From Candidatus Pampinifervens sinense (GTDB lineage Bacteria > Aquificota > Aquificia > Aquificales > Aquificaceae): a stretch of 64,000 nucleotides of DNA. Within the stretch, counting starts at the first letter, position 1. The number at the start of each line of letters is the position of its first letter. The notes beneath the pieces were generated by a model. It was not told where the DNA came from, ran no database searches, and saw only the letters and a list, made by a program, of their open reading frames with translations. Location of the stretch: the NCBI GenBank assembly GCA_037927135.1, contig JAXSPP010000005.1, forward strand, positions 32,001 through 96,000, given 5' to 3'. Below are positions 1 to 64,000 of this stretch, in pieces. A program made the translations under genes and the position numbers.

Positions 1-2
1 AT

Positions 3-830
3 CATGGCTACATTGAGGGAAGTACTTTGAGCCAGAAGGGCCTCTTTTGTGTGAGGACTGGCATACCACCCACCAGGTTTGAATCTTTTGTGCTAAGGAA
101 GAGCCTACAGCTGGATACGATGACCTGCATAAGGCCCCTCCTTTATATGAAGAAGTTTGACAGCCTCTTTTTCTTTTTGAAGGAAAAGGAGAGGTTTGAG
201 GAGGACCTTCAATACATAAAAGCTATGCTTCTGCCCTGCGGAGTAGATTGCTGGGAGGACAACACAGACCAGTTTTTGTTCTATGTGGAGGGCCTCACCG
301 TAAGGTATGCCAACCTAAAAAACCCACCAGGAGAGTTTTCCTACCTCTCTACCGATGCCATACACCTCCTCAGAGTTTTGATGGACATAAACAAGCATGG
401 CTTTTATAGGTTTTCTACGGAAGAGATGATAAGGATAGCCCATGGGGTAAAGTATGGTATAAGGCCGGAGTATGGTAGTCTTGCGGGCATAAAGGGTATA
501 GGCCACATAAGAGCAAACCTCTTGAAGGAGGTGCTAATAGAGTCAAAGGTAAATCCACCGGGCCTTGGAGAGCCCACGGCCAGCTTTTTGGATATTATGG
601 AATCGGAAGGCCTCTATGATTTGTTGCTTGAAAAGGTAATAGATTACAGAGGCCTAAGCACTGAGAAGGCAAAGGAAGAGGTAGGTAAAATAAGGAAGAT
701 ACTCCTCAACAACAGAAGGGGCTATATGGTGGATGATAAGATACTGCTTGCCTTTGGCCTCTTCTTGGAAGGGCCTTCTGCCATGAGGAGAACAAAGAAG
801 GAGCTTGTAGAGCTTATAAGATGGAGTTAG
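3..830 (+). CDS. C-terminal part of a probable Ski2/Hel308-like DEAD/DEAH helicase (5'-truncated by window edge)
   Basis: Frame is open from the window start; RIAHGVK followed by an HhH-like IKGIGHIRA motif resembles Hel308 C-terminal domains. Helicase core motifs lie outside the window. Confidence 0.5.
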   Translation, partial: HGYIEGSTLSQKGLFCVRTGIPPTRFESFVLRKSLQLDTMTCIRPLLYMKKFDSLFFFLKEKERFEEDLQYIKAMLLPCGVDCWEDNTDQFLFYVEGLTVRYANLKNPPGEFSYLSTDAIHLLRVLMDINKHGFYRFSTEEMIRIAHGVKYGIRPEYGSLAGIKGIGHIRANLLKEVLIESKVNPPGLGEPTASFLDIMESEGLYDLLLEKVIDYRGLSTEKAKEEVGKIRKILLNNRRGYMVDDKILLAFGLFLEGPSAMRRTKKELVELIRWS

Positions 831-1369
831 CAAAGCCTGTCCTTGCCATCCTCTATGCCGATGAAAAACTTTTGATGGATTTCATATCACAGCTAAAGGT
901 AGAATTTGTCTCAGAGAGTTTTTACTTTGAGGGCCTTCAAAGGTATTACGGAAAAGAAATGGGGGAAGGCCTATACAAGCGGTTCTTTAGCCTAAAAGGC
1001 CTGATGAGGAAGGAAGACCTAAAAAGCTTTAAGCTTTGGGCCACAAGAAGGGAAAAGGAGTTTTCCACAGAAGGCAGAAGAAGGCTAAACATAGACCCGG
1101 GCTATGTGGATGAGAGCCACCTTATACTTGCCTCTTCAAAAAAGAGGGGCGGAAGGATATACCTTGGAGAGGGTGTTTATGCGGAGATGGAATACCTTTA
1201 TGTTTACGGTGGCTTTAGGCCACTCTATTGGACCTACGGCGACTACAGGGACAAAAGGGTAAGGGAGTTCTTTGAAAAAGTAAGGGAGAGTTTTTTGGAG
1301 GAGTTAAACCTTGCTAGGAAGGGACACAAGCCTTGGCTCCTTGACTTCTCCAAGGATGAGCTCTATTAG
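821..1369 (+). CDS. DUF4416 family protein
   Basis: YYGKEMGEGL, RRLNIDPGY, RIYLGEGVYAE and WTYGDY motifs. Confidence 0.75.
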   Translation: MELAKPVLAILYADEKLLMDFISQLKVEFVSESFYFEGLQRYYGKEMGEGLYKRFFSLKGLMRKEDLKSFKLWATRREKEFSTEGRRRLNIDPGYVDESHLILASSKKRGGRIYLGEGVYAEMEYLYVYGGFRPLYWTYGDYRDKRVREFFEKVRESFLEELNLARKGHKPWLLDFSKDELY

Positions 1370-2071
1370 GCTTTGAAGGCTTGGAGAGATGTCTGTAAAG
1401 TATAACTCAAGCCTTGAAAAGCCTTCCCTTTTTACAAAGGGCTCTATCTCAAGGGCTGTGGCCTGTGCCGAGTCTATAACTTTTACCTGTGGACCCATAA
1501 ACCTTTCTATAAGGGGCTTTAAAAGGGGGTAGTGGGTACAGCCCAGAATGAGGGTATCTATGCCCTTTTCCTTTAGGTCCTTAAGATAGTATTCTACAAC
1601 CGCTTCGGCTATGCTACCTTCCAAAAGACCCTCTTCTACAAGGGGGACAAATAAGGGACAGGCCCTTTGGTAGACTTCTACTCCCTTGGCCTCCAGCATA
1701 TTCTTATAGACACAGCTTGAGATGGTGGCCTTTGTGCCTATCACACCCACCTTTCCTTTTGTGTTTTCAAGGGCCCTCTTTACTCCAGGCTCTATAACGC
1801 CAAAGACTGGAATGGGTAGGCTTTCCTTTAGCACTTCCAATGCATAAGAACTTGCAGTGTTGCAAGCCACCACAAGAAGGTCTATGCCTTCGTTTAATAA
1901 AAACTCTGCGCATTCAAGGCTATACCTTATGACCGTCTTTGCAGACTTGTTGCCATAGGGCACCCTTGCCGTGTCTCCAAGGTATACAAAATCCACCTCT
2001 GGGTAGGTCCTCCTTAGGGCTTTTAGGACGGTGAGACCACCTACACCAGAGTCAAAGATGCCTATTTTCAT
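1304..2071 (-). CDS. murI: Glutamate racemase
   Basis: FDSGVGGLTV, VACNTAS and LGCTHYP catalytic motifs. Confidence 0.97.
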   Translation of the reverse strand: MKIGIFDSGVGGLTVLKALRRTYPEVDFVYLGDTARVPYGNKSAKTVIRYSLECAEFLLNEGIDLLVVACNTASSYALEVLKESLPIPVFGVIEPGVKRALENTKGKVGVIGTKATISSCVYKNMLEAKGVEVYQRACPLFVPLVEEGLLEGSIAEAVVEYYLKDLKEKGIDTLILGCTHYPLLKPLIERFMGPQVKVIDSAQATALEIEPFVKREGFSRLELYFTDISPSLQSLIELILGEVKEPRLVSLPSKV

Positions 2072-2129
2072 CCTCTTTTCACAATTCCCTTGTATTATAA
2101 TACATAAAACAAACTTAGGAGGTGTAAGG

Positions 2130-2432
2130 ATGAAAAAGGTAGCCTTAGCCCTTGCAATGGTAGTAGGCTTTGCAGGGCTGTCCTTGGCCAGCGAACAGCT
2201 AGCCAGGCAAAAGGGCTGTTTTGCCTGTCACGACCTTAAGGCAAAGAAGGTAGGGCCATCCTTTGCAGATATTGCCAAGAAGTATGCAGGAAAGAAGGAT
2301 GCGGTGGACTACCTTGCTGGAAAGATCAAGAAGGGTGGTTCTGGTGTTTGGGGTTCTGTACCCATGCCACCTCAAAATGTGTCTGATGCAGAGGCCAAGC
2401 AGTTGGCCCAGTGGGTAATGTCTGTAAAGTAA
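2130..2432 (+). CDS. Cytochrome c552 precursor (class I, Hydrogenobacter type)
   Basis: Start moved to ATG 2130 after AGGAGG RBS; signal peptide; CFACH heme motif; GSGVWGSVPMPPQ with axial Met. Confidence 0.95.
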   Translation: MKKVALALAMVVGFAGLSLASEQLARQKGCFACHDLKAKKVGPSFADIAKKYAGKKDAVDYLAGKIKKGGSGVWGSVPMPPQNVSDAEAKQLAQWVMSVK

Positions 2433-2439
2433 AACTTTC

Positions 2440-2459
2440 GGGGGGCTTTTAGGCCCCCT
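2440..2459. terminator. Possible bidirectional terminator hairpin
   Basis: GGGGGC-ttttag-GCCCCC stem between convergent genes. Confidence 0.5.
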
Positions 2460-2793
2460 CCTCCAAAGGATTACATCTGTTTATATTTCCAAAGCATTGA
2501 GGGCATAGGTCAAAAAAGACCAAGAGTCCAAGACCACCTAGCATCATATTGACCTGTGTTATAACTAAGTTTTCTTGCCTTTCTGGAAGCACCTGATATT
2601 TTTCAAGCCTTTTACCGCAGGCCGTTAGGCCCTCTTCTTGACCAAGCTTATGAAACTGAAACACAAGCCTTTTTGTCCTTCTGCACTTCATCCACCTAGG
2701 CGTGAGGTCAAGCATCACAAAGTTTATCTGAATGTTTGGGTCTATAAGCTGGGCCCTTTGCATAAGCTTTTCAAACCTTTCCTTCTCCGTCAT
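2449..2793 (-). CDS. Hypothetical protein (Cys-containing)
   Basis: ORF overlapping the ispG 3' end with upstream GGAGG; no family recognised. Confidence 0.6.
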   Translation of the reverse strand: MTEKERFEKLMQRAQLIDPNIQINFVMLDLTPRWMKCRRTKRLVFQFHKLGQEEGLTACGKRLEKYQVLPERQENLVITQVNMMLGGLGLLVFFDLCPQCFGNINRCNPLEEGA

Positions 2794-3841
2794 ACTTTAG
2801 CACCTCCTCCATCAGAGCTTGTGCCATCTCTTCTTCGCTCACCTTTCTAATTGGCTTTCCATCTTTAAAAAGCCAAGCAAAGCCCCTTCCGCAGGCAAGG
2901 CCTAGGTCTGCCTCTCTGGCCTCCCCTATGGCATTTACCACACAGCCCATTATGGCAACCTTTAAAGGCTTGTTTATATGCTTTAGCTTTTCTTCCACCT
3001 CTTTTACCACCTTGGGAAGGTCCACCTCTATACGCCCGCAGGTAGGACAGGAGATTATCTCAAGGCCCCTTCTTCTTAGTCCAAGGGCTTGAAGTATGGC
3101 GTAAGCCACCTCTACTTCTACCTCTGGGTCGTCGGTCAAAGAGACCCTTATAGTGTCCCCTATACCCTTATATAGGAGTATGCCTATGCCAACGGCGGAT
3201 TTTACTATGCCTTTGATGCCCATGCCCGCTTCCGTTATGCCTATGTGAAGAGGCACGTCTGTGTGCTTTGCAAAAAGTTCATTGGCCTTTATGTTTTCTA
3301 ACACATCGGAAGCCTTTATGGACACTTTAAAGTTGTAAAAACCCCACTTTTCAAACCTCTCAGACCATCTTATGGCGCTTTCAAAAAGGGCCTCTCCGCA
3401 TGGGTAGCCATACTTTTCAAGAAGGTCCTTCTCCAAGGAACCAGAGTTCACACCTATCCTTATGGCCACACCCTTTATCTTTGCCTCCTCCACAATTTCC
3501 CTTACTATCTCCTCCTTCCCTATGTTTCCTGGGTTTATCCTTATGCCATGCACTCCCTTCTCCATGGACCTAAAGGCATAAGATGGTGCAAAGTGTATGT
3601 CTGCAATGACGGGCATGGGAGAGTTTTTCACTATATCTGGCAAGGCCTCTAGGTCTTCCTCATGGGGCACGGCCACCCTTATGATTTCACAGCCAGCCTT
3701 GTGTAGCCTTTTTATCTGTTCAAGGGTAGCCTCTATATCATGGGTTTTGGTAGAAGTCATAGACTGCACCACAATGGGTGCATCTCCTCCTATCTTTACC
3801 CAACCTACCTTTATCTGGCGCGTTTTCCTCCTTTCTATCAT
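2771..3841 (-). CDS. ispG: 4-hydroxy-3-methylbut-2-en-1-yl diphosphate synthase
   Basis: VQSMT, ADIHF, RINPGNIG, SCPTCGR and MGCVVN motifs. Confidence 0.97.
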   Translation of the reverse strand: MIERRKTRQIKVGWVKIGGDAPIVVQSMTSTKTHDIEATLEQIKRLHKAGCEIIRVAVPHEEDLEALPDIVKNSPMPVIADIHFAPSYAFRSMEKGVHGIRINPGNIGKEEIVREIVEEAKIKGVAIRIGVNSGSLEKDLLEKYGYPCGEALFESAIRWSERFEKWGFYNFKVSIKASDVLENIKANELFAKHTDVPLHIGITEAGMGIKGIVKSAVGIGILLYKGIGDTIRVSLTDDPEVEVEVAYAILQALGLRRRGLEIISCPTCGRIEVDLPKVVKEVEEKLKHINKPLKVAIMGCVVNAIGEAREADLGLACGRGFAWLFKDGKPIRKVSEEEMAQALMEEVLKYDGEGKV

Positions 3842-4806
3842 GACAGCTCCAGCATCCTAAGTATGGGCCTTCTTGCCTTCTCCATTATATCCTCTGGCAA
3901 AACCACCTCGTTTATCTCCTCCTTTAAGGTTTGGTATACCTTTGGCAGTGTTATGGCCTTCATGGTGCAACAATAGACCGTTCCGCAGTAGTTCATGGAC
4001 TCTGGGAAGATGTACTCCTTGTTGGGGTTTTTCTTCATAAGTGTGTATTTTAGGCCCACCTCTGTTATCACTATCACCCTCTTTGCCTCACAGGTGGTAG
4101 CGTAATTTATTATCTGGGAGGTAGAACCTACAAAGTCGGCAAGCTCTATCACCTTGGGGTGGCACTCGGGATGAACGGCCACCTTAGCATCGGGGTATTG
4201 TTCTTTTAGCTTTAGCACCTCCCTTGCGGTAAACTCAAAGTGAGGGGGGCAAAAGCCCTGCCAGATTACAAACTCCTTGTCTGGCACATGTTTCTTTACC
4301 CAGTTGCCAAGGGCTTGGTCTGGTATAAAGATGATCTTTTTGCTCTCCAGCTTTTGGACTATCTTTACAGCGTTGGCGGAGGTCACGCAAATATCTGAGA
4401 CAGCCTTGACCTCTGCATTGGTGTTTATGTAGGCCACCACCTCCCCATCGGGATGCTTTTCCTTTAGCCTTAAAACATCCTCAGCCCTTATCATATCGGC
4501 CATAGGACAGCCAGACTCAGGATTAGGATGTAGCACCTTTTTGGTGGGGTTTACTATTTTGGCCGTCTCACACATAAACCGCACACCGCAGAAGACTATG
4601 ATATCCGCATCGGTCTGAGAGGCCCTTCTGGAAAGTTCTAAGGAATCTCCAATAAAGTCCGCTATATCTTGAACCTCTGGCCTTTGATAATAATGGGCCA
4701 GTATGACGGCATTTTTCTCTTTTGCAAGCCTCCTTATCTCCTCTTGAAGAGCCTTTATATCCTCACCGCTTAGTTCTTGGTCCTTTACAAGCTCCACCTG
4801 TAGCAT
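3838..4806 (-). CDS. nadA: Quinolinate synthase
   Basis: ILAHYYQ, FCGVRFM, GCPMA, HPEC and GSTS motifs. Confidence 0.97.
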   Translation of the reverse strand: MLQVELVKDQELSGEDIKALQEEIRRLAKEKNAVILAHYYQRPEVQDIADFIGDSLELSRRASQTDADIIVFCGVRFMCETAKIVNPTKKVLHPNPESGCPMADMIRAEDVLRLKEKHPDGEVVAYINTNAEVKAVSDICVTSANAVKIVQKLESKKIIFIPDQALGNWVKKHVPDKEFVIWQGFCPPHFEFTAREVLKLKEQYPDAKVAVHPECHPKVIELADFVGSTSQIINYATTCEAKRVIVITEVGLKYTLMKKNPNKEYIFPESMNYCGTVYCCTMKAITLPKVYQTLKEEINEVVLPEDIMEKARRPILRMLELS

Positions 4807-4960
4807 AATAAAAGAATATAAGACCTTCTAGCGTATCTTTTATGAGCTTTTTTATAAAATCGCCAAGTATGCCTTCATAGCTTGCCTTCCCTTAGGGACA
4901 GAACCAGCAAACCATATCTATTACAATGCTAACATCTTACTTTGGCGTATAATTAAGGTT

Positions 4961-5260
4961 ATGAAGCTTTTAGCCCTTTTCATGCTTTTAATTGCCTTCT
5001 CCTTCTCTCGCGAGGTGCCTTTTACCCAAGAGGATAGGGATAGAATTACAAGGCTTGAAGTAAAGGTGGAAGAGGGCTTCAAGGCGGTCAATCAGAGGAT
5101 GGATGATATTAATAGAAGGATTGACGATACCAATAAGAGAATTGAAGAACTACAAACTCTAATGCTTTGGGGCTTTGGAATACTCTTTAGCGGTATGGGA
5201 ATTCTAATAGGCTTGGTAATGTGGGATAGAAGGACGGCCATATCTCCGGTGGTAAGATAA
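4961..5260 (+). CDS. Small membrane-anchored coiled-coil protein
   Basis: Signal-like N-terminus, heptads NQRMDDI/NRRIDDT/NKRIEEL, C-terminal TM helix then WDRRT; TATAAT 7 nt upstream of ATG. Confidence 0.7.
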   Translation: MKLLALFMLLIAFSFSREVPFTQEDRDRITRLEVKVEEGFKAVNQRMDDINRRIDDTNKRIEELQTLMLWGFGILFSGMGILIGLVMWDRRTAISPVVR

Positions 5261-5580
5261 TGAACCATAACTTCCTTTTAGCACGCCTATACCTCAGGGA
5301 AGATGATAAGTTAGAGGGAAAGCTCGCCTACAGGAGGGTCTTGGAGCTTCTAAAGGAGTGGGGCATAAGTGGTGCTACAGTGCTAAAGTCCATCATGGGC
5401 TATGGGACCACAAAGAGCTTTCATTATGAGGGCTTGGAAGTTTTGTCCTACGGCCTGCCCGTGGTGATAGAGTTTATAGATGAAGAATCAAAGGTGATGA
5501 TGGCTGTGGAGAGGCTTCTGTCAAAGTTTGGAGGTCTTTTTATCACCCTTGAGGAGGTGCAAGTTTGTCCCTACTCTTAG
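5260..5580 (+). CDS. DUF190 (PII-like) protein
   Basis: GISGATVLKSIMGYG and LPVVIEFID motifs; adjacent to crcB. Confidence 0.85.
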   Translation: MNHNFLLARLYLREDDKLEGKLAYRRVLELLKEWGISGATVLKSIMGYGTTKSFHYEGLEVLSYGLPVVIEFIDEESKVMMAVERLLSKFGGLFITLEEVQVCPYS

Positions 5581-5939
5581 CCATAGCCTTGGGTGGAGCC
5601 ATCGGTTCTGTGCTTAGGTTTTTGGTCTCCAAGCTTGTGCAAACAAAGGCAGGCTTGGAGTTTCCAGTGGGTACCCTTTTTGTAAACCTGACTTCTGCAT
5701 TCATCATAGGCTTTGCCTTTTCTTTTCTTGTGGAAAGGCTTGATATCTCTCCCACCTTTAGAGCCTTTTTTATAACTGGCCTTCTTGGCGGATATTCTAC
5801 CTATTCTACCCTCTTTTATGAAGCCTACTACCTTATGATAAACGGTGAGTGGTTAAAGCTGGTCCTTTATCTCTTTCTTAGCAATCTTTTAGGTTTAGTT
5901 TTTGTTGCTGTAGGCTATGGCCTTGGTAAACTTTTATAA
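5565..5939 (+). CDS. crcB: Fluoride efflux channel Fluc/CrcB
   Basis: GGAIGSVLR, FPVGTLFVN and TGLLGGYSTYST motifs; TTG start after GAGGAGG. Confidence 0.93.
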   Translation: MSLLLAIALGGAIGSVLRFLVSKLVQTKAGLEFPVGTLFVNLTSAFIIGFAFSFLVERLDISPTFRAFFITGLLGGYSTYSTLFYEAYYLMINGEWLKLVLYLFLSNLLGLVFVAVGYGLGKLL

Positions 5940-5942
5940 GCT

Positions 5943-6263
5943 ATGAAGTGTGAAGAGGCGGTGCTTGTAAGGGTCTTTTTTGGAGAGAATGACAAGTACG
6001 AGGGCAAGCCACTATATAGGTATATGGTGGAGTTTTGTAAAAAGAGGGGCATTGCGGGTGCTACCGTTTTTAGGGGCATCCTTGGCTATGGCAAGTCTTC
6101 TGTCATACACAAAGCTGGCCTTCTGGCTCTCTCTTCCGACCTTCCCATGGTGGTAGAAATAGTAGACTGCGAGGAAAAGATACAAGAGATACTTCCAGAG
6201 CTTTCAAAGATGGTAAAGGATGGCATAATAACCCTTGAAAAGGTAAAAGTGGTCAAGGCATAA
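5943..6263 (+). CDS. DUF190 (PII-like) protein
   Basis: GIAGATVFRGILGYG and SSDLPMVVEIVD motifs. Confidence 0.9.
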   Translation: MKCEEAVLVRVFFGENDKYEGKPLYRYMVEFCKKRGIAGATVFRGILGYGKSSVIHKAGLLALSSDLPMVVEIVDCEEKIQEILPELSKMVKDGIITLEKVKVVKA

Positions 6264-7005
6264 AGACCTCTTTTAAGCTCTCAAGATATTTGTAGTTTGT
6301 GAGGTCAAGCTGGAGGGGTGTGATGGAGACATAGCCGTGGTATACAGCCCAGTAGTCGGTGCCTTCCTCAAGGTGCCATCCAAACTCTTCAGCCGTTATC
6401 CAATAGAGAGGCCTTCCAGAGGGGTCCAAAAGCCTCAAAACCTTTTCCTTGTAAGCCCTTCTTCCTTGGCGTGTCACCATAAAGCCCTTTATCTCTTCCC
6501 TTGGAAGGTTTGGAATGTTCACATTGAGATAAACGTCCTCTGGCATGCCCTTTTCAAGCACCTTGACAACCACCTCTTTTGCAATCTTTGCCACTTCAGA
6601 AAAGTTTATATCCTCCCTTCCAAAGGCGGAAAAGGCAATGGAAGGAATGCCCAATATCCTCCCTTCCATAGCTCCAGAGACGGTGCCAGAGTAGGTAATG
6701 TCTTCTCCAAGGTTTGGTCCTTCGTTGATGCCAGAGCACACAAGGTCTGGCTTTTTACCATCAAGGAAAAGGTAATATCCCAAATGCACACAGTCTGCTG
6801 GCGTGCCACCTATGACCGTCCAAAAGTCCTCATCCACCCTTCTTATCCTAAGGGGCTGTGTAAAGGTTAAGGAGTGGCCTACACCGCTAAGGTTTCTGTC
6901 TGGGGCTACAGTTATAACCCTTCCAAGCTTCCTCAGCTCTTCCCTTAAGGCCCTTATACCTTCGGAAAAGTAGCCATCATCGTTGGTAAGCAAGAAGGTA
7001 GGCAT
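6253..7005 (-). CDS. surE: 5'/3'-nucleotidase SurE
   Basis: LTNDDG, GTPADCV, SGINEGPNLG and YSGTV motifs. Confidence 0.97.
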   Translation of the reverse strand: MPTFLLTNDDGYFSEGIRALREELRKLGRVITVAPDRNLSGVGHSLTFTQPLRIRRVDEDFWTVIGGTPADCVHLGYYLFLDGKKPDLVCSGINEGPNLGEDITYSGTVSGAMEGRILGIPSIAFSAFGREDINFSEVAKIAKEVVVKVLEKGMPEDVYLNVNIPNLPREEIKGFMVTRQGRRAYKEKVLRLLDPSGRPLYWITAEEFGWHLEEGTDYWAVYHGYVSITPLQLDLTNYKYLESLKEVFMP

Positions 7006-7023
7006 AGCCTATATTTTATCCTT

Positions 7024-7674
7024 ATGGAATGTCCTAAATGTAAAGGTACAGGCTTTATAGATAAGGGAGGTGTGGTAGAGCTTTGTTCTTGCAGGTATGA
7101 GAGCGTGAACCTTCAAAAGTATCTGAACATCCCACCAAGGTTTATAAACGCAGAGTTTGAAAACTACATGCCCATATCTCCCTCCCAAAAGACAGCCCTT
7201 GAAATATGCCTACATTATGTGCATAGCTTTGACCCAAAGGAAGGAAAAGGCCTAACCCTTGTGGGACCGCCTTCCATGGGAAAAACCCACCTTGCGGTAG
7301 CTACCTTAAAAAACATCTATAGGTTAAAAAGGGTCAGGGGCTTTTTCTTTGACACAAAGGACCTCTTTTACAGGCTTCAAAGCTACGCAGGATCGGACAA
7401 AATGAACAAGCTTATGAACTTTTTGATAAACGTGCCTCTTTTGGTCCTTGATGATCTTGGCAGTGAAAGGCTCTCCGACTGGAGGGTAGAGGTACTCTCT
7501 TACATAATCAGCACAAGGTATAACTACCTTAAAAGCACCATAATAACCACCAACTACCCCTTGTTAAAGGCAGAGGAGGAAGGTCAATCTCTTGAAGAGA
7601 GGCTTTCACCGGCAATAGTTAGCAAGATATACCAAATGAACGACCTAATAAACATAAGCTCACTGGCTAGATAA
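7024..7674 (+). CDS. dnaC: DnaC/IstB-family AAA+ ATPase, probable replicative helicase loader
   Basis: N-terminal CPKC..CSC; Walker A GPPSMGKTHL; Walker B LLVLDDLG; IITTN. Confidence 0.75.
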   Translation: MECPKCKGTGFIDKGGVVELCSCRYESVNLQKYLNIPPRFINAEFENYMPISPSQKTALEICLHYVHSFDPKEGKGLTLVGPPSMGKTHLAVATLKNIYRLKRVRGFFFDTKDLFYRLQSYAGSDKMNKLMNFLINVPLLVLDDLGSERLSDWRVEVLSYIISTRYNYLKSTIITTNYPLLKAEEEGQSLEERLSPAIVSKIYQMNDLINISSLAR

Positions 7675-8320
7675 AGAGGGCTAACAAAAGGGAAGGCATC
7701 AAATTTAGTAGCTTAATGCTTTCCAAAAGGCCAAATATTTTAAGTGATGTAAGAACCATAAGGCCACCACCGATAAAAAGGGTGTTGGAAAGGGCTTGAT
7801 CCTTTAAAAAATCACCGTAAAAGTAGGCCAAAAGGGTGATAGAACCTTGAAATAAAAGCACATAGATAGCGGAAAAGATAACGCCCCTTCCAAGGGAAGA
7901 AGAAAGTATTATGGAAGAAAAGCCATCCATAAAGGCCTTTGAGAGGATAAGAGTGCTATCACCCTTTGTCCCTTCAAGGATACAGCCCACAAGGGTCATG
8001 GGACCAACCGTAAAAAGCAAGGATGCGGATATAAAGCCCCTTGTAAAGCCAGAGGAGCCTTTTGATATGCTTTCAATTCTTTCTTCCAGCCTCAAAAGGG
8101 TACCAAGAGAGGACCCAACCACCAAGAGGAAGAAAACCTTAAGCATCTCTGGTTTGTTCTCTGAGATAAGCCTAATGCCAAGGAGTAAAGTAAAGAGTCC
8201 TATGCCCCACATGATGGAAGTTCTGAGGCTTTGAGGCAAAAGATGAGAAAACCTAAGGCCTATAAGGCTTCCAGCCACAACCAAGCTTGCGTTCACTAAG
8301 GTTCCAAAGGTGGGAAACAT
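7667..8320 (-). CDS. DUF554 family membrane protein
   Basis: GTLVN, GFISASLLFTVGPM and KAFMDG motifs; hydrophobic. Confidence 0.85.
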   Translation of the reverse strand: MFPTFGTLVNASLVVAGSLIGLRFSHLLPQSLRTSIMWGIGLFTLLLGIRLISENKPEMLKVFFLLVVGSSLGTLLRLEERIESISKGSSGFTRGFISASLLFTVGPMTLVGCILEGTKGDSTLILSKAFMDGFSSIILSSSLGRGVIFSAIYVLLFQGSITLLAYFYGDFLKDQALSNTLFIGGGLMVLTSLKIFGLLESIKLLNLMPSLLLALFI

Positions 8321-9528
8321 CAGCCTTGGCTGTTCTGTTGAGACTGTGCTTGGGCCAATATATCTTGGAAGGTCTTATATAGGAACTCTGCCCTGTCTTT
8401 GGGCGTATAGCTTTGAAGCACTTTCTCCCTTGCCCTCTGTCCTATCTCCCTTGCCTCATGAAGGTTTTCCAAGTAATATACCACCTTCTCTTCTATGTCC
8501 GCTCTGTCAAGGGGCAAGTAGGTTATCACCTCTTCCTCTGGTGTGAAGAAGCTTCCAAGGGTGGCCCTAAGGTCCACCATGGGCGCACTACCCATAAAGG
8601 CCACCTCTAAAGGAACAAAGCCTACACCAGTGGGAACGGCATGAGGATAGCTAAGTATGGTTATATGGGACCTGCCTATCAATTCTAAGGCTTCACTCCA
8701 GCCGTTCGTGCTTATATGCTCATGGCCCTCTTTCAATTCACCCTCAAAGGCGCCCAATATCTTAAGGTTTATCCCTTCAAGGAAGCTAAGAATATACCAC
8801 CTTTTCCTTGCGGTGGCATAAAAGCTAATATCGTTCAAAAGCTTAAGGTAATCTTGGAAGTTTTCCTGCCTCCATCGGTTGAACTCCTCTTGAAAGCTTG
8901 GATTAAACATGGAAAGGATATACTCGCTTGCATAAAGTATGTGGGCCTCTGGGTTTCTAAAGAGGAACTCACCCACTTCAAAGAAATAGGGGATAAAGTC
9001 CTCTCTTAGATTCTGTAGGATCTGCTGTGCGATGATTTGGGGGTCAATGGCTGGACCTAAGAATATGGCCTCTATGTACTTTTCCTTTGGAAGGCTTGGC
9101 ATCTGCTTTGGGTCTATAAAGGGGGTCATATATAGCGTGCCTCTCTCATGGCCAAGAAACCTTAAACTGTCCGCATACTTTAGGTCCGATATTACCAAAA
9201 GGAAGTTGTTGGCATTCTTTAGGTCCAAAAGGACTGGAAAGTGGAAGAGGGGTTCGTCTGCAAAGAGGCTAACATGGACAAAACCAAAGGCATCAAAGAT
9301 GGGAACCCTTTGGCCTTCTCTTTCTCCAAAGATAACACAGCTACCGTTTACATCAAGGGTAAAGTAGGGTGAAAAGTCTAAAAGCTCCTGCACTCTATCT
9401 TGCAGATCGCCTTGGCTGATATCAAACTCCTTTACCTCAGCCCCTAGATCTTTAAGGTAATCCACGAGGCCAATTATATGCCTGTTTATTCCTAGATCTT
9501 CCCCTTGCCTTAGAAAGGCTATTCTCAT
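8320..9528 (-). CDS. Glycosyltransferase-like protein (CgeB/GT-B C-terminal domain)
   Basis: C-terminal EVAFMG...FTPEEEVITY...YYLEN...IGQRAREKV resembles Glyco_trans_1_2. Confidence 0.65.
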   Translation of the reverse strand: MRIAFLRQGEDLGINRHIIGLVDYLKDLGAEVKEFDISQGDLQDRVQELLDFSPYFTLDVNGSCVIFGEREGQRVPIFDAFGFVHVSLFADEPLFHFPVLLDLKNANNFLLVISDLKYADSLRFLGHERGTLYMTPFIDPKQMPSLPKEKYIEAIFLGPAIDPQIIAQQILQNLREDFIPYFFEVGEFLFRNPEAHILYASEYILSMFNPSFQEEFNRWRQENFQDYLKLLNDISFYATARKRWYILSFLEGINLKILGAFEGELKEGHEHISTNGWSEALELIGRSHITILSYPHAVPTGVGFVPLEVAFMGSAPMVDLRATLGSFFTPEEEVITYLPLDRADIEEKVVYYLENLHEAREIGQRAREKVLQSYTPKDRAEFLYKTFQDILAQAQSQQNSQG

Positions 9529-9549
9529 GGTCTAAAAATCATAACATAT

Positions 9550-9945
9550 TCAGTCCCCTATGTGCATAGCCGTGGTAGAATCCCATCTTGATATATGTAA
9601 GAAAAGCCAGGGAACAAGCTTTTCCTTTAAAAATTTCATCACCTCTTCAAAGTCTTTTGAAGCCTTCCATCGGTTGTAGAGGTCTTTTATGTCCTTTCTC
9701 ATGCTATCGTGCTCTGCCTTGTGCATAGGATAGGCGAAAAACTCCGCTTCCCTCATCAGGTCTTCTTCCGTAGAAAAGTGCTCCTCTATATCCTGGAGAA
9801 GGAGGTCCATAAGCCTGTCTGTCTCTTTGAGATCTCTTTTCTGACATGCAAGGTATAGCTCGTTTATGATGTTTACCTCATCCTCATGGATGGCGTTAAA
9901 AAGGTCGTTGGCCACCTTTGGTAGGTCCTGAGGTCTTATGAGCAT
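9550..9945 (-). CDS. Bacteriohemerythrin
   Basis: Start moved to ATG 9945 after AGGAGGT RBS; H..HFSTEE..M..YPMHKAEH..WLFLHISRWD di-iron motif. Confidence 0.9.
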   Translation of the reverse strand: MLIRPQDLPKVANDLFNAIHEDEVNIINELYLACQKRDLKETDRLMDLLLQDIEEHFSTEEDLMREAEFFAYPMHKAEHDSMRKDIKDLYNRWKASKDFEEVMKFLKEKLVPWLFLHISRWDSTTAMHIGD

Positions 9946-9998
9946 GTTCCACCTCCTGCTTTTAATAAGTAAATATATGCTTATTTTCTTTTTTCTTA

Positions 9999-10014
9999 CA
10001 TGAGGTCTATCATG
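9999..10014 (-). promoter_or_regulatory. Crp/Fnr-type palindrome CATGA-N6-TCATG upstream of hemerythrin
   Basis: TGA-N6-TCA core centred at -41.5 if TATATT (9977-9972) is the -10. Confidence 0.55.
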
Positions 10015-10047
10015 ACCAGCGATTTCTAAAAACCTCACATAAAAAAC

Positions 10048-10076
10048 TTGACAAAACTTCACTAAAGTTTTATATT
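10048..10076 (+). promoter_or_regulatory. Sigma70-type dnaK promoter
   Basis: TTGACA(10048-10053)-N17-TATATT(10071-10076); AAAACTT-N5-AAGTTTT palindrome across the spacer. Confidence 0.7.
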
Positions 10077-10109
10077 TTTTCAAAACTACCGATGAGGAGG
10101 TAAACAAGG

Positions 10110-11972
10110 ATGGCGGAGAAGATCATAGGTATAGACCTTGGAACTACAAACTCTGTGGTGGCCGTTATGATAGGCGATGAGCCTGTGGTCATACCAAATC
10201 AGGAGGGTTCAAGGCTCACACCTTCTGTGGTATCCTGGACAAAGGAAAAGGAGATTTTGGTAGGAGAGCCAGCCAAAAGGCGTGCCATACTTGACCCAGA
10301 GAACACTGTATACGAATCTAAAAGGTTTATAGGAAGAAAGTATGAAGAGGTTTTGGATGAGGCCAAAAGGGTCTCCTATAAGGTGGTTCCCGATGAGAAG
10401 GGAGATGCGAGCTTTGAGATTCCAAATATAGGCAGGAAGGTAAGGCCAGAGGAGGTAGGAGCCTATGTTCTCAAAAAGCTAAAAGAAGCTGCTGAAGCCT
10501 ACCTTGGTGAAAAGATAACAAAGGCGGTCATTACTGTGCCCGCATACTTTAACGAGAGGCAAAGGCAAGCTACAAAGGATGCTGGAAAGATAGCTGGTCT
10601 TGAAGTGGTAAGAATACTCAATGAGCCAACTGCAGCAGCCTTGGCCTACGGCCTTGACAAGAAGAGTGATGTAAGGATACTGGTCTATGATTTTGGCGGT
10701 GGCACCTTTGACGTTTCCATACTTGAAGGTGGAGAAGGGGTCATAGAGGTAAAGGCTACCGCTGGAGACACCCACCTTGGTGGTGCCAACATAGATGAGA
10801 GGATAATGGAATGGCTCATTGAAGAGTTCAAAAGGGAGACGGGAGTTGATTTAAGGAAGGACAGGACGGCCCTACAGAGATTAAAGGAGGCCAGCGAGCA
10901 GGCAAAGAAGGAGCTATCCTTCAAGCTTGAAACGGAGATAAACCTTCCCTTTATAACCATAGATCCATCCACCAACCAACCTCTGCACCTTCAAAAGAAG
11001 CTCACAAGGGCAAGACTTGAGGAGATGATAAAGGATCTTGTAGATAGGACCATAGAGATAGTAAAGAGGGCCCTTGAGGATGCCAAGCTCAGGCCTCAGG
11101 ATATTGACGAAGTAGTGCTTGTGGGAGGTTCTACAAGGATACCTCTTGTTCAACAAAGGATAAGGGAGTTCTTTGGAAAAGAGCCCCATAAGGGTGTGAA
11201 CCCCGATGAGGTGGTGGCAGTGGGTGCTGCCATACAGGCTGGTGTGATTGCGGGCCAAGTAAAAGAAATACTTTTGGTGGATGTTACACCCCTCTCCCTT
11301 GGTGTAGAAACCTACGGTGGCGTTATGACTGTCCTTATACCGAGGAACACACCCATACCCTACAGGAAGTGTGAGATATTTACCACTGCCAGCGACTATC
11401 AAACAGAAGTAGAGATACATGTGCTTCAAGGCGAACGCCCAATGGCAAAGGACAACAAGTCTTTAGGTAGGTTTTATCTTACTGGCATACCACCGGCTCC
11501 AAGAGGTGTGCCAAAGATAGAGGTATGCTTTGACATAGATGTGGATGGCATCCTTCATGTGACGGCAAAAGACTTGGCCACAGGTAAAGAGCAATCCATA
11601 AGGGTGCAGGCCTCTTCCGGCCTCACGCAGGAGGAGATAGAGAGGATGATAAGGGAAGCGCAGTTGCACGAAGAGGAGGACAGAAAGAAGAAGGAGCTTG
11701 TAGAGGCCAAGAACCAGCTAGACCATCACATATACAACCTTGAAAAGGTCTTAAGGGAAAACAGGGACAAGTTGCCGGCAGACCTTGTTTCCGAAGTGGA
11801 AAGGACCATAGATGAGGCCAAAAAGGTCTTTGCCACATCTCAGGATATCAACGAGGTAAAGAGGACAACGGAGAGAGTGTTGGAGGTTGCTGGAAAGGTA
11901 GGAAGCTATCTATATCAAGGGACTGGAAAGACGGGAGAAGGTGGAGATGTGATAGAGGGCAAGCCCATATGA
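10110..11972 (+). CDS. dnaK: Chaperone DnaK (Hsp70)
   Basis: [19 protein letters not shown] and VGGSTRIP Hsp70 signatures. Confidence 0.99.
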
Positions 11973-11996
11973 GGTTTGCCCTCTTTTTATTTTTTT
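11954..11996 (+). terminator. Rho-independent terminator of dnaK
   Basis: AGAGGGCAAGCC-catatga-GGTTTGCCCTCT followed by T-tract; overlaps the stop codon. Confidence 0.85.
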
Positions 11997-12015
11997 GTGA
12001 TACAATGGCTTATTA

Positions 12016-12573
12016 ATGGTAAGGGTCTTTGTGGGCTTTTTTGTTACAAAGAAGATACAAGAGGCCGTTGAAAAGATACATTCTCAGGTGGATGACCTGA
12101 TAAGGGGAAAGTGGGTAGAGCCACAGAACTTTCATATGACCTTCCAATTCATAGGTGAGGTGCCACAAGAGAAGCTTGTGGATATTTTAAAAAGTCTTCA
12201 AGAAACTGCTCAAGAGCTAAAGCCTGTAAGGGTAAAGTATAAGGGGCTTGGTGTTTTCCCAAACGTTGACAAGGCAAGGATACTTTGGATAGGTATATCG
12301 GAAGGACACAGACAGCTCATAGAGATGTCAAAAGCTATAGTGAGAGCAAACAGGCGCATAGGTATAAAGAATGAAGGCAAGCCCTTCTACCCCCATGTGA
12401 CCATCTGTAGGATAAAGGAGTTTGAAAAGAGGGCCCTCAAAAACCTGCTTCGCCAGTATGAGCATACAAGCTTTGGTGAAGATTTGGTAGATAGGGTAGC
12501 CCTCATAAAGAGCTCCTTGACCTCCGTTGGACCTATATACACCGTCATAGAGGAGTTTTACCTAAATGGCTGA
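12016..12573 (+). CDS. thpR: RNA 2',3'-cyclic phosphodiesterase (2H phosphoesterase)
   Basis: Two HxT motifs (HMTFQF, PHVTICR). Confidence 0.9.
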   Translation: MVRVFVGFFVTKKIQEAVEKIHSQVDDLIRGKWVEPQNFHMTFQFIGEVPQEKLVDILKSLQETAQELKPVRVKYKGLGVFPNVDKARILWIGISEGHRQLIEMSKAIVRANRRIGIKNEGKPFYPHVTICRIKEFEKRALKNLLRQYEHTSFGEDLVDRVALIKSSLTSVGPIYTVIEEFYLNG

Positions 12574-13573
12574 GTGGACCTACGAGAAAGCAGGAGTGAG
12601 TTTAGAGAGGGCAGAAGCCTTTGTGGAGTATATAAAACAAAAGGTGAAGACTTTGCCAAAGGAGGCCCTTCTCTTTGGAAGCTTTGCCAGTGGGATAAGC
12701 CTAAAGGGCTATAAGGATCCAGTTATCATGATGACAACCGACGGAGTTGGCACAAAGCTAAAAGTGGCTCAAAAGGTAGGGGTGCACCATACTGTGGGAA
12801 TGGACCTTGTGGCTATGAACGTTAACGACATCCTTGCCACAGGAGCAAAGCCTTTGGCCTTCCTTGACTACATAGCGGTGGGTAGGATAGACCTTAATGT
12901 GCTAAAAAGGGTTATGGATGGCATAGTGGAAGGCTGTAGGATGGCAGGGGTTACCCTTGTGGGCGGAGAGACGGCCGAGATGCCAGACTTTTATCCAGAG
13001 GGCACATACGACCTTGCAGGCTTTTGTGTAGGTGTGTGTGAAAGGGGGGAGCTTGTTACAGGTCAGGATATAAAACCGGGTGATGTAATAATAGGCTTTC
13101 CTTCCTCTGGCTTTCACAGCAACGGCTACAGCCTCATAAGGAAGATACTGGAGAGCAAAGGAATAAGCTACAACGATAGGTTTGAGGGAACGGACAAGAA
13201 GGTGTGGGAAGTGCTTTTAGAACCTACAAAGATATACGTGGAGGAGGTGGAAAAGATAAAGGAAGCTAAAGTTTCAATAAAGGGGATGGCGCATATAACC
13301 GGTGGTGGCATACCTGGAAATCTCATAAGGATACTTCCAGAAAACTGCAAGGCCATCGTTGAAACTGATAAAATACCAAGGAACTCTATTTTTGATTGGA
13401 TTAGGGAGTTAGGAAGGGTGCCTATAGAGGAGATGTATAGAACCTTTAACATGGGTGTAGGGTTTATGGTGGTAATAGACAAGAGGGATGTGGAAAAGGT
13501 ACTAAAGGCTGTAGAGTCTTCCTTTGTGTGTGGATACATTGAGGAGGGTAAAAGGGATGTGGTCCTTGTGTAA
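12566..13573 (+). CDS. purM: Phosphoribosylformylglycinamidine cyclo-ligase
   Basis: TDGVGTK, GGETAEMP, HSNGYSL, HITGGG and RTFNMG motifs. Confidence 0.97.
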   Translation: MAEWTYEKAGVSLERAEAFVEYIKQKVKTLPKEALLFGSFASGISLKGYKDPVIMMTTDGVGTKLKVAQKVGVHHTVGMDLVAMNVNDILATGAKPLAFLDYIAVGRIDLNVLKRVMDGIVEGCRMAGVTLVGGETAEMPDFYPEGTYDLAGFCVGVCERGELVTGQDIKPGDVIIGFPSSGFHSNGYSLIRKILESKGISYNDRFEGTDKKVWEVLLEPTKIYVEEVEKIKEAKVSIKGMAHITGGGIPGNLIRILPENCKAIVETDKIPRNSIFDWIRELGRVPIEEMYRTFNMGVGFMVVIDKRDVEKVLKAVESSFVCGYIEEGKRDVVLV

Positions 13574-15890
13574 AGTTTTTATACTTCTTTTTTTCCTTGT
13601 AGGCTACTCTTTTGCGCAGATAATAAAAGAGATAAGGATTGAGGGGGCACAGTATGTGCCAGAAGATGTGATCCTTGGACTCATAAACATCAAAAGTGGA
13701 AGCCTATACAGTCTAGAGCTTGTAAGGGAAAGCATTAGGCGTATGTACAGGAGCGGTTTTTTTGATCAGGTGGAGGTGTATGAGGAAAGGGAGGGAGATA
13801 GGGTGGTTCTCATATACAGGGTGAAGGATCTGCCCGTCATTTACAAGATTGAATTTCAAGGAAACAGGAGGATAAAGTCGGAGGATCTGGAAAAAAGGAT
13901 AGGGATAGAGACTGAGGTTGGAAGGATAGATATAGAAGAGCTCACAAAAGGCTACACCTCTTCCCCGGCCATAGAGGAGAGGCTTGAGATACAAAGAAGG
14001 CTTAAGCTTGGGAGGGTGCTTACACGGGAAGAGATGGAGTATATAAAACGGAAGATAGTAGAGGCTTACGCTAAGGAAGGCTATCCCAATGTGGAGGTAG
14101 ATTATAAGCTTGTGCCCAAAAAGGGAGCATCAAAGCTTGTCTATGTCATAAAGGAGGGAGAGTCCCAATATGTGGGTAGTATTAAGTTTGAGGGAAACAA
14201 AAGCTTTGGAAGGGGGAAGCTACTTGGAATTATGGATACAAAGCCAGTAAGCCTGCTTGCCTTCAGGCTAAAACCCCCCTTTAGTGAGGAAGTCTTAAGG
14301 GAAGATATAAGAAAAATAAGGGATTTTTATCGTTCGGAAGGCTTTCTTGAAGCCCAAGTGGATTACCTTCTAAAAAAGGAAGGAAACAGGTATGAGATAA
14401 CCATAAGGATAAAAGAAGGGCCAAGATACAAGCTCAAGGATGTAAGCATAGAGGGAAATACACTCTTTGCCTATAGAGAACTTGTTGGGGACATTCTCAA
14501 AAAGAACAAAGGAGGCTATTACAGAAGGGAGGTGGTTGAAAAGTTAAAAGAGAACATAAAAAGGAAGTATTCGGATATAGGCTTTTTGGGTGTTTCTGTA
14601 GAGGAGATAGAGAAGGTGGATGTAGATAAAAAGAGTGTAAGCCTTAGTTTAAAGGTTCATGAGGGTGAGCCAGTTTACGTTGGAAGGATTGATGTGGAAG
14701 GCAACTATGAATCAAGGGACTATGTGATAAGGAGGGAGCTAAGGTTTCAGGAAGGGGAGCTAGCAAACCTAAAAGAGATGGAAAGGTCTAGGACAAGGAT
14801 CTTTAACCTTGGCTACTATGAGGATGTATCCATAGAACCTTTCCCTTCCGAAGGGAAGAATTGGAATTTCGTGGCAAAGGTGAGGGAGCGCTTCACCGGT
14901 CAGTTCTCTGTAGGACTTGGATACAATCAAGTTACTGGTATCTCTGGCTTTGTATCTTTGCGCAAAGGCAATTTCTTGGGCACGGGCGATATAGCGGGCA
15001 TATCCATCTCCTACGGAAGCAGGTACAAGGATAACTCCCTTTCTTACACAAAAAAATGGTTTCTCAATAAACCTATAGACCTTACCGGTTCTGTTTATGA
15101 CCGGAGGATAGAATACACCACCTATACGGTGGAGAGATCTGGAATAGACTTTATATTCTCAAGGGAGTTTGCCGAGTTTTGGAGAGTCAGTTCTGGCGTA
15201 AGCTTCCAGAGGGTAAGCTACAAGGATATATCTCCTCAAGCATCATCCTTGCTACAGCAAGAGGCTGGAACAAGACAATCAAGAAAGTTTCTTTTTAGCA
15301 TAACAAGGGATACAAGGGATAACTACCTTTTCCCATCTAAGGGAGCTCTTACAGAAATAAGCTATTCGGTGGCGGTACCAGTGCTTGGGGGCAATGAAAG
15401 GTTCAACAAAGTGGTCCTCTCTCACCAGCATTTCTTTAAAGACAGATGGCTTGATACTGGCTTAATATTCTCCATTAAAGGTGTATTGGGAGTGGTAGAG
15501 CCCTATGGGAATAAAAGGGTGCCCCTTGATGAACGCTTCTTTGTAGGCGGAGACTTTACCGTGAGAGGATACAAATACGGCTATGCTGGCCCTTTAGACC
15601 CAAACACCAAAGAACCAATAGGCTCTAAAAAGGAGTTTATCATGTCTGCGGAAATAAACTACCCCCTCTATAAGAACATCCTATATGGAGCAGTTTTTTA
15701 CGATACAGGCCTTGGTTTTGACGATTGGAAGGAATTGAGAGCGCAGAATTTAAAGGGTGGTTTTGGTGTGGGCATCAGGTTTATAACGCCCTTTGCTCCA
15801 ATAAAGCTGGATTGGGCCTTTAAAACCAAAAAAGTTCCTGGTGATACATCAAGGAGTAAGCTACACTTTGTTCTTGGAGTGTTCTTCTGA
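13557..15890 (+). CDS. bamA: Outer membrane protein assembly factor BamA
   Basis: Signal peptide, POTRA-like repeats, VRGY motif, GFGVGIRFITPFAPIKLD, C-terminal Phe; start moved to ATG 13557. Confidence 0.93.
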   Translation: MWSLCKVFILLFFLVGYSFAQIIKEIRIEGAQYVPEDVILGLINIKSGSLYSLELVRESIRRMYRSGFFDQVEVYEEREGDRVVLIYRVKDLPVIYKIEFQGNRRIKSEDLEKRIGIETEVGRIDIEELTKGYTSSPAIEERLEIQRRLKLGRVLTREEMEYIKRKIVEAYAKEGYPNVEVDYKLVPKKGASKLVYVIKEGESQYVGSIKFEGNKSFGRGKLLGIMDTKPVSLLAFRLKPPFSEEVLREDIRKIRDFYRSEGFLEAQVDYLLKKEGNRYEITIRIKEGPRYKLKDVSIEGNTLFAYRELVGDILKKNKGGYYRREVVEKLKENIKRKYSDIGFLGVSVEEIEKVDVDKKSVSLSLKVHEGEPVYVGRIDVEGNYESRDYVIRRELRFQEGELANLKEMERSRTRIFNLGYYEDVSIEPFPSEGKNWNFVAKVRERFTGQFSVGLGYNQVTGISGFVSLRKGNFLGTGDIAGISISYGSRYKDNSLSYTKKWFLNKPIDLTGSVYDRRIEYTTYTVERSGIDFIFSREFAEFWRVSSGVSFQRVSYKDISPQASSLLQQEAGTRQSRKFLFSITRDTRDNYLFPSKGALTEISYSVAVPVLGGNERFNKVVLSHQHFFKDRWLDTGLIFSIKGVLGVVEPYGNKRVPLDERFFVGGDFTVRGYKYGYAGPLDPNTKEPIGSKKEFIMSAEINYPLYKNILYGAVFYDTGLGFDDWKELRAQNLKGGFGVGIRFITPFAPIKLDWAFKTKKVPGDTSRSKLHFVLGVFF

Positions 15891-16690
15891 TGATACCTAG
15901 GGCTTTGACTATAGCTGGGTCGGATAGTGGAGGGGGTGCGGGCATACAGGCCGACCTTAAAACCTTTACAGTGCTTGGTGTATATGGCATGAGCGCCATA
16001 ACTTCCATAACTGTTCAAAATACAATAGGTGTATACAGTCTTTTTGACATACCCCCCAAGCTTGTCTACGATCAGATAAAGGTTGTGGTAGAAGACATTG
16101 GGGTGGATGCGTGCAAAACTGGTATGCTTTCCAACGAGGAAACAATAAAGGTGGTTGCTAAAGCTATAAAGGAGTTTAGGCTTGAAAAGTTTGTGCTTGA
16201 CCCTGTAATGAAGGCAAAATCGGGTGACCCACTTCTAAAGGAATCTGCAAAGGATGTATTGATTAAAGAGCTGATTCCCTTGGCGCTTGTGATCACACCG
16301 AACATTCCAGAAGCTGAAGAGCTTTGCGGTTTTAAGATAAGTGGGCTGGAGGATATGGAAAAGGCCTGTAGAAAAATTTACTCCTTGGGGTGTTCTGCAG
16401 TGGTTCTAAAAGGTGGACATTTAGAAGGGGATGAAGCTATAGATATCTTTTACGATGGAAGAGGCTTTGAATACCTTATAGGCAAAAAGGTAATTACAAA
16501 GAACACACACGGCACAGGCTGTACTTTTTCTTCGGCCATAACTTCTTACCTGGCAAAGGGCTTTAGTTTAAAGGATGCGGTAAAAAAGGCAAAGGAGTTT
16601 GTGCAAGGGGCCATAGAACACTCCTTACCTTTAGGGAAGGGACATGGGCCACTGAACCATCTTTGGCCCTTCTATTCCTTTAGCACATAG
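15890..16690 (+). CDS. thiD: Hydroxymethylpyrimidine/phosphomethylpyrimidine kinase
   Basis: TIAGSDSGGGAGIQADLKT and THGTGC motifs. Confidence 0.96.
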   Translation: MIPRALTIAGSDSGGGAGIQADLKTFTVLGVYGMSAITSITVQNTIGVYSLFDIPPKLVYDQIKVVVEDIGVDACKTGMLSNEETIKVVAKAIKEFRLEKFVLDPVMKAKSGDPLLKESAKDVLIKELIPLALVITPNIPEAEELCGFKISGLEDMEKACRKIYSLGCSAVVLKGGHLEGDEAIDIFYDGRGFEYLIGKKVITKNTHGTGCTFSSAITSYLAKGFSLKDAVKKAKEFVQGAIEHSLPLGKGHGPLNHLWPFYSFST

Positions 16691-17025
16691 GCTATAGCTA
16701 CAGAATATTCCCTTTCGTGTGAAAGGGAAACGAGAACCTTACAATCTTCAAAACCTTTTCTTAGTATCCTTACGCGAGCAGGCTTCCCTCTGTCTCCCAA
16801 AACTTCAACCTCTGAAAGTCTAAGCATTACACCATAGGCTTGATAAAAGGCCTTGAGGACTGCCTCTTTGCAAGCCCATCTGGCAGATAAGCATTCATAG
16901 AAAGCCTTTTGATTTTGACAATACCTTAGCTCCTCTTCCGTATAAACCCTTTTTAAGAATCTCTCACCATATCTTTCTACAGCCTCTTTTATCCTCTGGT
17001 TTTTAACTATATCAACACCCACCAT
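16672..17025 (-). CDS. acpS: Holo-ACP synthase
   Basis: GVDIV, RWACKEAVLKA and SLSHE motifs. Confidence 0.93.
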   Translation of the reverse strand: MVGVDIVKNQRIKEAVERYGERFLKRVYTEEELRYCQNQKAFYECLSARWACKEAVLKAFYQAYGVMLRLSEVEVLGDRGKPARVRILRKGFEDCKVLVSLSHEREYSVAIAYVLKE

Positions 17026-17800
17026 GATAAACTATCTTATTATGCACCTTCTCTGGTTTAGCCTAGCATGTTATTTTCTTGCCCTCCTATCATCCTTAGC
17101 TTACCACCTTTCCCCTTCTATGAAAAAACCCGTCCTTTTTACCATATTTCTGGGATGGCTTTTCTATGTAGTTTATGTTATAAAAGTGGCGGTAAGCATA
17201 GGGAGTTTCCCTTTTGCAGATGTATACGGCTTTTATTCTCTACTTGGAAACTTTATGCTTTTTATCTTCCTTATATCTTCCATAAAATTTGAACAAATTC
17301 AAAAGTTTTTAGCCTTCTTTTCACTTTTAGGTTTGCTTTCCACCCTCCTTGCCCTTCCTGCAGAGCCGTCTCCTTACAAAAATCCATTGTATTCTTTACA
17401 CATAACCTTTGCACTTCTTTCTTACCTTTCCTCCTTTATGGCAGGATCCCTTTCTCTAATAAAGTTCATAGTTGAAGCAAAGCTTAGGCATAAGAGTTTA
17501 GGTGGTTTTTTTATGCCTCTTAACTACCTAAGAAAAGGTGAAAGAATCCTTATAAATCTTTGTTTTATATCCCTTACATTTACGCTTTTGTTTGGAAGTT
17601 TGTGGAGTAGAAGCTATTTTGGAAAGCATTGGATAAACGACCCAAAGCTGATGTATGTACTCTTCTTATGGTTATACTATGCCATTCTTGTCCATCTTAA
17701 CTTGCTAAGAAGGATAAAGCCCAGAACATTGTCTTATGGGATAATAATAGGAGCCTTTCTTCTTTTGCTGAACCTTTTGTTTATAAGGCATGAGTTGTAA
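17024..17800 (+). CDS. ccsA: Cytochrome c biogenesis protein CcsA-like (start may be 17042)
   Basis: Multi-TM; conserved His; GSLWSRSYFGKHWINDPK WWD-like motif. Confidence 0.75.
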   Translation: MINYLIMHLLWFSLACYFLALLSSLAYHLSPSMKKPVLFTIFLGWLFYVVYVIKVAVSIGSFPFADVYGFYSLLGNFMLFIFLISSIKFEQIQKFLAFFSLLGLLSTLLALPAEPSPYKNPLYSLHITFALLSYLSSFMAGSLSLIKFIVEAKLRHKSLGGFFMPLNYLRKGERILINLCFISLTFTLLFGSLWSRSYFGKHWINDPKLMYVLFLWLYYAILVHLNLLRRIKPRTLSYGIIIGAFLLLLNLLFIRHEL

Positions 17801-18305
17801 GAGGATATTCCTTATAGGTTTTATGTGTAGTGGTAAAAGCACGGTGGGAAGGTTGCTTTCTTCAAAGCTTGGCTGGTCTTTCAAGGATGTGGATGAGGAA
17901 GTGGAAAGATTGGAAAAAATGACCATTTCACAGATCTTTGAGGAAAAGGGGGAGGATTACTTTAGAAATGTAGAACTGAAGGTACTTGAAAGGTTATGTG
18001 AAGAAGAATATGTGGTAATCAGTACTGGGGGAGGTCTAGGGGCAAACCTTCATGCCTTAGACCTTATGAAATCAAAAGGTTTGGTGGTATGGCTAAAGGT
18101 GGACTTTGAAACCTTCTTGGAAAGGTGTGGAAAGGATACGTCAAGGCCCCTTTTGAGGAGGAGCAGGGAGGATCTTTTGAAGCTTTTCAAAGAGAGGGGC
18201 GAAAGGTATGCTTGTGCGCATATAACCCTTGACGCTCTTTTAAAACCTGAGGAATTGGCAGAAAGGATAATCCAATTTTGCAAAGGTTTGCAAGATGATT
18301 TATAA
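17790..18305 (+). CDS. aroK: Shikimate kinase
   Basis: GFMCSGKSTVG, GEDYFR, STGGG and RPLL motifs. Confidence 0.95.
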   Translation: MSCKRIFLIGFMCSGKSTVGRLLSSKLGWSFKDVDEEVERLEKMTISQIFEEKGEDYFRNVELKVLERLCEEEYVVISTGGGLGANLHALDLMKSKGLVVWLKVDFETFLERCGKDTSRPLLRRSREDLLKLFKERGERYACAHITLDALLKPEELAERIIQFCKGLQDDL

Positions 18306-18325
18306 TGAACTAGGAGGAGGAAGGT

Positions 18326-19069
18326 ATGATAAAAAAGTGGAGTTTATTATCCCTCCTATTTGCAACCATTTTTGTCGTTGGAGCATGTGGGCAAGGCTCT
18401 GCCAAATGTCCTACAAAGGATGAAGTAAAGGCACATGTAAAAGACTTCATACCGCAGGATTTTACCGTTGAGTCTGTCTCTCAAATGCAAGATATAAAAG
18501 GGCTTTGTGAGGTTGTGATAAAGGTAGGTGCCCAGCCTTTAGTCTTCTATATGGATACTCAAGGTAAATATGTGCTTGCGGGAAATCTCATAAGCATAAA
18601 AGATAAAAGGAACATCACAAGGGAGAGACAGCAAGAGTTTTTCAAAGTATCTGCAGAACAGCTAAAAGAGCTTGAAAAACATGTAAATATAAAACTTGGG
18701 GAAGGAAACAAATACATCTACTTTATAACAGACCCAGACTGTCCCTTCTGCAAAAGAAGCAACCCTATAGTAGAGGAGTGGGCAAAGAAGAACAAGGTGG
18801 AGGTAAGGGTGGTGCTCTTCCCTCTTCCCATACATCCCGAAGCCTTTGGAAAATCGGTAGCTATGGTTTGTGATAAGGTTGGTTGGAAGGAGTATGTGCA
18901 AGGATACACATCGCAGAATCAATGTGAGGAAGGAAAAAGGGCTGTGCAGGCAAACCTTGAATTTTTACAAAAGCTTGGTATAAATGGAACACCTACCTTC
19001 ATAGGTATGAACGGTAAGATGCACTCAGGAGTTCCTACGGAAGAGGATCTAAACAGGTTAATAAGATGA
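18326..19069 (+). CDS. dsbC: DsbC/DsbG-family disulfide isomerase lipoprotein
   Basis: Lipobox VGAC; TDPDCPFC active site; GTPT cis-Pro loop. Confidence 0.85.
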   Translation: MIKKWSLLSLLFATIFVVGACGQGSAKCPTKDEVKAHVKDFIPQDFTVESVSQMQDIKGLCEVVIKVGAQPLVFYMDTQGKYVLAGNLISIKDKRNITRERQQEFFKVSAEQLKELEKHVNIKLGEGNKYIYFITDPDCPFCKRSNPIVEEWAKKNKVEVRVVLFPLPIHPEAFGKSVAMVCDKVGWKEYVQGYTSQNQCEEGKRAVQANLEFLQKLGINGTPTFIGMNGKMHSGVPTEEDLNRLIR

Positions 19070-20212
19070 ATGGATTGGATCTGGGAAGAGCTAGAAAAGC
19101 TTAAAGCTTCAAATTTAATAAGAAGTAGGATATTAAGGGAAGGTTTAAAGGATTTTTGCTCTAACGATTACCTTGCTTTAAGGGACCACCCTCAGGTGAT
19201 AGAAGAGGTCATAAGGGTTTTAAAAGATTACGGTTTAGGTTCTGGTGCCTCCCCTTTAGTTTCTGGATACACAAAGTATCACAAGGATCTAGAAGAAAGC
19301 CTTGCCTCTTTTAAAGGAACACCTTGCTGTGTCCTTTTTGGCTCGGGCTACCTTGCCAACATTGGCACGATTCAAGCCTTGGTGGATGAAAGGGATCTCA
19401 TTCTTAGCGACCAGCTGAACCATGCTAGCATTATAGATGGATGCAGAATCTCTAAGGCCACAGTCTTAGTATACAGGCACAGAGACTATGAACATCTTGA
19501 AGAGTTGCTAAAAAGCCATAGAAAAAATTACAGGAGATGTTTGATCGTTAGCGACACCGTCTTTAGTATGGATGGTGATATAGCCCATATACCCACTTTG
19601 AAAAAACTCTCCGAAGCTTATGACTGTATGCTTTATTTAGATGAAGCTCATGCTACCGGTGTTTTGGGAAGCTCTGGCAGGGGTGGGCTGGAATTTTTTA
19701 AGGAAGATTGGAAAGACTACATAATAATCATGGGAACACTTTCAAAGGCCTTAGGCTCTTATGGAGCCTTTGTGTGCGGTTCTGAAAAGTTGTGTGCATA
19801 CTTTGTAAACAAAGCAAGAAGTCTTATATTCTCTACCTCTCTTCCACCATCCCTTTGCGCTGGAGCAAAAAAGGCCCTTGAGATTATCCAAAGGGAGCCA
19901 TGGAGAGTAGAGAGGCTTAGAAGCTTAAGTGAAAAGCTCTATAGCCAAATAAAGGCTTTGGGCTTTGAGGTGTTATTTTATAGAACTCCCATACTACCCA
20001 TAATGGTCTATGAGGAAAGAAGGGCTGTAGAGATAAGGGATAAGCTTTTGGAAAAAGGAGTATTCCTTCAAGCCATTAGATATCCCACCGTTCCAAAGGG
20101 AAAAGCAAGGCTTAGACTGACTGCAAGCCTAAGGTACACAGAGGAAGATATTATCCTGCTCCTTGAAGCGTTAAAAAACGTTCCCCCTCCCACCCCTACA
20201 CCCCCTCCGTAG
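19070..20212 (+). CDS. bioF: 8-amino-7-oxononanoate synthase
   Basis: FCSNDYL, NHASIIDG, DEAHATG and GTLSKALG motifs. Confidence 0.93.
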   Translation: MDWIWEELEKLKASNLIRSRILREGLKDFCSNDYLALRDHPQVIEEVIRVLKDYGLGSGASPLVSGYTKYHKDLEESLASFKGTPCCVLFGSGYLANIGTIQALVDERDLILSDQLNHASIIDGCRISKATVLVYRHRDYEHLEELLKSHRKNYRRCLIVSDTVFSMDGDIAHIPTLKKLSEAYDCMLYLDEAHATGVLGSSGRGGLEFFKEDWKDYIIIMGTLSKALGSYGAFVCGSEKLCAYFVNKARSLIFSTSLPPSLCAGAKKALEIIQREPWRVERLRSLSEKLYSQIKALGFEVLFYRTPILPIMVYEERRAVEIRDKLLEKGVFLQAIRYPTVPKGKARLRLTASLRYTEEDIILLLEALKNVPPPTPTPPP

Positions 20213-20228
20213 CCCCCGCTCTTATAAA

Positions 20229-21599
20229 CTATCGGACCAGATTAATAGTGTCTTCAAGCACCGTATTTGAAGAGGTTATTACTCTTGTGTTTGCCTGATA
20301 GGCTCTTTGTGCCGATATCAAGTTTATGAACTCAGAAGCTATATCCACATTGGACATTTCAAGCATTCCAGACCTTATCTTTTCCGCACCACCAGGGGTC
20401 ATTATAGTGGGCGTGGAGATGGATGTGTAAAGATTAGCACCCTTTTTAATAAGCTCTTCTGGATCAGGAAAGACAGCGATGGCAACCCTGTATAGAGGTA
20501 AAGATTTTCCGTTGGAGTATACACCTACTACCGCTCCATCTTCAGAAAGGATGTAGACATCTACCAGATCACCCTTTTGATAGCCATTTTGTTCTGCTGT
20601 AACAGTAAAATCTGCAGAGTATTGCGTTATGTAAGAGTTTGGTATGGGATCTCCAGCGTTAACAACTACAAACTGAGGAGATTCTCCTACGTATATCCTC
20701 CAAGCGTTGGCTGGAGGAAAGCTACCACCACTGGGTGTGGAAGGTGGAATGTTTAAATAAGTAGGATTAAGATAGTAATAATAGCTTTTACCGTCTGGAG
20801 AGGGCTCTCTCGTTATCACGTTGCCATCGTATATTAGACTACCAGAACTATCAAACTGTACATTGGTCCAATTTCCGGTGAGTTCATAGCCGGGTGTATT
20901 TGGATCTATATCCGACCTTAGGTATATATCCCACGTGTTAGTTGCAGTCTTTCTAAAGAATATGTCCGCTTGGTATGGTGTTCCCAAGCTATCGTATATG
21001 GTTATGGTGTATTTATAGTTGTAGCTTGCTGGATTGTTTGGATCAAAGGTTCCCTGTGGAATTCCAGCATTAGCGTTAAGGTTTGTAGGGCCAAGAAACC
21101 TTATTTGACTTGTTGCTTTTGGTGAAAGCTGTGGCACCACATGTACATCTTCAAGACCTGTGCCTACAATTTTACCCTTCTCGTCTATTCTAAACCCTTG
21201 AAGTTTAAGACCACCAGAGTTTACCATGAACCCATCCCTGCTTAGCCTAAATTGGCCATCCCTTGTATAGTAGTACACATTGGCAATAGGATCTTTCAGT
21301 ATAAAGAGACCCCTTCCCTGAATGGCTAAGTCTGTATTTATTCCCGTCTGTTTGAAGTTTCCTATAGTCCAAAGTTTTTGCGAACTGTCCACAACAATAC
21401 CAGCACCATAAGTTGTAGACTTCATAGTATTCGTTACCGTGTTCAATCCTATGGTTACAGAGGATATCACATCCTGAAAGATGGGCCTACTACCCTTAAA
21501 GCCTATAGTGTTTACGTTTGCTAAGTTGTCCGCCGTTATGTCCATCCATGTCCTGTAAGCATTGAGACCAGTTACCGCATTAAAAAAACTCCTCATCAT
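20229..21599 (-). CDS. flgE: Flagellar hook protein FlgE
   Basis: NLANVNTIGFK, YTRDGQF and LEMSNVDIASEF..QRAYQAN motifs; downstream of flgD. Confidence 0.93.
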   Translation of the reverse strand: MMRSFFNAVTGLNAYRTWMDITADNLANVNTIGFKGSRPIFQDVISSVTIGLNTVTNTMKSTTYGAGIVVDSSQKLWTIGNFKQTGINTDLAIQGRGLFILKDPIANVYYYTRDGQFRLSRDGFMVNSGGLKLQGFRIDEKGKIVGTGLEDVHVVPQLSPKATSQIRFLGPTNLNANAGIPQGTFDPNNPASYNYKYTITIYDSLGTPYQADIFFRKTATNTWDIYLRSDIDPNTPGYELTGNWTNVQFDSSGSLIYDGNVITREPSPDGKSYYYYLNPTYLNIPPSTPSGGSFPPANAWRIYVGESPQFVVVNAGDPIPNSYITQYSADFTVTAEQNGYQKGDLVDVYILSEDGAVVGVYSNGKSLPLYRVAIAVFPDPEELIKKGANLYTSISTPTIMTPGGAEKIRSGMLEMSNVDIASEFINLISAQRAYQANTRVITSSNTVLEDTINLVR

Positions 21600-21600
21600 G

Positions 21601-22248
21601 TTATACCCCTCCTACGTATATTAGCCTTGAAGGAGAGACAAGCTCCCCATTTTCAAGCTCAAAAAGAAGCTCACCATTTAGCACACTTATAGCTTTTACC
21701 TTGCTTAAATATCCAAGGCTTATCCCTTCCACCGGAAGGCCACCTTTAACAAGCCTTATCTCAAACTGTCCCTTCGGAAGCTGGCTTATGTCAATGGGGT
21801 TTAAACCTTTATTTATATCAAGGCTTACCTCCTTTATGACATCCTCACCGTCCATGATTCTAAGGGTTGCACCCTTTATCTCTTCAGAAGAGATAAGGTA
21901 ATACATTCCACCCTTTATGGTATCCAGCTTGTCTGTGGAGAAGACAAGCTCTTTACCTACAAGGCTGATGCCCGAAAGGAGGGTGATCTGATTGAACCAC
22001 CCTTTTAGGCTTTCTATAAACATCTTCATATCGTTCATGTACCTTATTTGGTTCAATCTTGTCATGTCTTCTAACATCTTTGAAAGGTCTTGTGGTTGAA
22101 AAGGATCCTGATACTTTAAGGTCTCCATGTATATCTTTAGAAAGTCCTCTGGAGATAGGTTGTCCACACCTTGTGTGTAGCTCTTTGGAAGGATCTTTGG
22201 CTCTTGTGGCCTTATATTGTATGGATCTGCTGTCTTCACAAAGGCCAT
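21601..22248 (-). CDS. flgD: Flagellar hook capping protein FlgD
   Basis: FLKIYMETLKYQDPFQP motif; start moved to ATG 22248. Confidence 0.85.
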   Translation of the reverse strand: MAFVKTADPYNIRPQEPKILPKSYTQGVDNLSPEDFLKIYMETLKYQDPFQPQDLSKMLEDMTRLNQIRYMNDMKMFIESLKGWFNQITLLSGISLVGKELVFSTDKLDTIKGGMYYLISSEEIKGATLRIMDGEDVIKEVSLDINKGLNPIDISQLPKGQFEIRLVKGGLPVEGISLGYLSKVKAISVLNGELLFELENGELVSPSRLIYVGGV

Positions 22249-22249
22249 C

Positions 22250-22492
22250 TTAACTCCTCCCCCTTTGCTTTTCAAGTTCTTCCGCCAATATCTGTGCAAA
22301 GCTCTTACCTTGGTCTTTCTCTAGCTGAAGAGACCCTTTCAGATCGTACACCCTCTGCTCTTTTTTAATAATGATCTGATCTCCTTTTACCTCAATCCTT
22401 ACAAGATCTCCCTCCTTCAGGCCCAACCTCTTCCTCACATCACTGGGCAAGGCTATGAGCCCCCTCGCCATAACCTTTACCAACTCATCCAT
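22250..22492 (-). CDS. AbrB/MazE/SpoVT-family DNA-binding protein
   Basis: RGLIALPSDVRKRLGLKEGDLV motif; start moved to ATG 22492, 7 nt after TATAAT. Confidence 0.85.
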   Translation of the reverse strand: MDELVKVMARGLIALPSDVRKRLGLKEGDLVRIEVKGDQIIIKKEQRVYDLKGSLQLEKDQGKSFAQILAEELEKQRGRS

Positions 22493-22499
22493 ACTTTTG

Positions 22500-22527
22500 A
22501 TTATATAACCTTTATGGAAAATGTCAA
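22500..22527 (-). promoter_or_regulatory. Consensus sigma70 promoter of the AbrB-like gene
   Basis: TTGACA(22527-22522)-N16-TATAAT(22505-22500). Confidence 0.75.
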
Positions 22528-22563
22528 GTGTCTCTAAAATGTCAAACATTTTCTATATGTCAA
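22518..22563. repeat. Three ATGTCAA direct repeats with 18-bp period
   Basis: ATGTCAA at 22521, 22539 and 22557. Confidence 0.8.
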
Positions 22564-22612
22564 TATAAAAATAAACCATTCTACAGTGCCAATGCTGTAT
22601 AATTCTTTACCT

Positions 22613-24196
22613 ATGAGACTTGAGCCAACAAAGAAACCACTTACTGTAAAGGATTTTGATGAACAAAGAGTGGGCTTTTGTGCAGGCTGTGGCTGTGGCT
22701 GTGGCTATATACTCTATCTAAAGGATGGCAAAGTGGTAGACCTCTATGGCCACCCTTCAGACAGAAGGGGTGTGGGCAGCTTTTGCACAAAGGGTATAAC
22801 CTATATACAGGGTGTCTATAAGAATCCTCTCAGGCTCAAAGGTGCTTTTGTTAAAAAGGAAGAGGAGTTTAATCCTGTAGATGTATCCTATGCATTAGAT
22901 CTGCTAAAAGAGAGGCTTTTGAAGGGGAAAACTGCCTTTCTCCTTGGAAGGTACGCTGGACTTGAGGAGTATATTTTGGCAAGAGAAATAACGGAGGATG
23001 TTTTTGTTGATGCCCCTGTGGTGGATTTTCTGCCTTCAAGCCTTCATCCTACCCAATGGAAAAACTTAAAGTTTATCCTCTCAGTGGATGCAGAGCCTGT
23101 CTTTTCAGAGGTCATGACAAGCCGTTGGATTGTAGACGCTTTAGAATCTGGTGCTTATCTTTTCTGCCTTTCCAGTAGGTATGAAACTGTATGTGCTAAG
23201 GCAAAGGAGAGGAGACTGTTAAAGCCAGACCTTATGATGGACTTTTTGGAGGCGCTTTTGGAGCCAGAAAAGAAGGAAGATAGAATAGAGTTTGTAAAAA
23301 GGAGCTTGTATCTGCTTAGGGGTTCTCTTCTTTTGGTAGGTGCGCACCTGCTCAACTCTCCTTTTGAAAAGAAGGTGATCGGGCTTTTGTCTAAACTGAG
23401 GAATAAGTATAAGGTAAACTATAGCTTTGTTGGTGATGTTATGCCCTTTTCCGCAAAAAGCCTAAGGGAGTTTTTTGAAAGGTTTGAGGAGTTTGATAAC
23501 CTTGTGGTTATTGGAAACCTGTTTAGATACTTTAGAGAAGAGCATCTTAAAGCCCTTGAAAAGAAGTTTGTTGTAAGTTTTCAAGTTTTCCCAAACATAA
23601 CGGCCCATCATTCTCATCTTATCTTTGCCAGCACCATGTTCTATGAGAGGGACTTTATAAACTATAGGCATGGCTTTGGCTATCTTGTTTATTCTCCAAA
23701 GGCTGTGGACCCCGAGGATGGCATATACAATCCATATTTCATCCTCTCTTCCCTCTTTTCTAAAAAGGTTGACCTGGATGCTTTTTTAGGGGAGATGGGT
23801 GTGGATATGAAGACCTTAAAGGAAGAGGGGGAAGTTCAAATTGAAGGAAGGGACATAAGCTTGGTGGAGGTGGAAGAAGGTCAAACACCAAGGGCGGAGC
23901 TTTTCCTTTATACAGACTCCACGCTGGTGGAAGACTTGGGCCATTGGAATCCATGGACCCATGATATAGAAAGGATTCAAAGGGCATACATAAACCCTCA
24001 AACGGCCAAAAGACTAGGCCTAAAGCAAAGCATAGATATAAATGGAATAAGCTTTGAGATTCAAACCACTGAAAACGTGGCTGAGGGTGTAGTGTTTGTA
24101 TCATCTGAGTATGAGGAGTTTCAACCCTTTGACCCTGGCCACAGGGTAGGAGCCTTTACCAAAAGGCCTTATCATCGTTATGAGGTACTGCTATGA
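22613..24196 (+). CDS. Molybdopterin oxidoreductase-family protein (short, FDH/NuoG-like)
   Basis: N-terminal CAGCGCGC...FCTKG 4Fe-4S motif; C-terminal INPQTAKRLG molybdopterin-dinucleotide-binding-like domain. Confidence 0.7.
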   Translation: MRLEPTKKPLTVKDFDEQRVGFCAGCGCGCGYILYLKDGKVVDLYGHPSDRRGVGSFCTKGITYIQGVYKNPLRLKGAFVKKEEEFNPVDVSYALDLLKERLLKGKTAFLLGRYAGLEEYILAREITEDVFVDAPVVDFLPSSLHPTQWKNLKFILSVDAEPVFSEVMTSRWIVDALESGAYLFCLSSRYETVCAKAKERRLLKPDLMMDFLEALLEPEKKEDRIEFVKRSLYLLRGSLLLVGAHLLNSPFEKKVIGLLSKLRNKYKVNYSFVGDVMPFSAKSLREFFERFEEFDNLVVIGNLFRYFREEHLKALEKKFVVSFQVFPNITAHHSHLIFASTMFYERDFINYRHGFGYLVYSPKAVDPEDGIYNPYFILSSLFSKKVDLDAFLGEMGVDMKTLKEEGEVQIEGRDISLVEVEEGQTPRAELFLYTDSTLVEDLGHWNPWTHDIERIQRAYINPQTAKRLGLKQSIDINGISFEIQTTENVAEGVVFVSSEYEEFQPFDPGHRVGAFTKRPYHRYEVLL

Positions 24197-24855
24197 GGGT
24201 GGGCCTATGTGAGGACAAAAGGGTAGAGGGGTTTATAGCGAGGACAATAGGGCTTGAGGAGATTGAAGGTTATAGATGTATAAGGTGGGTTGGTGGGCTT
24301 GATGTAATATTGGAAAGCCAAGAGGAGCTTGAAAGGTTTTTGGAAAAGTATGGTGAATTTGTCTATGCGTTGGGAAGGGAGGAGATGGAGGAGGTGGTAG
24401 GAAGGCTTCTAAAGGAGAGGGGTCTGAAGCTTGCCACCGCTGAGAGTTGCACTGGTGGTTTGCTTTCTGCAAGAATAGTGAACGTGCCAGGGTCTTCTGC
24501 CTACTTTGTAGGTGGCTTTGTGGTCTATGCCAATGAGCTAAAAACTAGGCTTTTGAGCGTAGAAGAGGAGGCTATAAAGAGGTATGGGGCTGTCTCTGAA
24601 GAGGTCTGTAGGCAAATGGCCGTAGGTGCCCTTGAAGAAACGGATGCGGACATCTCCCTTGCCATAACTGGTATTGCTGGACCAGGTGGTGCCACACCAG
24701 ACAAGCCTGTAGGTCTGACATATATAGGCATCGCTACCGATAGGGAGGTTATCGTAAAAAGGTTTCTCTTTAATGGCACTAGGAATGAAAACCGCTTTTT
24801 GGCTACACAATGGGCCCTTGAGATGCTAAGGCGGTATCTCTTGAAAGGGGGGTAG
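24193..24855 (+). CDS. cinA: CinA C-terminal domain protein (NMN deamidase PncC)
   Basis: AESCTGG, PGSS, GAVSEEV and TGIAGPGG motifs. Confidence 0.88.
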   Translation: MRVGLCEDKRVEGFIARTIGLEEIEGYRCIRWVGGLDVILESQEELERFLEKYGEFVYALGREEMEEVVGRLLKERGLKLATAESCTGGLLSARIVNVPGSSAYFVGGFVVYANELKTRLLSVEEEAIKRYGAVSEEVCRQMAVGALEETDADISLAITGIAGPGGATPDKPVGLTYIGIATDREVIVKRFLFNGTRNENRFLATQWALEMLRRYLLKGG

Positions 24856-24856
24856 T

Positions 24857-25648
24857 ATGAAAAAGATCCATCCGACGGCCATAATCAAGGGTGAAGTGGA
24901 GTTGGGTGAAGAGGTGGAGATAGGCCCCTATACCGTAATAGAGGGTACGGTGAAGATAGGCGATGGCACAAGGATAGGGGCAAGGGTTTCTATAAAGGGA
25001 AAGGTATACATAGGTGAGGGGTGTAAGATATACGATGGTGCCATAATAGGCGAGGAGCCACAGCATCTTAAGTACGCAGGGGAGGAGAGTGAGGTGATAA
25101 TAGGCAACAGGGTGATCATAAGGGAGTATGCCACCATCCATAGGGGTACTGCCCTGGATAAGCTAAAGACGGTGGTGGAAGATGATGTAATGCTTATGGC
25201 CTATGCCCATGTGGCCCATGATTGTGTGGTAAGGAGGGGTGTGATAATGGCCAACTGTGCCACTCTGGGTGGACATGTGGAGGTGGGAGAGTATGCCTTC
25301 ATAGGTGGTCTTGCCGCCGTTCACCAGTGGGCAAGGGTAGGAGCCTATGCCATGGTTGGAGGCCTTTCTGGAGTCTCTTTAGATATTCCACCTTACACCA
25401 GAGCTTCTGGTCAGCATGCCCATCTTTATGGTATAAACACGGTAGGTTTAGAAAGGAGGGGTTTTAGCAAGGAAGTTATAGCGGTGCTAAAGAGGGTCTA
25501 TAGAATACTCTTTAGAAGTTCTATGCTAAAGTCGGAGGCTATAAAGCTTGTGCTTGAGGAGTATGGCAAGTATCCTGAGGTTTTAAGGCTTGTGGAGTTC
25601 ATACAAAGTTCTAAAAGGGGTGTGGCTAGGGACGCTGGCAAAGGGTAA
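24857..25648 (+). CDS. lpxA: UDP-N-acetylglucosamine O-acyltransferase
   Basis: Hexapeptide repeats; IREYATIHRGT and HVAHDC motifs. Confidence 0.96.
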   Translation: MKKIHPTAIIKGEVELGEEVEIGPYTVIEGTVKIGDGTRIGARVSIKGKVYIGEGCKIYDGAIIGEEPQHLKYAGEESEVIIGNRVIIREYATIHRGTALDKLKTVVEDDVMLMAYAHVAHDCVVRRGVIMANCATLGGHVEVGEYAFIGGLAAVHQWARVGAYAMVGGLSGVSLDIPPYTRASGQHAHLYGINTVGLERRGFSKEVIAVLKRVYRILFRSSMLKSEAIKLVLEEYGKYPEVLRLVEFIQSSKRGVARDAGKG

Positions 25649-25657
25649 AATATTATC

Positions 25658-27043
25658 ATGAGAGCTCTAGTGCTTTCTGCAGGTCTTGGCACACGCTTCA
25701 AAAGTGAAAAACCTAAAGTTATGCATCCTATCCTTGAAAAGCCTATGCTTTGGTATGTGCTGAATATACTAAAAGATCTAAACATTCAAGATATAGCCCT
25801 TGTGGTAGGGTATAAAGCGGAAGAGATAAAGGCTTACTTTGGAGAAGCCTATCAGTACTTTTATCAGTCTAATCCAAAGGGTGGAACTGGAGATGCTGTA
25901 CTTTCTGCCATAGACTTTTGGAGGGATTACGATGGCTATCTCCTTGTTATCAACGGAGACTCCCCTCTTGTGAAAAGTCAAACGATCCAGAACATGCAAA
26001 GGTATTTACATATGGTGGAGGAGTATGAAGGTATAAAGCTGAGTGCATTATTACTTTCGGCTCAGCTTCCCGACCCTACAGGCTATGGTAGGGTGGTAAA
26101 GGATCAAGAGGGGAATGTGATAAAGGTGGTAGAAGAAAAAGATGCCTCCTTTGAAGAAAAGCTGATAAAAGAGGTAAACGGAGGAGTTTACCTCTTCTAC
26201 TGTCCACATCTACTTGAGACACTCTTTAGGGTCAGTCCTAGTCCAAGGACGGGTGAGATCTATCTTACAGAGGTCTTTGGCCTTATGGCTCAAGCTGGCT
26301 ATAAGGTCAGAAGTTTCATGGCGGAAGATCCTGCAGAGATACTAGGTGTGAATACAAGGTGGGATCTGGCTATTGCGGAGAATGTGATAAGGCTTAGGAT
26401 ACTGCAAGAGTGGGCACAGAAAGGCAACACCCTCCATCAGCCTGAGAGCCTTTGGATAGGTCCGGAGGTAGTCTTAGAGGGCGATGCGGAGATATACCCA
26501 GACGTGATGCTAAAGGGGAATACGAGGATCGGTAGGGGTGTGATAATCGGAAGGGGTAGCATAATAGAGGATTCTGTTGTGGAAGATGGTGCCATAATTG
26601 AAGCCTACTCTGTCATAAGGAATTCTCATATAAAATCTGGGGCTGTGGTGGGCCCTTTTGCCCACATAAGGGACAACAGCCTAATAGGAAAGGACAGCCA
26701 TATAGGCAACTTTGTAGAGGTCAAAAAGTCCTACATTGGCGAAAGGGTAAAGGCTAAGCATCTGGCCTATATAGGGGATGCTACCATTGAAGATGATGTA
26801 AACGTGGGTGCTGGTGTAGTCTTTGCTAACTTTGATGGAAAGAAAAAGCATGAGAGCTTTGTAGGGAAGGGTGCCTTCATAGGTAGCAACTCCCTTATAG
26901 TGGCTCCAATAAGGATAGGAAGCTACTCTTTTATAGCGGGGGGTTCTGTGATTACAAGGGATGTGCCTGATGGGGACCTAGCTATAGAGAGGTCTAGAAT
27001 GAGGATTTTAAAAGGCAAAGGTAAGGAAAAACTGCTTGACTAA
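25658..27043 (+). CDS. glmU: Bifunctional UDP-GlcNAc pyrophosphorylase/glucosamine-1-P acetyltransferase
   Basis: LSAGLGTRFKS..PKV, GYGR, GNFVEVK and HLAYIGDA motifs. Confidence 0.97.
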   Translation: MRALVLSAGLGTRFKSEKPKVMHPILEKPMLWYVLNILKDLNIQDIALVVGYKAEEIKAYFGEAYQYFYQSNPKGGTGDAVLSAIDFWRDYDGYLLVINGDSPLVKSQTIQNMQRYLHMVEEYEGIKLSALLLSAQLPDPTGYGRVVKDQEGNVIKVVEEKDASFEEKLIKEVNGGVYLFYCPHLLETLFRVSPSPRTGEIYLTEVFGLMAQAGYKVRSFMAEDPAEILGVNTRWDLAIAENVIRLRILQEWAQKGNTLHQPESLWIGPEVVLEGDAEIYPDVMLKGNTRIGRGVIIGRGSIIEDSVVEDGAIIEAYSVIRNSHIKSGAVVGPFAHIRDNSLIGKDSHIGNFVEVKKSYIGERVKAKHLAYIGDATIEDDVNVGAGVVFANFDGKKKHESFVGKGAFIGSNSLIVAPIRIGSYSFIAGGSVITRDVPDGDLAIERSRMRILKGKGKEKLLD

Positions 27044-27076
27044 AAGCCTATAAAGCTTTATAATAGTTAAAGCCTA

Positions 27077-27150
27077 GAGCCGGTAGCTCAGCCTGGTAGA
27101 GCAACGGACTTTTAATCCGTGGGTCGCGGGTTCAAGTCCCGCCCGGCTCA
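27077..27150 (+). tRNA. tRNA-Lys(TTT), CCA not encoded
   Basis: Acceptor GAGCCGG/CCGGCTC; anticodon arm ACGGA-CTTTTAA-TCCGT; GGTTCAAGTCC T-arm. Confidence 0.96.
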
Positions 27151-27867
27151 TACTGCAAGCTTTTCTAGCTCTCTCCTCTTTATTATCTCAATGTAGCCCC
27201 TTTCCGCGTTTATTATGCCTTGCTTTTTCCATTTGCTCATGACCCTTATGGTGGTCTCCACCGTGGTGCCCGTCATCTCCGCAATGTCAAGCCTTGTAAG
27301 GGGCGCATCTATCACTATTACATCATCATACTTTTTACCTATCCTATCCGCTATCTCTAGAAGCACCTTAGCTATCCTCTCCTCCACTTTCCCACCCGCT
27401 ATGCTCTTCAAGGTCTCATAGCTGTGCAATAAAGTGGCTGTAGCCTCACAGGTCATCTTTATAGCTATTGCAGGATGCTTTATAGCTAAGTTTATAAAAT
27501 CCTTATTGGATATGTACAGAGTTTTGCTGTCTATCATGGCCTTTGCGCTGTAAGTGTTCTTCGGAGCCTTTTTACCCCATTCTATCCAACCAAACACATC
27601 TCCAGGGTACACAAGCCTGACTATAACTATCCTTGCATCATGGGTCTCTTTAAGAAGCTTTATAAGACCTTCCACAAGTATGTAAACGCCTGGCTCAGCC
27701 TCCTCTTCAAAAAACAGATACTCATTCCTCTTGAAGGTTTTAACCTGCATATATTTGATGGCATCTTTTAGCTCCTCTCCCGACAGATCCTCAAAAAGGG
27801 GTATCTTTTTGATCATTTCAAGCTTTAGGTCCTGAGCCTGCCTTTCTCCAAAAGCCTCTTTTGCCAT
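27148..27867 (-). CDS. Crp/Fnr-family transcriptional regulator (DNR-like, no N-terminal Cys cluster)
   Basis: cNMP-binding-like domain; HTH LTRLDIAEMTGTTVETTIR; AGGAGG RBS. Confidence 0.9.
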   Translation of the reverse strand: MAKEAFGERQAQDLKLEMIKKIPLFEDLSGEELKDAIKYMQVKTFKRNEYLFFEEEAEPGVYILVEGLIKLLKETHDARIVIVRLVYPGDVFGWIEWGKKAPKNTYSAKAMIDSKTLYISNKDFINLAIKHPAIAIKMTCEATATLLHSYETLKSIAGGKVEERIAKVLLEIADRIGKKYDDVIVIDAPLTRLDIAEMTGTTVETTIRVMSKWKKQGIINAERGYIEIIKRRELEKLAV

Positions 27868-28934
27868 CCCTTACCTCCTACAGTTACTTGTGGTTCAAAT
27901 ACTACATAATCGGTATGAAAGGGCACCTTATTTTTACCACCAAAGGAATGATTATCCCCGATAGCTATATGTATTGTACCTAGTATCTTTTCCGCCTCAA
28001 GAACATTATCGGGCCTTCTTGCTTTTGGATTTGTTCCAACTCCAAACTCTGCTATAAAACGGGCCCCCTCATACCTTTTGAAAACCTCCTCTAGGTAATA
28101 CCTGTAAGGTTCAAAGCCCTCCATTTCTTCAACAGCACCGTCCCTAAACTTCAAGGTTATAGGCCTCTCAAGCCTTCTATCAGGACCATAGAATATGGTA
28201 AGCCTTCCAAAGGCAGAGTTCTCAATGGGTGCCACAAAGGCCTCTCCTGCAGGCAAGTTTCCATACTGACCCCTTTGATGGAAAAGTCCTGTATCCGCTA
28301 TAGCCTTCCTGTCCTTTATAGAAAACTCTATGTCTGTCTCTTCCGCCTTCACATGCACCCATTCTGCTTCTGAGAGTATGTCTGCCACATCTTGACTTAA
28401 GCTTGCCACGTAGCTCCAGTCAACGTCCATAGGACCAAAGAACATATCCGGTTCAAAAAGGGGCATGCTTGCATACCTACAGCCAAAAACCTCTGTAAGA
28501 GTCTTTCTAAAGAAGGTATGAGTAGTTGAATAATAGGGGAAGGCTACTACCACATCAGGAACTTCATCCACATAGGCTTTAAGTATGTCAATGACCTCCG
28601 TTTCAGAATAATCCTCTTTAAACAGTACCCTTTCCAAAAGGCCCTTCTCTTTTAACTCCTCTATAGCCCTATCGCCAAAGGCCAGCCTCCATAGCTCCTC
28701 TGGTGGCTCCTTACCATGCCCCTTCAAAGAGGGATAAACGTAATGCCTTACCTCTTGAGCTATTGTCTCACCCACCTCTACAAAGTCTCCTATGAGGTCC
28801 ATAAGGTAATCCTTTTCGTCATCGGTAAAGACCAAAAGTTTTTCCCCTTCCTTTAGATCCATATTAACTTTATAGAGTTTAAGGATAGCATCTTTATACA
28901 TGGTTATTAAATAATTTATCTCATTTTCTATCAA
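27825..28934 (-). CDS. Aminopeptidase (M29/aminopeptidase T-like)
   Basis: GNLPAGEAF, AEFGVGTN, EAEKILGTIHIAIG and HTD motifs; start uncertain (28934 or 28901). Confidence 0.85.
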   Translation of the reverse strand: MIENEINYLITMYKDAILKLYKVNMDLKEGEKLLVFTDDEKDYLMDLIGDFVEVGETIAQEVRHYVYPSLKGHGKEPPEELWRLAFGDRAIEELKEKGLLERVLFKEDYSETEVIDILKAYVDEVPDVVVAFPYYSTTHTFFRKTLTEVFGCRYASMPLFEPDMFFGPMDVDWSYVASLSQDVADILSEAEWVHVKAEETDIEFSIKDRKAIADTGLFHQRGQYGNLPAGEAFVAPIENSAFGRLTIFYGPDRRLERPITLKFRDGAVEEMEGFEPYRYYLEEVFKRYEGARFIAEFGVGTNPKARRPDNVLEAEKILGTIHIAIGDNHSFGGKNKVPFHTDYVVFEPQVTVGGKGWQKRLLEKGRLRT

Positions 28935-30502
28935 GGCAAGGGTAGCCTTAGGCCACCAAGTATGTATTTAAGGTCGTTGTCTGTGAACATAAGACCCACA
29001 CCACCAAAAACACCCCTTAGCTTTGAATTAAGAAGATCATCTCCACCAAGCCTTACATAAAGGGGTCCACCGACTTTGTAGTTCACACCCACCTGTAGGT
29101 TCGGCTTAAGATCCTTATCATAAGGCCTATCCTTCCTGCCAAAGTCCCAAAGGTCCGAAGTTATCATAAGCCTTTCTGAAAGGATAAGATCAGTTCCTAT
29201 ACCGCCCGTAGACTCTTTAAGCCCTCCCCTTATCACCAATCTTGTATTATTAAAGAAAGGGAAGACCCTAGCATACTGTATGGTAAACTCTGGCTTAAAC
29301 TCCTTCTTTATCACCCATTGATTAGGAAGGATCTCTTCCTTGTAAACCCTTCCCCTTGAATCTCCTACAATTTCCAAAAGGTAATACTTTTCCTCATCAG
29401 GTTGAAGCTTCACTGTAAGTATACCCTTAGAATCACCACCCTTGTATAGCTCACCCCTAAAGCCTATGTAAAGATTGGTTTTATCCGCCACCTCACCTGC
29501 CTTGCTAAAAACTTTCACACCAGATGCCATATTACGGTAGAGCTCCTCATCCTTTATAAGCTTACCCAGGGTACCCTCACCTCTTTCTATGGTTGCAAGT
29601 ATGTTATTTAACTTTTCAGAGCTATCCTTTAGGGACCTTGTGAGTTCAGAAAGGTTAGAAATGGTAGTTCTTATATCCTGCCTGTTTTCCACCACGAGAG
29701 TATTGAGATTTTTTGAAAGTTCATTGAGGTTTGTGATTAGCTCCGGAAGGTTGGTCTTTAAACTATGACTCAAAACCCTTAAATTTTCCACAGCTTCCTT
29801 AATGTCCTGCCTGTTTTCTATGGCCATAGCATTAAGGGTTTGAGCTAACCTGTCTATGCTTTCTATAGTTTGAGGAAGCGTCCTGTTTAGGTTATAGGCA
29901 AGTAGGTTTATATTTCTTATAGCTCCTCTTAAAGCCTCTCTGTTTTCTAAAACTACAAGGTTAAGGTTGTAGCTTAAAGCTTCAAGGTTTTGAACAACCT
30001 TTCTTATATCCTCTCTGTTTTCAGAAAGGATAAGATGCAACGTTTCCATCATAAGCTTTAGGCTTTCAGAAGCCAAAGTCATCTCCTTTATAAGCTTATC
30101 TGTATCCGCATAACCTACACCCCTTATAGCTTCCCCTTCCTTTAGCGCTCCAGCCTGAGGACTGCCAGGGTATACATTCAAATACTTATCCCCCATAAGC
30201 CCTAACGTTCCTATCTCCGCCCTAGCATCCTTATATATGACAATATCCCTATCAAGGTCAAAGACCACCTCCACCTTCCCATCATCCCTTAAGGCAATAG
30301 ACCTTACCTTTCCACTCTTTATACCCGCAACCCTTACCTCCGCACCTTCTCTCAAACCAGCCACATCATCAAAGTAAGCCCTGTAGCTTTTTACAGAAGG
30401 TCTAAAAAAAGGTATTTCACCAAAGGTTAGAACAAGGAAGGCAAAGCCTAAGGAAAATAGGACGACAAGAAAGCCTACCTTGGCTTCCTCTGTAAACTTC
30501 AT
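28931..30502 (-). CDS. MlaD/MCE-domain protein
   Basis: N-terminal TM; GLREGAEVRVAGIKSGKV and GLMGDKY motifs; long helical region; GEGTLGKL. Confidence 0.88.
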   Translation of the reverse strand: MKFTEEAKVGFLVVLFSLGFAFLVLTFGEIPFFRPSVKSYRAYFDDVAGLREGAEVRVAGIKSGKVRSIALRDDGKVEVVFDLDRDIVIYKDARAEIGTLGLMGDKYLNVYPGSPQAGALKEGEAIRGVGYADTDKLIKEMTLASESLKLMMETLHLILSENREDIRKVVQNLEALSYNLNLVVLENREALRGAIRNINLLAYNLNRTLPQTIESIDRLAQTLNAMAIENRQDIKEAVENLRVLSHSLKTNLPELITNLNELSKNLNTLVVENRQDIRTTISNLSELTRSLKDSSEKLNNILATIERGEGTLGKLIKDEELYRNMASGVKVFSKAGEVADKTNLYIGFRGELYKGGDSKGILTVKLQPDEEKYYLLEIVGDSRGRVYKEEILPNQWVIKKEFKPEFTIQYARVFPFFNNTRLVIRGGLKESTGGIGTDLILSERLMITSDLWDFGRKDRPYDKDLKPNLQVGVNYKVGGPLYVRLGGDDLLNSKLRGVFGGVGLMFTDNDLKYILGGLRLPLP

Positions 30503-30549
30503 GATTTAATTATATTCCCAAATGGGCTTTGTTGTATACTTTATACAGA

Positions 30550-31440
30550 ATGCAGGCTATTATAAGCCTGGGAATTATCCTAATCTTCTGCCTTTTGGGT
30601 TTGCACTTTAGGGAAACCTTTGTAGCTCTAAAGTCCTTTGTAGTTCCTTTATTGGCCCTTGTTATGTTAAGCATGGGGCTTACTATGAACTTTGATAACC
30701 TTTTGGAAACTTTAAGAAAACCCTTTAGAGTAGCCTATGGAGCCTTCCTTCAGTTTACTATCATGCCCCTTCTTGGATATGGGCTCGCCTACCTTATGCG
30801 TATGGAGGAAGAACTAACTGTAGGCACAGTCCTTGTAGGTTCTGCTCCTGGTGGGACGGCTTCCAATGTGATAACTTATCTCTCTAAAGGTGACTTGGCC
30901 TATTCGGTTAGCATGACAGCTCTCTCCACACTGCTTTCACCCATTATGACCCCCTTTTTGACCTATCTCTTGGTAGGCAAAAAAGTAGATGTGCCCTTTT
31001 TAGACATGTTTAAGGATCTCATCTTAGTGGTAGTTCTTCCTGTGCTATTTGGGATCCTTTTAAAAGGCTTTATGCCTTCCTTAAAGCTCATTGAAAAGCT
31101 TTTACCTTATTTAGCCGTAGGTGCAATAGGTATGATAATAGCCACAGTATTGGCTTTAAATTATGAAAGGTTAGAGGGTGTTAGCTTAAAGGTCTTTCTT
31201 GTGGTACTTTTGCACAACCTTTTAGGCTTTCTTTTGGGCTATATCTTTGGTCGTTTGGCCGGCCTTGATAAAACGATGGCAAAAACGCTGTCTATAGAAG
31301 TAGGTATTCAAAACTCTGGCCTGGCTGTGGTGCTTGCGCTAAAGTATTTCTCCCCCCTCTCTGCCCTGCCTGGAGCCCTCTTTAGCCTCCTCCAGAACAT
31401 AAACGGAATTATCCTTTCTATAATATACAGAAGGCTATGA
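30550..31440 (+). CDS. Bile acid:sodium symporter family transporter
   Basis: QFTIMP, PGGTASNVITY and EVGIQNSGL motifs. Confidence 0.9.
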   Translation: MQAIISLGIILIFCLLGLHFRETFVALKSFVVPLLALVMLSMGLTMNFDNLLETLRKPFRVAYGAFLQFTIMPLLGYGLAYLMRMEEELTVGTVLVGSAPGGTASNVITYLSKGDLAYSVSMTALSTLLSPIMTPFLTYLLVGKKVDVPFLDMFKDLILVVVLPVLFGILLKGFMPSLKLIEKLLPYLAVGAIGMIIATVLALNYERLEGVSLKVFLVVLLHNLLGFLLGYIFGRLAGLDKTMAKTLSIEVGIQNSGLAVVLALKYFSPLSALPGALFSLLQNINGIILSIIYRRL

Positions 31441-32080
31441 AAAAGCTTTTGCTTTTCTTCATTCCTCTTTTGCTATCTTCATGTTCTATAACGGTAAGGG
31501 AGGCTCAAACCTATCTTAAGGTCCACTGTCCATCAACTGTGTACACCGATGGCTTTTACTGCAAGGACAGCAGATCATACAGCAATCTTCTTCAAAGTGG
31601 AAGTAGGGTAAGGGTTATAAGCCTTAAAACTGGAAAAAGTATAACTACAGCCGTCTTTAGAAGGGAGGATATAAAGGGTATATGCGTTCCAGAGAGGTTT
31701 AGAGATATGCTAGGTGTGGAGCCTTTCCAGCAAGGCTTGAAGTGGAAAGGTGCGGTATAGATGACAGAAGAGAATGTCCTGCTTACATAAGGGGCCTTGC
31801 CAGCTATTATGGGGAAGACTACCATGGAAGGGAGATTCCTTATGGAATTTCTTATGATATGCATGGCCTTTATGCGGCAAGTCCAGATTTGCCCCTTGGC
31901 ACGCTCCTTAAGGTAAAAAATTTAAAGAACGGTAAAGAGGTGGTTGTAAAAGTAATAGACAGGGGGCCTTTTAAAGGTAATAGGGTTTTGGACCTCTCTT
32001 ACAGTGCAGCCAAGAGTTTGGATATGTTAAGGGAGGGTGTGGTGGAGGTGGAGGCAAGGGTTATAAGGTGTGGAGACTAG
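31437..32080 (+). pseudogene. rlpA: RlpA-like septal lytic transglycosylase lipoprotein split by an apparent 1-nt frameshift near 31724-31726
   Basis: Lipobox ORF 31437-31760 and DPBB ORF 31742-32080 (GLASYYG, VIDRGPF, LDLSY) join into one frame if one T is added at CCTTTCC. Confidence 0.65.
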
Positions 32081-32562
32081 TTGTGTGGTGGGTAGACGAT
32101 GAGCATGACCCTGCCCATCTTGGACCAGACCTTATCTAAGGTGTCCGCTTTTATGGCCTTTGAGCTTTCATAGCCTGTGTGAACAAAAAAGTGATCGCCT
32201 TTATAGCCAACAACTACCATATAGTGAGGCACGCTAAAGAAAAACCTTCCTAGATCCACAAGTATTATGGGTGGAATACCTTTATCTATCAGTTTTTTAA
32301 GGTCTTCCAGCGTTCCTTGTCTTGTTTCTGCCTTCAAGCCCAAGTCTTTAACATAGCCTTCCATGTCCGTTATTAGTGCGCCCTTTAGCTTTGGACTGTA
32401 AACCCTTTGGGCTATAACCTCTTGTGGTATATGAAGGCCATAGAAGGAAAGGACGGAGCTCAAAGAGGCTGGACCGCAGAACTCATCCCTTTGTTTTACA
32501 AAAGGCACATCAAGGCTTTTGGAAAATACAAGAAGGGGGAAGAAAAGGAGAAGGAAGATCAC
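32077..32562 (-). CDS. C39-like cysteine peptidase (PA2778-like)
   Basis: VPFVKQ..FCGPASL and HYMVVVGY Cys/His motifs. Confidence 0.85.
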   Translation of the reverse strand: MIFLLLFFPLLVFSKSLDVPFVKQRDEFCGPASLSSVLSFYGLHIPQEVIAQRVYSPKLKGALITDMEGYVKDLGLKAETRQGTLEDLKKLIDKGIPPIILVDLGRFFFSVPHYMVVVGYKGDHFFVHTGYESSKAIKADTLDKVWSKMGRVMLIVYPPHN

Positions 32563-32948
32563 CTTATGATGATCTCTTTATTGAGGAGCTTTAGAAGTAT
32601 GACCAAAAGTATGGCTACCACCAATATGCCTATGGCTAAGCTAATACCATCGCCACCGGCCAAAACCTTTTCTGAAGCCTTTGCGAGCATATGAATCTGT
32701 TCATCGCTAAGCTGAGAAAGCTTTTGTTCTATCTCCTCCTTGGTAAGACCGTAAGCCTTTAGCTTTTCTTGAAGCTCTTTGCTTTCAAGCACCCTTTGAA
32801 TTTTGGCAAGCTCCTCTTCCCTATTTAGCAAGTTTTCGGAGGCAGGTTTGGACTCTACAAGACCTGCAAAGACGGGTGCTGAGTTAAAGGTAAAAAACCA
32901 TCCTGCTATAGCTAGGACCAAAAGAGGTCTTCTAAGAAGCTCCAGCAT
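32559..32948 (-). CDS. PA2779-like exported protein
   Basis: Signal peptide; LSDEQIHMLA..AGGDG followed by C-terminal TM; upstream of the C39 peptidase. Confidence 0.75.
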   Translation of the reverse strand: MLELLRRPLLVLAIAGWFFTFNSAPVFAGLVESKPASENLLNREEELAKIQRVLESKELQEKLKAYGLTKEEIEQKLSQLSDEQIHMLAKASEKVLAGGDGISLAIGILVVAILLVILLKLLNKEIIIR

Positions 32949-32977
32949 GCCTTCACCTCCTTTTTGTCTTAATTATA

Positions 32978-33625
32978 TCAAAAGTCTTCAAGGCTTGGAT
33001 TGAAAGGCAGTGTGCCATACTGGGCACCCACCACTACCACCTTTCTCCCTTCCACCCTTACCCTACCTTCCACTATCCACTTTATGACCTGTGGTAGTAT
33101 TCTGTGCTCATAGGAAAGTATTCTTTGAGACAGGCTCTCTTCCGTATCTTCAGGAAGTACGGGAACACAGGCTTGAGCTATAACGGGACCGTTGTCAAGC
33201 TCCTCTGTAACGAAATGCACGGTGCATCCCGTTATCCTTGCTCCATAATCTATGGCCTGCTTTTGAGCCCTAAGGCCCTGAAAGGCGGGTATTAAGGAAG
33301 GATGTATGTTAATGATCCTCATAGGAAAGCTCTCAAGGAAGACAGAAGAGAGAAGGCGCATAAAGCCAGCAAGCACCACAAGGTCAACCTCCGCTTCCTT
33401 TAATGCATTTACCATGGCCCTTTCAAAGTCCTCCTTACTTTCAAAGTCCTTTCTCCTTATGACCTTATAGGGTACGTTGTGTTTTATGCATCTCTCTATG
33501 GCTGGCACACCTTCCCTGTCGGAAATGACCAAAGATATACGAGCCTTAAGCTTTCCCCTCTCTATGGCATCTATTATGGCTTGTAGGTTTGAGCCACGGC
33601 CCGATACTAGCACACCTAGATTCAT
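32978..33625 (-). CDS. purN: Phosphoribosylglycinamide formyltransferase
   Basis: [21 protein letters not shown] and GCTVHFV motifs. Confidence 0.97.
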
Positions 33626-33675
33626 GCTATTATATTCTATCATCCTAAAGAAGTAAGGTTTTAAGGAGGAGTGGA

Positions 33676-34278
33676 ATGAATGTGGAGTTTATAGGTAAGG
33701 GTATTGAATGGACGGATTCTATGAAGGCCTTTGTAGAAGGGAAGCTTGAAAGGTTTGCAAGGTTTTTAAAGGAAGCAGAGGAGGATCAGGTGGAGGTTGT
33801 AGTTACCCTATCTACATCTAGGGCAAAGCAGAAGGATTATGCAGGAGATAGCAGGCCAACCCTTTACAGGGTAGACTTGGACATATACCTTAAAACATGG
33901 GGTGGCGGTGCTTTGCATGCGTGGGATGAAGACATTGATCCATTCTCAGCCCTTGATAGGGTAATGGACGAGATAGAAAGGCAGCTTATAAAGCTAAAGC
34001 AAAGAAGACATGAACTGAGGAGAAAAGGTCATAAGATAAAGGAAGAGATGATTATGGAGGAGATATTGCCCCATGAGGAGAGAGAAAGACCTTTGATAAT
34101 TGAAGAGGATCTTGCCATAGAAAAGCCCATGAGTGTAGAAGATGCCATATTTGAGCTTCAAAGCTCTGGAATGTACTTTATACCCTTTGTGGATATAGAG
34201 ACGGGGACGCTAAAGATAGCCTACAGAAAAAGGGGTGGGAGCTTTGGAGTAATAAACACCAAGTGTAAAGGTATGTAA
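33676..34278 (+). CDS. hpf: Ribosome hibernation promoting factor (long HPF)
   Basis: N-terminal HPF fold (ERQLIKLK) and C-terminal [18 protein letters not shown]. Confidence 0.85.
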
Positions 34279-34279
34279 A

Positions 34280-34303
34280 AGGTGTGCCTTTAAGGGCACA
34301 CCT
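34280..34303. terminator. Bidirectional terminator hairpin
   Basis: AGGTGTGCC-tttaag-GGCACACCT flanked by A- and T-rich tracts between convergent genes. Confidence 0.7.
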
Positions 34304-34688
34304 CCTTTTCTTCTACCTTGACCACTTTACCGTTTTGATAGTAGGTAGTCTTAACTATCCTACAGTTTCCCTTTGAAGCTACAGGTTGAGCCACAACCTT
34401 CTGCGTGCCATCCACCGATGTGTATTCTACAGGCTTGTTCTGCATAGCTGCTTCCCTTGAAGCCCTTGCGGCTATTTCAGTTATAGTTCCACCTATGACA
34501 GCTCCGATTGCACCACCTATAACGGCACCACGCCAACGGTTCTCCTTATCTAAAAGCGCACCAGCTATAGCACCGCCCACAGCTCCAACCGTTGCACCTT
34601 CATAGGTTCTCTGTGTAGTCACTTGACCACAAGAGAATAGAAAACCTACAGTAAATATTCCTAAAAGAGCTATAGCCTTCTTCCTCAT
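34290..34688 (-). CDS. Glycine-zipper lipoprotein
   Basis: Lipobox LFSC; GATVGAVGGAIAGA/GAVIGGAIGAVIGG zipper. Confidence 0.85.
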   Translation of the reverse strand: MRKKAIALLGIFTVGFLFSCGQVTTQRTYEGATVGAVGGAIAGALLDKENRWRGAVIGGAIGAVIGGTITEIAARASREAAMQNKPVEYTSVDGTQKVVAQPVASKGNCRIVKTTYYQNGKVVKVEEKEVCP

Positions 34689-34709
34689 TTTCAAACCTCC
34701 TTAACTACA

Positions 34710-35441
34710 TTATACAGCCCTGTTTATTAAAAATTCATTAAAAAGCTTTAAAGATGTGATTGCTTCCTCATCAAGGTCATACTTCATACACGAGGTGAAG
34801 TATTCTAAAAGAAACTCCTGACTGAAGCCTTCAACAGATATATTCCCCTTGTATAGATTTTCAAAAAAATAGGCCTTTGACCTTTCACACTGTTCAGCTA
34901 TGTAGCTACATAGCCATTGTGGTGCATCTTTTCTTACCAAAAATAGAGCAAAGACAAAGGGAAGTTTATGATGCTTGAACCACTCTTCGCCTAAGTCATA
35001 GACATAAGGCCAGGTTCTGTAAAGGTTTTCCTTAAGAGCTTTATCCCCTATAAGCATTATAGCTTCTGCCCTGTTTTTATCTTTTTCAATCTTAGGCCTT
35101 CCTCCGTAGATGTGATTGATTACGTATAGGGCAAGCTCTTTTGAGGTTAACGATTCTGATGTAAGGTAAATACTTTCTAGGGCTTCAATAGGCTTTTTTG
35201 AAAATAGAAGCACAGAACAGGCTCTTTCTTTGGAGGCTATACAAACATTAGGAACGAGTAAATAGTCTTTGCCGTTCATAAGGTATTCTATGGAGGAAAC
35301 TATACCCGCTTGAATCTCTCCCTTCCTCAAAAGATCTACCAACTCCGATGGACTTCCTTCTATAAAGGAGACTTCCGATCCTTCCCATCTGTAGAAAAGG
35401 GGCATGGTGTTAAGATAGCTGACCTTACCTATCTTTATCAT
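34710..35441 (-). CDS. mqnA: Chorismate dehydratase (futalosine menaquinone pathway)
   Basis: VSYLNTMP, SVLLFS, IGDKAL and DLGEEW..LPFVFA motifs. Confidence 0.88.
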   Translation of the reverse strand: MIKIGKVSYLNTMPLFYRWEGSEVSFIEGSPSELVDLLRKGEIQAGIVSSIEYLMNGKDYLLVPNVCIASKERACSVLLFSKKPIEALESIYLTSESLTSKELALYVINHIYGGRPKIEKDKNRAEAIMLIGDKALKENLYRTWPYVYDLGEEWFKHHKLPFVFALFLVRKDAPQWLCSYIAEQCERSKAYFFENLYKGNISVEGFSQEFLLEYFTSCMKYDLDEEAITSLKLFNEFLINRAV

Positions 35442-36454
35442 TAGACCTTATGGGAGAGTTCTATAAAAGCCTGTAGCTTTTGGTATGCTTTCCCTGAATG
35501 AATGGACTCCTTTGCTATCTCAAAGGCTTCCTTTCTGTCTTCTGTTAAACCTGAAACGAGCACACCAAACATGGCATTTATTAACACCATATAATAGGCG
35601 GGTGAAACTTCACCTTGCAATACAGACAAAACCATCTTTGCACTCTCTTCCACCGATGAAACCTTTATGTAATCCAAAGGATAGGTTCTAAGGCCAAGCT
35701 CCTCTGGGTGAAAGTCATAGATGATCACCTCACCGTCCTTTAGTTCCGCTATACGCGTAGGTGCGCTAATAGAGACCTCATCAATGCCATCCTTTCCATG
35801 CACCACAAAAGCCCTTTTTATACCTAAACCTCTCAAAGCAAAGGCAACCTTATCCACAAAGCTATCGGAAAATACACCAAGAAGTTGCCTTTTGGCACCG
35901 GCTGGGTTTGAAAGAGGGCCAACAAGGTTGAATATGGAGCGTATGCCTACTTCTCTCCTTGGACCTATCACCCTTTTCATAGCTGGATGAAAATTGGGAG
36001 CAAACATAAAACCAATACCTATATCCTCTACCATCTTTTTTACTTGATCTGGACCCAGATCTATCTTTGCTCCCAGGTGTTCTAAAAGATCAGCACTACC
36101 GCTTTTGGAAGACACGGATCTGTTTCCATGCTTTGCCACCTTTATGCCCGCACCAGCCAGCACAAAGGCCACAGCGGTAGAAACGTTAAAGGTTTCCGAC
36201 ATATCCCCTCCCGTTCCACAGGTATCCACTAGGTTTTCTTTGTCCTCCACCTCCACCTTTGTAGCCCTTTCCCTGAAAAAGCTTGCAGCCCCTTCTATCT
36301 CCTCTGGTGTCTCCCCCTTCATCTTTGTGGCTATAATAAAAGCACCTATTTGGGCATCGGTAGCCCTACCCTCCGTTATATCCTCCAAGGCCCTTCTCAT
36401 CTCCTCTTTTGTAAGGTTTTCAAACTCTGAAAGCTTCCTTAAAACCTCTTTCAT
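35441..36454 (-). CDS. trpD: Anthranilate phosphoribosyltransferase
   Basis: DTCGTGGD, KHGNRSVSSKSGSAD and GPLSNP motifs. Confidence 0.97.
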   Translation of the reverse strand: MKEVLRKLSEFENLTKEEMRRALEDITEGRATDAQIGAFIIATKMKGETPEEIEGAASFFRERATKVEVEDKENLVDTCGTGGDMSETFNVSTAVAFVLAGAGIKVAKHGNRSVSSKSGSADLLEHLGAKIDLGPDQVKKMVEDIGIGFMFAPNFHPAMKRVIGPRREVGIRSIFNLVGPLSNPAGAKRQLLGVFSDSFVDKVAFALRGLGIKRAFVVHGKDGIDEVSISAPTRIAELKDGEVIIYDFHPEELGLRTYPLDYIKVSSVEESAKMVLSVLQGEVSPAYYMVLINAMFGVLVSGLTEDRKEAFEIAKESIHSGKAYQKLQAFIELSHKV

Positions 36455-37674
36455 GCTTTAAATTTTAACCCTTTTGAACCCAAAAGGAAGCATGTAAGTA
36501 GGAGATAATCCCTTAGGTGTCTTGGTATTAAAAACCTTTGCCTTACATACTCCTTTGCCCTTTTGCCCATCTGCTCCCTAAGTCTGGAATCGGCAAGAAG
36601 CTGTTTTGCTCTATAGGCAGCACCCTCTGGTGTGTTCACCAAGTAGCCCGTTATGCCCTCCACTATCTGGCTTTTTATACCACCTGTGTTTCCACCTATT
36701 ACCGCCTTCCCCTTCCACATGGCCTCTGCTACCACAAGGCCAAAGCCCTCTTTTATAGACTTTTGAAGGACTACCGTAGCATGTCTCTGCAAGGCATTGA
36801 TCTCTATATGGCTGTCGGGTGGTAAGTTAAGAACGTAAACATCCTTATCCTCTGCAGTAGCGTTTATTACCTCCGTATAGACCTCCTCACCTTCCGGATC
36901 ATCGGGGGCAAAGGATCCGGCCAATACAAGACAGCAATCATACTTCTCCTTTACTATCCTGTAAGCTCTGTATACACCTAAGGGATCCTTCAATCTGTCA
37001 AAGCGGGAAACCTGCAAAAGCACAGGTTTTTCCCTGTTTATTCCCAATTTTTCCAGAACCTCTTCTATCCTTTTAGCATCTAGTTCTACATTCTTGTGGT
37101 GAAGGGGATCTATGGAAGGTGGAATTATAAAGGTGGGGATTTTTATACCCTTATTGGCAAACTCTGGAAGATGAAAGACCACTGCATCATAAGCGTTCAA
37201 AAAGCCTTCTATAAACTCCCATGCTCTTCTTTCTGGTGTAGATGTATCTATATGACACCTCCAAACCCATCTTTGACCTTTTAGCTTTTTTACAACCAAG
37301 CCCATAGGCTGTGGATCATGTATAAAAACCACATCGTAGTTCTCTGTGTCAATTTCCCTTAAATTCTCATAGGTGGTCTGCAGGTAGTTTACAAGATCAT
37401 AGCTGTTTAAAGTATCTCCTTGAGGCAGATGTAGCAAATTATGAAGCTTTTTTGTAGTCCTAAAAAACTCCTTGTTTCCCTTTATAACCTTCCAATCCAC
37501 CTTTATCCCTAATTCTCTCATGAGGGGAACCAATCTCATAAGTATTTCGGCCACACCACCTCCCTCTTTTGTAGAGTTCACATGCAAAATTTTCACGTTC
37601 TCAAGCCTTTTTGCCAAGATTTCAATCTCCCTTATAATACTCTTATCAACATACTGTGAATATTCCTCTATCAT
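36451..37674 (-). CDS. treT: Trehalose synthase TreT-like glycosyltransferase (GT4)
   Basis: HVNSTKEGGGVAEIL, IHDPQP, WRCHID, VSRFDRLKD and EGFGLVVAEAMWK motifs. Confidence 0.85.
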   Translation of the reverse strand: MIEEYSQYVDKSIIREIEILAKRLENVKILHVNSTKEGGGVAEILMRLVPLMRELGIKVDWKVIKGNKEFFRTTKKLHNLLHLPQGDTLNSYDLVNYLQTTYENLREIDTENYDVVFIHDPQPMGLVVKKLKGQRWVWRCHIDTSTPERRAWEFIEGFLNAYDAVVFHLPEFANKGIKIPTFIIPPSIDPLHHKNVELDAKRIEEVLEKLGINREKPVLLQVSRFDRLKDPLGVYRAYRIVKEKYDCCLVLAGSFAPDDPEGEEVYTEVINATAEDKDVYVLNLPPDSHIEINALQRHATVVLQKSIKEGFGLVVAEAMWKGKAVIGGNTGGIKSQIVEGITGYLVNTPEGAAYRAKQLLADSRLREQMGKRAKEYVRQRFLIPRHLRDYLLLTCFLLGSKGLKFKA

Positions 37675-38279
37675 CTTCTCTCTAATATCTCAAGTATCCG
37701 TTCTTTTAGCTTAAAAAGATCAATAGTATAAACATCCAATCTACCTATCTGGTATGCTTTTTCTACGTATCCCATGTGTATCAACCATTGAGAGTAATCA
37801 TTCCCAGAACTTTCCTTCTCTAGCCTTGATGAGATCATATGGTAGAAAACAGAATTTATGCTAGAGTTTTCAATTCCTTCTATAAGCTCTTCCAAGCTGC
37901 TTGCCACATAACCTGTTTCAAAAACCTCCCTATGGATGCTCATAAAATAAAAAGGTTCCACTTCTTTTTTAAGATCTTCCTTTCGTTCCTTTAGCACGCT
38001 AAGCATTTTTCTTCTTACATCTTCCAAACTACAGTAATTGGTTGGGTCTATAAAGGTAAGCTTTTCAGCTAGGCTTTTGTAGCCATTAATGTAGAGCCAG
38101 TGGGAAAAGCTGTTGAAGTAATAAACGTTAGGGTGGAAGAGGTGTATATAAAGGTGATAAAGTAAAGACCCCTCGTCTATTAGCTCAAGACAGTTTATAA
38201 ACTCTTCAAGGCTGGAGGCAGAAAGGCCTGTATATATGGGAACCCAAAGCTCTGTTTTGAAGACAAAGGCCCTTTTCAT
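37671..38279 (-). CDS. DUF5752-like protein (TreT-associated)
   Basis: Two internal repeats SLLYH...NSFSHW and SVFYH...NDYSQW; directly upstream of treT. Confidence 0.7.
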   Translation of the reverse strand: MKRAFVFKTELWVPIYTGLSASSLEEFINCLELIDEGSLLYHLYIHLFHPNVYYFNSFSHWLYINGYKSLAEKLTFIDPTNYCSLEDVRRKMLSVLKERKEDLKKEVEPFYFMSIHREVFETGYVASSLEELIEGIENSSINSVFYHMISSRLEKESSGNDYSQWLIHMGYVEKAYQIGRLDVYTIDLFKLKERILEILERR

Positions 38280-40459
38280 TCTTCCAAAAGCTGTTTTAAA
38301 AGGTTTATGGTTTCTTTGTAGGACTTTATGGTGTATTTGGCAAAGGTGGGGGCTGGTCCAACTTTAATGGTTATAGCCCTTTCTGGCAATGCCCTAAAAA
38401 GATCCTCATCTGTAACATCGTCGCCTATGGCCATCAGAAAGTCGCAGTCTTGGCAGAAGGAAAGGGAGGCTGTGCCCTTGTTTATACCAGCAGGCCTTAC
38501 CTCCACCACCTTGTTGCCTAAAAGCACATTAAGGTCTGTATTGGCCACAAGCATATGCAATTCTTCTACAAGCTCAGCCACTCTGCCTATGGCCATCTCT
38601 GGATCTGCGTTTCTGTAATGGAAGGCTATGGTAAAGCTTTTTTCTTCCACAAAGGCTTGAGGGAGCCTGTCTACGTATATCTCCATAACATTTCTTATCT
38701 TATCCTTTATATCGCTTGGCATGGTAGCCCTGGCCTCCCAATCCTTTCCAGCATACTTTATCCAGCATCCATGTTCCGCTATCATGTTTATGGGCAAGTC
38801 TGAAAACCAAGCTTCTAACTCCTCCTTTCTCCTCCCAGATATTAAAACCACCTGTGTGTTTTCCTTCAAAGCCAGCCTTTTAAGCAAGTCTTTCACCTCT
38901 TGGCTTGGCACAGCCAAGGAAGGTCTTTTTACCAATGGCACCAAGGTACCATCGTAATCTATAAAAATCACCCTCTTGCTTGCAGATTTAAACATCTCAA
39001 CTATCCTTCTCATCAGCTTCTCGTTGAGCTCCCTTGCCTTTAGCTTATCCCTTTCTCTGGTGGCTTCCTTCAAGGCCTCTATAAACTCCACACCCCATTT
39101 GAGTATGTTGTACCTTCTTAACCTTTCCTGCATTATCTTTAACCTGCTTTCCTGTTCCTCCGGGGGCATCTCCAGGGCCAACTCTATGGCTCTAGCCAGA
39201 TCCTCTATGGAGTTTGGGTTTACAAGGACTGCTTCTCCAAGCTCCTTCGCACTTCCAGCAAATTCGGAAAGGATGAGCACACCCCTTAGATCACTTCTAG
39301 AAGCAACAAACTCTTTGGCTATGAGGTTCATACCATCCTTTATGGGTGTAACCAGTATAACATCGCAGGCAAGATAGTGGGCCACAAGTTCATCCCAGTC
39401 TAGGGATCTATAGTGGTAGAGTATAGGCACCCAGTCCACAGATCCAAACCTTCCGTTTATCTCAGCCACCTTTTGTTCTATCTGCCTTTTCATACTCTGG
39501 TACTGTTCCACCTTTTCCCTTGAGGGAACCATATTGAGTATTAAGACCACCTTGCCATGCCATCCTTCATTTCTACTTAAGAATTTCTCATAGGCCAAAA
39601 GCCTATTGTAGATACCTTTAGTATAATCAAGCCTGTCCACAGAAAAGATGATCCTTTTCCCCTCAAGGTGCCTTTTTATCTCCCTCACCCTATCTTCCAC
39701 CCTATTAGCGTAAGAGTTAAAAAGTTCAAAATCTATGCCCATAGGGAAGGTATCCGCCTTTACCACCCTACCGTTGTATATAAAACTACCCATGATGGGC
39801 TCTATTCCCAAAAGTTTTGAGACACTCCTTATGAAGTTGTTGGTGTATTCATAGGTGTGGAAGCCTACCAGATCTGCTCCCAAAAGACCCTCTAACACCT
39901 CCCTCCTCCAGGGGAGCTGGGAGAAGGTCTCCGGTGGTGGAAAGGGTATATGTAAGAAAAAGCCTATGCTTATGTTTGGCAATGCTTCTCTTAACATACC
40001 TGGCAATAGCATAAGATGGTAATCATGGATCCATACAAGTATGTCCCTCTCATCCTTCCAGTCAACGGATGAAAGTATGGTGTTTAAAAACAACCTATTG
40101 ACTTCCACGTAGCTATGCCAAAACTCTTGACTGTATACGGCCAAAGGTGCCAGGTTATGGAATAGGGGCCAAAGGGTTTTGTTGCAAAAGCCATTGTAGA
40201 ACCTATCCATGAGCCTATCGGGTACATAAACTGGCACGCAGGAAAGCTTTTTATCCTCTATAATTCTTTCCAGCTCTTTTGTCTCCTTTTTGTTCAAGCT
40301 CGCTCCAGGCCAGCCAAACCATAGGAACTCCACATCATACTTTTTTAAAAAGGTTTCAAGGCCAGATACCAATCCGCCAGGACTCTTTTTTAGCTTAATG
40401 CCATGACCATCCTTAGAGAGGCTGAAGGGTAGTCTGTTGGCTACTATTATTAACTTCAT
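38276..40459 (-). CDS. Bifunctional trehalose-6-phosphate synthase/phosphatase (OtsA-OtsB fusion)
   Basis: NRLP, GGLVS, WIHDYHL, VDRLDYTKG, DGMNLIAKE plus HAD motifs DYDGTL and GDDVTDED; start moved to ATG 40459. Confidence 0.93.
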   Translation of the reverse strand: MKLIIVANRLPFSLSKDGHGIKLKKSPGGLVSGLETFLKKYDVEFLWFGWPGASLNKKETKELERIIEDKKLSCVPVYVPDRLMDRFYNGFCNKTLWPLFHNLAPLAVYSQEFWHSYVEVNRLFLNTILSSVDWKDERDILVWIHDYHLMLLPGMLREALPNISIGFFLHIPFPPPETFSQLPWRREVLEGLLGADLVGFHTYEYTNNFIRSVSKLLGIEPIMGSFIYNGRVVKADTFPMGIDFELFNSYANRVEDRVREIKRHLEGKRIIFSVDRLDYTKGIYNRLLAYEKFLSRNEGWHGKVVLILNMVPSREKVEQYQSMKRQIEQKVAEINGRFGSVDWVPILYHYRSLDWDELVAHYLACDVILVTPIKDGMNLIAKEFVASRSDLRGVLILSEFAGSAKELGEAVLVNPNSIEDLARAIELALEMPPEEQESRLKIMQERLRRYNILKWGVEFIEALKEATRERDKLKARELNEKLMRRIVEMFKSASKRVIFIDYDGTLVPLVKRPSLAVPSQEVKDLLKRLALKENTQVVLISGRRKEELEAWFSDLPINMIAEHGCWIKYAGKDWEARATMPSDIKDKIRNVMEIYVDRLPQAFVEEKSFTIAFHYRNADPEMAIGRVAELVEELHMLVANTDLNVLLGNKVVEVRPAGINKGTASLSFCQDCDFLMAIGDDVTDEDLFRALPERAITIKVGPAPTFAKYTIKSYKETINLLKQLLEE

Positions 40460-40578
40460 GCTTAAATTATATAATCCCATACTTCACAACCTTGTATTTT
40501 GAAGATTTCAAAGCTTGAGAAATAAAGGTTCTAAAAATCCAAAAATTGGATGACAATGATTCTGTATGATATTAGACT

Positions 40579-41592
40579 ATGGAGCTTTTGAGGCTTGTAA
40601 GGGCTTCGGGGTGAGCTAGTAAGGTAGGTCCGGCGGACCTAGAGAACTTAATAAGGGGGCTGGACCTTTATGTGGATGAACACACCCTTGTGGGTGTGGG
40701 CGACGATGCGGGAGTCTATGCGTACGGAGGGGAAGTCTACGTGCATACGGTGGACTTCATCACACCCATACTAAACGATCCTTACCTGTGGGGTGCTATA
40801 TCTACTGTCAATTCTTTGAGCGATGTTTATGCTATGGGATGCAAGCCTCTTAATGCCCTTGCTATTGTGGGCTTCAATAGTTGCGACCTTGACATAGGGG
40901 TGTTAAGGGAGGTTATGAGAGGTTGTGCAGACAAGCTAAGAGAGGCAAAAACGGTGCTTTTGGGAGGCCATACTATTGATGATAAAGAGCCTAAGTTTGG
41001 TCTTGCTGTGATGGGGGTATGCGAAGGTGGTAAGTATATTACACAGGCTGGGGCAAAGCCTGGTGAGCTTTTGGCACTTACAAAACCCATAGGTGTAGGT
41101 ATCCTTACAAAGGCTATAAAGGAAAGAAGGCTAAAGGAGGGAGATATTAAACATGCTATTGATTATATGCTTATGCTTAACGAGAGGGCCTCTTTACTTG
41201 TAAGAGAGTTTGCTAGCGCTTGCACGGATGTGACTGGCTTTGGCCTTTTGGGCCACGCTTACAACATAGCAAGAAGATCTAAAGTAAGACTCTGCATAGA
41301 CTTTTCAAAGGTTCCAATCTATGAGGAATCTATAAGGTTTGTAAAGGAGGGCATATATCCCAAAGGGGCGATGGACAATTACAGCTTTGTAAAGGATCAC
41401 CTTGTGGCCGAAGGCCTTCAAAGGTGGGAGCTTTTACTCCTTTCTGATCCTGTCACCTCCGGTGGACTGCTCTTTAGCTTTCCAGAGGAAAGGTTGAAAG
41501 ATCTTGAGGAAAGATCAAAAGACCTTGGCGTAAAGGTTTGGATAATAGGAAAAGTGGAAAAGGGGGAAGGGCTCATGGTATATAAGGGTTAA
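40579..41592 (+). CDS. selD: Selenide, water dikinase (selenophosphate synthetase), selenocysteine at codon 12
   Basis: ATG 40579 in frame gives [18 protein letters not shown] with TGA at 40612-40614 at the catalytic Cys/Sec position; DDAGVY, GGHT and [11 protein letters not shown] motifs. Confidence 0.92.
40625..40641 (+). promoter_or_regulatory. Candidate bacterial SECIS hairpin
   Basis: TAGGTCC-GGC-GGACCTA stem-loop starting 10 nt 3' of the in-frame TGA. Confidence 0.7.
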
Positions 41593-43148
41593 ACGGTCCC
41601 TTCCCTTCTTAAGCTTTCCCTTGATATTATGTAGCTTTTTCTAAGCAGGGCTCTATTCAAAGCATCTACAAAGCCGTTTACACTTGCCCTTATTATGTCT
41701 ACATCCACACCCCTTCCGCTTGCCCTCACGCCATCTAGCTCAATAACAAGCCTTGATTCAGCTTGGGCATCTGTATTGGGTGTGAGGGCCTTTATGGAGA
41801 AGTCTAGCAGTTTGGGCTCTATTTCTAGGGCCTTCTGTATGGCCTTTATTACCGCATCCACAGGACCATTGCCTGTAGATGTGGCCGTCCTCTCTTCACC
41901 TTTAAAGCTCAAGACTACAGTGGCTGTAGGAAGGAGTTTGTCGCCAGTTTGAACTTGATAGTGTAATATCTTTATGGGTTCATCCTCTTCAGGCTTCATA
42001 AACTCTTCATAAACAAGGGCTTCAATATCTTCTTCGTATACTTCCTTTTTCTTGTCTGCCAAGGCCTTAAACCTTTCAAAGATCCTGTCAAGATCCTCTT
42101 CAGAAACCTCAAACCCTAGCTCTTTTAGCTTGCTTTTTAGCGCATGCCTACCTGAGTGCTTTCCTAGAACTATCCTGTTGGAAGGAAAGCCCACATCCTC
42201 TGGAGACATGATCTCATAGGTTAAAGGATTTGCCAAAACACCATGCTGGTGTATGCCCGACTCATGGGCAAAGGCATTGTCTCCCACCACAGCCTTATTA
42301 GGTTGTACAAAGCTTCCCGTTATCCTACACAATAGCCTACTGGTTTTGTAAATCTCCTTCGTGTTTATGTTGGTGTATAGGCCGCCAAAGAAGTCCTTCC
42401 TTACCTTAAGGGCCATAACTATCTCTTCTAAGGCTGCATTTCCTGCCCTTTCGCCTATACCGTTTATGGTGCACTCCACCTGCCTTGCACCGTGCTTTAT
42501 GGCCATAAGGGAGTTTGCCACAGCCATCCCAAGATCATCATGACAATGTACGCTTATTATGGCCTTGTCTATGTTTGGCACATTGTTCCTTATATCCTCT
42601 ATAAGCTTTGCGAACTCCTCTGGCACCGCATAACCAACCGTGTCCGGTATGTTTATCACCGTAGCTCCAGCCTTTATGGCAGTCTCTATAACCCTATAGA
42701 GGAACTCCCTTTGACTTCTGGTGGCATCCTCACAAGAAAACTCCACATCATCGGTAAACTTCCTTGCAAACTCTACAGCCTTCCTTGCCCTCTCTAGAAC
42801 CTCCTCTGGAGACATCCTTAGCTTGTACTTCATGTGTATCTCGGATGTGGCTATAAAGGTGTGTATCCTCTTTCTTTCTGCAGGCTTTAACGCTTCAGCG
42901 GCAAGCTCTATATCCTTCTCTAAGGCTCGCGCCAAGGAACATATCACTGGACCTTTCACTTCCCTTGCTATAGTCTCAATGGCTTCAAAGTCTCCCCTTG
43001 ATGCGGCTGCAAAGCCAGCTTCTATGATATCCACACCCAGCTTTGCAAGCTGATAGGCCATCTGTAGCTTTTCTTCTGTGGTCATAGAAAAGCCAGGAGC
43101 CTGTTCTCCATCCCTTAGGGTGGTATCAAAAATATAAACCCTTTCCAT
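41589..43148 (-). CDS. leuA: 2-isopropylmalate synthase
   Basis: [23 protein letters not shown] and HESGIHQHG motifs; regulatory domain GNGPVDA. Confidence 0.97.
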
Positions 43149-43168
43149 AGTTTTCCTCCTGCTAATTG

Positions 43169-43197
43169 ATAATAATTCGCAATTTAATCTTTGTCAA
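43169..43197 (-). promoter_or_regulatory. Sigma70 promoter of leuA
   Basis: TTGACA(43197-43192)-N17-TATTAT; abuts the left direct repeat of the tnpB element. Confidence 0.65.
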
Positions 43198-43206
43198 GGC
43201 CTTTCT
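43197..43206 (+). repeat. Left copy of 10-bp direct repeat AGGCCTTTCT (putative target-site duplication)
   Basis: Identical to 44753-44762; directly abuts the left inverted repeat. Confidence 0.8.
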
Positions 43207-44752
43207 GAGGGTGTTCCCAAAATCCACTTTACTTACCGGTTATGTTAAAATACCAAAAGATGATAACCATAAGCGCTAAGCTTTTATTCTCAAGCTATCA
43301 AGATAAGGAAAAGGTCTTAGACCTCATGAGAATATGGTCCTCGGCTATGAGATATGCTTACAAAAGACTTCTGGAAGGCATGGAAATAAACACTTTAAGA
43401 AAGTTAATCCAAAATGTGTTTGGACTAAACTCAAGATATTCACACTCAGCCATTGTTAAAGCCCAAGCCTTGATGAAAGTAAGAGAAGAGAAAGGAGAAA
43501 GCTTAAGGAAGGTTATATTTGGTGGAAGGGATATTTTCAGAAAACTGCAAAAGAGACATATAAACGGGAAAGACTATCAAAGGTTAAAAATACAGTTCCA
43601 AGAAAAGAGAAAAGGCAATCTCTATTCCATAGGACAAAAACACTCAAAAGGAAATCAAAACACAAGTATAGAGGTAAAAGAAGATGGAGCTTATCTTAGG
43701 ATAAACACAGGAGAAAGGCAATATGTATATGCCTTGATAAGTGCGGGGGATAGGATAGAGAAGATTAAAGAGATAGCCTTTTCTGGGAAGGCTTACTCTG
43801 TAGAACTAAAGCTAAGAGATAGCAATGTGTATGCTTACTTTACCATAGAGGAAGAATATCCACAGATAGAGATTACAAAAGCATATGGAGTAATAGGTAT
43901 AGACTTAAACGCCTATCCAAACCACATAGCTTGGGCAGAGACGGATGAGTATGGAAATCTCCTAAGCTATGGTGAAATAGCTATGCCAGAACTGGGAAGT
44001 GGAAATGGCAATAAAAGAGATTATTACACATGGATATACGCACATAAGGTTATAAGCTTAGCTAAAGAAAAGGGAAAGGCTATAGTGATAGAAAAGCTAA
44101 AGCTAACCAAAAACAAAAGAGGGGACTACTCTGGGAGAAAGGTAAGGAGAATACAGCATAACTTTGCCTATAGGAAGCTATTAGAAAGGATAAAGCTACT
44201 TGCAAAAAGAAACTGTATAGAGGTGATAGAAGTAAATCCAGCCTATACATCCATCGTAGGCATGTTAAAGTATGCACCACAATACATGGTAAGTAAGGAT
44301 ATAGCTTCTGCCTATGTGATAGCAAGAAGGGGCTTAGGACTAAAGGAAAAGGTGCCAAAGAATTATATGGAGCTTATAAGAAGGCTAAGTGTAGAAGGAC
44401 TGATGGAACTGAAAGAGTATGTAAAAGAGAAAGTAAAGAATGCCTATTTAAAAGCCAAGCATATTAAAGAGATAGAAGCTTTGATAAAGGTTTTAAGCCT
44501 TGGGAGTGAGCCATGGAAGGTATCTGAGCCTCTGGAAGGAACAAGCTTAGGTATCCGATTTAATCCATGGCGAGTTCTCAAGGTAGTGGTGCTAACCGCA
44601 CTCTCTCCTGAGAGGATCCTTAGAGACCTCTCTGTCCTGAAAGGGAAACTCTTTCAGGGCTTGTGGGGAGACCCGATATGGGCGCGAGCTCCTACTGCAG
44701 GGGGTGGGGGCGTAGTCTGTGTGAAAACACAGGCTATTTTTGAAACACCCTG
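43207..44752 (+). mobile_element. Non-autonomous 1546-bp tnpB-only element with terminal inverted repeats and a 10-bp target-site duplication
   Basis: Left end GAGGGTGTTCCCAAAAT vs reverse complement of right end CAGGGTGTTTCAAAAAT (14/17); flanking perfect direct repeat; no transposase inside; A-rich coding composition. Confidence 0.75.
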
Positions 44753-44753
44753 A
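43260..44753 (+). CDS. tnpB: TnpB/Cas12f-like RNA-guided nuclease (IS200/IS605 OrfB-related)
   Basis: RuvC-I GIDLN, RuvC-II IVIEKL, EVNPAYTS and RuvC-III KDIASAYVIARRG; probable start ATG 43260 after extended -10 TGtTAAAAT (ORF track start 43242). Confidence 0.88.
   Translation: MITISAKLLFSSYQDKEKVLDLMRIWSSAMRYAYKRLLEGMEINTLRKLIQNVFGLNSRYSHSAIVKAQALMKVREEKGESLRKVIFGGRDIFRKLQKRHINGKDYQRLKIQFQEKRKGNLYSIGQKHSKGNQNTSIEVKEDGAYLRINTGERQYVYALISAGDRIEKIKEIAFSGKAYSVELKLRDSNVYAYFTIEEEYPQIEITKAYGVIGIDLNAYPNHIAWAETDEYGNLLSYGEIAMPELGSGNGNKRDYYTWIYAHKVISLAKEKGKAIVIEKLKLTKNKRGDYSGRKVRRIQHNFAYRKLLERIKLLAKRNCIEVIEVNPAYTSIVGMLKYAPQYMVSKDIASAYVIARRGLGLKEKVPKNYMELIRRLSVEGLMELKEYVKEKVKNAYLKAKHIKEIEALIKVLSLGSEPWKVSEPLEGTSLGIRFNPWRVLKVVVLTALSPERILRDLSVLKGKLFQGLWGDPIWARAPTAGGGGVVCVKTQAIFETP
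44502..44737 (+). ncRNA. Putative omega-RNA-like structured RNA overlapping the tnpB 3' end
   Basis: Consecutive hairpins at 44502-44579, 44610-44632, 44634-44660, 44660-44688, 44688-44711 and 44712-44737; GC-richer than the gene body. Confidence 0.55.
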
Positions 44754-44762
44754 GGCCTTTCT
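44753..44762 (+). repeat. Right copy of 10-bp direct repeat AGGCCTTTCT
   Basis: Identical to 43197-43206; abuts the right inverted repeat and overlaps the miaB stop codon. Confidence 0.8.
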
Positions 44763-46071
44763 AACACTTCACCTCCAAAAGCTCACACTCCATGCTGAAG
44801 GGTTTAGAACTTACCACTTTGACTTTTACTATTTTCCCAAGCAGATCTTCGCTTCCCTTCAGGCTTGCCCACCTGTTTGTCCTTGTCCTTCCGATGAGCT
44901 TGCCCTTTTCATATCCTTCAATAAGCACCTCTTGCTCAGTCCCTTCGTAGGACTTGGCTATCTCACCAAGTATTTTCTTTTGAAGCTCTAAGAGTCTTGT
45001 CATCCTTTGAGTTTTTATCTCGTCTGGCACCTGACCCTCCATGGAGTAGGCTGGTGTGTCTGGCCTTGGAGAGAACTTAAAGGAAAAGACCTGTTCAAAC
45101 CTCACCTTTTCCAAAAGGTCCAGCGTTTCTTCAAAGTCTTCTTCTGTCTCTGTTGGAAAGCCTACTATTATGTCTGTGGAGAAGGTGATGCCCTTCACAT
45201 AATGCCTCAACATATCTATCTTCTCAAGGTATTCCTCCTTTGTATAACCCCTGTCCATAAGTTTTAATATTCTTGTGGAGCCAGATTGCACAGGAAGGTG
45301 AAGGTGTTCACATACCTGAGGTATCTCTCCCATGGCCTTTGCTATGTTTTCTGTTAGGTCCTTAGGATGTCCTGTGGTGAACCTTATCCTTTCTACTCCT
45401 GGCACCTCTGCTACCCTGTAGAGGAGTTCCTCAAAAGGTATGCCAAGGTCTTGACCCCATGCGGTTACATTCTGACCTAAAAGGTGTATCTCCTTTACGC
45501 CATCCTCCACCAAGAACTTCACTTCAGAGAGGATGCTCTCTAGGCTTCTTGATCTTTGCCTCCCTCTTGTCTTTGGCACAACGCAATAAGTACAGTTCTT
45601 ATCACAACCCTTCATAACGGTCACATAGGCACAAAACTGGTTATCTCTTACTGTAGGATACTCCCATAGCTTGTCTTCATCCTCCGGTGGGCTTTCCAAT
45701 ATGGCTATGGCCTTGTAGCCCGCTTGGGCCTGGTGGATAAGCTCTGGAAGCTGGTGCATGTTAAAGCTGGAGAACATTATATCTACCATAGGAGCCTTTT
45801 CCAGAAGCTTTTCTCCCATCCTTTGGGCAAGACAACCGCACACACCTATGAGGGCTTTAGGATTCTTCTCCTTTATCTTCTTGTATTCTCCCAAATGGGA
45901 ATAGACCTTTTGATCTGGCTTTTCCCTAATGGTGCATGTGTTTATAAGGATAATGTCCGCCTCTTCCCAGCTTTTGGCAGGCTCATAGCCCATGCTTTGT
46001 AGTATGCCCCTAAGCCTTTCCGAATCGTTAAAGTTCATCTGACATCCAAAAGTTTTTATATAGTACTTCAT
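44761..46071 (-). CDS. miaB: tRNA-2-methylthio-N6-dimethylallyladenosine synthase
   Basis: TFGCQMN, NTCTIR, GCDKNCTYC radical-SAM motif, DIIVGFP, TRAM domain; start moved to ATG 46071. Confidence 0.96.
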   Translation of the reverse strand: MKYYIKTFGCQMNFNDSERLRGILQSMGYEPAKSWEEADIILINTCTIREKPDQKVYSHLGEYKKIKEKNPKALIGVCGCLAQRMGEKLLEKAPMVDIMFSSFNMHQLPELIHQAQAGYKAIAILESPPEDEDKLWEYPTVRDNQFCAYVTVMKGCDKNCTYCVVPKTRGRQRSRSLESILSEVKFLVEDGVKEIHLLGQNVTAWGQDLGIPFEELLYRVAEVPGVERIRFTTGHPKDLTENIAKAMGEIPQVCEHLHLPVQSGSTRILKLMDRGYTKEEYLEKIDMLRHYVKGITFSTDIIVGFPTETEEDFEETLDLLEKVRFEQVFSFKFSPRPDTPAYSMEGQVPDEIKTQRMTRLLELQKKILGEIAKSYEGTEQEVLIEGYEKGKLIGRTRTNRWASLKGSEDLLGKIVKVKVVSSKPFSMECELLEVKC

Positions 46072-46089
46072 AGTGATAAAATTTAACAC

Positions 46090-48215
<2,126 letters not shown>

Positions 48216-48247
48216 TATAATATCTAATTTTTTGAAGGAGGTCTAAA

Positions 48248-48451
48248 ATGGCGAAGTGTTATGTTTGTGGAAAGACTACAAAGTTTGGAAAGAGTGTGAC
48301 CTTCTCTGGAGAGAGGAACCCAAGGAAGTTTAAGCCAAACCTGCAAAAGGTCAGAGTGGTCCTTGAGGATGGAAGGGTAAAGAGGGTCTATGTATGCACC
48401 AAGTGTCTTAAGGCTGGTAAGGTGGTAAAGGCGGTAAGCATAAGGCAATAA
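48248..48451 (+). CDS. rpmB: 50S ribosomal protein L28
   Basis: CYVCGK..FKPNLQ..CTKCLK; GGAGG RBS. Confidence 0.95.
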
Positions 48452-49614
48452 TGCCAATAAGGTTTTTAACCGCTGGAGAGTCTCATGGAAAGGCACTCCT
48501 CTGCATTTTAGAGGGTATACCAGCCAACCTTGACCTTTCCTCTGAGTATATAAACAAAGAGCTTCAAAGAAGGCAAAGGGGCTATGGAAGAGGGGGGAGG
48601 ATGAAGATAGAAAGCGACAGAGTAGAATTCCTCTCTGGCCTGCGCTTTGGGAAGACCATTGGAAGCCCTATAGCCATGGTCATCTGGAACAAGGATTGGG
48701 AAAACTGGTCTGAAAAGATGGCCTATGAGGGTGAGGTGCCAGAGAGTGTTGTGCCTTTTAGCAGGCCAAGGCCAGGCCATGCAGACCTTGCAGGTGGAAT
48801 AAAATACAATCAGAGGGATCTTAGAAACATACTTGAAAGAGCTTCTGCAAGGGAAACGGCCGCAAGGGTAGCGGTGGGGGCTGTATGTAAAAGATTTCTT
48901 GAAGAGTTTGGCATAAGGATAGGAAGCTATGTGATAAGCATAGGGCCTTTGAGGCCTAAGATAGAGGAGGAGGACCTATTAAAGAGGCACGAGCTGGCTG
49001 AAAATTCGCAAGTGAGGTTTCCAGACCCTTCAAAGGATGAGGAGTTTATAAAGCTTATAGATGAGGCGAGGGAAAAGGGGGAGAGTTTGGGTGGTGTTTT
49101 TGAGGTCTTTGCCATAGGTGTGCCGCCTGGCCTTGGAAGTCATATCCAATGGGACAAGCGGATAGACGGTAGGATAGCCCAAGCCATGATGAGCATACAA
49201 GCCATAAAGGGTGTGGAGATAGGCTTGGGCTTTGAAAGCGCCAGAAGGTTTGGATCTGAAGTGCATGATGAGATAGGCTGGTCCGAAGAGAAGGGATATT
49301 TTAGATACAGCAACAACCTTGGTGGAACGGAGGGTGGCATTACCAACGGCATGCCCATATTGGTAAGGTGTGCTATGAAGCCCATACCAACCCTTACCAA
49401 GCCCTTGAGAAGCGTGGATATAAATACAAAGGAAAGTGTAAAGGCTGGCAAAGAGAGGAGCGATGTGGTAGCTGTTTCGGCAGCCTCTGTGGTAGGCGAG
49501 GCCATGCTGGCCATAGTGCTTGCAGATGCCCTCCTTGAAAAGCTCGGCGGAGACTATATGGAAGAGGTAAAGGAGAGGTTCAAGAGGTATATGGAGCATG
49601 TTAAAGCTTTTTGA
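48451..49614 (+). CDS. aroC: Chorismate synthase
   Basis: [21 protein letters not shown] and MKPIPT motifs. Confidence 0.98.
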
Positions 49615-50335
49615 AGAGGTAGGGAAGGCCACCCTTTTGACCCTTTGGGGACTCATTTACATGTTTAAAAAGCCACCAAAAGCAAAGCATTTTATAAAAC
49701 AGCTTTCTTACCTTGCCTCAGAGACCATTCCTGTGGTAGTGATTACCTCCTTTTTTTCCGGCGGTGTTATAGCTCTTCAAACCTATAGCACTTTTCACAG
49801 GTTCAATGCGGAGTTTTTAATAGGTGCAGTAGTAGCCCTTTCTATGGGTAGAGAGCTTGCACCCGTCTTGACCTCTCTTATGGTGGTGGCAAGAGTAGGC
49901 TCTGCCATGACAGCCAGCATAGGCACTATGAGGATAACAGAACAGATAGATGCCCTGGAAGTTATGGGTATAAACCCAAGGAGCTACCTTGTATCACCAA
50001 GGCTTTTTGCCGGCATAGTAGGTGTCCCCATGCTTACAGTGATATCCAACCTTTCTGGCATTTTGGGTGGCTGGTTTGTTGCTGTAAAACTCTTTGGAGT
50101 AAATGAGCACCTCTTCTGGGAAAAGATGAGGGACCTTGTGGAGCTCTACGACTTTATAGGCGGTCTTTATAAGGCTGTATTTTTTGGCTTTATCATCTCC
50201 TCTGTTAGCTGTTATTTTGGCTTTTATACGCAAGGTGGCACAGAGGGGGTGGGAAGGGCAACCACCAACAGCGTGGTGACATCTTCCATGCTTATTTTGA
50301 TTTCTGACTACTTTTTGACAGCGATAATATTTTGA
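49598..50335 (+). CDS. mlaE: MlaE-family lipid ABC transporter permease
   Basis: [22 protein letters not shown] and GVGRATT motifs. Confidence 0.92.
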
Positions 50336-50356
50336 AGTGCTAAAATTTTATAAGCT

Positions 50357-50854
50357 ATGAAAAAGCTGGAAAAGAAGGATGGAAGCACTGAAAGGTTTAA
50401 AAAGGCTCTTTTTAAGACCTTACCCAAACTGCTTGAAAAGGATGAGAGCTTTAGAGCCCAATTTATAACTTACTTTGCAGAGAAGGAAAAAACAGAAGAT
50501 AGGTTTAATATACTCCTTGAGGAGATAAGAATATTAAGGGAGGAAGGGGAAAGAAGATGGCAGGAGGCCATAAGAAGGCTTGATGAGCAAGAAGGAAGGC
50601 TTGAGGAACATTCAAAGAAACTTGAGATTTTCACACAAGATGTGCATATAGGCGCTTTGGGAGCAGCATGGAGCTTGAAAACGGAAAGGTCCTTCAGAAA
50701 TGCGGTAAAAGGTCTTATGGAGGAATACCTTCCTGTTAAAGTGGAAAGGTATGAGGCTATAGATTATGAGGGAGAGTTTTTTGATGGAAGGCCAGGAATT
50801 GTAGTGTATACAGATGTGCCCATATGGGAGGAAGAATTTAATGAAGGTTTATAG
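50357..50854 (+). pseudogene. DUF3782/PD-(D/E)XK-like coiled-coil protein apparently lacking its nuclease core
   Basis: Coiled coil then IGALGAAW..ERSFRNA..DYEGEFFDGRP running straight into a terminal GIVVYT; no D...ExK core seen. Confidence 0.5.
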
Positions 50855-51269
50855 GCTATGGCTGTTATCTCTATTTTTTACAGCTGGATGCCAATTCTTG
50901 CCATGGAACAATCCTTGCTCTTCTGATCATGCTTTAAAAGAGGTAAAAAAAGGATTGGCTATACAGATATATTTAGAAAACAATCCAGAAAAGGTACTTA
51001 CCCATTTCTTTATATCCATGCTTTCGGTCTTTAGCGGACAGAATAATATAGAAAAAGCCTTTGAAGGTGAAATAGAACCAATAGTTAAAAAGCTTGAGTT
51101 AAAAGATGTGAGTAAGCCTACAAAGAAGTCAGAAAAAGAGTATATGTGTAGTGCAGTCTTTGAGTATGAAGGACAAAAAAGAGTGGTAGAGTATGCAGTA
51201 AAGGAAATTCATTCTGGAAAAGAAAAGCTTTATAAGGTGGAGATAATTGATACTAACAAGGTGGAGTGA
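50841..51269 (+). CDS. Hypothetical lipoprotein
   Basis: MKVYRLWLLSLFFTAGC lipobox from ATG 50841. Confidence 0.7.
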   Translation: MKVYRLWLLSLFFTAGCQFLPWNNPCSSDHALKEVKKGLAIQIYLENNPEKVLTHFFISMLSVFSGQNNIEKAFEGEIEPIVKKLELKDVSKPTKKSEKEYMCSAVFEYEGQKRVVEYAVKEIHSGKEKLYKVEIIDTNKVE

Positions 51270-52087
51270 TGAATAAGATTGAACTTTGGAAAAACTTAGT
51301 AGAGGCAAGGCTTAGAGAACTTCTAAAACCCTTTGAACCACAGATACTATATGAGGCTATGTCCTATTATCTTTTTCAAGAAGGCAAGCGCATAAGGCCA
51401 CTCTTTTTGTGCACCGTTTGTAATGCCCTTGGTGGTCCCATAGAGGATGCTGTTACTGTGAGTTGTGCGGTTGAGATGGTGCATAACTATTCTCTCATCC
51501 ACGATGACCTTCCTGCCCTTGATAACGATAGCTTCAGAAGGGGAAAACCCTCCTGTCATGTGGTCTTCGGTGAAGATTTGGCCATACTGGCCGGAGATGC
51601 CCTCCTTACCTATGCCTTTGAGGTTTTATCAAGTAAAGAAAACTTTAGGTATTTGGAAGATACTCAACTTCTTTCTTTGATAGGCCTTTTGGCAAAAAAG
51701 GCTGGCTTTCTAGGTATGGTGGGGGGCCAAGTTTTGGACATCAGAAAACTCTCAGACCAAAAAGAGATAAGCCTCAAAAAGACTGCTGAACTTTTTTCTT
51801 TTTGCTTTGTTGCCGGTGGGATAGTGGCAAAAAGGTATGACCTTTTGATGGATCTTGAGGACTTAGGCCTTAAGGTAGGCCTCCTTTTCCAAATGGTGGA
51901 TGACTACAAAGACAAGGATGGCTTTTATCTATCTTTGGGTGAAAGGCTCTTAGAAAGGATTGAAGATCTTAGAGAGGAGTGTGAGTCAAAGGCTAAAGAT
52001 ATTGGAGTTTTTGTAGAGGAGTTTGAGAGGTTGCTTGAGCTGGTCGTTGGCGGAGGGGGAGGGATTCGAACCCCCGGTGGGCTGTGA
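51266..52087 (+). CDS. ispA: Polyprenyl (geranyl/farnesyl) diphosphate synthase
   Basis: GKRIRP, SLIHDDLPALDND..RRG, AGDAL, GQVLD and FQMVDD motifs. Confidence 0.9.
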   Translation: MMNKIELWKNLVEARLRELLKPFEPQILYEAMSYYLFQEGKRIRPLFLCTVCNALGGPIEDAVTVSCAVEMVHNYSLIHDDLPALDNDSFRRGKPSCHVVFGEDLAILAGDALLTYAFEVLSSKENFRYLEDTQLLSLIGLLAKKAGFLGMVGGQVLDIRKLSDQKEISLKKTAELFSFCFVAGGIVAKRYDLLMDLEDLGLKVGLLFQMVDDYKDKDGFYLSLGERLLERIEDLREECESKAKDIGVFVEEFERLLELVVGGGGGIRTPGGL

Positions 52088-52138
52088 ACCCACAGGTGAT
52101 TTCAAATCACCCGCCTTCGGCCGCTCGGCCACCCCTCC
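52048..52138 (-). tRNA. tRNA-Ser(TGA) with encoded CCA
   Basis: Minus strand GGAGGGG...CCCCTCC-GCCA; anticodon arm GGTGA-TTTGAAA-TCACC; long variable arm; GGTTCGAATCC. Confidence 0.95.
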
Positions 52139-52164
52139 TACCAACACAATATTATTATAGCTTT

Positions 52165-52641
52165 TTATAACTTTATTTTGCCTTCCTTCAACTCTCTTCT
52201 TAGCTGTCTTTCCAAATCTCTTTGCTTTAGCTCCTCCCTTCTATCGTAGGCCTTCTTTCCTCTTGCCAGTGCTATCTCTACCTTAGCCTTTCCATTTTTG
52301 AAGTAAATCCTCAGAGGTATGATAGTATAACCCTTCTCCTTTACCTTTCCCATAAGCCTCAAAATTTCCCTCTTGTGAAGAAGGAGCTTCCTTGTCCTCA
52401 ATGGATCCGGTGGTCTTATAGTGGCGTATTTATAAGGAGCTATGTAGAGGTTATAGAGCCAAGCTTCACCATCCTCAATCCTTACAAAGCTGTCTTTGAA
52501 GGATACAGTTTGCTTGTTCCTTAGGGCCTTTACCTCAGGCCCTTCAAGGACTATACCAGCTTCATAAGTCTCTATAATCTCATAATCCGCCTTCGCTTCT
52601 TTATTATAAGCTACCGTGAGCTCTCCAAGTTGCTTTGCCAT
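52165..52641 (-). CDS. smpB: SsrA-binding protein
   Basis: EAGIVLEGPEVK, RKLLLHKREI and GKKAYDRR motifs. Confidence 0.97.
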   Translation of the reverse strand: MAKQLGELTVAYNKEAKADYEIIETYEAGIVLEGPEVKALRNKQTVSFKDSFVRIEDGEAWLYNLYIAPYKYATIRPPDPLRTRKLLLHKREILRLMGKVKEKGYTIIPLRIYFKNGKAKVEIALARGKKAYDRREELKQRDLERQLRRELKEGKIKL

Positions 52642-52645
52642 TCTA

Positions 52646-53125
52646 TTAGTTTAACATAGCCAATATTTGATGTTTGAGTATATGGGCTGGCTTGTAGTCT
52701 GGAGCTAGCCTTATGGCGTTTTCTATTTCCAATAGAGCGTCTTTAAACATGCCCTTCATAAGGTAGACCTTGGCCAGGTTCATATGAGGATAGTGCCTAG
52801 GCTCATACCTTTTGGCCGATATGGCTCTTTTGAGCCAAGGAATGGCTTCATCCAACCTTCCCAAAGCTATAAGATAGGACCCTATGTCGTTGTAGGGATT
52901 TCCAAACTCTGGGTCTATCTCTATGGCCTTAAGGCAAAGCTCTATGGCCTTTTCAAAATCTCCGAGCATGCTGTAAGCCCATCCCATGTATGTATAGGCC
53001 TCTGCTGTAGGCTGTATCTCTATAGACTGCTGATAGAGTTCAATGGCCTTTTTATAGTTGCCAGACATATGCTCCTTTAGAGCCTTCTCTAAAAGTTCCT
53101 TTGCATCCTTCCTTATGTCCCGCAT
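52646..53125 (-). CDS. Tetratricopeptide repeat protein
   Basis: TPR pattern AEAYTYMGWAY..AIEIDPEFGNPYNDIG. Confidence 0.85.
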   Translation of the reverse strand: MRDIRKDAKELLEKALKEHMSGNYKKAIELYQQSIEIQPTAEAYTYMGWAYSMLGDFEKAIELCLKAIEIDPEFGNPYNDIGSYLIALGRLDEAIPWLKRAISAKRYEPRHYPHMNLAKVYLMKGMFKDALLEIENAIRLAPDYKPAHILKHQILAMLN

Positions 53126-53180
53126 ATATTTAAATTTATTCCTATCAAAAAACCTTACAATGGTATGCTAAATTGTAGCC

Positions 53181-53975
53181 TCACTCCCATTCCTTCTCTT
53201 TTAAGGAGTTTTCTAAACTCCTAGGAATCTCTGCCTTTATGCCGAAGAGGATCTTAAACTGTAAAGCATTAAGCACAGCTTTTGCCCTAACCGTGTTATT
53301 AAAGAACACATACGTATCCTTATCTCCCTCAAGCTTTTTGATCTTATCCCTTATCTTTTTGAGCTCTTCCAAGGAGTAAAGGTAGTCATGAGGTCTTTCT
53401 GGATCCTTTCCATGCAATCTAATATAGTTTATAGTTCCTACACTCACCCATGGCCCTATTAGAAATTTGCTACCTTTAGGCGCATCTGTGTTTACCAAAG
53501 AAAAGCCTAACTCCTCCAACATTTGATAGAAATCCACCTTTTTAAAGCTCCTATTTCTCACCTCTATCACCCTCGGTATCTCACTAAAGTCTTTAGAGAG
53601 CTTACGAAGGTATTCAAGATTCTCTTCTTTATAGCCAAAGCTTTCTGGAAACTGGAAGAGTAAGGCTATAAACCTGTCCTCTTCAAGGACAGGCTCAATG
53701 CTATACAAGAATTTCTTCACATCCTCTTGCGTATATGTTCTTATATGGGTGAATATTCTATAGGCTTTAAAGGCAAACCTTAAGGTGGAAGTTCTTGACA
53801 ACATGCTTTTAATATTTCCTCTGTTTGGTATGTTATAAAAGGAAGAGTTTATCTCTACAACTTCAAAGTATTTGGAGTAGAATCTGATGTAATCTTCCCT
53901 TTTTAGAAGTGGGGGGTAAAAGCCCCCCACCCAGTCTCTGTAAAAGAAGCCACTACATCCTACATAGACCTTCAA
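53181..53975 (-). CDS. DUF72 domain protein
   Basis: [24 protein letters not shown] and YVFFNN motifs. Confidence 0.9.
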
Positions 53976-55480
53976 GGTATAAACTTGGACTTAAAGTCCT
54001 TCAAGGCTTGATCTATCTTAGCCTTAAGTTCATCATCAAGGGCTTTTTTCTCCTTTATTTCCTTCAAGATGTCAGGTCTTTCCCTGTCAAGGTAGGCATA
54101 AAGTTCTTTTTCAAACTTTCTTACAGCCTCCACAGGAAGGTCATCTAGGTATCCGTTAGTTCCAGCGTATATAGCTACTATTTGCTTTTCCACAGGTATA
54201 GGATTGTAAGGCTCTTGCTTTAGGAGCTCTACAAGCCTTAGACCCCTGTTTATAACTTGTTGCGTAGCCTTATCTAGCTCTGAAGCGAACTGAACAAAGG
54301 CCTCAAGCTCTCTAAACTGGGCCAAATCTAACCTCAAACTTCCAGCCACTTGCTTCATAGCCTTTATCTGAGCTGCACCACCAACCCTTGAAACGGAAAG
54401 TCCAACGTTTATAGCTGGCCTTATGCCTTTGTTGAAGAGATCTGGCTCAAGATAGATCTGGCCGTCGGTTATGGATATGACGTTGGTGGGAATGTAAGCC
54501 GCCACGTCTCCAGCCTTTGTCTCTATAATTGGCAAGGCTGTAAGGGATCCAGCACCAAGTTCATCGTTTAGCTTTGCAGCACGCTCCAAAAGCCTTGAGT
54601 GAAGATAGAAAACGTCTCCTGGGTATGCTTCCCTACCTGGTGGCCTTCTCATAAGCAAAGAGAGCTGTCTGTAAGCTTCCGCATGCTTAGAAAGGTCATC
54701 GTAGATGATTAGCGCATGCTTTCCGTTATCTCTGAAGTATTCACCTATGGTGCATCCTACAAAGGGCGCAAGGTATTGCAAGGAAGCTGGATCCGTTGCA
54801 GATGCTACCACAACGCACGTATACTCCATAGCACCGCTCTTTTCAAGAAGCTCTATAATTCTAGCCGTTGTTGACCTCTTTTGTCCTATTGCCACATAGA
54901 TACAATAGACGTCTGTGTCCTTCTGGTTTAATATGGTGTCTATACATATGGTTGTCTTTCCTGTAGATCTATCACCTATGATCAGCTCACGCTGACCCCT
55001 CCCTATAGGAATCATAGCATCTATGGCTTTTATACCCGTTTGAAGGGGCTCATGCACAGACTTCCTCTTTACAACACCCGGCGCTATCTTCTCTACAGGA
55101 GACCTGTATTCATACTTTATGGGACCCTTACCATCCAGAGGATTTCCTAAAGGATCTATCACCCTTCCTATAAGACCCTCTCCCACCGGTGCATCCAATA
55201 TTCTTCCCGTCCTTTTCACTATAGAACCTTCCCTTATTCCCGTTTCACGACCAAGGATTATGATACCTACATTATCCTCCTCTAGGTTGAAGGCAAGGCC
55301 CATAGTACCGTCCTCAAACTCCACAAGCTCGTTGGCCATCACATTGTCAAGGCCGTAGGCCCTTGCCACACCATCACCAACATAGTAGACCACACCCACC
55401 TCTTCCATCTTAGCGGAGGCTTCAAACCCCTTTATCTGCTCCCTTAAAAGCTGCAAGGCCTCCTCGTAGGTTATAGCCAT
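53972..55480 (-). CDS. atpA: F1Fo ATP synthase subunit alpha
   Basis: [23 protein letters not shown] and [13 protein letters not shown] motifs. Confidence 0.98.
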
Positions 55481-55491
55481 AATAAACCTCC

Positions 55492-55998
55492 TTAAGGTTT
55501 TGGTAATATTTTAATACAATCTTCGCAGAAGAACCTGCCCTTGTTATCCACTTCCCATAAGCTGTTGGAAAAGTTCATAACACAGCCTGGATTTTTGCAA
55601 TGTGTGAGTCCAAAGGTATGTCCAAGCTCATGGTTTACCTCTTTTAACACCCTACTGAAGTAGATATTCTCCCTTTTATCGTAAAGCCTGTATGTGCTGA
55701 CTAAGGCATACCTTCCACCTAGCTGTGCCAGACCGAAGACAAAGTTCAAACCCTCCTCATAAAGGTCAAAAGGAAAGATAGCTATAAGCTTTAGCATATC
55801 TGGATAGTATACCCTTGATATATACTCTAAAAGGGCCTGTGCCTTGTATTGCCTTCTATAGGGGTTGTAGCCAAGGGAAGGTGGAAGGGCCACATGACAA
55901 AATCTCACTTCAAAGTGAAAGACCTCCTTTACATTTTTTGCAACGGCTAAAAGAAGCCTTTTTTCTATAGAAAACCCCGCTATGTATATGTACATCAA
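55492..55998 (-). CDS. Archaemetzincin-family Zn metalloprotease
   Basis: [30 protein letters not shown]. Confidence 0.9.
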
Positions 55999-56972
55999 TA
56001 TCTGCTCCTCAAGCTTCTATACTCCTGAACCTTTCTGTTGTGCTCTTTAAGGTCCTTGCTAAAATGGTGTCCTCCAAAGCCATCGGCTACAAAGTAAAGA
56101 TAATCTACCTTAGCAGGTTCAAGGGCAGCTTTTAGAGATTCTAGGCCTGGATTGCATATGGGGGATGGTGGAAGGCCAAAGTAATAGTATGTGTTGTATG
56201 GATCATCAATGCTTAAGTCTCTTAGGCTTAGCCTACCGTCCCACAAGCCTCTCCTCTTCAAAGCGTATATGACAGTAGGATCTATTTGAAGCTTCATACC
56301 TTTCTTTATCCTATTGTAAATAACCGCAGCCACGAGAGGTCTTTCTTCTGGCCTTGAAGTCTCCTTCTCTATCATAGATGCTATAGCTACCCATTCCTCA
56401 AGGGTAAGGTTTTTCTCATCCAGCCTTTCTCTAAGCTCCTTCGTCCTTCTTAAAAAGTTTTTATGCATAACATCTATTACCCTTAGGGGATGGGTGTTCT
56501 TTGAGAAGAAGTAAGTGTCTGGAAATAGAAAGCCTTCCATTGTGTGGGTCTTTAGACCATATTTCTTTGCCACCTCTTCAGAGTTGGCATACCTTAGAAA
56601 ATCTTCAGAAGAACATATGAGATTTTCTTCAAGGATCCTAGCAATATCATAGATATCCGAGCCTTCCGGTATGGTGATCTTGTATAACTTTTTAAGACCT
56701 TTGCTTATCTTTTCATAAACATCCCAAGGGAAGACTAAACCTTCAAATTCATACTCTCCAGCCTCAAGCTTTCCCTTTTTTAAGCTATGGATAAAAAGAA
56801 AAGAAAGGGGATTTCTTATAAGACCTTCTTCATATAGAGTGAAAGAGATTTCTAAAGTGGATGTTCCATAAGCAATCTCTACAGTCTTCCTCTCTACCTT
56901 TACAGGTGAGAAGGAGTAAGCTATAAGCGAAAAAAGAATAGTCAATAAAAAGGCTAATCTAAGCCTCCTCAT
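55995..56972 (-). CDS. mltG: Endolytic transglycosylase MltG
   Basis: EGFLFPDTY, ASMIEKE, LQIDPTV, PYNTY and GLPPSPI motifs. Confidence 0.95.
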   Translation of the reverse strand: MRRLRLAFLLTILFSLIAYSFSPVKVERKTVEIAYGTSTLEISFTLYEEGLIRNPLSFLFIHSLKKGKLEAGEYEFEGLVFPWDVYEKISKGLKKLYKITIPEGSDIYDIARILEENLICSSEDFLRYANSEEVAKKYGLKTHTMEGFLFPDTYFFSKNTHPLRVIDVMHKNFLRRTKELRERLDEKNLTLEEWVAIASMIEKETSRPEERPLVAAVIYNRIKKGMKLQIDPTVIYALKRRGLWDGRLSLRDLSIDDPYNTYYYFGLPPSPICNPGLESLKAALEPAKVDYLYFVADGFGGHHFSKDLKEHNRKVQEYRSLRSRY

Positions 56973-57373
56973 AAGCTCTCCAGATATTCCAAAAGTATAG
57001 CATAAGCAGAAAGACTATCCTTTAGCTCCTTCTTCTTCCTCCAGCTTAACCCCTCCATTATACTATAGGCTTCTAGCGTAGTGTATCTCTCATCCCATAG
57101 CTTTATCTCCACATCCTCAGGCAGGTGTTTCCTTAAAGCTTCATAAAAGCTTTTTACTTCCTTGACCCTCTCCCCTTCCCTTCCGGAAGGTGTCAATGGA
57201 AGACCTAAAAGGATTATAGAGATCCCCTGTTCTCTTACCTTCTTTGATATCTCCTCAAATACCTTATTCTCCTTGTTTTCAATACTACCTATAGGTACGG
57301 CTATCTTTAGGTTGGTATCTCCAAGGGCTAGGCCTATACGCCTTTTACCATAATCAATGGCCAGTACTTTCAA
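56969..57373 (-). CDS. yqgF: YqgF/RuvX pre-16S rRNA nuclease
   Basis: AIDYGKRRIGLA, GLP and DERYTT motifs. Confidence 0.92.
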   Translation of the reverse strand: MKVLAIDYGKRRIGLALGDTNLKIAVPIGSIENKENKVFEEISKKVREQGISIILLGLPLTPSGREGERVKEVKSFYEALRKHLPEDVEIKLWDERYTTLEAYSIMEGLSWRKKKELKDSLSAYAILLEYLESL

Positions 57374-57555
57374 CCCGTTTTTATACCCACCACCTTATAG
57401 AGTGGGCAAAAGCCTATGACGGAAGTGCCTATAAAGATTATCCCAAGTATACCCAGTATCCACCAAGCACCACCCTTTGTAATGGCTAGCCAGAGGAAGA
57501 TAATACCTAACACTATCCTTATTGCCCTGTCCCACATTGCCATGTTCTTTTCCAT
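57370..57555 (-). CDS. DUF2892 (YgaP-like) membrane protein
   Basis: KNMAMWDRAIR...GFCPLY; AGGAGG RBS. Confidence 0.88.
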   Translation of the reverse strand: MEKNMAMWDRAIRIVLGIIFLWLAITKGGAWWILGILGIIFIGTSVIGFCPLYKVVGIKTG

Positions 57556-57585
57556 AGCCTCACCTCCTTAATAAAATAATAAAGC

Positions 57586-58341
57586 ATGAGATCTGTCATT
57601 GCAATGCTTACAGATTTTGGAACAAAAGATGGCTTTGTGGGTGCAATGAAGGGTGTCATACTTACCATAAACCACGAGGCAAAGATAGTTGACATAAGCC
57701 ATGAGGTGGAGCCTTTTAACATCTTACATGGTGCACTTCTTTTAAGGGCTCACTTCTCCTTCTTTCCAAAAGGTACAATCTTCCTGGGTGTGGTGGATCC
57801 TGGCGTAGGCTCCCAAAGGCTTCCCATAGTGGTAAAAACCAAGGAATATATCTTTGTAGGGCCATACAACGGCCTCTTTGACCTTGCCATAAGGGAGATA
57901 GATGGACCAATAGAAGCCTATAGGATTGAAAGGTATACCTTACCGCGTATAAGTCAGACTTTTCATGGTAGAGATGTTTTTGCTTCTGTAGCTGGCCATC
58001 TTAGCATGGGTATAGACCCAAAGGATGTGGGAAGCGCCATAGAGTATAAGCCAATTTTAAAGTGGGAAGATCCGGAGAAAGAGGGAGATATTATAAAGGG
58101 TAAAGTGGTATACTTTGATCGTTTCGGCAATTGTATAACGAATATACCCTGTGGCCATTATAAGGATGGCCTATTTAGGGGAAAGAAACTAAGGATATAC
58201 TCTTACTATCTTGAAGCCAAGGAAGGTGAGCTATCGCTCATATGCGGTAGCTTTGGATTTATGGAACTTTTCATCCCTATGGAGAATGCCAAAGAAAGAT
58301 TAGGTATAAGGCTAGGAGAAGAAGTGTGCGTAAGATGTTGA
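57586..58341 (+). CDS. SAM hydroxide adenosyltransferase (DUF62, chlorinase/fluorinase-like)
   Basis: LTDFG, VVDPGVG, TFHGRDVF and DRFGN motifs. Confidence 0.9.
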   Translation: MRSVIAMLTDFGTKDGFVGAMKGVILTINHEAKIVDISHEVEPFNILHGALLLRAHFSFFPKGTIFLGVVDPGVGSQRLPIVVKTKEYIFVGPYNGLFDLAIREIDGPIEAYRIERYTLPRISQTFHGRDVFASVAGHLSMGIDPKDVGSAIEYKPILKWEDPEKEGDIIKGKVVYFDRFGNCITNIPCGHYKDGLFRGKKLRIYSYYLEAKEGELSLICGSFGFMELFIPMENAKERLGIRLGEEVCVRC

Positions 58342-58365
58342 AAAAGAACTTAGAATTTCCGATAA
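58339..58365 (+). promoter_or_regulatory. Possible sigma28 (FliA) promoter of flgM
   Basis: TGAA-N15-TCCGATAA vs consensus TAAA-N15-GCCGATAA. Confidence 0.5.
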
Positions 58366-58372
58366 TATAGTT

Positions 58373-58630
58373 ATGATTGATAGGGTAGAGATTCAAAGGA
58401 TATTAAGCAACCTGTTTGAAAGGGAGGAGAAGGTCAAACAGAGAGCATACAGAAGGGAAGAGGGTGTAAAGGTAGAGGTTCAAAAGGAGCTTACAGAAGT
58501 TCACAAGGTAGATTATGAGGACATAAACAAAAAGGTGGAAAGGATAAGGGAGATGTTGGAAAAGGGTGTCTATGATGTGTCTCCTGAAAAGATTCTTATA
58601 GGTCTTGAAAAGTATCTGCTCTCTAAATAG
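58373..58630 (+). CDS. flgM: Anti-sigma28 factor FlgM
   Basis: C-terminal KVERIREMLEKGVYDVSPEKI pattern; sigma28-like promoter. Confidence 0.75.
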   Translation: MIDRVEIQRILSNLFEREEKVKQRAYRREEGVKVEVQKELTEVHKVDYEDINKKVERIREMLEKGVYDVSPEKILIGLEKYLLSK

Positions 58631-59375
58631 CCTCTAGTAGCTCTTTGGTGTATGGATGCTGTGGGTTGTCAAATATCTTTAGAACATCCCCTTCTTCTAC
58701 AATCTGACCATCCTTTAACACTATTACCCTATCTGCTACTTCTGCAACTACACCAAAGTCATGGGTTACAAGAATAACGCTTTTCCCCTCTTCCTTCATA
58801 TCCCTAAACAGCTTCAATATCCTGCTCTGTATTGACACATCCAAAGCGGTTGTTGGCTCATCCGCCAAAACTATTTCAGGATTACACACGGTGGCTATGG
58901 CGATGCATACCCTCTGTTTTAGACCGCCGGAAAGATGGTGGCTATAGCTATTGTATACCCGTTCCGCATCTTGTATGCCAGCCTTCCTTAAAGCCCGCAG
59001 GGCTATCTCTTTTAGCTCCTTACCCTTGACGTTAAAGTGTGCCCTGTAGGCTTCCTCTATTTGCGTGCCTATCTTAAAAAGGGGGTCCAAGTAAGCTGAA
59101 GGCTCTTGAAAAACCATAGAGATATGCCTTCCTCTTATCCTTCTGAACTCACCCTCTGATAGGCCTACAAGCTCCTTTCCCCTGTATTTTATTGATCCAG
59201 TAATCCTCGCATTCTCTGGCAGTAGACCAAGTATAGCATGAAGTATGGAGCTCTTACCAGATCCAGACTCACCAACTATGCACAACACCTCACCCTCTTT
59301 TAGATAAAAGCTTATATCCTTTAGCACATGCCTGCTGTCATACCACAGGTTAAGGTTCTTCACTTCTAGTAGCAT
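58623..59375 (-). CDS. Peptide/nickel ABC transporter ATP-binding protein (DppD/OppD-like)
   Basis: GESGSGKS, LSGG, ADEPTTALD and HPYT motifs. Confidence 0.92.
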   Translation of the reverse strand: MLLEVKNLNLWYDSRHVLKDISFYLKEGEVLCIVGESGSGKSSILHAILGLLPENARITGSIKYRGKELVGLSEGEFRRIRGRHISMVFQEPSAYLDPLFKIGTQIEEAYRAHFNVKGKELKEIALRALRKAGIQDAERVYNSYSHHLSGGLKQRVCIAIATVCNPEIVLADEPTTALDVSIQSRILKLFRDMKEEGKSVILVTHDFGVVAEVADRVIVLKDGQIVEEGDVLKIFDNPQHPYTKELLEAI

Positions 59376-59866
59376 ATGAATTTATCAAAAACGGGCTTCA
59401 TCCTATCGTAAAGTTCATAAAGGTCTTGAGATATTACTTTGGTATCCGCCAGAGTGCCCATAAAGTTCGTATCGCCGAACCATCTTGGAACAAGGTGGAG
59501 GTGTATATGTCCTTCCAAGCCAGCTCCAGCAGCCCTTCCAAAGTTATACCCCATGTTAACGCCATGAGGCCTCATAACTTCTCTTATAGTAAGCAGGCAC
59601 ACCTTGGTAAGTTTGTGTATCTCCATAAGGGTCTCATCGTCCACAGAAAGGTAATCTCCTACATGTTCTATTGGTGCTATCATGAGATGTCCAGGGTTGT
59701 ATGGATATTTGTTGAATATAACGAAGGCCCTTTTGCCCCTATACAGGACAAGATATTCTCTTAGCTTCTCTTCTGGCTGGCTTGCCGCTACACACAAAAA
59801 GCATTCACTTTGCTGATCCACCTTTTCCACATATTGACTCCTCCAAGGTGCCCATAGCAACCTCAT
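59366..59866 (-). CDS. HIT-family hydrolase
   Basis: LWAPWR, NKYPYNPGH and HIHLHLVPRW motifs. Confidence 0.92.
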   Translation of the reverse strand: MRLLWAPWRSQYVEKVDQQSECFLCVAASQPEEKLREYLVLYRGKRAFVIFNKYPYNPGHLMIAPIEHVGDYLSVDDETLMEIHKLTKVCLLTIREVMRPHGVNMGYNFGRAAGAGLEGHIHLHLVPRWFGDTNFMGTLADTKVISQDLYELYDRMKPVFDKFICY

Positions 59867-60192
59867 AACCTTAACAACCTCCTTATAGCCCTCTCTACTT
59901 CCTCTTCAGAGGGCATATAATCGTGCCTCTCTAGTTCCATGGTGTCTCTAAAGTAAAGGATTGTCGGAAAGCTAAAGACTCCTAAGTCTTCCGCGCTTGT
60001 ATTCTTGCTCACATCAAGCCAGTAGAAGTTTACCTTATCACCGTAAAGCCTTTGGTATTTGAGAAGGAGGTTGTAGAATGCCTCGTTTTGTGGATTGTCC
60101 GGTGTAGTAAGTAAGACTACAGCAGGCTTCTCTCCAGCCATAGCCTTATCATAAAAATCTTTATCTTGAAGCTCTTCAAACCCTTCAAACAT
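59863..60192 (-). CDS. Thioredoxin-fold protein lacking CxxC
   Basis: Trx-like topology with FPTILYF cis-Pro loop; no cysteines; AGGAGG RBS. Confidence 0.65.
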   Translation of the reverse strand: MFEGFEELQDKDFYDKAMAGEKPAVVLLTTPDNPQNEAFYNLLLKYQRLYGDKVNFYWLDVSKNTSAEDLGVFSFPTILYFRDTMELERHDYMPSEEEVERAIRRLLRL

Positions 60193-60245
60193 GCCTACCT
60201 CCTTGCCTAAAATTATATTACCTCTTTTGCTTTAATATTATTCTT

Positions 60246-61109
60246 ATGAGGTTAAAGGAGTTTTTAAAGGAAAACAACCTAAGCATTGGGGACAATGTAC
60301 GCTTTCTTCTTGATAAGTTGGGTATGTTATCGGAGGATTATCTTAGATTTTTGGAAAACAGCATAGGTGAGGCTGCAAAAATGTCTAAATCTAAGGCCAA
60401 TACGGTGGACCCGGAGGAGGTTGTAAATAAATACGGTGCAGATACTATAAGGTTGTATATACTTTTTGCTGGACCGGTGGAAAAGGATTTTGAATGGACG
60501 GAGGAGGGGCTTCAAGGTGCTTACAGGTTCCTAAGAAGGCTTTGGAACTTTTTTCACACACATCTTGACAGCATAAAGGATATAACCTATACTAGGGAAG
60601 ACTTTAAAGGACTTTCTGGAACTGCCAAGGATATAAGGCGTAAGGTCCATCAAACGTTAAAGAGGTATACTTCTAGCATGGAGGACCTTTCCTTTAATAC
60701 AGCCATAGCGGGCATAATGGAACTGTTAAACGATCTTCAAGAGTTTAACCCAAGCTCACCTCTGGATTATAAGGTACTCAGAGAGGCTCTAGAGATCATC
60801 CTATTTATGCTCTATCCTATCACACCCCATATCTGTGAAGAGCTTTGGCATAAGCTGGGCTACCAACAATCTATGATGTTCTATGCTTTTCCTGATCCTG
60901 ATGAGAAGGCACTTACCCTTGATGAGATAGACTTACCCGTTCAAATAAACGGTAAGCTTAGGGCTGTTATAAGGGTGCCTGTTAATGCGGAAGAGGAGGT
61001 GGTAAAGGAGATAGCTCTAAAGGACCAGAGGGTTGCCCAGTGGGTAAACGGTAAGGAGATAAAGAGGGTAATTTATATAAAGAACAAACTACTTAATCTG
61101 GTGGTGTAG
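60246..61109 (+). CDS. leuS: Leucyl-tRNA synthetase beta subunit (split LeuRS)
   Basis: KMSKS, YGADTIR, FNTAIA, PHICEELW and VQINGKLR motifs; no HIGH motif or editing domain. Confidence 0.9.
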   Translation: MRLKEFLKENNLSIGDNVRFLLDKLGMLSEDYLRFLENSIGEAAKMSKSKANTVDPEEVVNKYGADTIRLYILFAGPVEKDFEWTEEGLQGAYRFLRRLWNFFHTHLDSIKDITYTREDFKGLSGTAKDIRRKVHQTLKRYTSSMEDLSFNTAIAGIMELLNDLQEFNPSSPLDYKVLREALEIILFMLYPITPHICEELWHKLGYQQSMMFYAFPDPDEKALTLDEIDLPVQINGKLRAVIRVPVNAEEEVVKEIALKDQRVAQWVNGKEIKRVIYIKNKLLNLVV

Positions 61110-61110
61110 G

Positions 61111-61299
61111 ATGGAGGCTCTTGTAGCTCTTCTGATCTTTCTAGGAAAGCTCCTATTGCTTATGATTGCAATAGGTCTTCCTCTCCTGCTTTTGATAGTC
61201 TTCATAGCAGACAAGGTGTATAAAAGGCTTGAACCAAAGTATGAAGAGTGGAGAGAGAAGAAGATCAAGGAACTGGAAAAGGAGGAGAAAAGGATATGA
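61111..61299 (+). CDS. Small hypothetical membrane protein
   Basis: Hydrophobic N-terminus and charged tail; coupled to the leuS stop. Confidence 0.55.
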   Translation: MEALVALLIFLGKLLLLMIAIGLPLLLLIVFIADKVYKRLEPKYEEWREKKIKELEKEEKRI

Positions 61300-61379
61300 T
61301 GTTTGTCATAGCTTTTCCTCTTGACAGACTTTAAGCACATGCTAATTTGTTAATAACCTAAGCTTTAAGGAGGTAAGGC

Positions 61380-62093
61380 ATGCCTGCGGAAGTGTTGCCA
61401 GGTCCAGTGGGTTATATACCAACTCCTGCAGCCTTTGAGGGAGTAGAGCTACCACCACCAGGTAAGGCCTTGCTCTATGGAAGGATAGTGGATGAAGAGA
61501 CTGCTATGAGAGAGGCTGCAAAGGCCTTGCTCACAAGGAGGAATCCTACCATATTCCCTGGTCCACTGGTCCTTTGGGGGTGGAACGCCAGTGCCATGGA
61601 AAAGGCAAAGGCAGTTCTTGAGCTAGCTATGGAGATACCAAACTGCAGGATCATACCTATGCCAGACTACAGGCCCAAGTATCCTAAGATAGACCCTGAA
61701 GCGGAGATCAACCCAAACCATCCAAACCTTACCATACTACACAATAAGATAGAAGTTTGTATCTTTGTAGGAGTTCACTGTCATTATGCAAACCTGTCTT
61801 TGAGGATGATAAGGGCTGGAACCAATTGTTTTACCATAGCCATGTGTGCAGAGATGGGTCATGAGGATGCTATGGTCTCTTTGAGGGATGTGCATGCCGA
61901 TGAGATAAGAAGGTTCAGGGATGTGGTAGTTCAGGTAAGGGAGGAGATGGGTATAAAGTGGGAGCCCAAGCTTCCACCGGAGAACCCATCTTTACCAAAG
62001 GAAGAGTATCAAACCCTTTCTCCCCTTGATTACGGTGAGTATGCTTACCTACTTATCCCCAGAAGGGGAGAACAGATAACAGAAACGGAATAA
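61380..62093 (+). CDS. forD: 2-oxoglutarate:ferredoxin oxidoreductase delta subunit (For type)
   Basis: PTIFPGPLVLW, PMPDYRPKYPKI and GVHCHYAN motifs; first gene of a D-A-B cluster; AGGAGG RBS. Confidence 0.75.
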   Translation: MPAEVLPGPVGYIPTPAAFEGVELPPPGKALLYGRIVDEETAMREAAKALLTRRNPTIFPGPLVLWGWNASAMEKAKAVLELAMEIPNCRIIPMPDYRPKYPKIDPEAEINPNHPNLTILHNKIEVCIFVGVHCHYANLSLRMIRAGTNCFTIAMCAEMGHEDAMVSLRDVHADEIRRFRDVVVQVREEMGIKWEPKLPPENPSLPKEEYQTLSPLDYGEYAYLLIPRRGEQITETE

Positions 62094-62111
62094 AAGTTTG
62101 GAGGTGGTACC

Positions 62112-63281
62112 ATGCCTGAGCAGAGGGTTGTAGATCCAGATTACCTTTTGCTTGAGGCGCCAAGAGAGAGAAAGTTTATAACTGGCGCCCAAGCGATGGC
62201 AGAAGCTGTAAAGCGTGCCAATGTAGATATAGCCATAGCCTACCCTATTACACCCCAGTCGGAGGTTATGCACCTAGTAGGAGATCTATGGGCTCAGGGC
62301 TATTTGAGAGATTACTATAGAGCGGAGGAAGAATACGGTGCTATGTCCGCCATAGCGGGTGCTGTAAGGGGTGGTGCAAGGGCCTTTACAGCTACCTCCG
62401 GTCCTGGTCTTCTGAGGGGGCTTGAGGCTATAGCATCCTGGCCAGGCCACAGAATACCCGCAGTGCTTGGAGTCCTCACAAGGGTCGTCAATGCACCCCT
62501 CTCCATACAGCCAGACAACATAGAGATAGCTTATCTTTTGAACTGTGGAATAATCGTTCTTCATGCGGAAAACCAGCAAGATGTCTTTGACTTTACCCTT
62601 GCGGGCTTTGTCATATCCGAAAAGGTGGACGTATACATACCTGTAGCCGTCTGCACGGAAGGCTTCTTTGTTACACACGCCAAGGGCTATGTGAACATGA
62701 CACCGGAGGATATGAAGCTTCCTCCAAGGGATCCTTACAAGGCACCCGTGCCACCAACGGACTGTGAAATACCTCCCGCAAGGATTCAGAGGGATGCACC
62801 AGTTCAAAAATCCAACTTTATGAGCTATCTTATACACGCCGTATGGCAACAGGAGGTTTGGGCTTCCAACCTTCGTGCCATGAAATACATTTATAAGTAC
62901 TTGGGTGGACCAATAGAGGTGGTGAACCCAGATGCAGAGGTCTTTATAGTAGCCTCTGGATGTGCTGCAGCTCAGGGAAGGGAAGCTGTAAGGTATGCTC
63001 AGATGGAAGGACTTAACGTGGGCCTTGTTAAGGTGAAATCTATAAGGCCCTTCCCAGAGAAGGAGATAAGGCAGATACTCTCAAAGGCTAAGGCAGTGAT
63101 AGTGCCGGAGCACAACATAATAGGATGGCTTGCAAAGGAGATAAAGGCATGCATACCGGATAACGATAAGGTGATAGGTGGTCCAAGGGTGTACGGTGGC
63201 ATGACCTTGCCTGTGGAGCTTATCATGGAGAAGATTTATGAAGTCTTTGGCATAAAGAAGGAAAAGAAGGTAGTTGTGTAA
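62112..63281 (+). CDS. forA: 2-oxoacid:ferredoxin oxidoreductase alpha subunit (For type)
   Basis: AYPITPQSE and TATSGPG motifs. Confidence 0.8.
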   Translation: MPEQRVVDPDYLLLEAPRERKFITGAQAMAEAVKRANVDIAIAYPITPQSEVMHLVGDLWAQGYLRDYYRAEEEYGAMSAIAGAVRGGARAFTATSGPGLLRGLEAIASWPGHRIPAVLGVLTRVVNAPLSIQPDNIEIAYLLNCGIIVLHAENQQDVFDFTLAGFVISEKVDVYIPVAVCTEGFFVTHAKGYVNMTPEDMKLPPRDPYKAPVPPTDCEIPPARIQRDAPVQKSNFMSYLIHAVWQQEVWASNLRAMKYIYKYLGGPIEVVNPDAEVFIVASGCAAAQGREAVRYAQMEGLNVGLVKVKSIRPFPEKEIRQILSKAKAVIVPEHNIIGWLAKEIKACIPDNDKVIGGPRVYGGMTLPVELIMEKIYEVFGIKKEKKVVV

Positions 63282-63304
63282 AAAAACTTTAAGGAGGTGT
63301 AAAG

Positions 63305-64000
63305 ATGGGCTTGGAATATGTTAGGATTTCACCCGGCTTTGAGAGGTATATGCCAAAGGACTACGTGGACCTTGTAAACTACGGTCCTTTTGGCAGGCAG
63401 ATAGATGTACAGCAGCTAGGACAGTTCAAGGAGCTTGTGGAAGAGCATCCTATGTGTGCAGGATGCTTTATGGCCTACTTCATCAGGGTCTTCTACGCCG
63501 CCTTGCCCAATCCGGAAGACACAATAGTGATAGGGACAGCTGGCTGTGCAAGGCTTGCTCTATCTCAGGCTGCAGTACCCTTCATATATGGAAACTACGG
63601 TGATACAAACGCTGTAGCCTCCGGACTCAAAAGGGCTCTTACTATAAGATTCCCAGATAAGGTAAAGGATGTGGTGGTCATAGCTGGAGACGGTGGACTT
63701 ATAGACATAGGCTTTGGAATGACCATGCACTCCTGGTTTAGAAAAGAGAAGTTTACAACCATAATGGTGGATAACGAAGTCTATGGAAACACGGGTGGTC
63801 AAGAAAGTGGTATGTCTCCAAAGGGTGTTCAGCTAAAAATGGCTCCAAAGGGTAAGCAGTTTGATAAGATAAACGCTGTGGAGCTTGCAAAGGTAGCTGG
63901 ATGCGTGTATGTGGCCAAACTTGCTCCTACAAATCCTAAGAGGATAGCTAGGACTGTGAGGAGGGCCATACTTGCCGCAAGACACTTTGGACCTACCTTT
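63305..64000 (+). CDS. forB: 2-oxoacid:ferredoxin oxidoreductase beta subunit (3'-truncated by window edge; absent from ORF track)
   Basis: ATG 63305 after AGGAGG; MCAGC, GTAGC and TPP motif GDGG...DNEVYGNTGGQ. Confidence 0.85.
   Translation, partial: MGLEYVRISPGFERYMPKDYVDLVNYGPFGRQIDVQQLGQFKELVEEHPMCAGCFMAYFIRVFYAALPNPEDTIVIGTAGCARLALSQAAVPFIYGNYGDTNAVASGLKRALTIRFPDKVKDVVVIAGDGGLIDIGFGMTMHSWFRKEKFTTIMVDNEVYGNTGGQESGMSPKGVQLKMAPKGKQFDKINAVELAKVAGCVYVAKLAPTNPKRIARTVRRAILAARHFGPTF

Follow-up and report, generated by a model that had tools for sequence, protein, structure and literature searches.

A tnpB gene of apparent IS607-type descent, probably carried between IS5-like ends, beside the leuA promoter of Candidatus Pampinifervens sinense

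TnpB nucleases are believed to persist because they restore IS605/IS607 elements that have been excised without a scar. Prokaryotic tnpB genes have also been described inside the inverted repeats of DDE-type elements, within 250 bp of an element end, and in the parts of that survey dealing with them, solo TnpBs with identical ends are assumed to depend on mobilisation in trans (Altae-Tran et al. 2023, PMC10691335). A 2026 review, in its sections on the subject, names IS630, ISL2 and IS1031 as TnpB-associated DDE families and calls the association rare, explaining it only by conjecture (PMC13565253). The element described here resembles these systems in carrying tnpB within DDE-type inverted terminal repeats and near an element end, but differs from them in its 9-10-bp duplications, in its insertion beside a -35-like TTGTCA, in containing no transposase gene, with none found in the genome either, and in a cassette that is traceable to IS607-type relatives. 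The first-pass annotation had called the TnpB-transposon association atypical, and so it is, but it was already in print (PMC10691335, in the parts cited above); the partnership is uncommon but already described, and our element, set against the published descriptions, is a variant of it.

The element lies in a window of 64,000 nucleotides, the whole stretch of DNA that was analysed, from contig JAXSPP010000005.1 of Candidatus Pampinifervens sinense (GCA_037927135.1). Read directly from the sequence, the 10-bp repeat AGGCCTTTCT occurs at 43197-43206 and again at 44753-44762 and encloses 1546 bp (43207-44752), which begin with the terminal inverted repeat (TIR) GAGGGTGTTCCCAAAAT (43207-43223, plus strand) and end with its counterpart (44736-44752, minus strand; CAGGGTGTTTCAAAAAT when reverse-complemented), the two being identical at 14 of 17 positions. 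This confirms the duplication and repeats that had been annotated. The neighbouring genes are leuA (TIGR00973, 831.7 bits) and miaB (TIGR01574, 505.8 bits), and the left duplication is directly adjoined by the sigma-70-type promoter of leuA (43169-43197, minus strand), in which TTGACA (43197-43192) is separated by a 17-nt spacer from TATTAT, with 11 of 12 consensus matches; the plus strand thus reads TGTCAA just before the duplication. The sole long open reading frame within the element (43242-44753, plus strand, 503 aa in its longest form) is tnpB-like, and there is no other gene. A promoter, tnpB and a structured 3' region had been proposed as its contents: the gene and the RNA were borne out, while a consensus scan of the plus strand found no promoter for tnpB and by eye there is just TGTTAAAAT at 43243-43251. 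The element does not fit the IS200/IS605 type (a Y1 HUH TnpA, subterminal hairpins, neither TIRs nor target duplication), as it has no tnpA and does have TIRs and duplications. We regard it as a likely non-autonomous insertion sequence beside the leuA promoter.

The protein scored above the cut-offs of TIGR01766, a TnpB-related domain (59.3 bits against 32), and TIGR01765 (63.6 against 47.25), and below those of NF040570 guided_TnpB (48.4 against 100) and Pfam Cas12f1-like_TNB (15.8 against 26.3). Homologues start at Met7 (43260), and D221, E284 and D353 are invariant in an alignment of 13 sequences. When a predicted structure (mean pLDDT 67.9) was compared using Foldseek, the top matches were Cas12f (E 1e-10), Cas12k, the TnpBs of ISDra2 and ISFba1, Fanzor2 and RuvC, and all matches listed at E <= 0.001 were Cas12, TnpB or Fanzor chains or RuvC; a profile search of PDB sequences returned just a marginal match to Cas12f1 (E 0.037). 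There is no C4 zinc finger between RuvC-II and RuvC-III, nor any cysteine pair after NPAYTS. Zinc-finger loss is reported for some TnpB branches (PMC10691335, in the relevant part), so its absence here does not exclude membership. The tnpB product is thus, as judged from the predicted fold, a zinc-finger-less TnpB/Cas12f-type protein with an intact D-E-D triad, and most likely it still acts as an RNA-guided nuclease. Across codons 1-425 we obtained a dN/dS of 0.12; the synonymous rate falls to 0.127 in codons 426-470, and beyond codon 470 dN/dS rises to 0.74. The stop codon does straddle the end of the element, as annotated, with TG coming from the tip of the repeat and A opening the right duplication, but its position has little meaning, given the dN/dS of 0.74 beyond codon 470 and the fact that the protein sequence is conserved only to about residue 476 (about 44669).

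The last ~150 nt of the element (44603-44752, plus strand), overlapping both the end of the reading frame and the right repeat, show 35 consensus pairs, 12 of them with compensatory changes, and 97.4% of cells in the alignment are paired, compared with 47.5-62.4% when the partners were slid. G-U pairs are frequent when the sense strand is read. An Rfam search of this region gave no match, and one sub-threshold snoRNA result was taken as chance. The covariation identifies a structured RNA, which we consider a candidate omega/reRNA-like scaffold and which runs to the right element boundary, a feature of the TnpB type. Should it work like omega RNA, the right copy of AGGCCTTTCT would make up guide positions 1-10.

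The nearest outside relatives of the protein belong to IS607-type elements, which encode a serine-recombinase tnpA and have neither TIRs nor target duplications; their TnpBs are 59-63% identical to ours. Among 28 loci of outside relatives, 26 end in the IS607-type ...ACCAGG, 11 retain the C-terminal motif of the serine recombinase upstream, and TIRs occur only in two that belong to the close clade. The IS607 hallmarks (serine-recombinase TnpA, GG termini, no duplication) are thus present in the relatives and absent from the element and its clade. In the tree, the TIR-bounded clade, itself supported at 100/100, is nested among the IS607-type sequences, from which it follows that the cassette of tnpB and RNA, as its phylogeny indicates, is IS607-derived and changed vehicle. 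Compared with IS607 elements, for example the multi-copy elements of Caldanaerobacter subterraneus, ours shares the level of protein identity just given, the N-terminal TIGR01765 region, the absent zinc finger and a homologous 3' RNA region, but has neither tnpA nor the GG...ACCAGG ends and has TIRs and target duplications instead. The first-pass suggestion of a tnpB cassette inserted into a MITE is supported by these nearest relatives and by the nested position of the TIR clade.

The ends recur. From the source genome and two congeners we collected 24 two-ended copies, and perfect 9-10-bp repeats, differing in sequence, flank eight of them, compared with none of 552 mismatched pairs of left and right flanks; when flank identity of at least 80% is the threshold, the counts are 9 of 24 and 2 of 552. 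The TIRs of the tnpB copies read GAGG[GC]TGT[TG][TC]CAAAAAT. Flanking duplications therefore exceed chance, and other copies do have different duplications of about 10 bp, as had been expected of a DDE-type element. Seven copies were compared, one of which has no left end, and five of the six two-ended ones have 9-10-bp duplications of a different sequence in each case. In 14 of the 24 copies flank identity is below 60%, i.e. there is no recognisable duplication, which we ascribe to copies having recombined with each other. In one metagenome contig, the left flank of a copy from the congener G015 is connected with the right flank of another, possibly through misassembly. An empty site, also anticipated, was seen for a sister insertion: a related species (G006) has a single AGGGGAAGG where the G015 element is flanked by that 9-mer on both sides. 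These duplications also bear on whether the element could still be of the IS607 type and owe its movement to a serine-recombinase TnpA acting in trans, with the TIRs as diverged TnpA sites and the flanking repeats of other origin. Its closest outside relatives are of this type, and IS607-type tnpA-tnpB units exist in Aquificota (the right half of locus L242; Aquifex loci). Serine recombinases are, however, conservative and make no variable 9-10-bp duplications (PMC6188088, in the part concerned), the perfect duplications in a third of our copies speak against it, and the IS607-type ends GG...ACCAGG are replaced in the TIR-bounded clade; we give this explanation almost no credence.

The insertions also share a target. 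In 9 of 24 copies, TGTCA precedes the left end by 8-19 nt, compared with 0.4% of random genome windows, and position -10 of the left flank is A in 26 of 34 flanks. Upstream of leuA, the motif ...TTGTCA followed by AG is kept in all nine relatives compared, and in two species independent insertions have entered the leuA promoter at exactly the same base. The family also includes deletion derivatives (MITEs) of 197-317 bp. Our element is like a MITE in being non-autonomous, in having TIRs and target-site duplications and in its presumed mobilisation in trans, but differs in that the source copy is 1546 bp long and codes for a constrained protein.

Potential partners were found in other Aquificota, as autonomous insertion sequences of 934-1010 bp encoding a DDE_Tnp_1 transposase of 278-323 aa, with the same 17-bp TIR (GAGGCTGTTCTAAAAAT and variants), 9-10-bp duplications and insertion beside TTGTCA/TTGACA. 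Three of them, L240 (934 bp, duplication GCGAAACAGT, 278-aa ORF), L227 (1010 bp, duplication AATTATAGT followed by TGACA, 323-aa ORF) and L242 (992 bp, duplication TAAAACCTAT), matched DDE_Tnp_1 with 47.8, 62.1 and 45.2 bits, respectively, against a cut-off of 23. Elements of this kind are bounded by GAGGCTGTTCTAAAAAT, GAGGCTGTTTGAAAAAT and GAGCCTGTTCCAAAATT, and 2-4 of the 17 positions of their repeats differ from those of the source element. In G058, GAGGCTGTTTGAAAAAT is the repeat of a deletion derivative that still encodes the C-terminus of the transposase and lies 8-9 nt from TTGACA, and at 6 of the 8 autonomous or derivative ends read, TTGTCA/TTGACA lies 8-11 nt away. In G088, one identical 17-bp TIR word is shared by an autonomous element and a TIR-bounded element whose more distant TnpB is 41-44% identical to that of the source element. 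The best NCBIfam match of the partner transposases is IS5 (NF033579), whose cut-off of 140 bits they do not reach with scores of 68-97, so their placement in this family is approximate. ISAs1, named earlier as a candidate, was not among their NCBIfam matches at E <= 0.1, which were IS5, IS4, IS1182, IS701 and IS982. As in the IS5 family, the autonomous relatives measure about 1 kb, make 9-10-bp duplications and have a 17-bp TIR that starts with GAG, but the source element encodes no DDE transposase. Duplications of 9 bp are known from the IS903 subgroup. The equivalent TIRs, duplications and target of these autonomous elements support the earlier proposal of a non-autonomous DDE-type vehicle mobilised in trans.

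A transposase with matching TIRs, as first proposed, thus exists in other Aquificota, but none was found in the source genome. A PF01609 search gave no match in the source genome (G000) or in the complete genome of G015, and a search with the transposase fragment gave matches in 40 of 178 Aquificota genomes, with G000, G015, G005, G081 and G082 not among them. In the genomes examined, no autonomous element resides together with the tnpB clade of the source element, only with the distant clade in G088. Two DDE_Tnp_1 fragments in G005 were unrelated and located outside repeat-bounded elements, and a 282-aa transposase lying between a pair of the TIRs in G015 proved to belong to a separate element of ~970 bp that has repeats of its own (ATACGCCGAGTGAGAAATT) and had entered a MITE. 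Both were rejected as partners. No IS5-like transposase was found where TIR-bounded tnpB elements are most numerous. Since no matching transposase was found in the source genome and its copies are about 12% apart, the source copy is probably stranded and immobile now.

It could be argued that transposition is carried out by the TnpB-like protein, with its RuvC site (RNase H-fold, D-E-D) cutting and joining the repeats of an autonomous element and TTGTCA acting as a TAM-like recognition sequence. The lack of any other gene in the element, the genomes rich in elements in which no matching DDE transposase was found, the purifying selection on the reading frame in diverged copies and the many deletion derivatives, which imply past mobilisation in trans, would all fit. 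A new catalytic role is unlikely, though, for a protein with ~60% identical relatives in IS607-type elements that have their own serine recombinase; moreover, DDE_Tnp_1 elements without TnpB have equivalent repeats, duplication length and target motif, and the best fold matches are all RNA-guided nucleases, with no transposase among them. We consider this possibility very improbable. A two-gene IS5-like element, with transposase and tnpB, that recently lost its transposase in the copies seen, rather than capture of tnpB into bare ends, is a slightly better but still improbable account. Published DDE-associated TnpB branches do have both genes and share ends with solo TnpBs (PMC10691335, in the parts cited), but no copy with both was present in the 80 genome loci kept, at the loci of G000, G015, G005, G060, G088 and G140, or in 10 loci from a metagenome scan for an autonomous version, most of which were G015 insertions again. 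In addition, the left repeat is only ~35 nt from the tnpB start codon and the RNA region extends into the right repeat, leaving no remnant of a transposase gene.

The explanation that we favour, and consider likely as a whole, is an IS607-derived cassette between IS5-like ends, mobilised in trans. The tnpB gene and its 3' RNA would have been placed between 17-bp TIRs of the IS5-like DDE family of Aquificota, and a DDE transposase supplied in trans would recognise these TIRs and cut the target with a 9-10-bp stagger beside TTGTCA (a promoter -35 box in reverse complement, in this case the leuA box). The element would then insert, with gap repair giving rise to the duplication of AGGCCTTTCT; the same family has also yielded the deletion derivatives of 200-320 bp (MITEs). 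The RNA ends at the right repeat and would read into the flank; its guide would begin with the 10 duplicated bases (predicted guide start AGGCCTTTCTAACAC) and match the unoccupied site TTGTCA-AGGCCTTTCT-AACAC..., so that a homing type of retention would be possible. Both the mobilisation in trans and this guide and TAM logic are what we infer from the arrangement of the parts. In eukaryotic DDE transposons with TIRs and target-site duplications, the TnpB-type nuclease Fanzor1 offers a parallel, since there the duplication enters TAM or guide recognition (PMC13565253, in the section concerned); those duplications are short and fixed, e.g. TA, whereas here they are of variable sequence, 9-10 bp long, and would sit inside the guide.

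More tentatively, the orientation of the cassette may not be arbitrary: if the transposase motif TTGTCA were also the TAM of TnpB and the duplication the start of its guide, each insertion would program the nuclease against its own empty site. We regard this as possible but doubtful; the geometry predicts TTGTCA as the TAM and the duplication plus flank as the guide. TnpB-driven selection was rejected as the source of the orientation bias, i.e. the left end beside TTGTCA, because autonomous elements mostly have the same end at the motif, and it is simpler to ascribe the bias to the vehicle.

That the vehicle tends to insert 9-10 bp upstream of -35 boxes deserves attention in its own right; it looks like a safe-harbour strategy, and insertion there could alter promoter activity. 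The proteins, being compact, without a zinc finger and derived from thermophiles, may also interest enzyme engineers. For the occasional presence of TnpB on cut-and-paste DDE elements, this family gives a clean natural case, which allows a side-by-side comparison of the IS607-type donor, the IS5-like ends, the partners that are autonomous and the offspring that are MITEs. If self-programming against the empty site were true, it would account for the retention of a homing nuclease by a cut-and-paste element and for the harmless position of almost all copies, immediately upstream of promoters, and in polyploid thermophiles it would amount to a gene drive, converting the empty copies of the chromosome.

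The tnpB element of the window lies between leuA and miaB and is flanked by two copies of the target-site duplication AGGCCTTTCT (43197-43206 and 44753-44762), each directly abutting a 17-bp repeat, GAGGGTGTTCCCAAAAT on the left and, as reverse complement, CAGGGTGTTTCAAAAAT on the right. On rereading, these positions and the 14/17 identity of the repeats were as the first-pass annotation had claimed. The 1546 bp between the duplications carry a single long ORF (43242..44753, 503 aa). It had also been claimed that only a promoter, tnpB and a structured 3' region are present; the single ORF and a covarying 3' RNA stood, but a promoter scan of the + strand found none for the ORF. The leuA promoter (TTGACA-17-TATTAT, 11/12 matches) reaches exactly to the start of the left duplication.

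The 503-aa protein passed two NCBIfam models, TIGR01765 (63.6 bits, cut-off 47.25) and the 'TnpB-related' domain TIGR01766 (59.3, cut-off 32), and scored 48.4 with the guided_TnpB model, under the cut-off of 100; its sole Pfam match was a sub-threshold Cas12f1-like TNB. D221, E284 and D353 are the same in all 13 homologues aligned, and a cysteine-rich zinc finger is absent, as has been reported for some TnpB branches (Altae-Tran et al. 2023, PMC10691335). Structure searches with an AlphaFold model (moderate quality, mean pLDDT 67.9) gave 49 matches with E <= 0.001, including Cas12f, Cas12k, TnpB, Fanzor2 and RuvC (best E-value 1e-10); no transposase was among the matches listed, and we consider it very unlikely that the protein serves as the element's own transposase. 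Among seven diverged tnpB copies, dN/dS was 0.12 over codons 1-425, indicating that the protein is constrained, and 0.74 past codon 470, so that the last ~27 codons are unconstrained as protein. The synonymous rate fell to 0.127 in codons 426-470, which shows constraint on the 3' end of tnpB at the nucleotide level.

An alignment of the final 150 nt of 26 element copies yielded 35 predicted pairs in seven helices, with compensatory changes at 12 of these pairs (RNAalifold). Paired cells amounted to 97.4%, versus 47.5-62.4% when partners were slid by 1-3 columns, and none of 500 shuffles reached the observed covariation score. An invariant helix forms between GGGG and the tip of the right repeat. 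The many G-U pairs on the tnpB strand suggest that this predicted structure, for which Rfam has no family, forms in RNA from that strand and not in DNA cruciforms. The structured region is also retained in solo fragments of the right end and in derivatives with various deletions (G000:C5:111509-111608 and 120169-120371 in the same genome, outside the window, and many places in the congener G005).

Five other copies or remnants occur in the same genome: a second full copy (89% identical) without the left repeat, two copies that have internal deletions but keep both repeats, a 100-nt right-end remnant and a sixth copy reduced to scraps. The remnant runs straight into TTGTCAAGG, a junction that a deletion from the AGGG of a duplication to an internal AGGG could have produced. 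A matching TnpB-like protein was found in 10 of 31 genomes drawn from relatives, the source genome counted; the complete congener genome G015 has several full copies (13 matches, five of them with intact frames) and G005 dozens of pieces. On the question whether each copy has its own duplication of about 10 bp, five of seven copies compared carry duplications, all different (AGGCCTTTCT, AAATTTATC, AGAAGGTAGG, CCTTCCCCT and ATCACATAA), while one has none and one lacks the left end. In a set of 24 two-ended elements (8 full-length, 15 of 197-317 bp and one MITE of 1265 bp that is split by another insertion sequence), the 9-10-bp flanks were perfect in 8 and at least 80% identical in 9, versus 0 and 2 of 552 mismatched flank pairs. 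Where a duplication is lacking, recombination between copies is a plausible cause; on one metagenome contig, possibly chimeric, the left flank of one G015 insertion is combined with the right flank of a different one. Some copies adjoin the ends of others in the order right end, 9-10 nt, left end (L031/L170, G015:C1:661354-662921; L189 and L192 in G005), hinting at a preference for sites near existing ends or at tandem arrangements.

A separate insertion sequence of ~970 bp (L154:1396-2371, G015:C1:1260485-1261460) has repeats ATACGCCGAGTGAGAAATT and a 282-aa ORF that is weakly IS982-like (NF033520, E 1e-06, under cut-off). It has 24 matches in G015, most full-length and 96-100% identical, lies at many contig ends of the source genome (C1, C2, C3, C4, C5, C6 and C9; outside the window) and in two of three copies read is flanked by target duplications of unusual length (19 and 33 bp).

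The left end of the tnpB family lies 9-11 nt past TTGTCA. TGTCA occurs 8-19 nt ahead of it in 9 of 24 elements, versus 0.4% of random windows, and is mirrored at the right end in three; A is found at position -10 in 26/34 left flanks and as the first base past the right end in 25/36. TGTCAA is TTGACA reverse-complemented, in the window the leuA -35 box, and since TTGTCA followed by AG is kept upstream of leuA in all nine relatives listed, this box is host sequence. An independent insertion in G015 (L058/L011, G015:C1:227596-229145) sits at the same leuA promoter base, directly after TTGTCA, in the opposite orientation and with its own duplication, AGGGGAAGG. The single-copy empty site envisaged by the first-pass annotation was recovered for this sister insertion, as one AGGGGAAGG in the related genome G006, but not exactly for that of the window, where the relatives compared were all too dissimilar upstream; junction lengths were comparable.

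As regards the origin of the cassette, 1275 of 8000 candidates scored were relatives at E <= 0.001. The best named ones (56-63% identical; Thermoanaerobacter, Caldanaerobacter, Caldicellulosiruptor and others) are annotated 'IS200/IS605 family accessory protein TnpB-related protein'. At eight Caldanaerobacter loci the gene is downstream of a serine-recombinase tnpA, internally deleted in three, and the elements start with GGAGGTCAAAACAGTTG and end with CAGTTTGGGTAACCAGG without duplication, which is the IS607 pattern. Among 28 loci from other organisms, 26 have the right end CAGTTTGGGTAACCAGG, 11 keep the tnpA C-terminal motif, and inverted repeats are confined to two loci, those of the close Aquificota clade. 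Both element types share a homologous 3' RNA region, except for its last ~17 nt. In a 20-row tree (14 of 24 locus rows were left out for a stop within the translated range), rows P0001-P0011 form one clade (100/100) nested among IS607-type rows, an IS607-type Aquifex clade falling outside; end types within the P0001-P0011 clade were not read for P0002, P0003, P0005, P0006, P0008, P0010 and P0011. That an IS607 TnpA moves the repeat-bounded elements in trans seems to us scarcely credible.

As for the ends, a scan of 178 genomes showed an excess of the repeat word in several genera of Aquificota (forward/reverse counts 56/61 in G005, 34/51 in G140, 18/23 in G060 and G088, 18/20 in G063 and 12/12 in G015; controls 0-3). 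In G058, where no TnpB match was found, it lies at many contig ends, one copy 9 nt from TTGACA-17-TATAAA; a 455-bp copy, 8 nt from TTGACA, codes for the C-terminal third of a DDE transposase, which as query matched 40 of the 178 genomes. Full elements include L240 in G088 (934 bp, repeats GAGGCTGTTCTAAAAAT and GAGGCTGTTTTAAAAAT, duplication GCGAAACAGT, 278-aa ORF), L227 in G031 (1010 bp, duplication AATTATAGT followed by TGACA, 323-aa ORF) and L242 in G138 (992 bp, duplication TAAAACCTAT); in L241, TTGTCA is followed by 10 nt and then the end. Their proteins passed Pfam DDE_Tnp_1 (45-62 bits, cut-off 23), and their best NCBIfam match was the IS5 model NF033579 (68-97 bits, under the cut-off of 140). 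Thus, the repeats, duplication length and target preference belong to an IS5-like DDE family, in which the TTGTCA-side end is mostly that downstream of the transposase gene, corresponding to the left end of the tnpB element. In L242, an IS607-type unit (1831-3299, G138:C1; MerR-like/serine-recombinase tnpA, then a tnpB-like ORF) directly adjoins the IS5-like element, so that both vehicle types are present in one locus.

A DDE transposase with matching repeats was thus found in other Aquificota. No member of the family was found in the source genome, in the complete G015, or in G005, G081 and G082, congeners rich in tnpB copies, though partners could still be hidden in unassembled repeats of the MAGs. 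In G088 an autonomous element and repeat-bounded tnpB elements occur together and share a 17-bp terminal repeat word, the TnpB of the latter being more distant (41-44% identical). Descent by decay from a two-gene IS5-like element is in our view unlikely. In other genera, repeats of this kind also enclose a second, more distant TnpB lineage (40-51% identical, 521-567 aa; L218:514-2157, G060:C3:230313-231956; L214, L217; matches in G088 and G140), a 1644-bp copy having the perfect 10-bp duplication ATATGATCTT. With respect to the two types of end, the gene of this lineage apparently points the other way, suggesting that the vehicle captured a tnpB a second time.

Shared ends, IS607-type relatives and IS5-like partners elsewhere support the original proposal of a non-autonomous DDE-type vehicle carrying tnpB and mobilised in trans. 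We consider it likely that a cassette of tnpB and its RNA, derived from IS607, became enclosed by IS5-like ends and was spread in trans by the DDE transposase, which would make a 9-10-bp staggered cut beside TTGTCA. The resulting geometry fits the TnpB paradigm: the motif is followed by the duplication and the left end, and the right end by the duplication and the flank. A transcript running past the right end would have as its guide the sequence of the empty site beside TTGTCA; as a TAM, TTGTCA is a tentative candidate. Copies within G015 and the source genome differ by 7-13%, indicating an old burst and a window copy that is probably stranded.

Associations of TnpB branches with DDE transposases have been described, in every case with inverted terminal repeats, together with solo TnpBs that have the same ends and are probably mobilised in trans (PMC10691335). 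A 2026 review names ISL2, IS630 and IS1031 as partners, calls the association rare and, for Fanzors, discusses duplications as part of the TAM or guide (PMC13565253). Titles and abstracts returned by full-text searches included none on this Aquificota family, on TnpB with a 9-10-bp duplication or on -35-box targeting; published supplements may include the clade. The finding is real, and tnpB within DDE-type ends is of a known kind with new particulars: the switch from IS607 to IS5-like ends, a long duplication predicted to form part of the guide, and the targeting of a promoter box.
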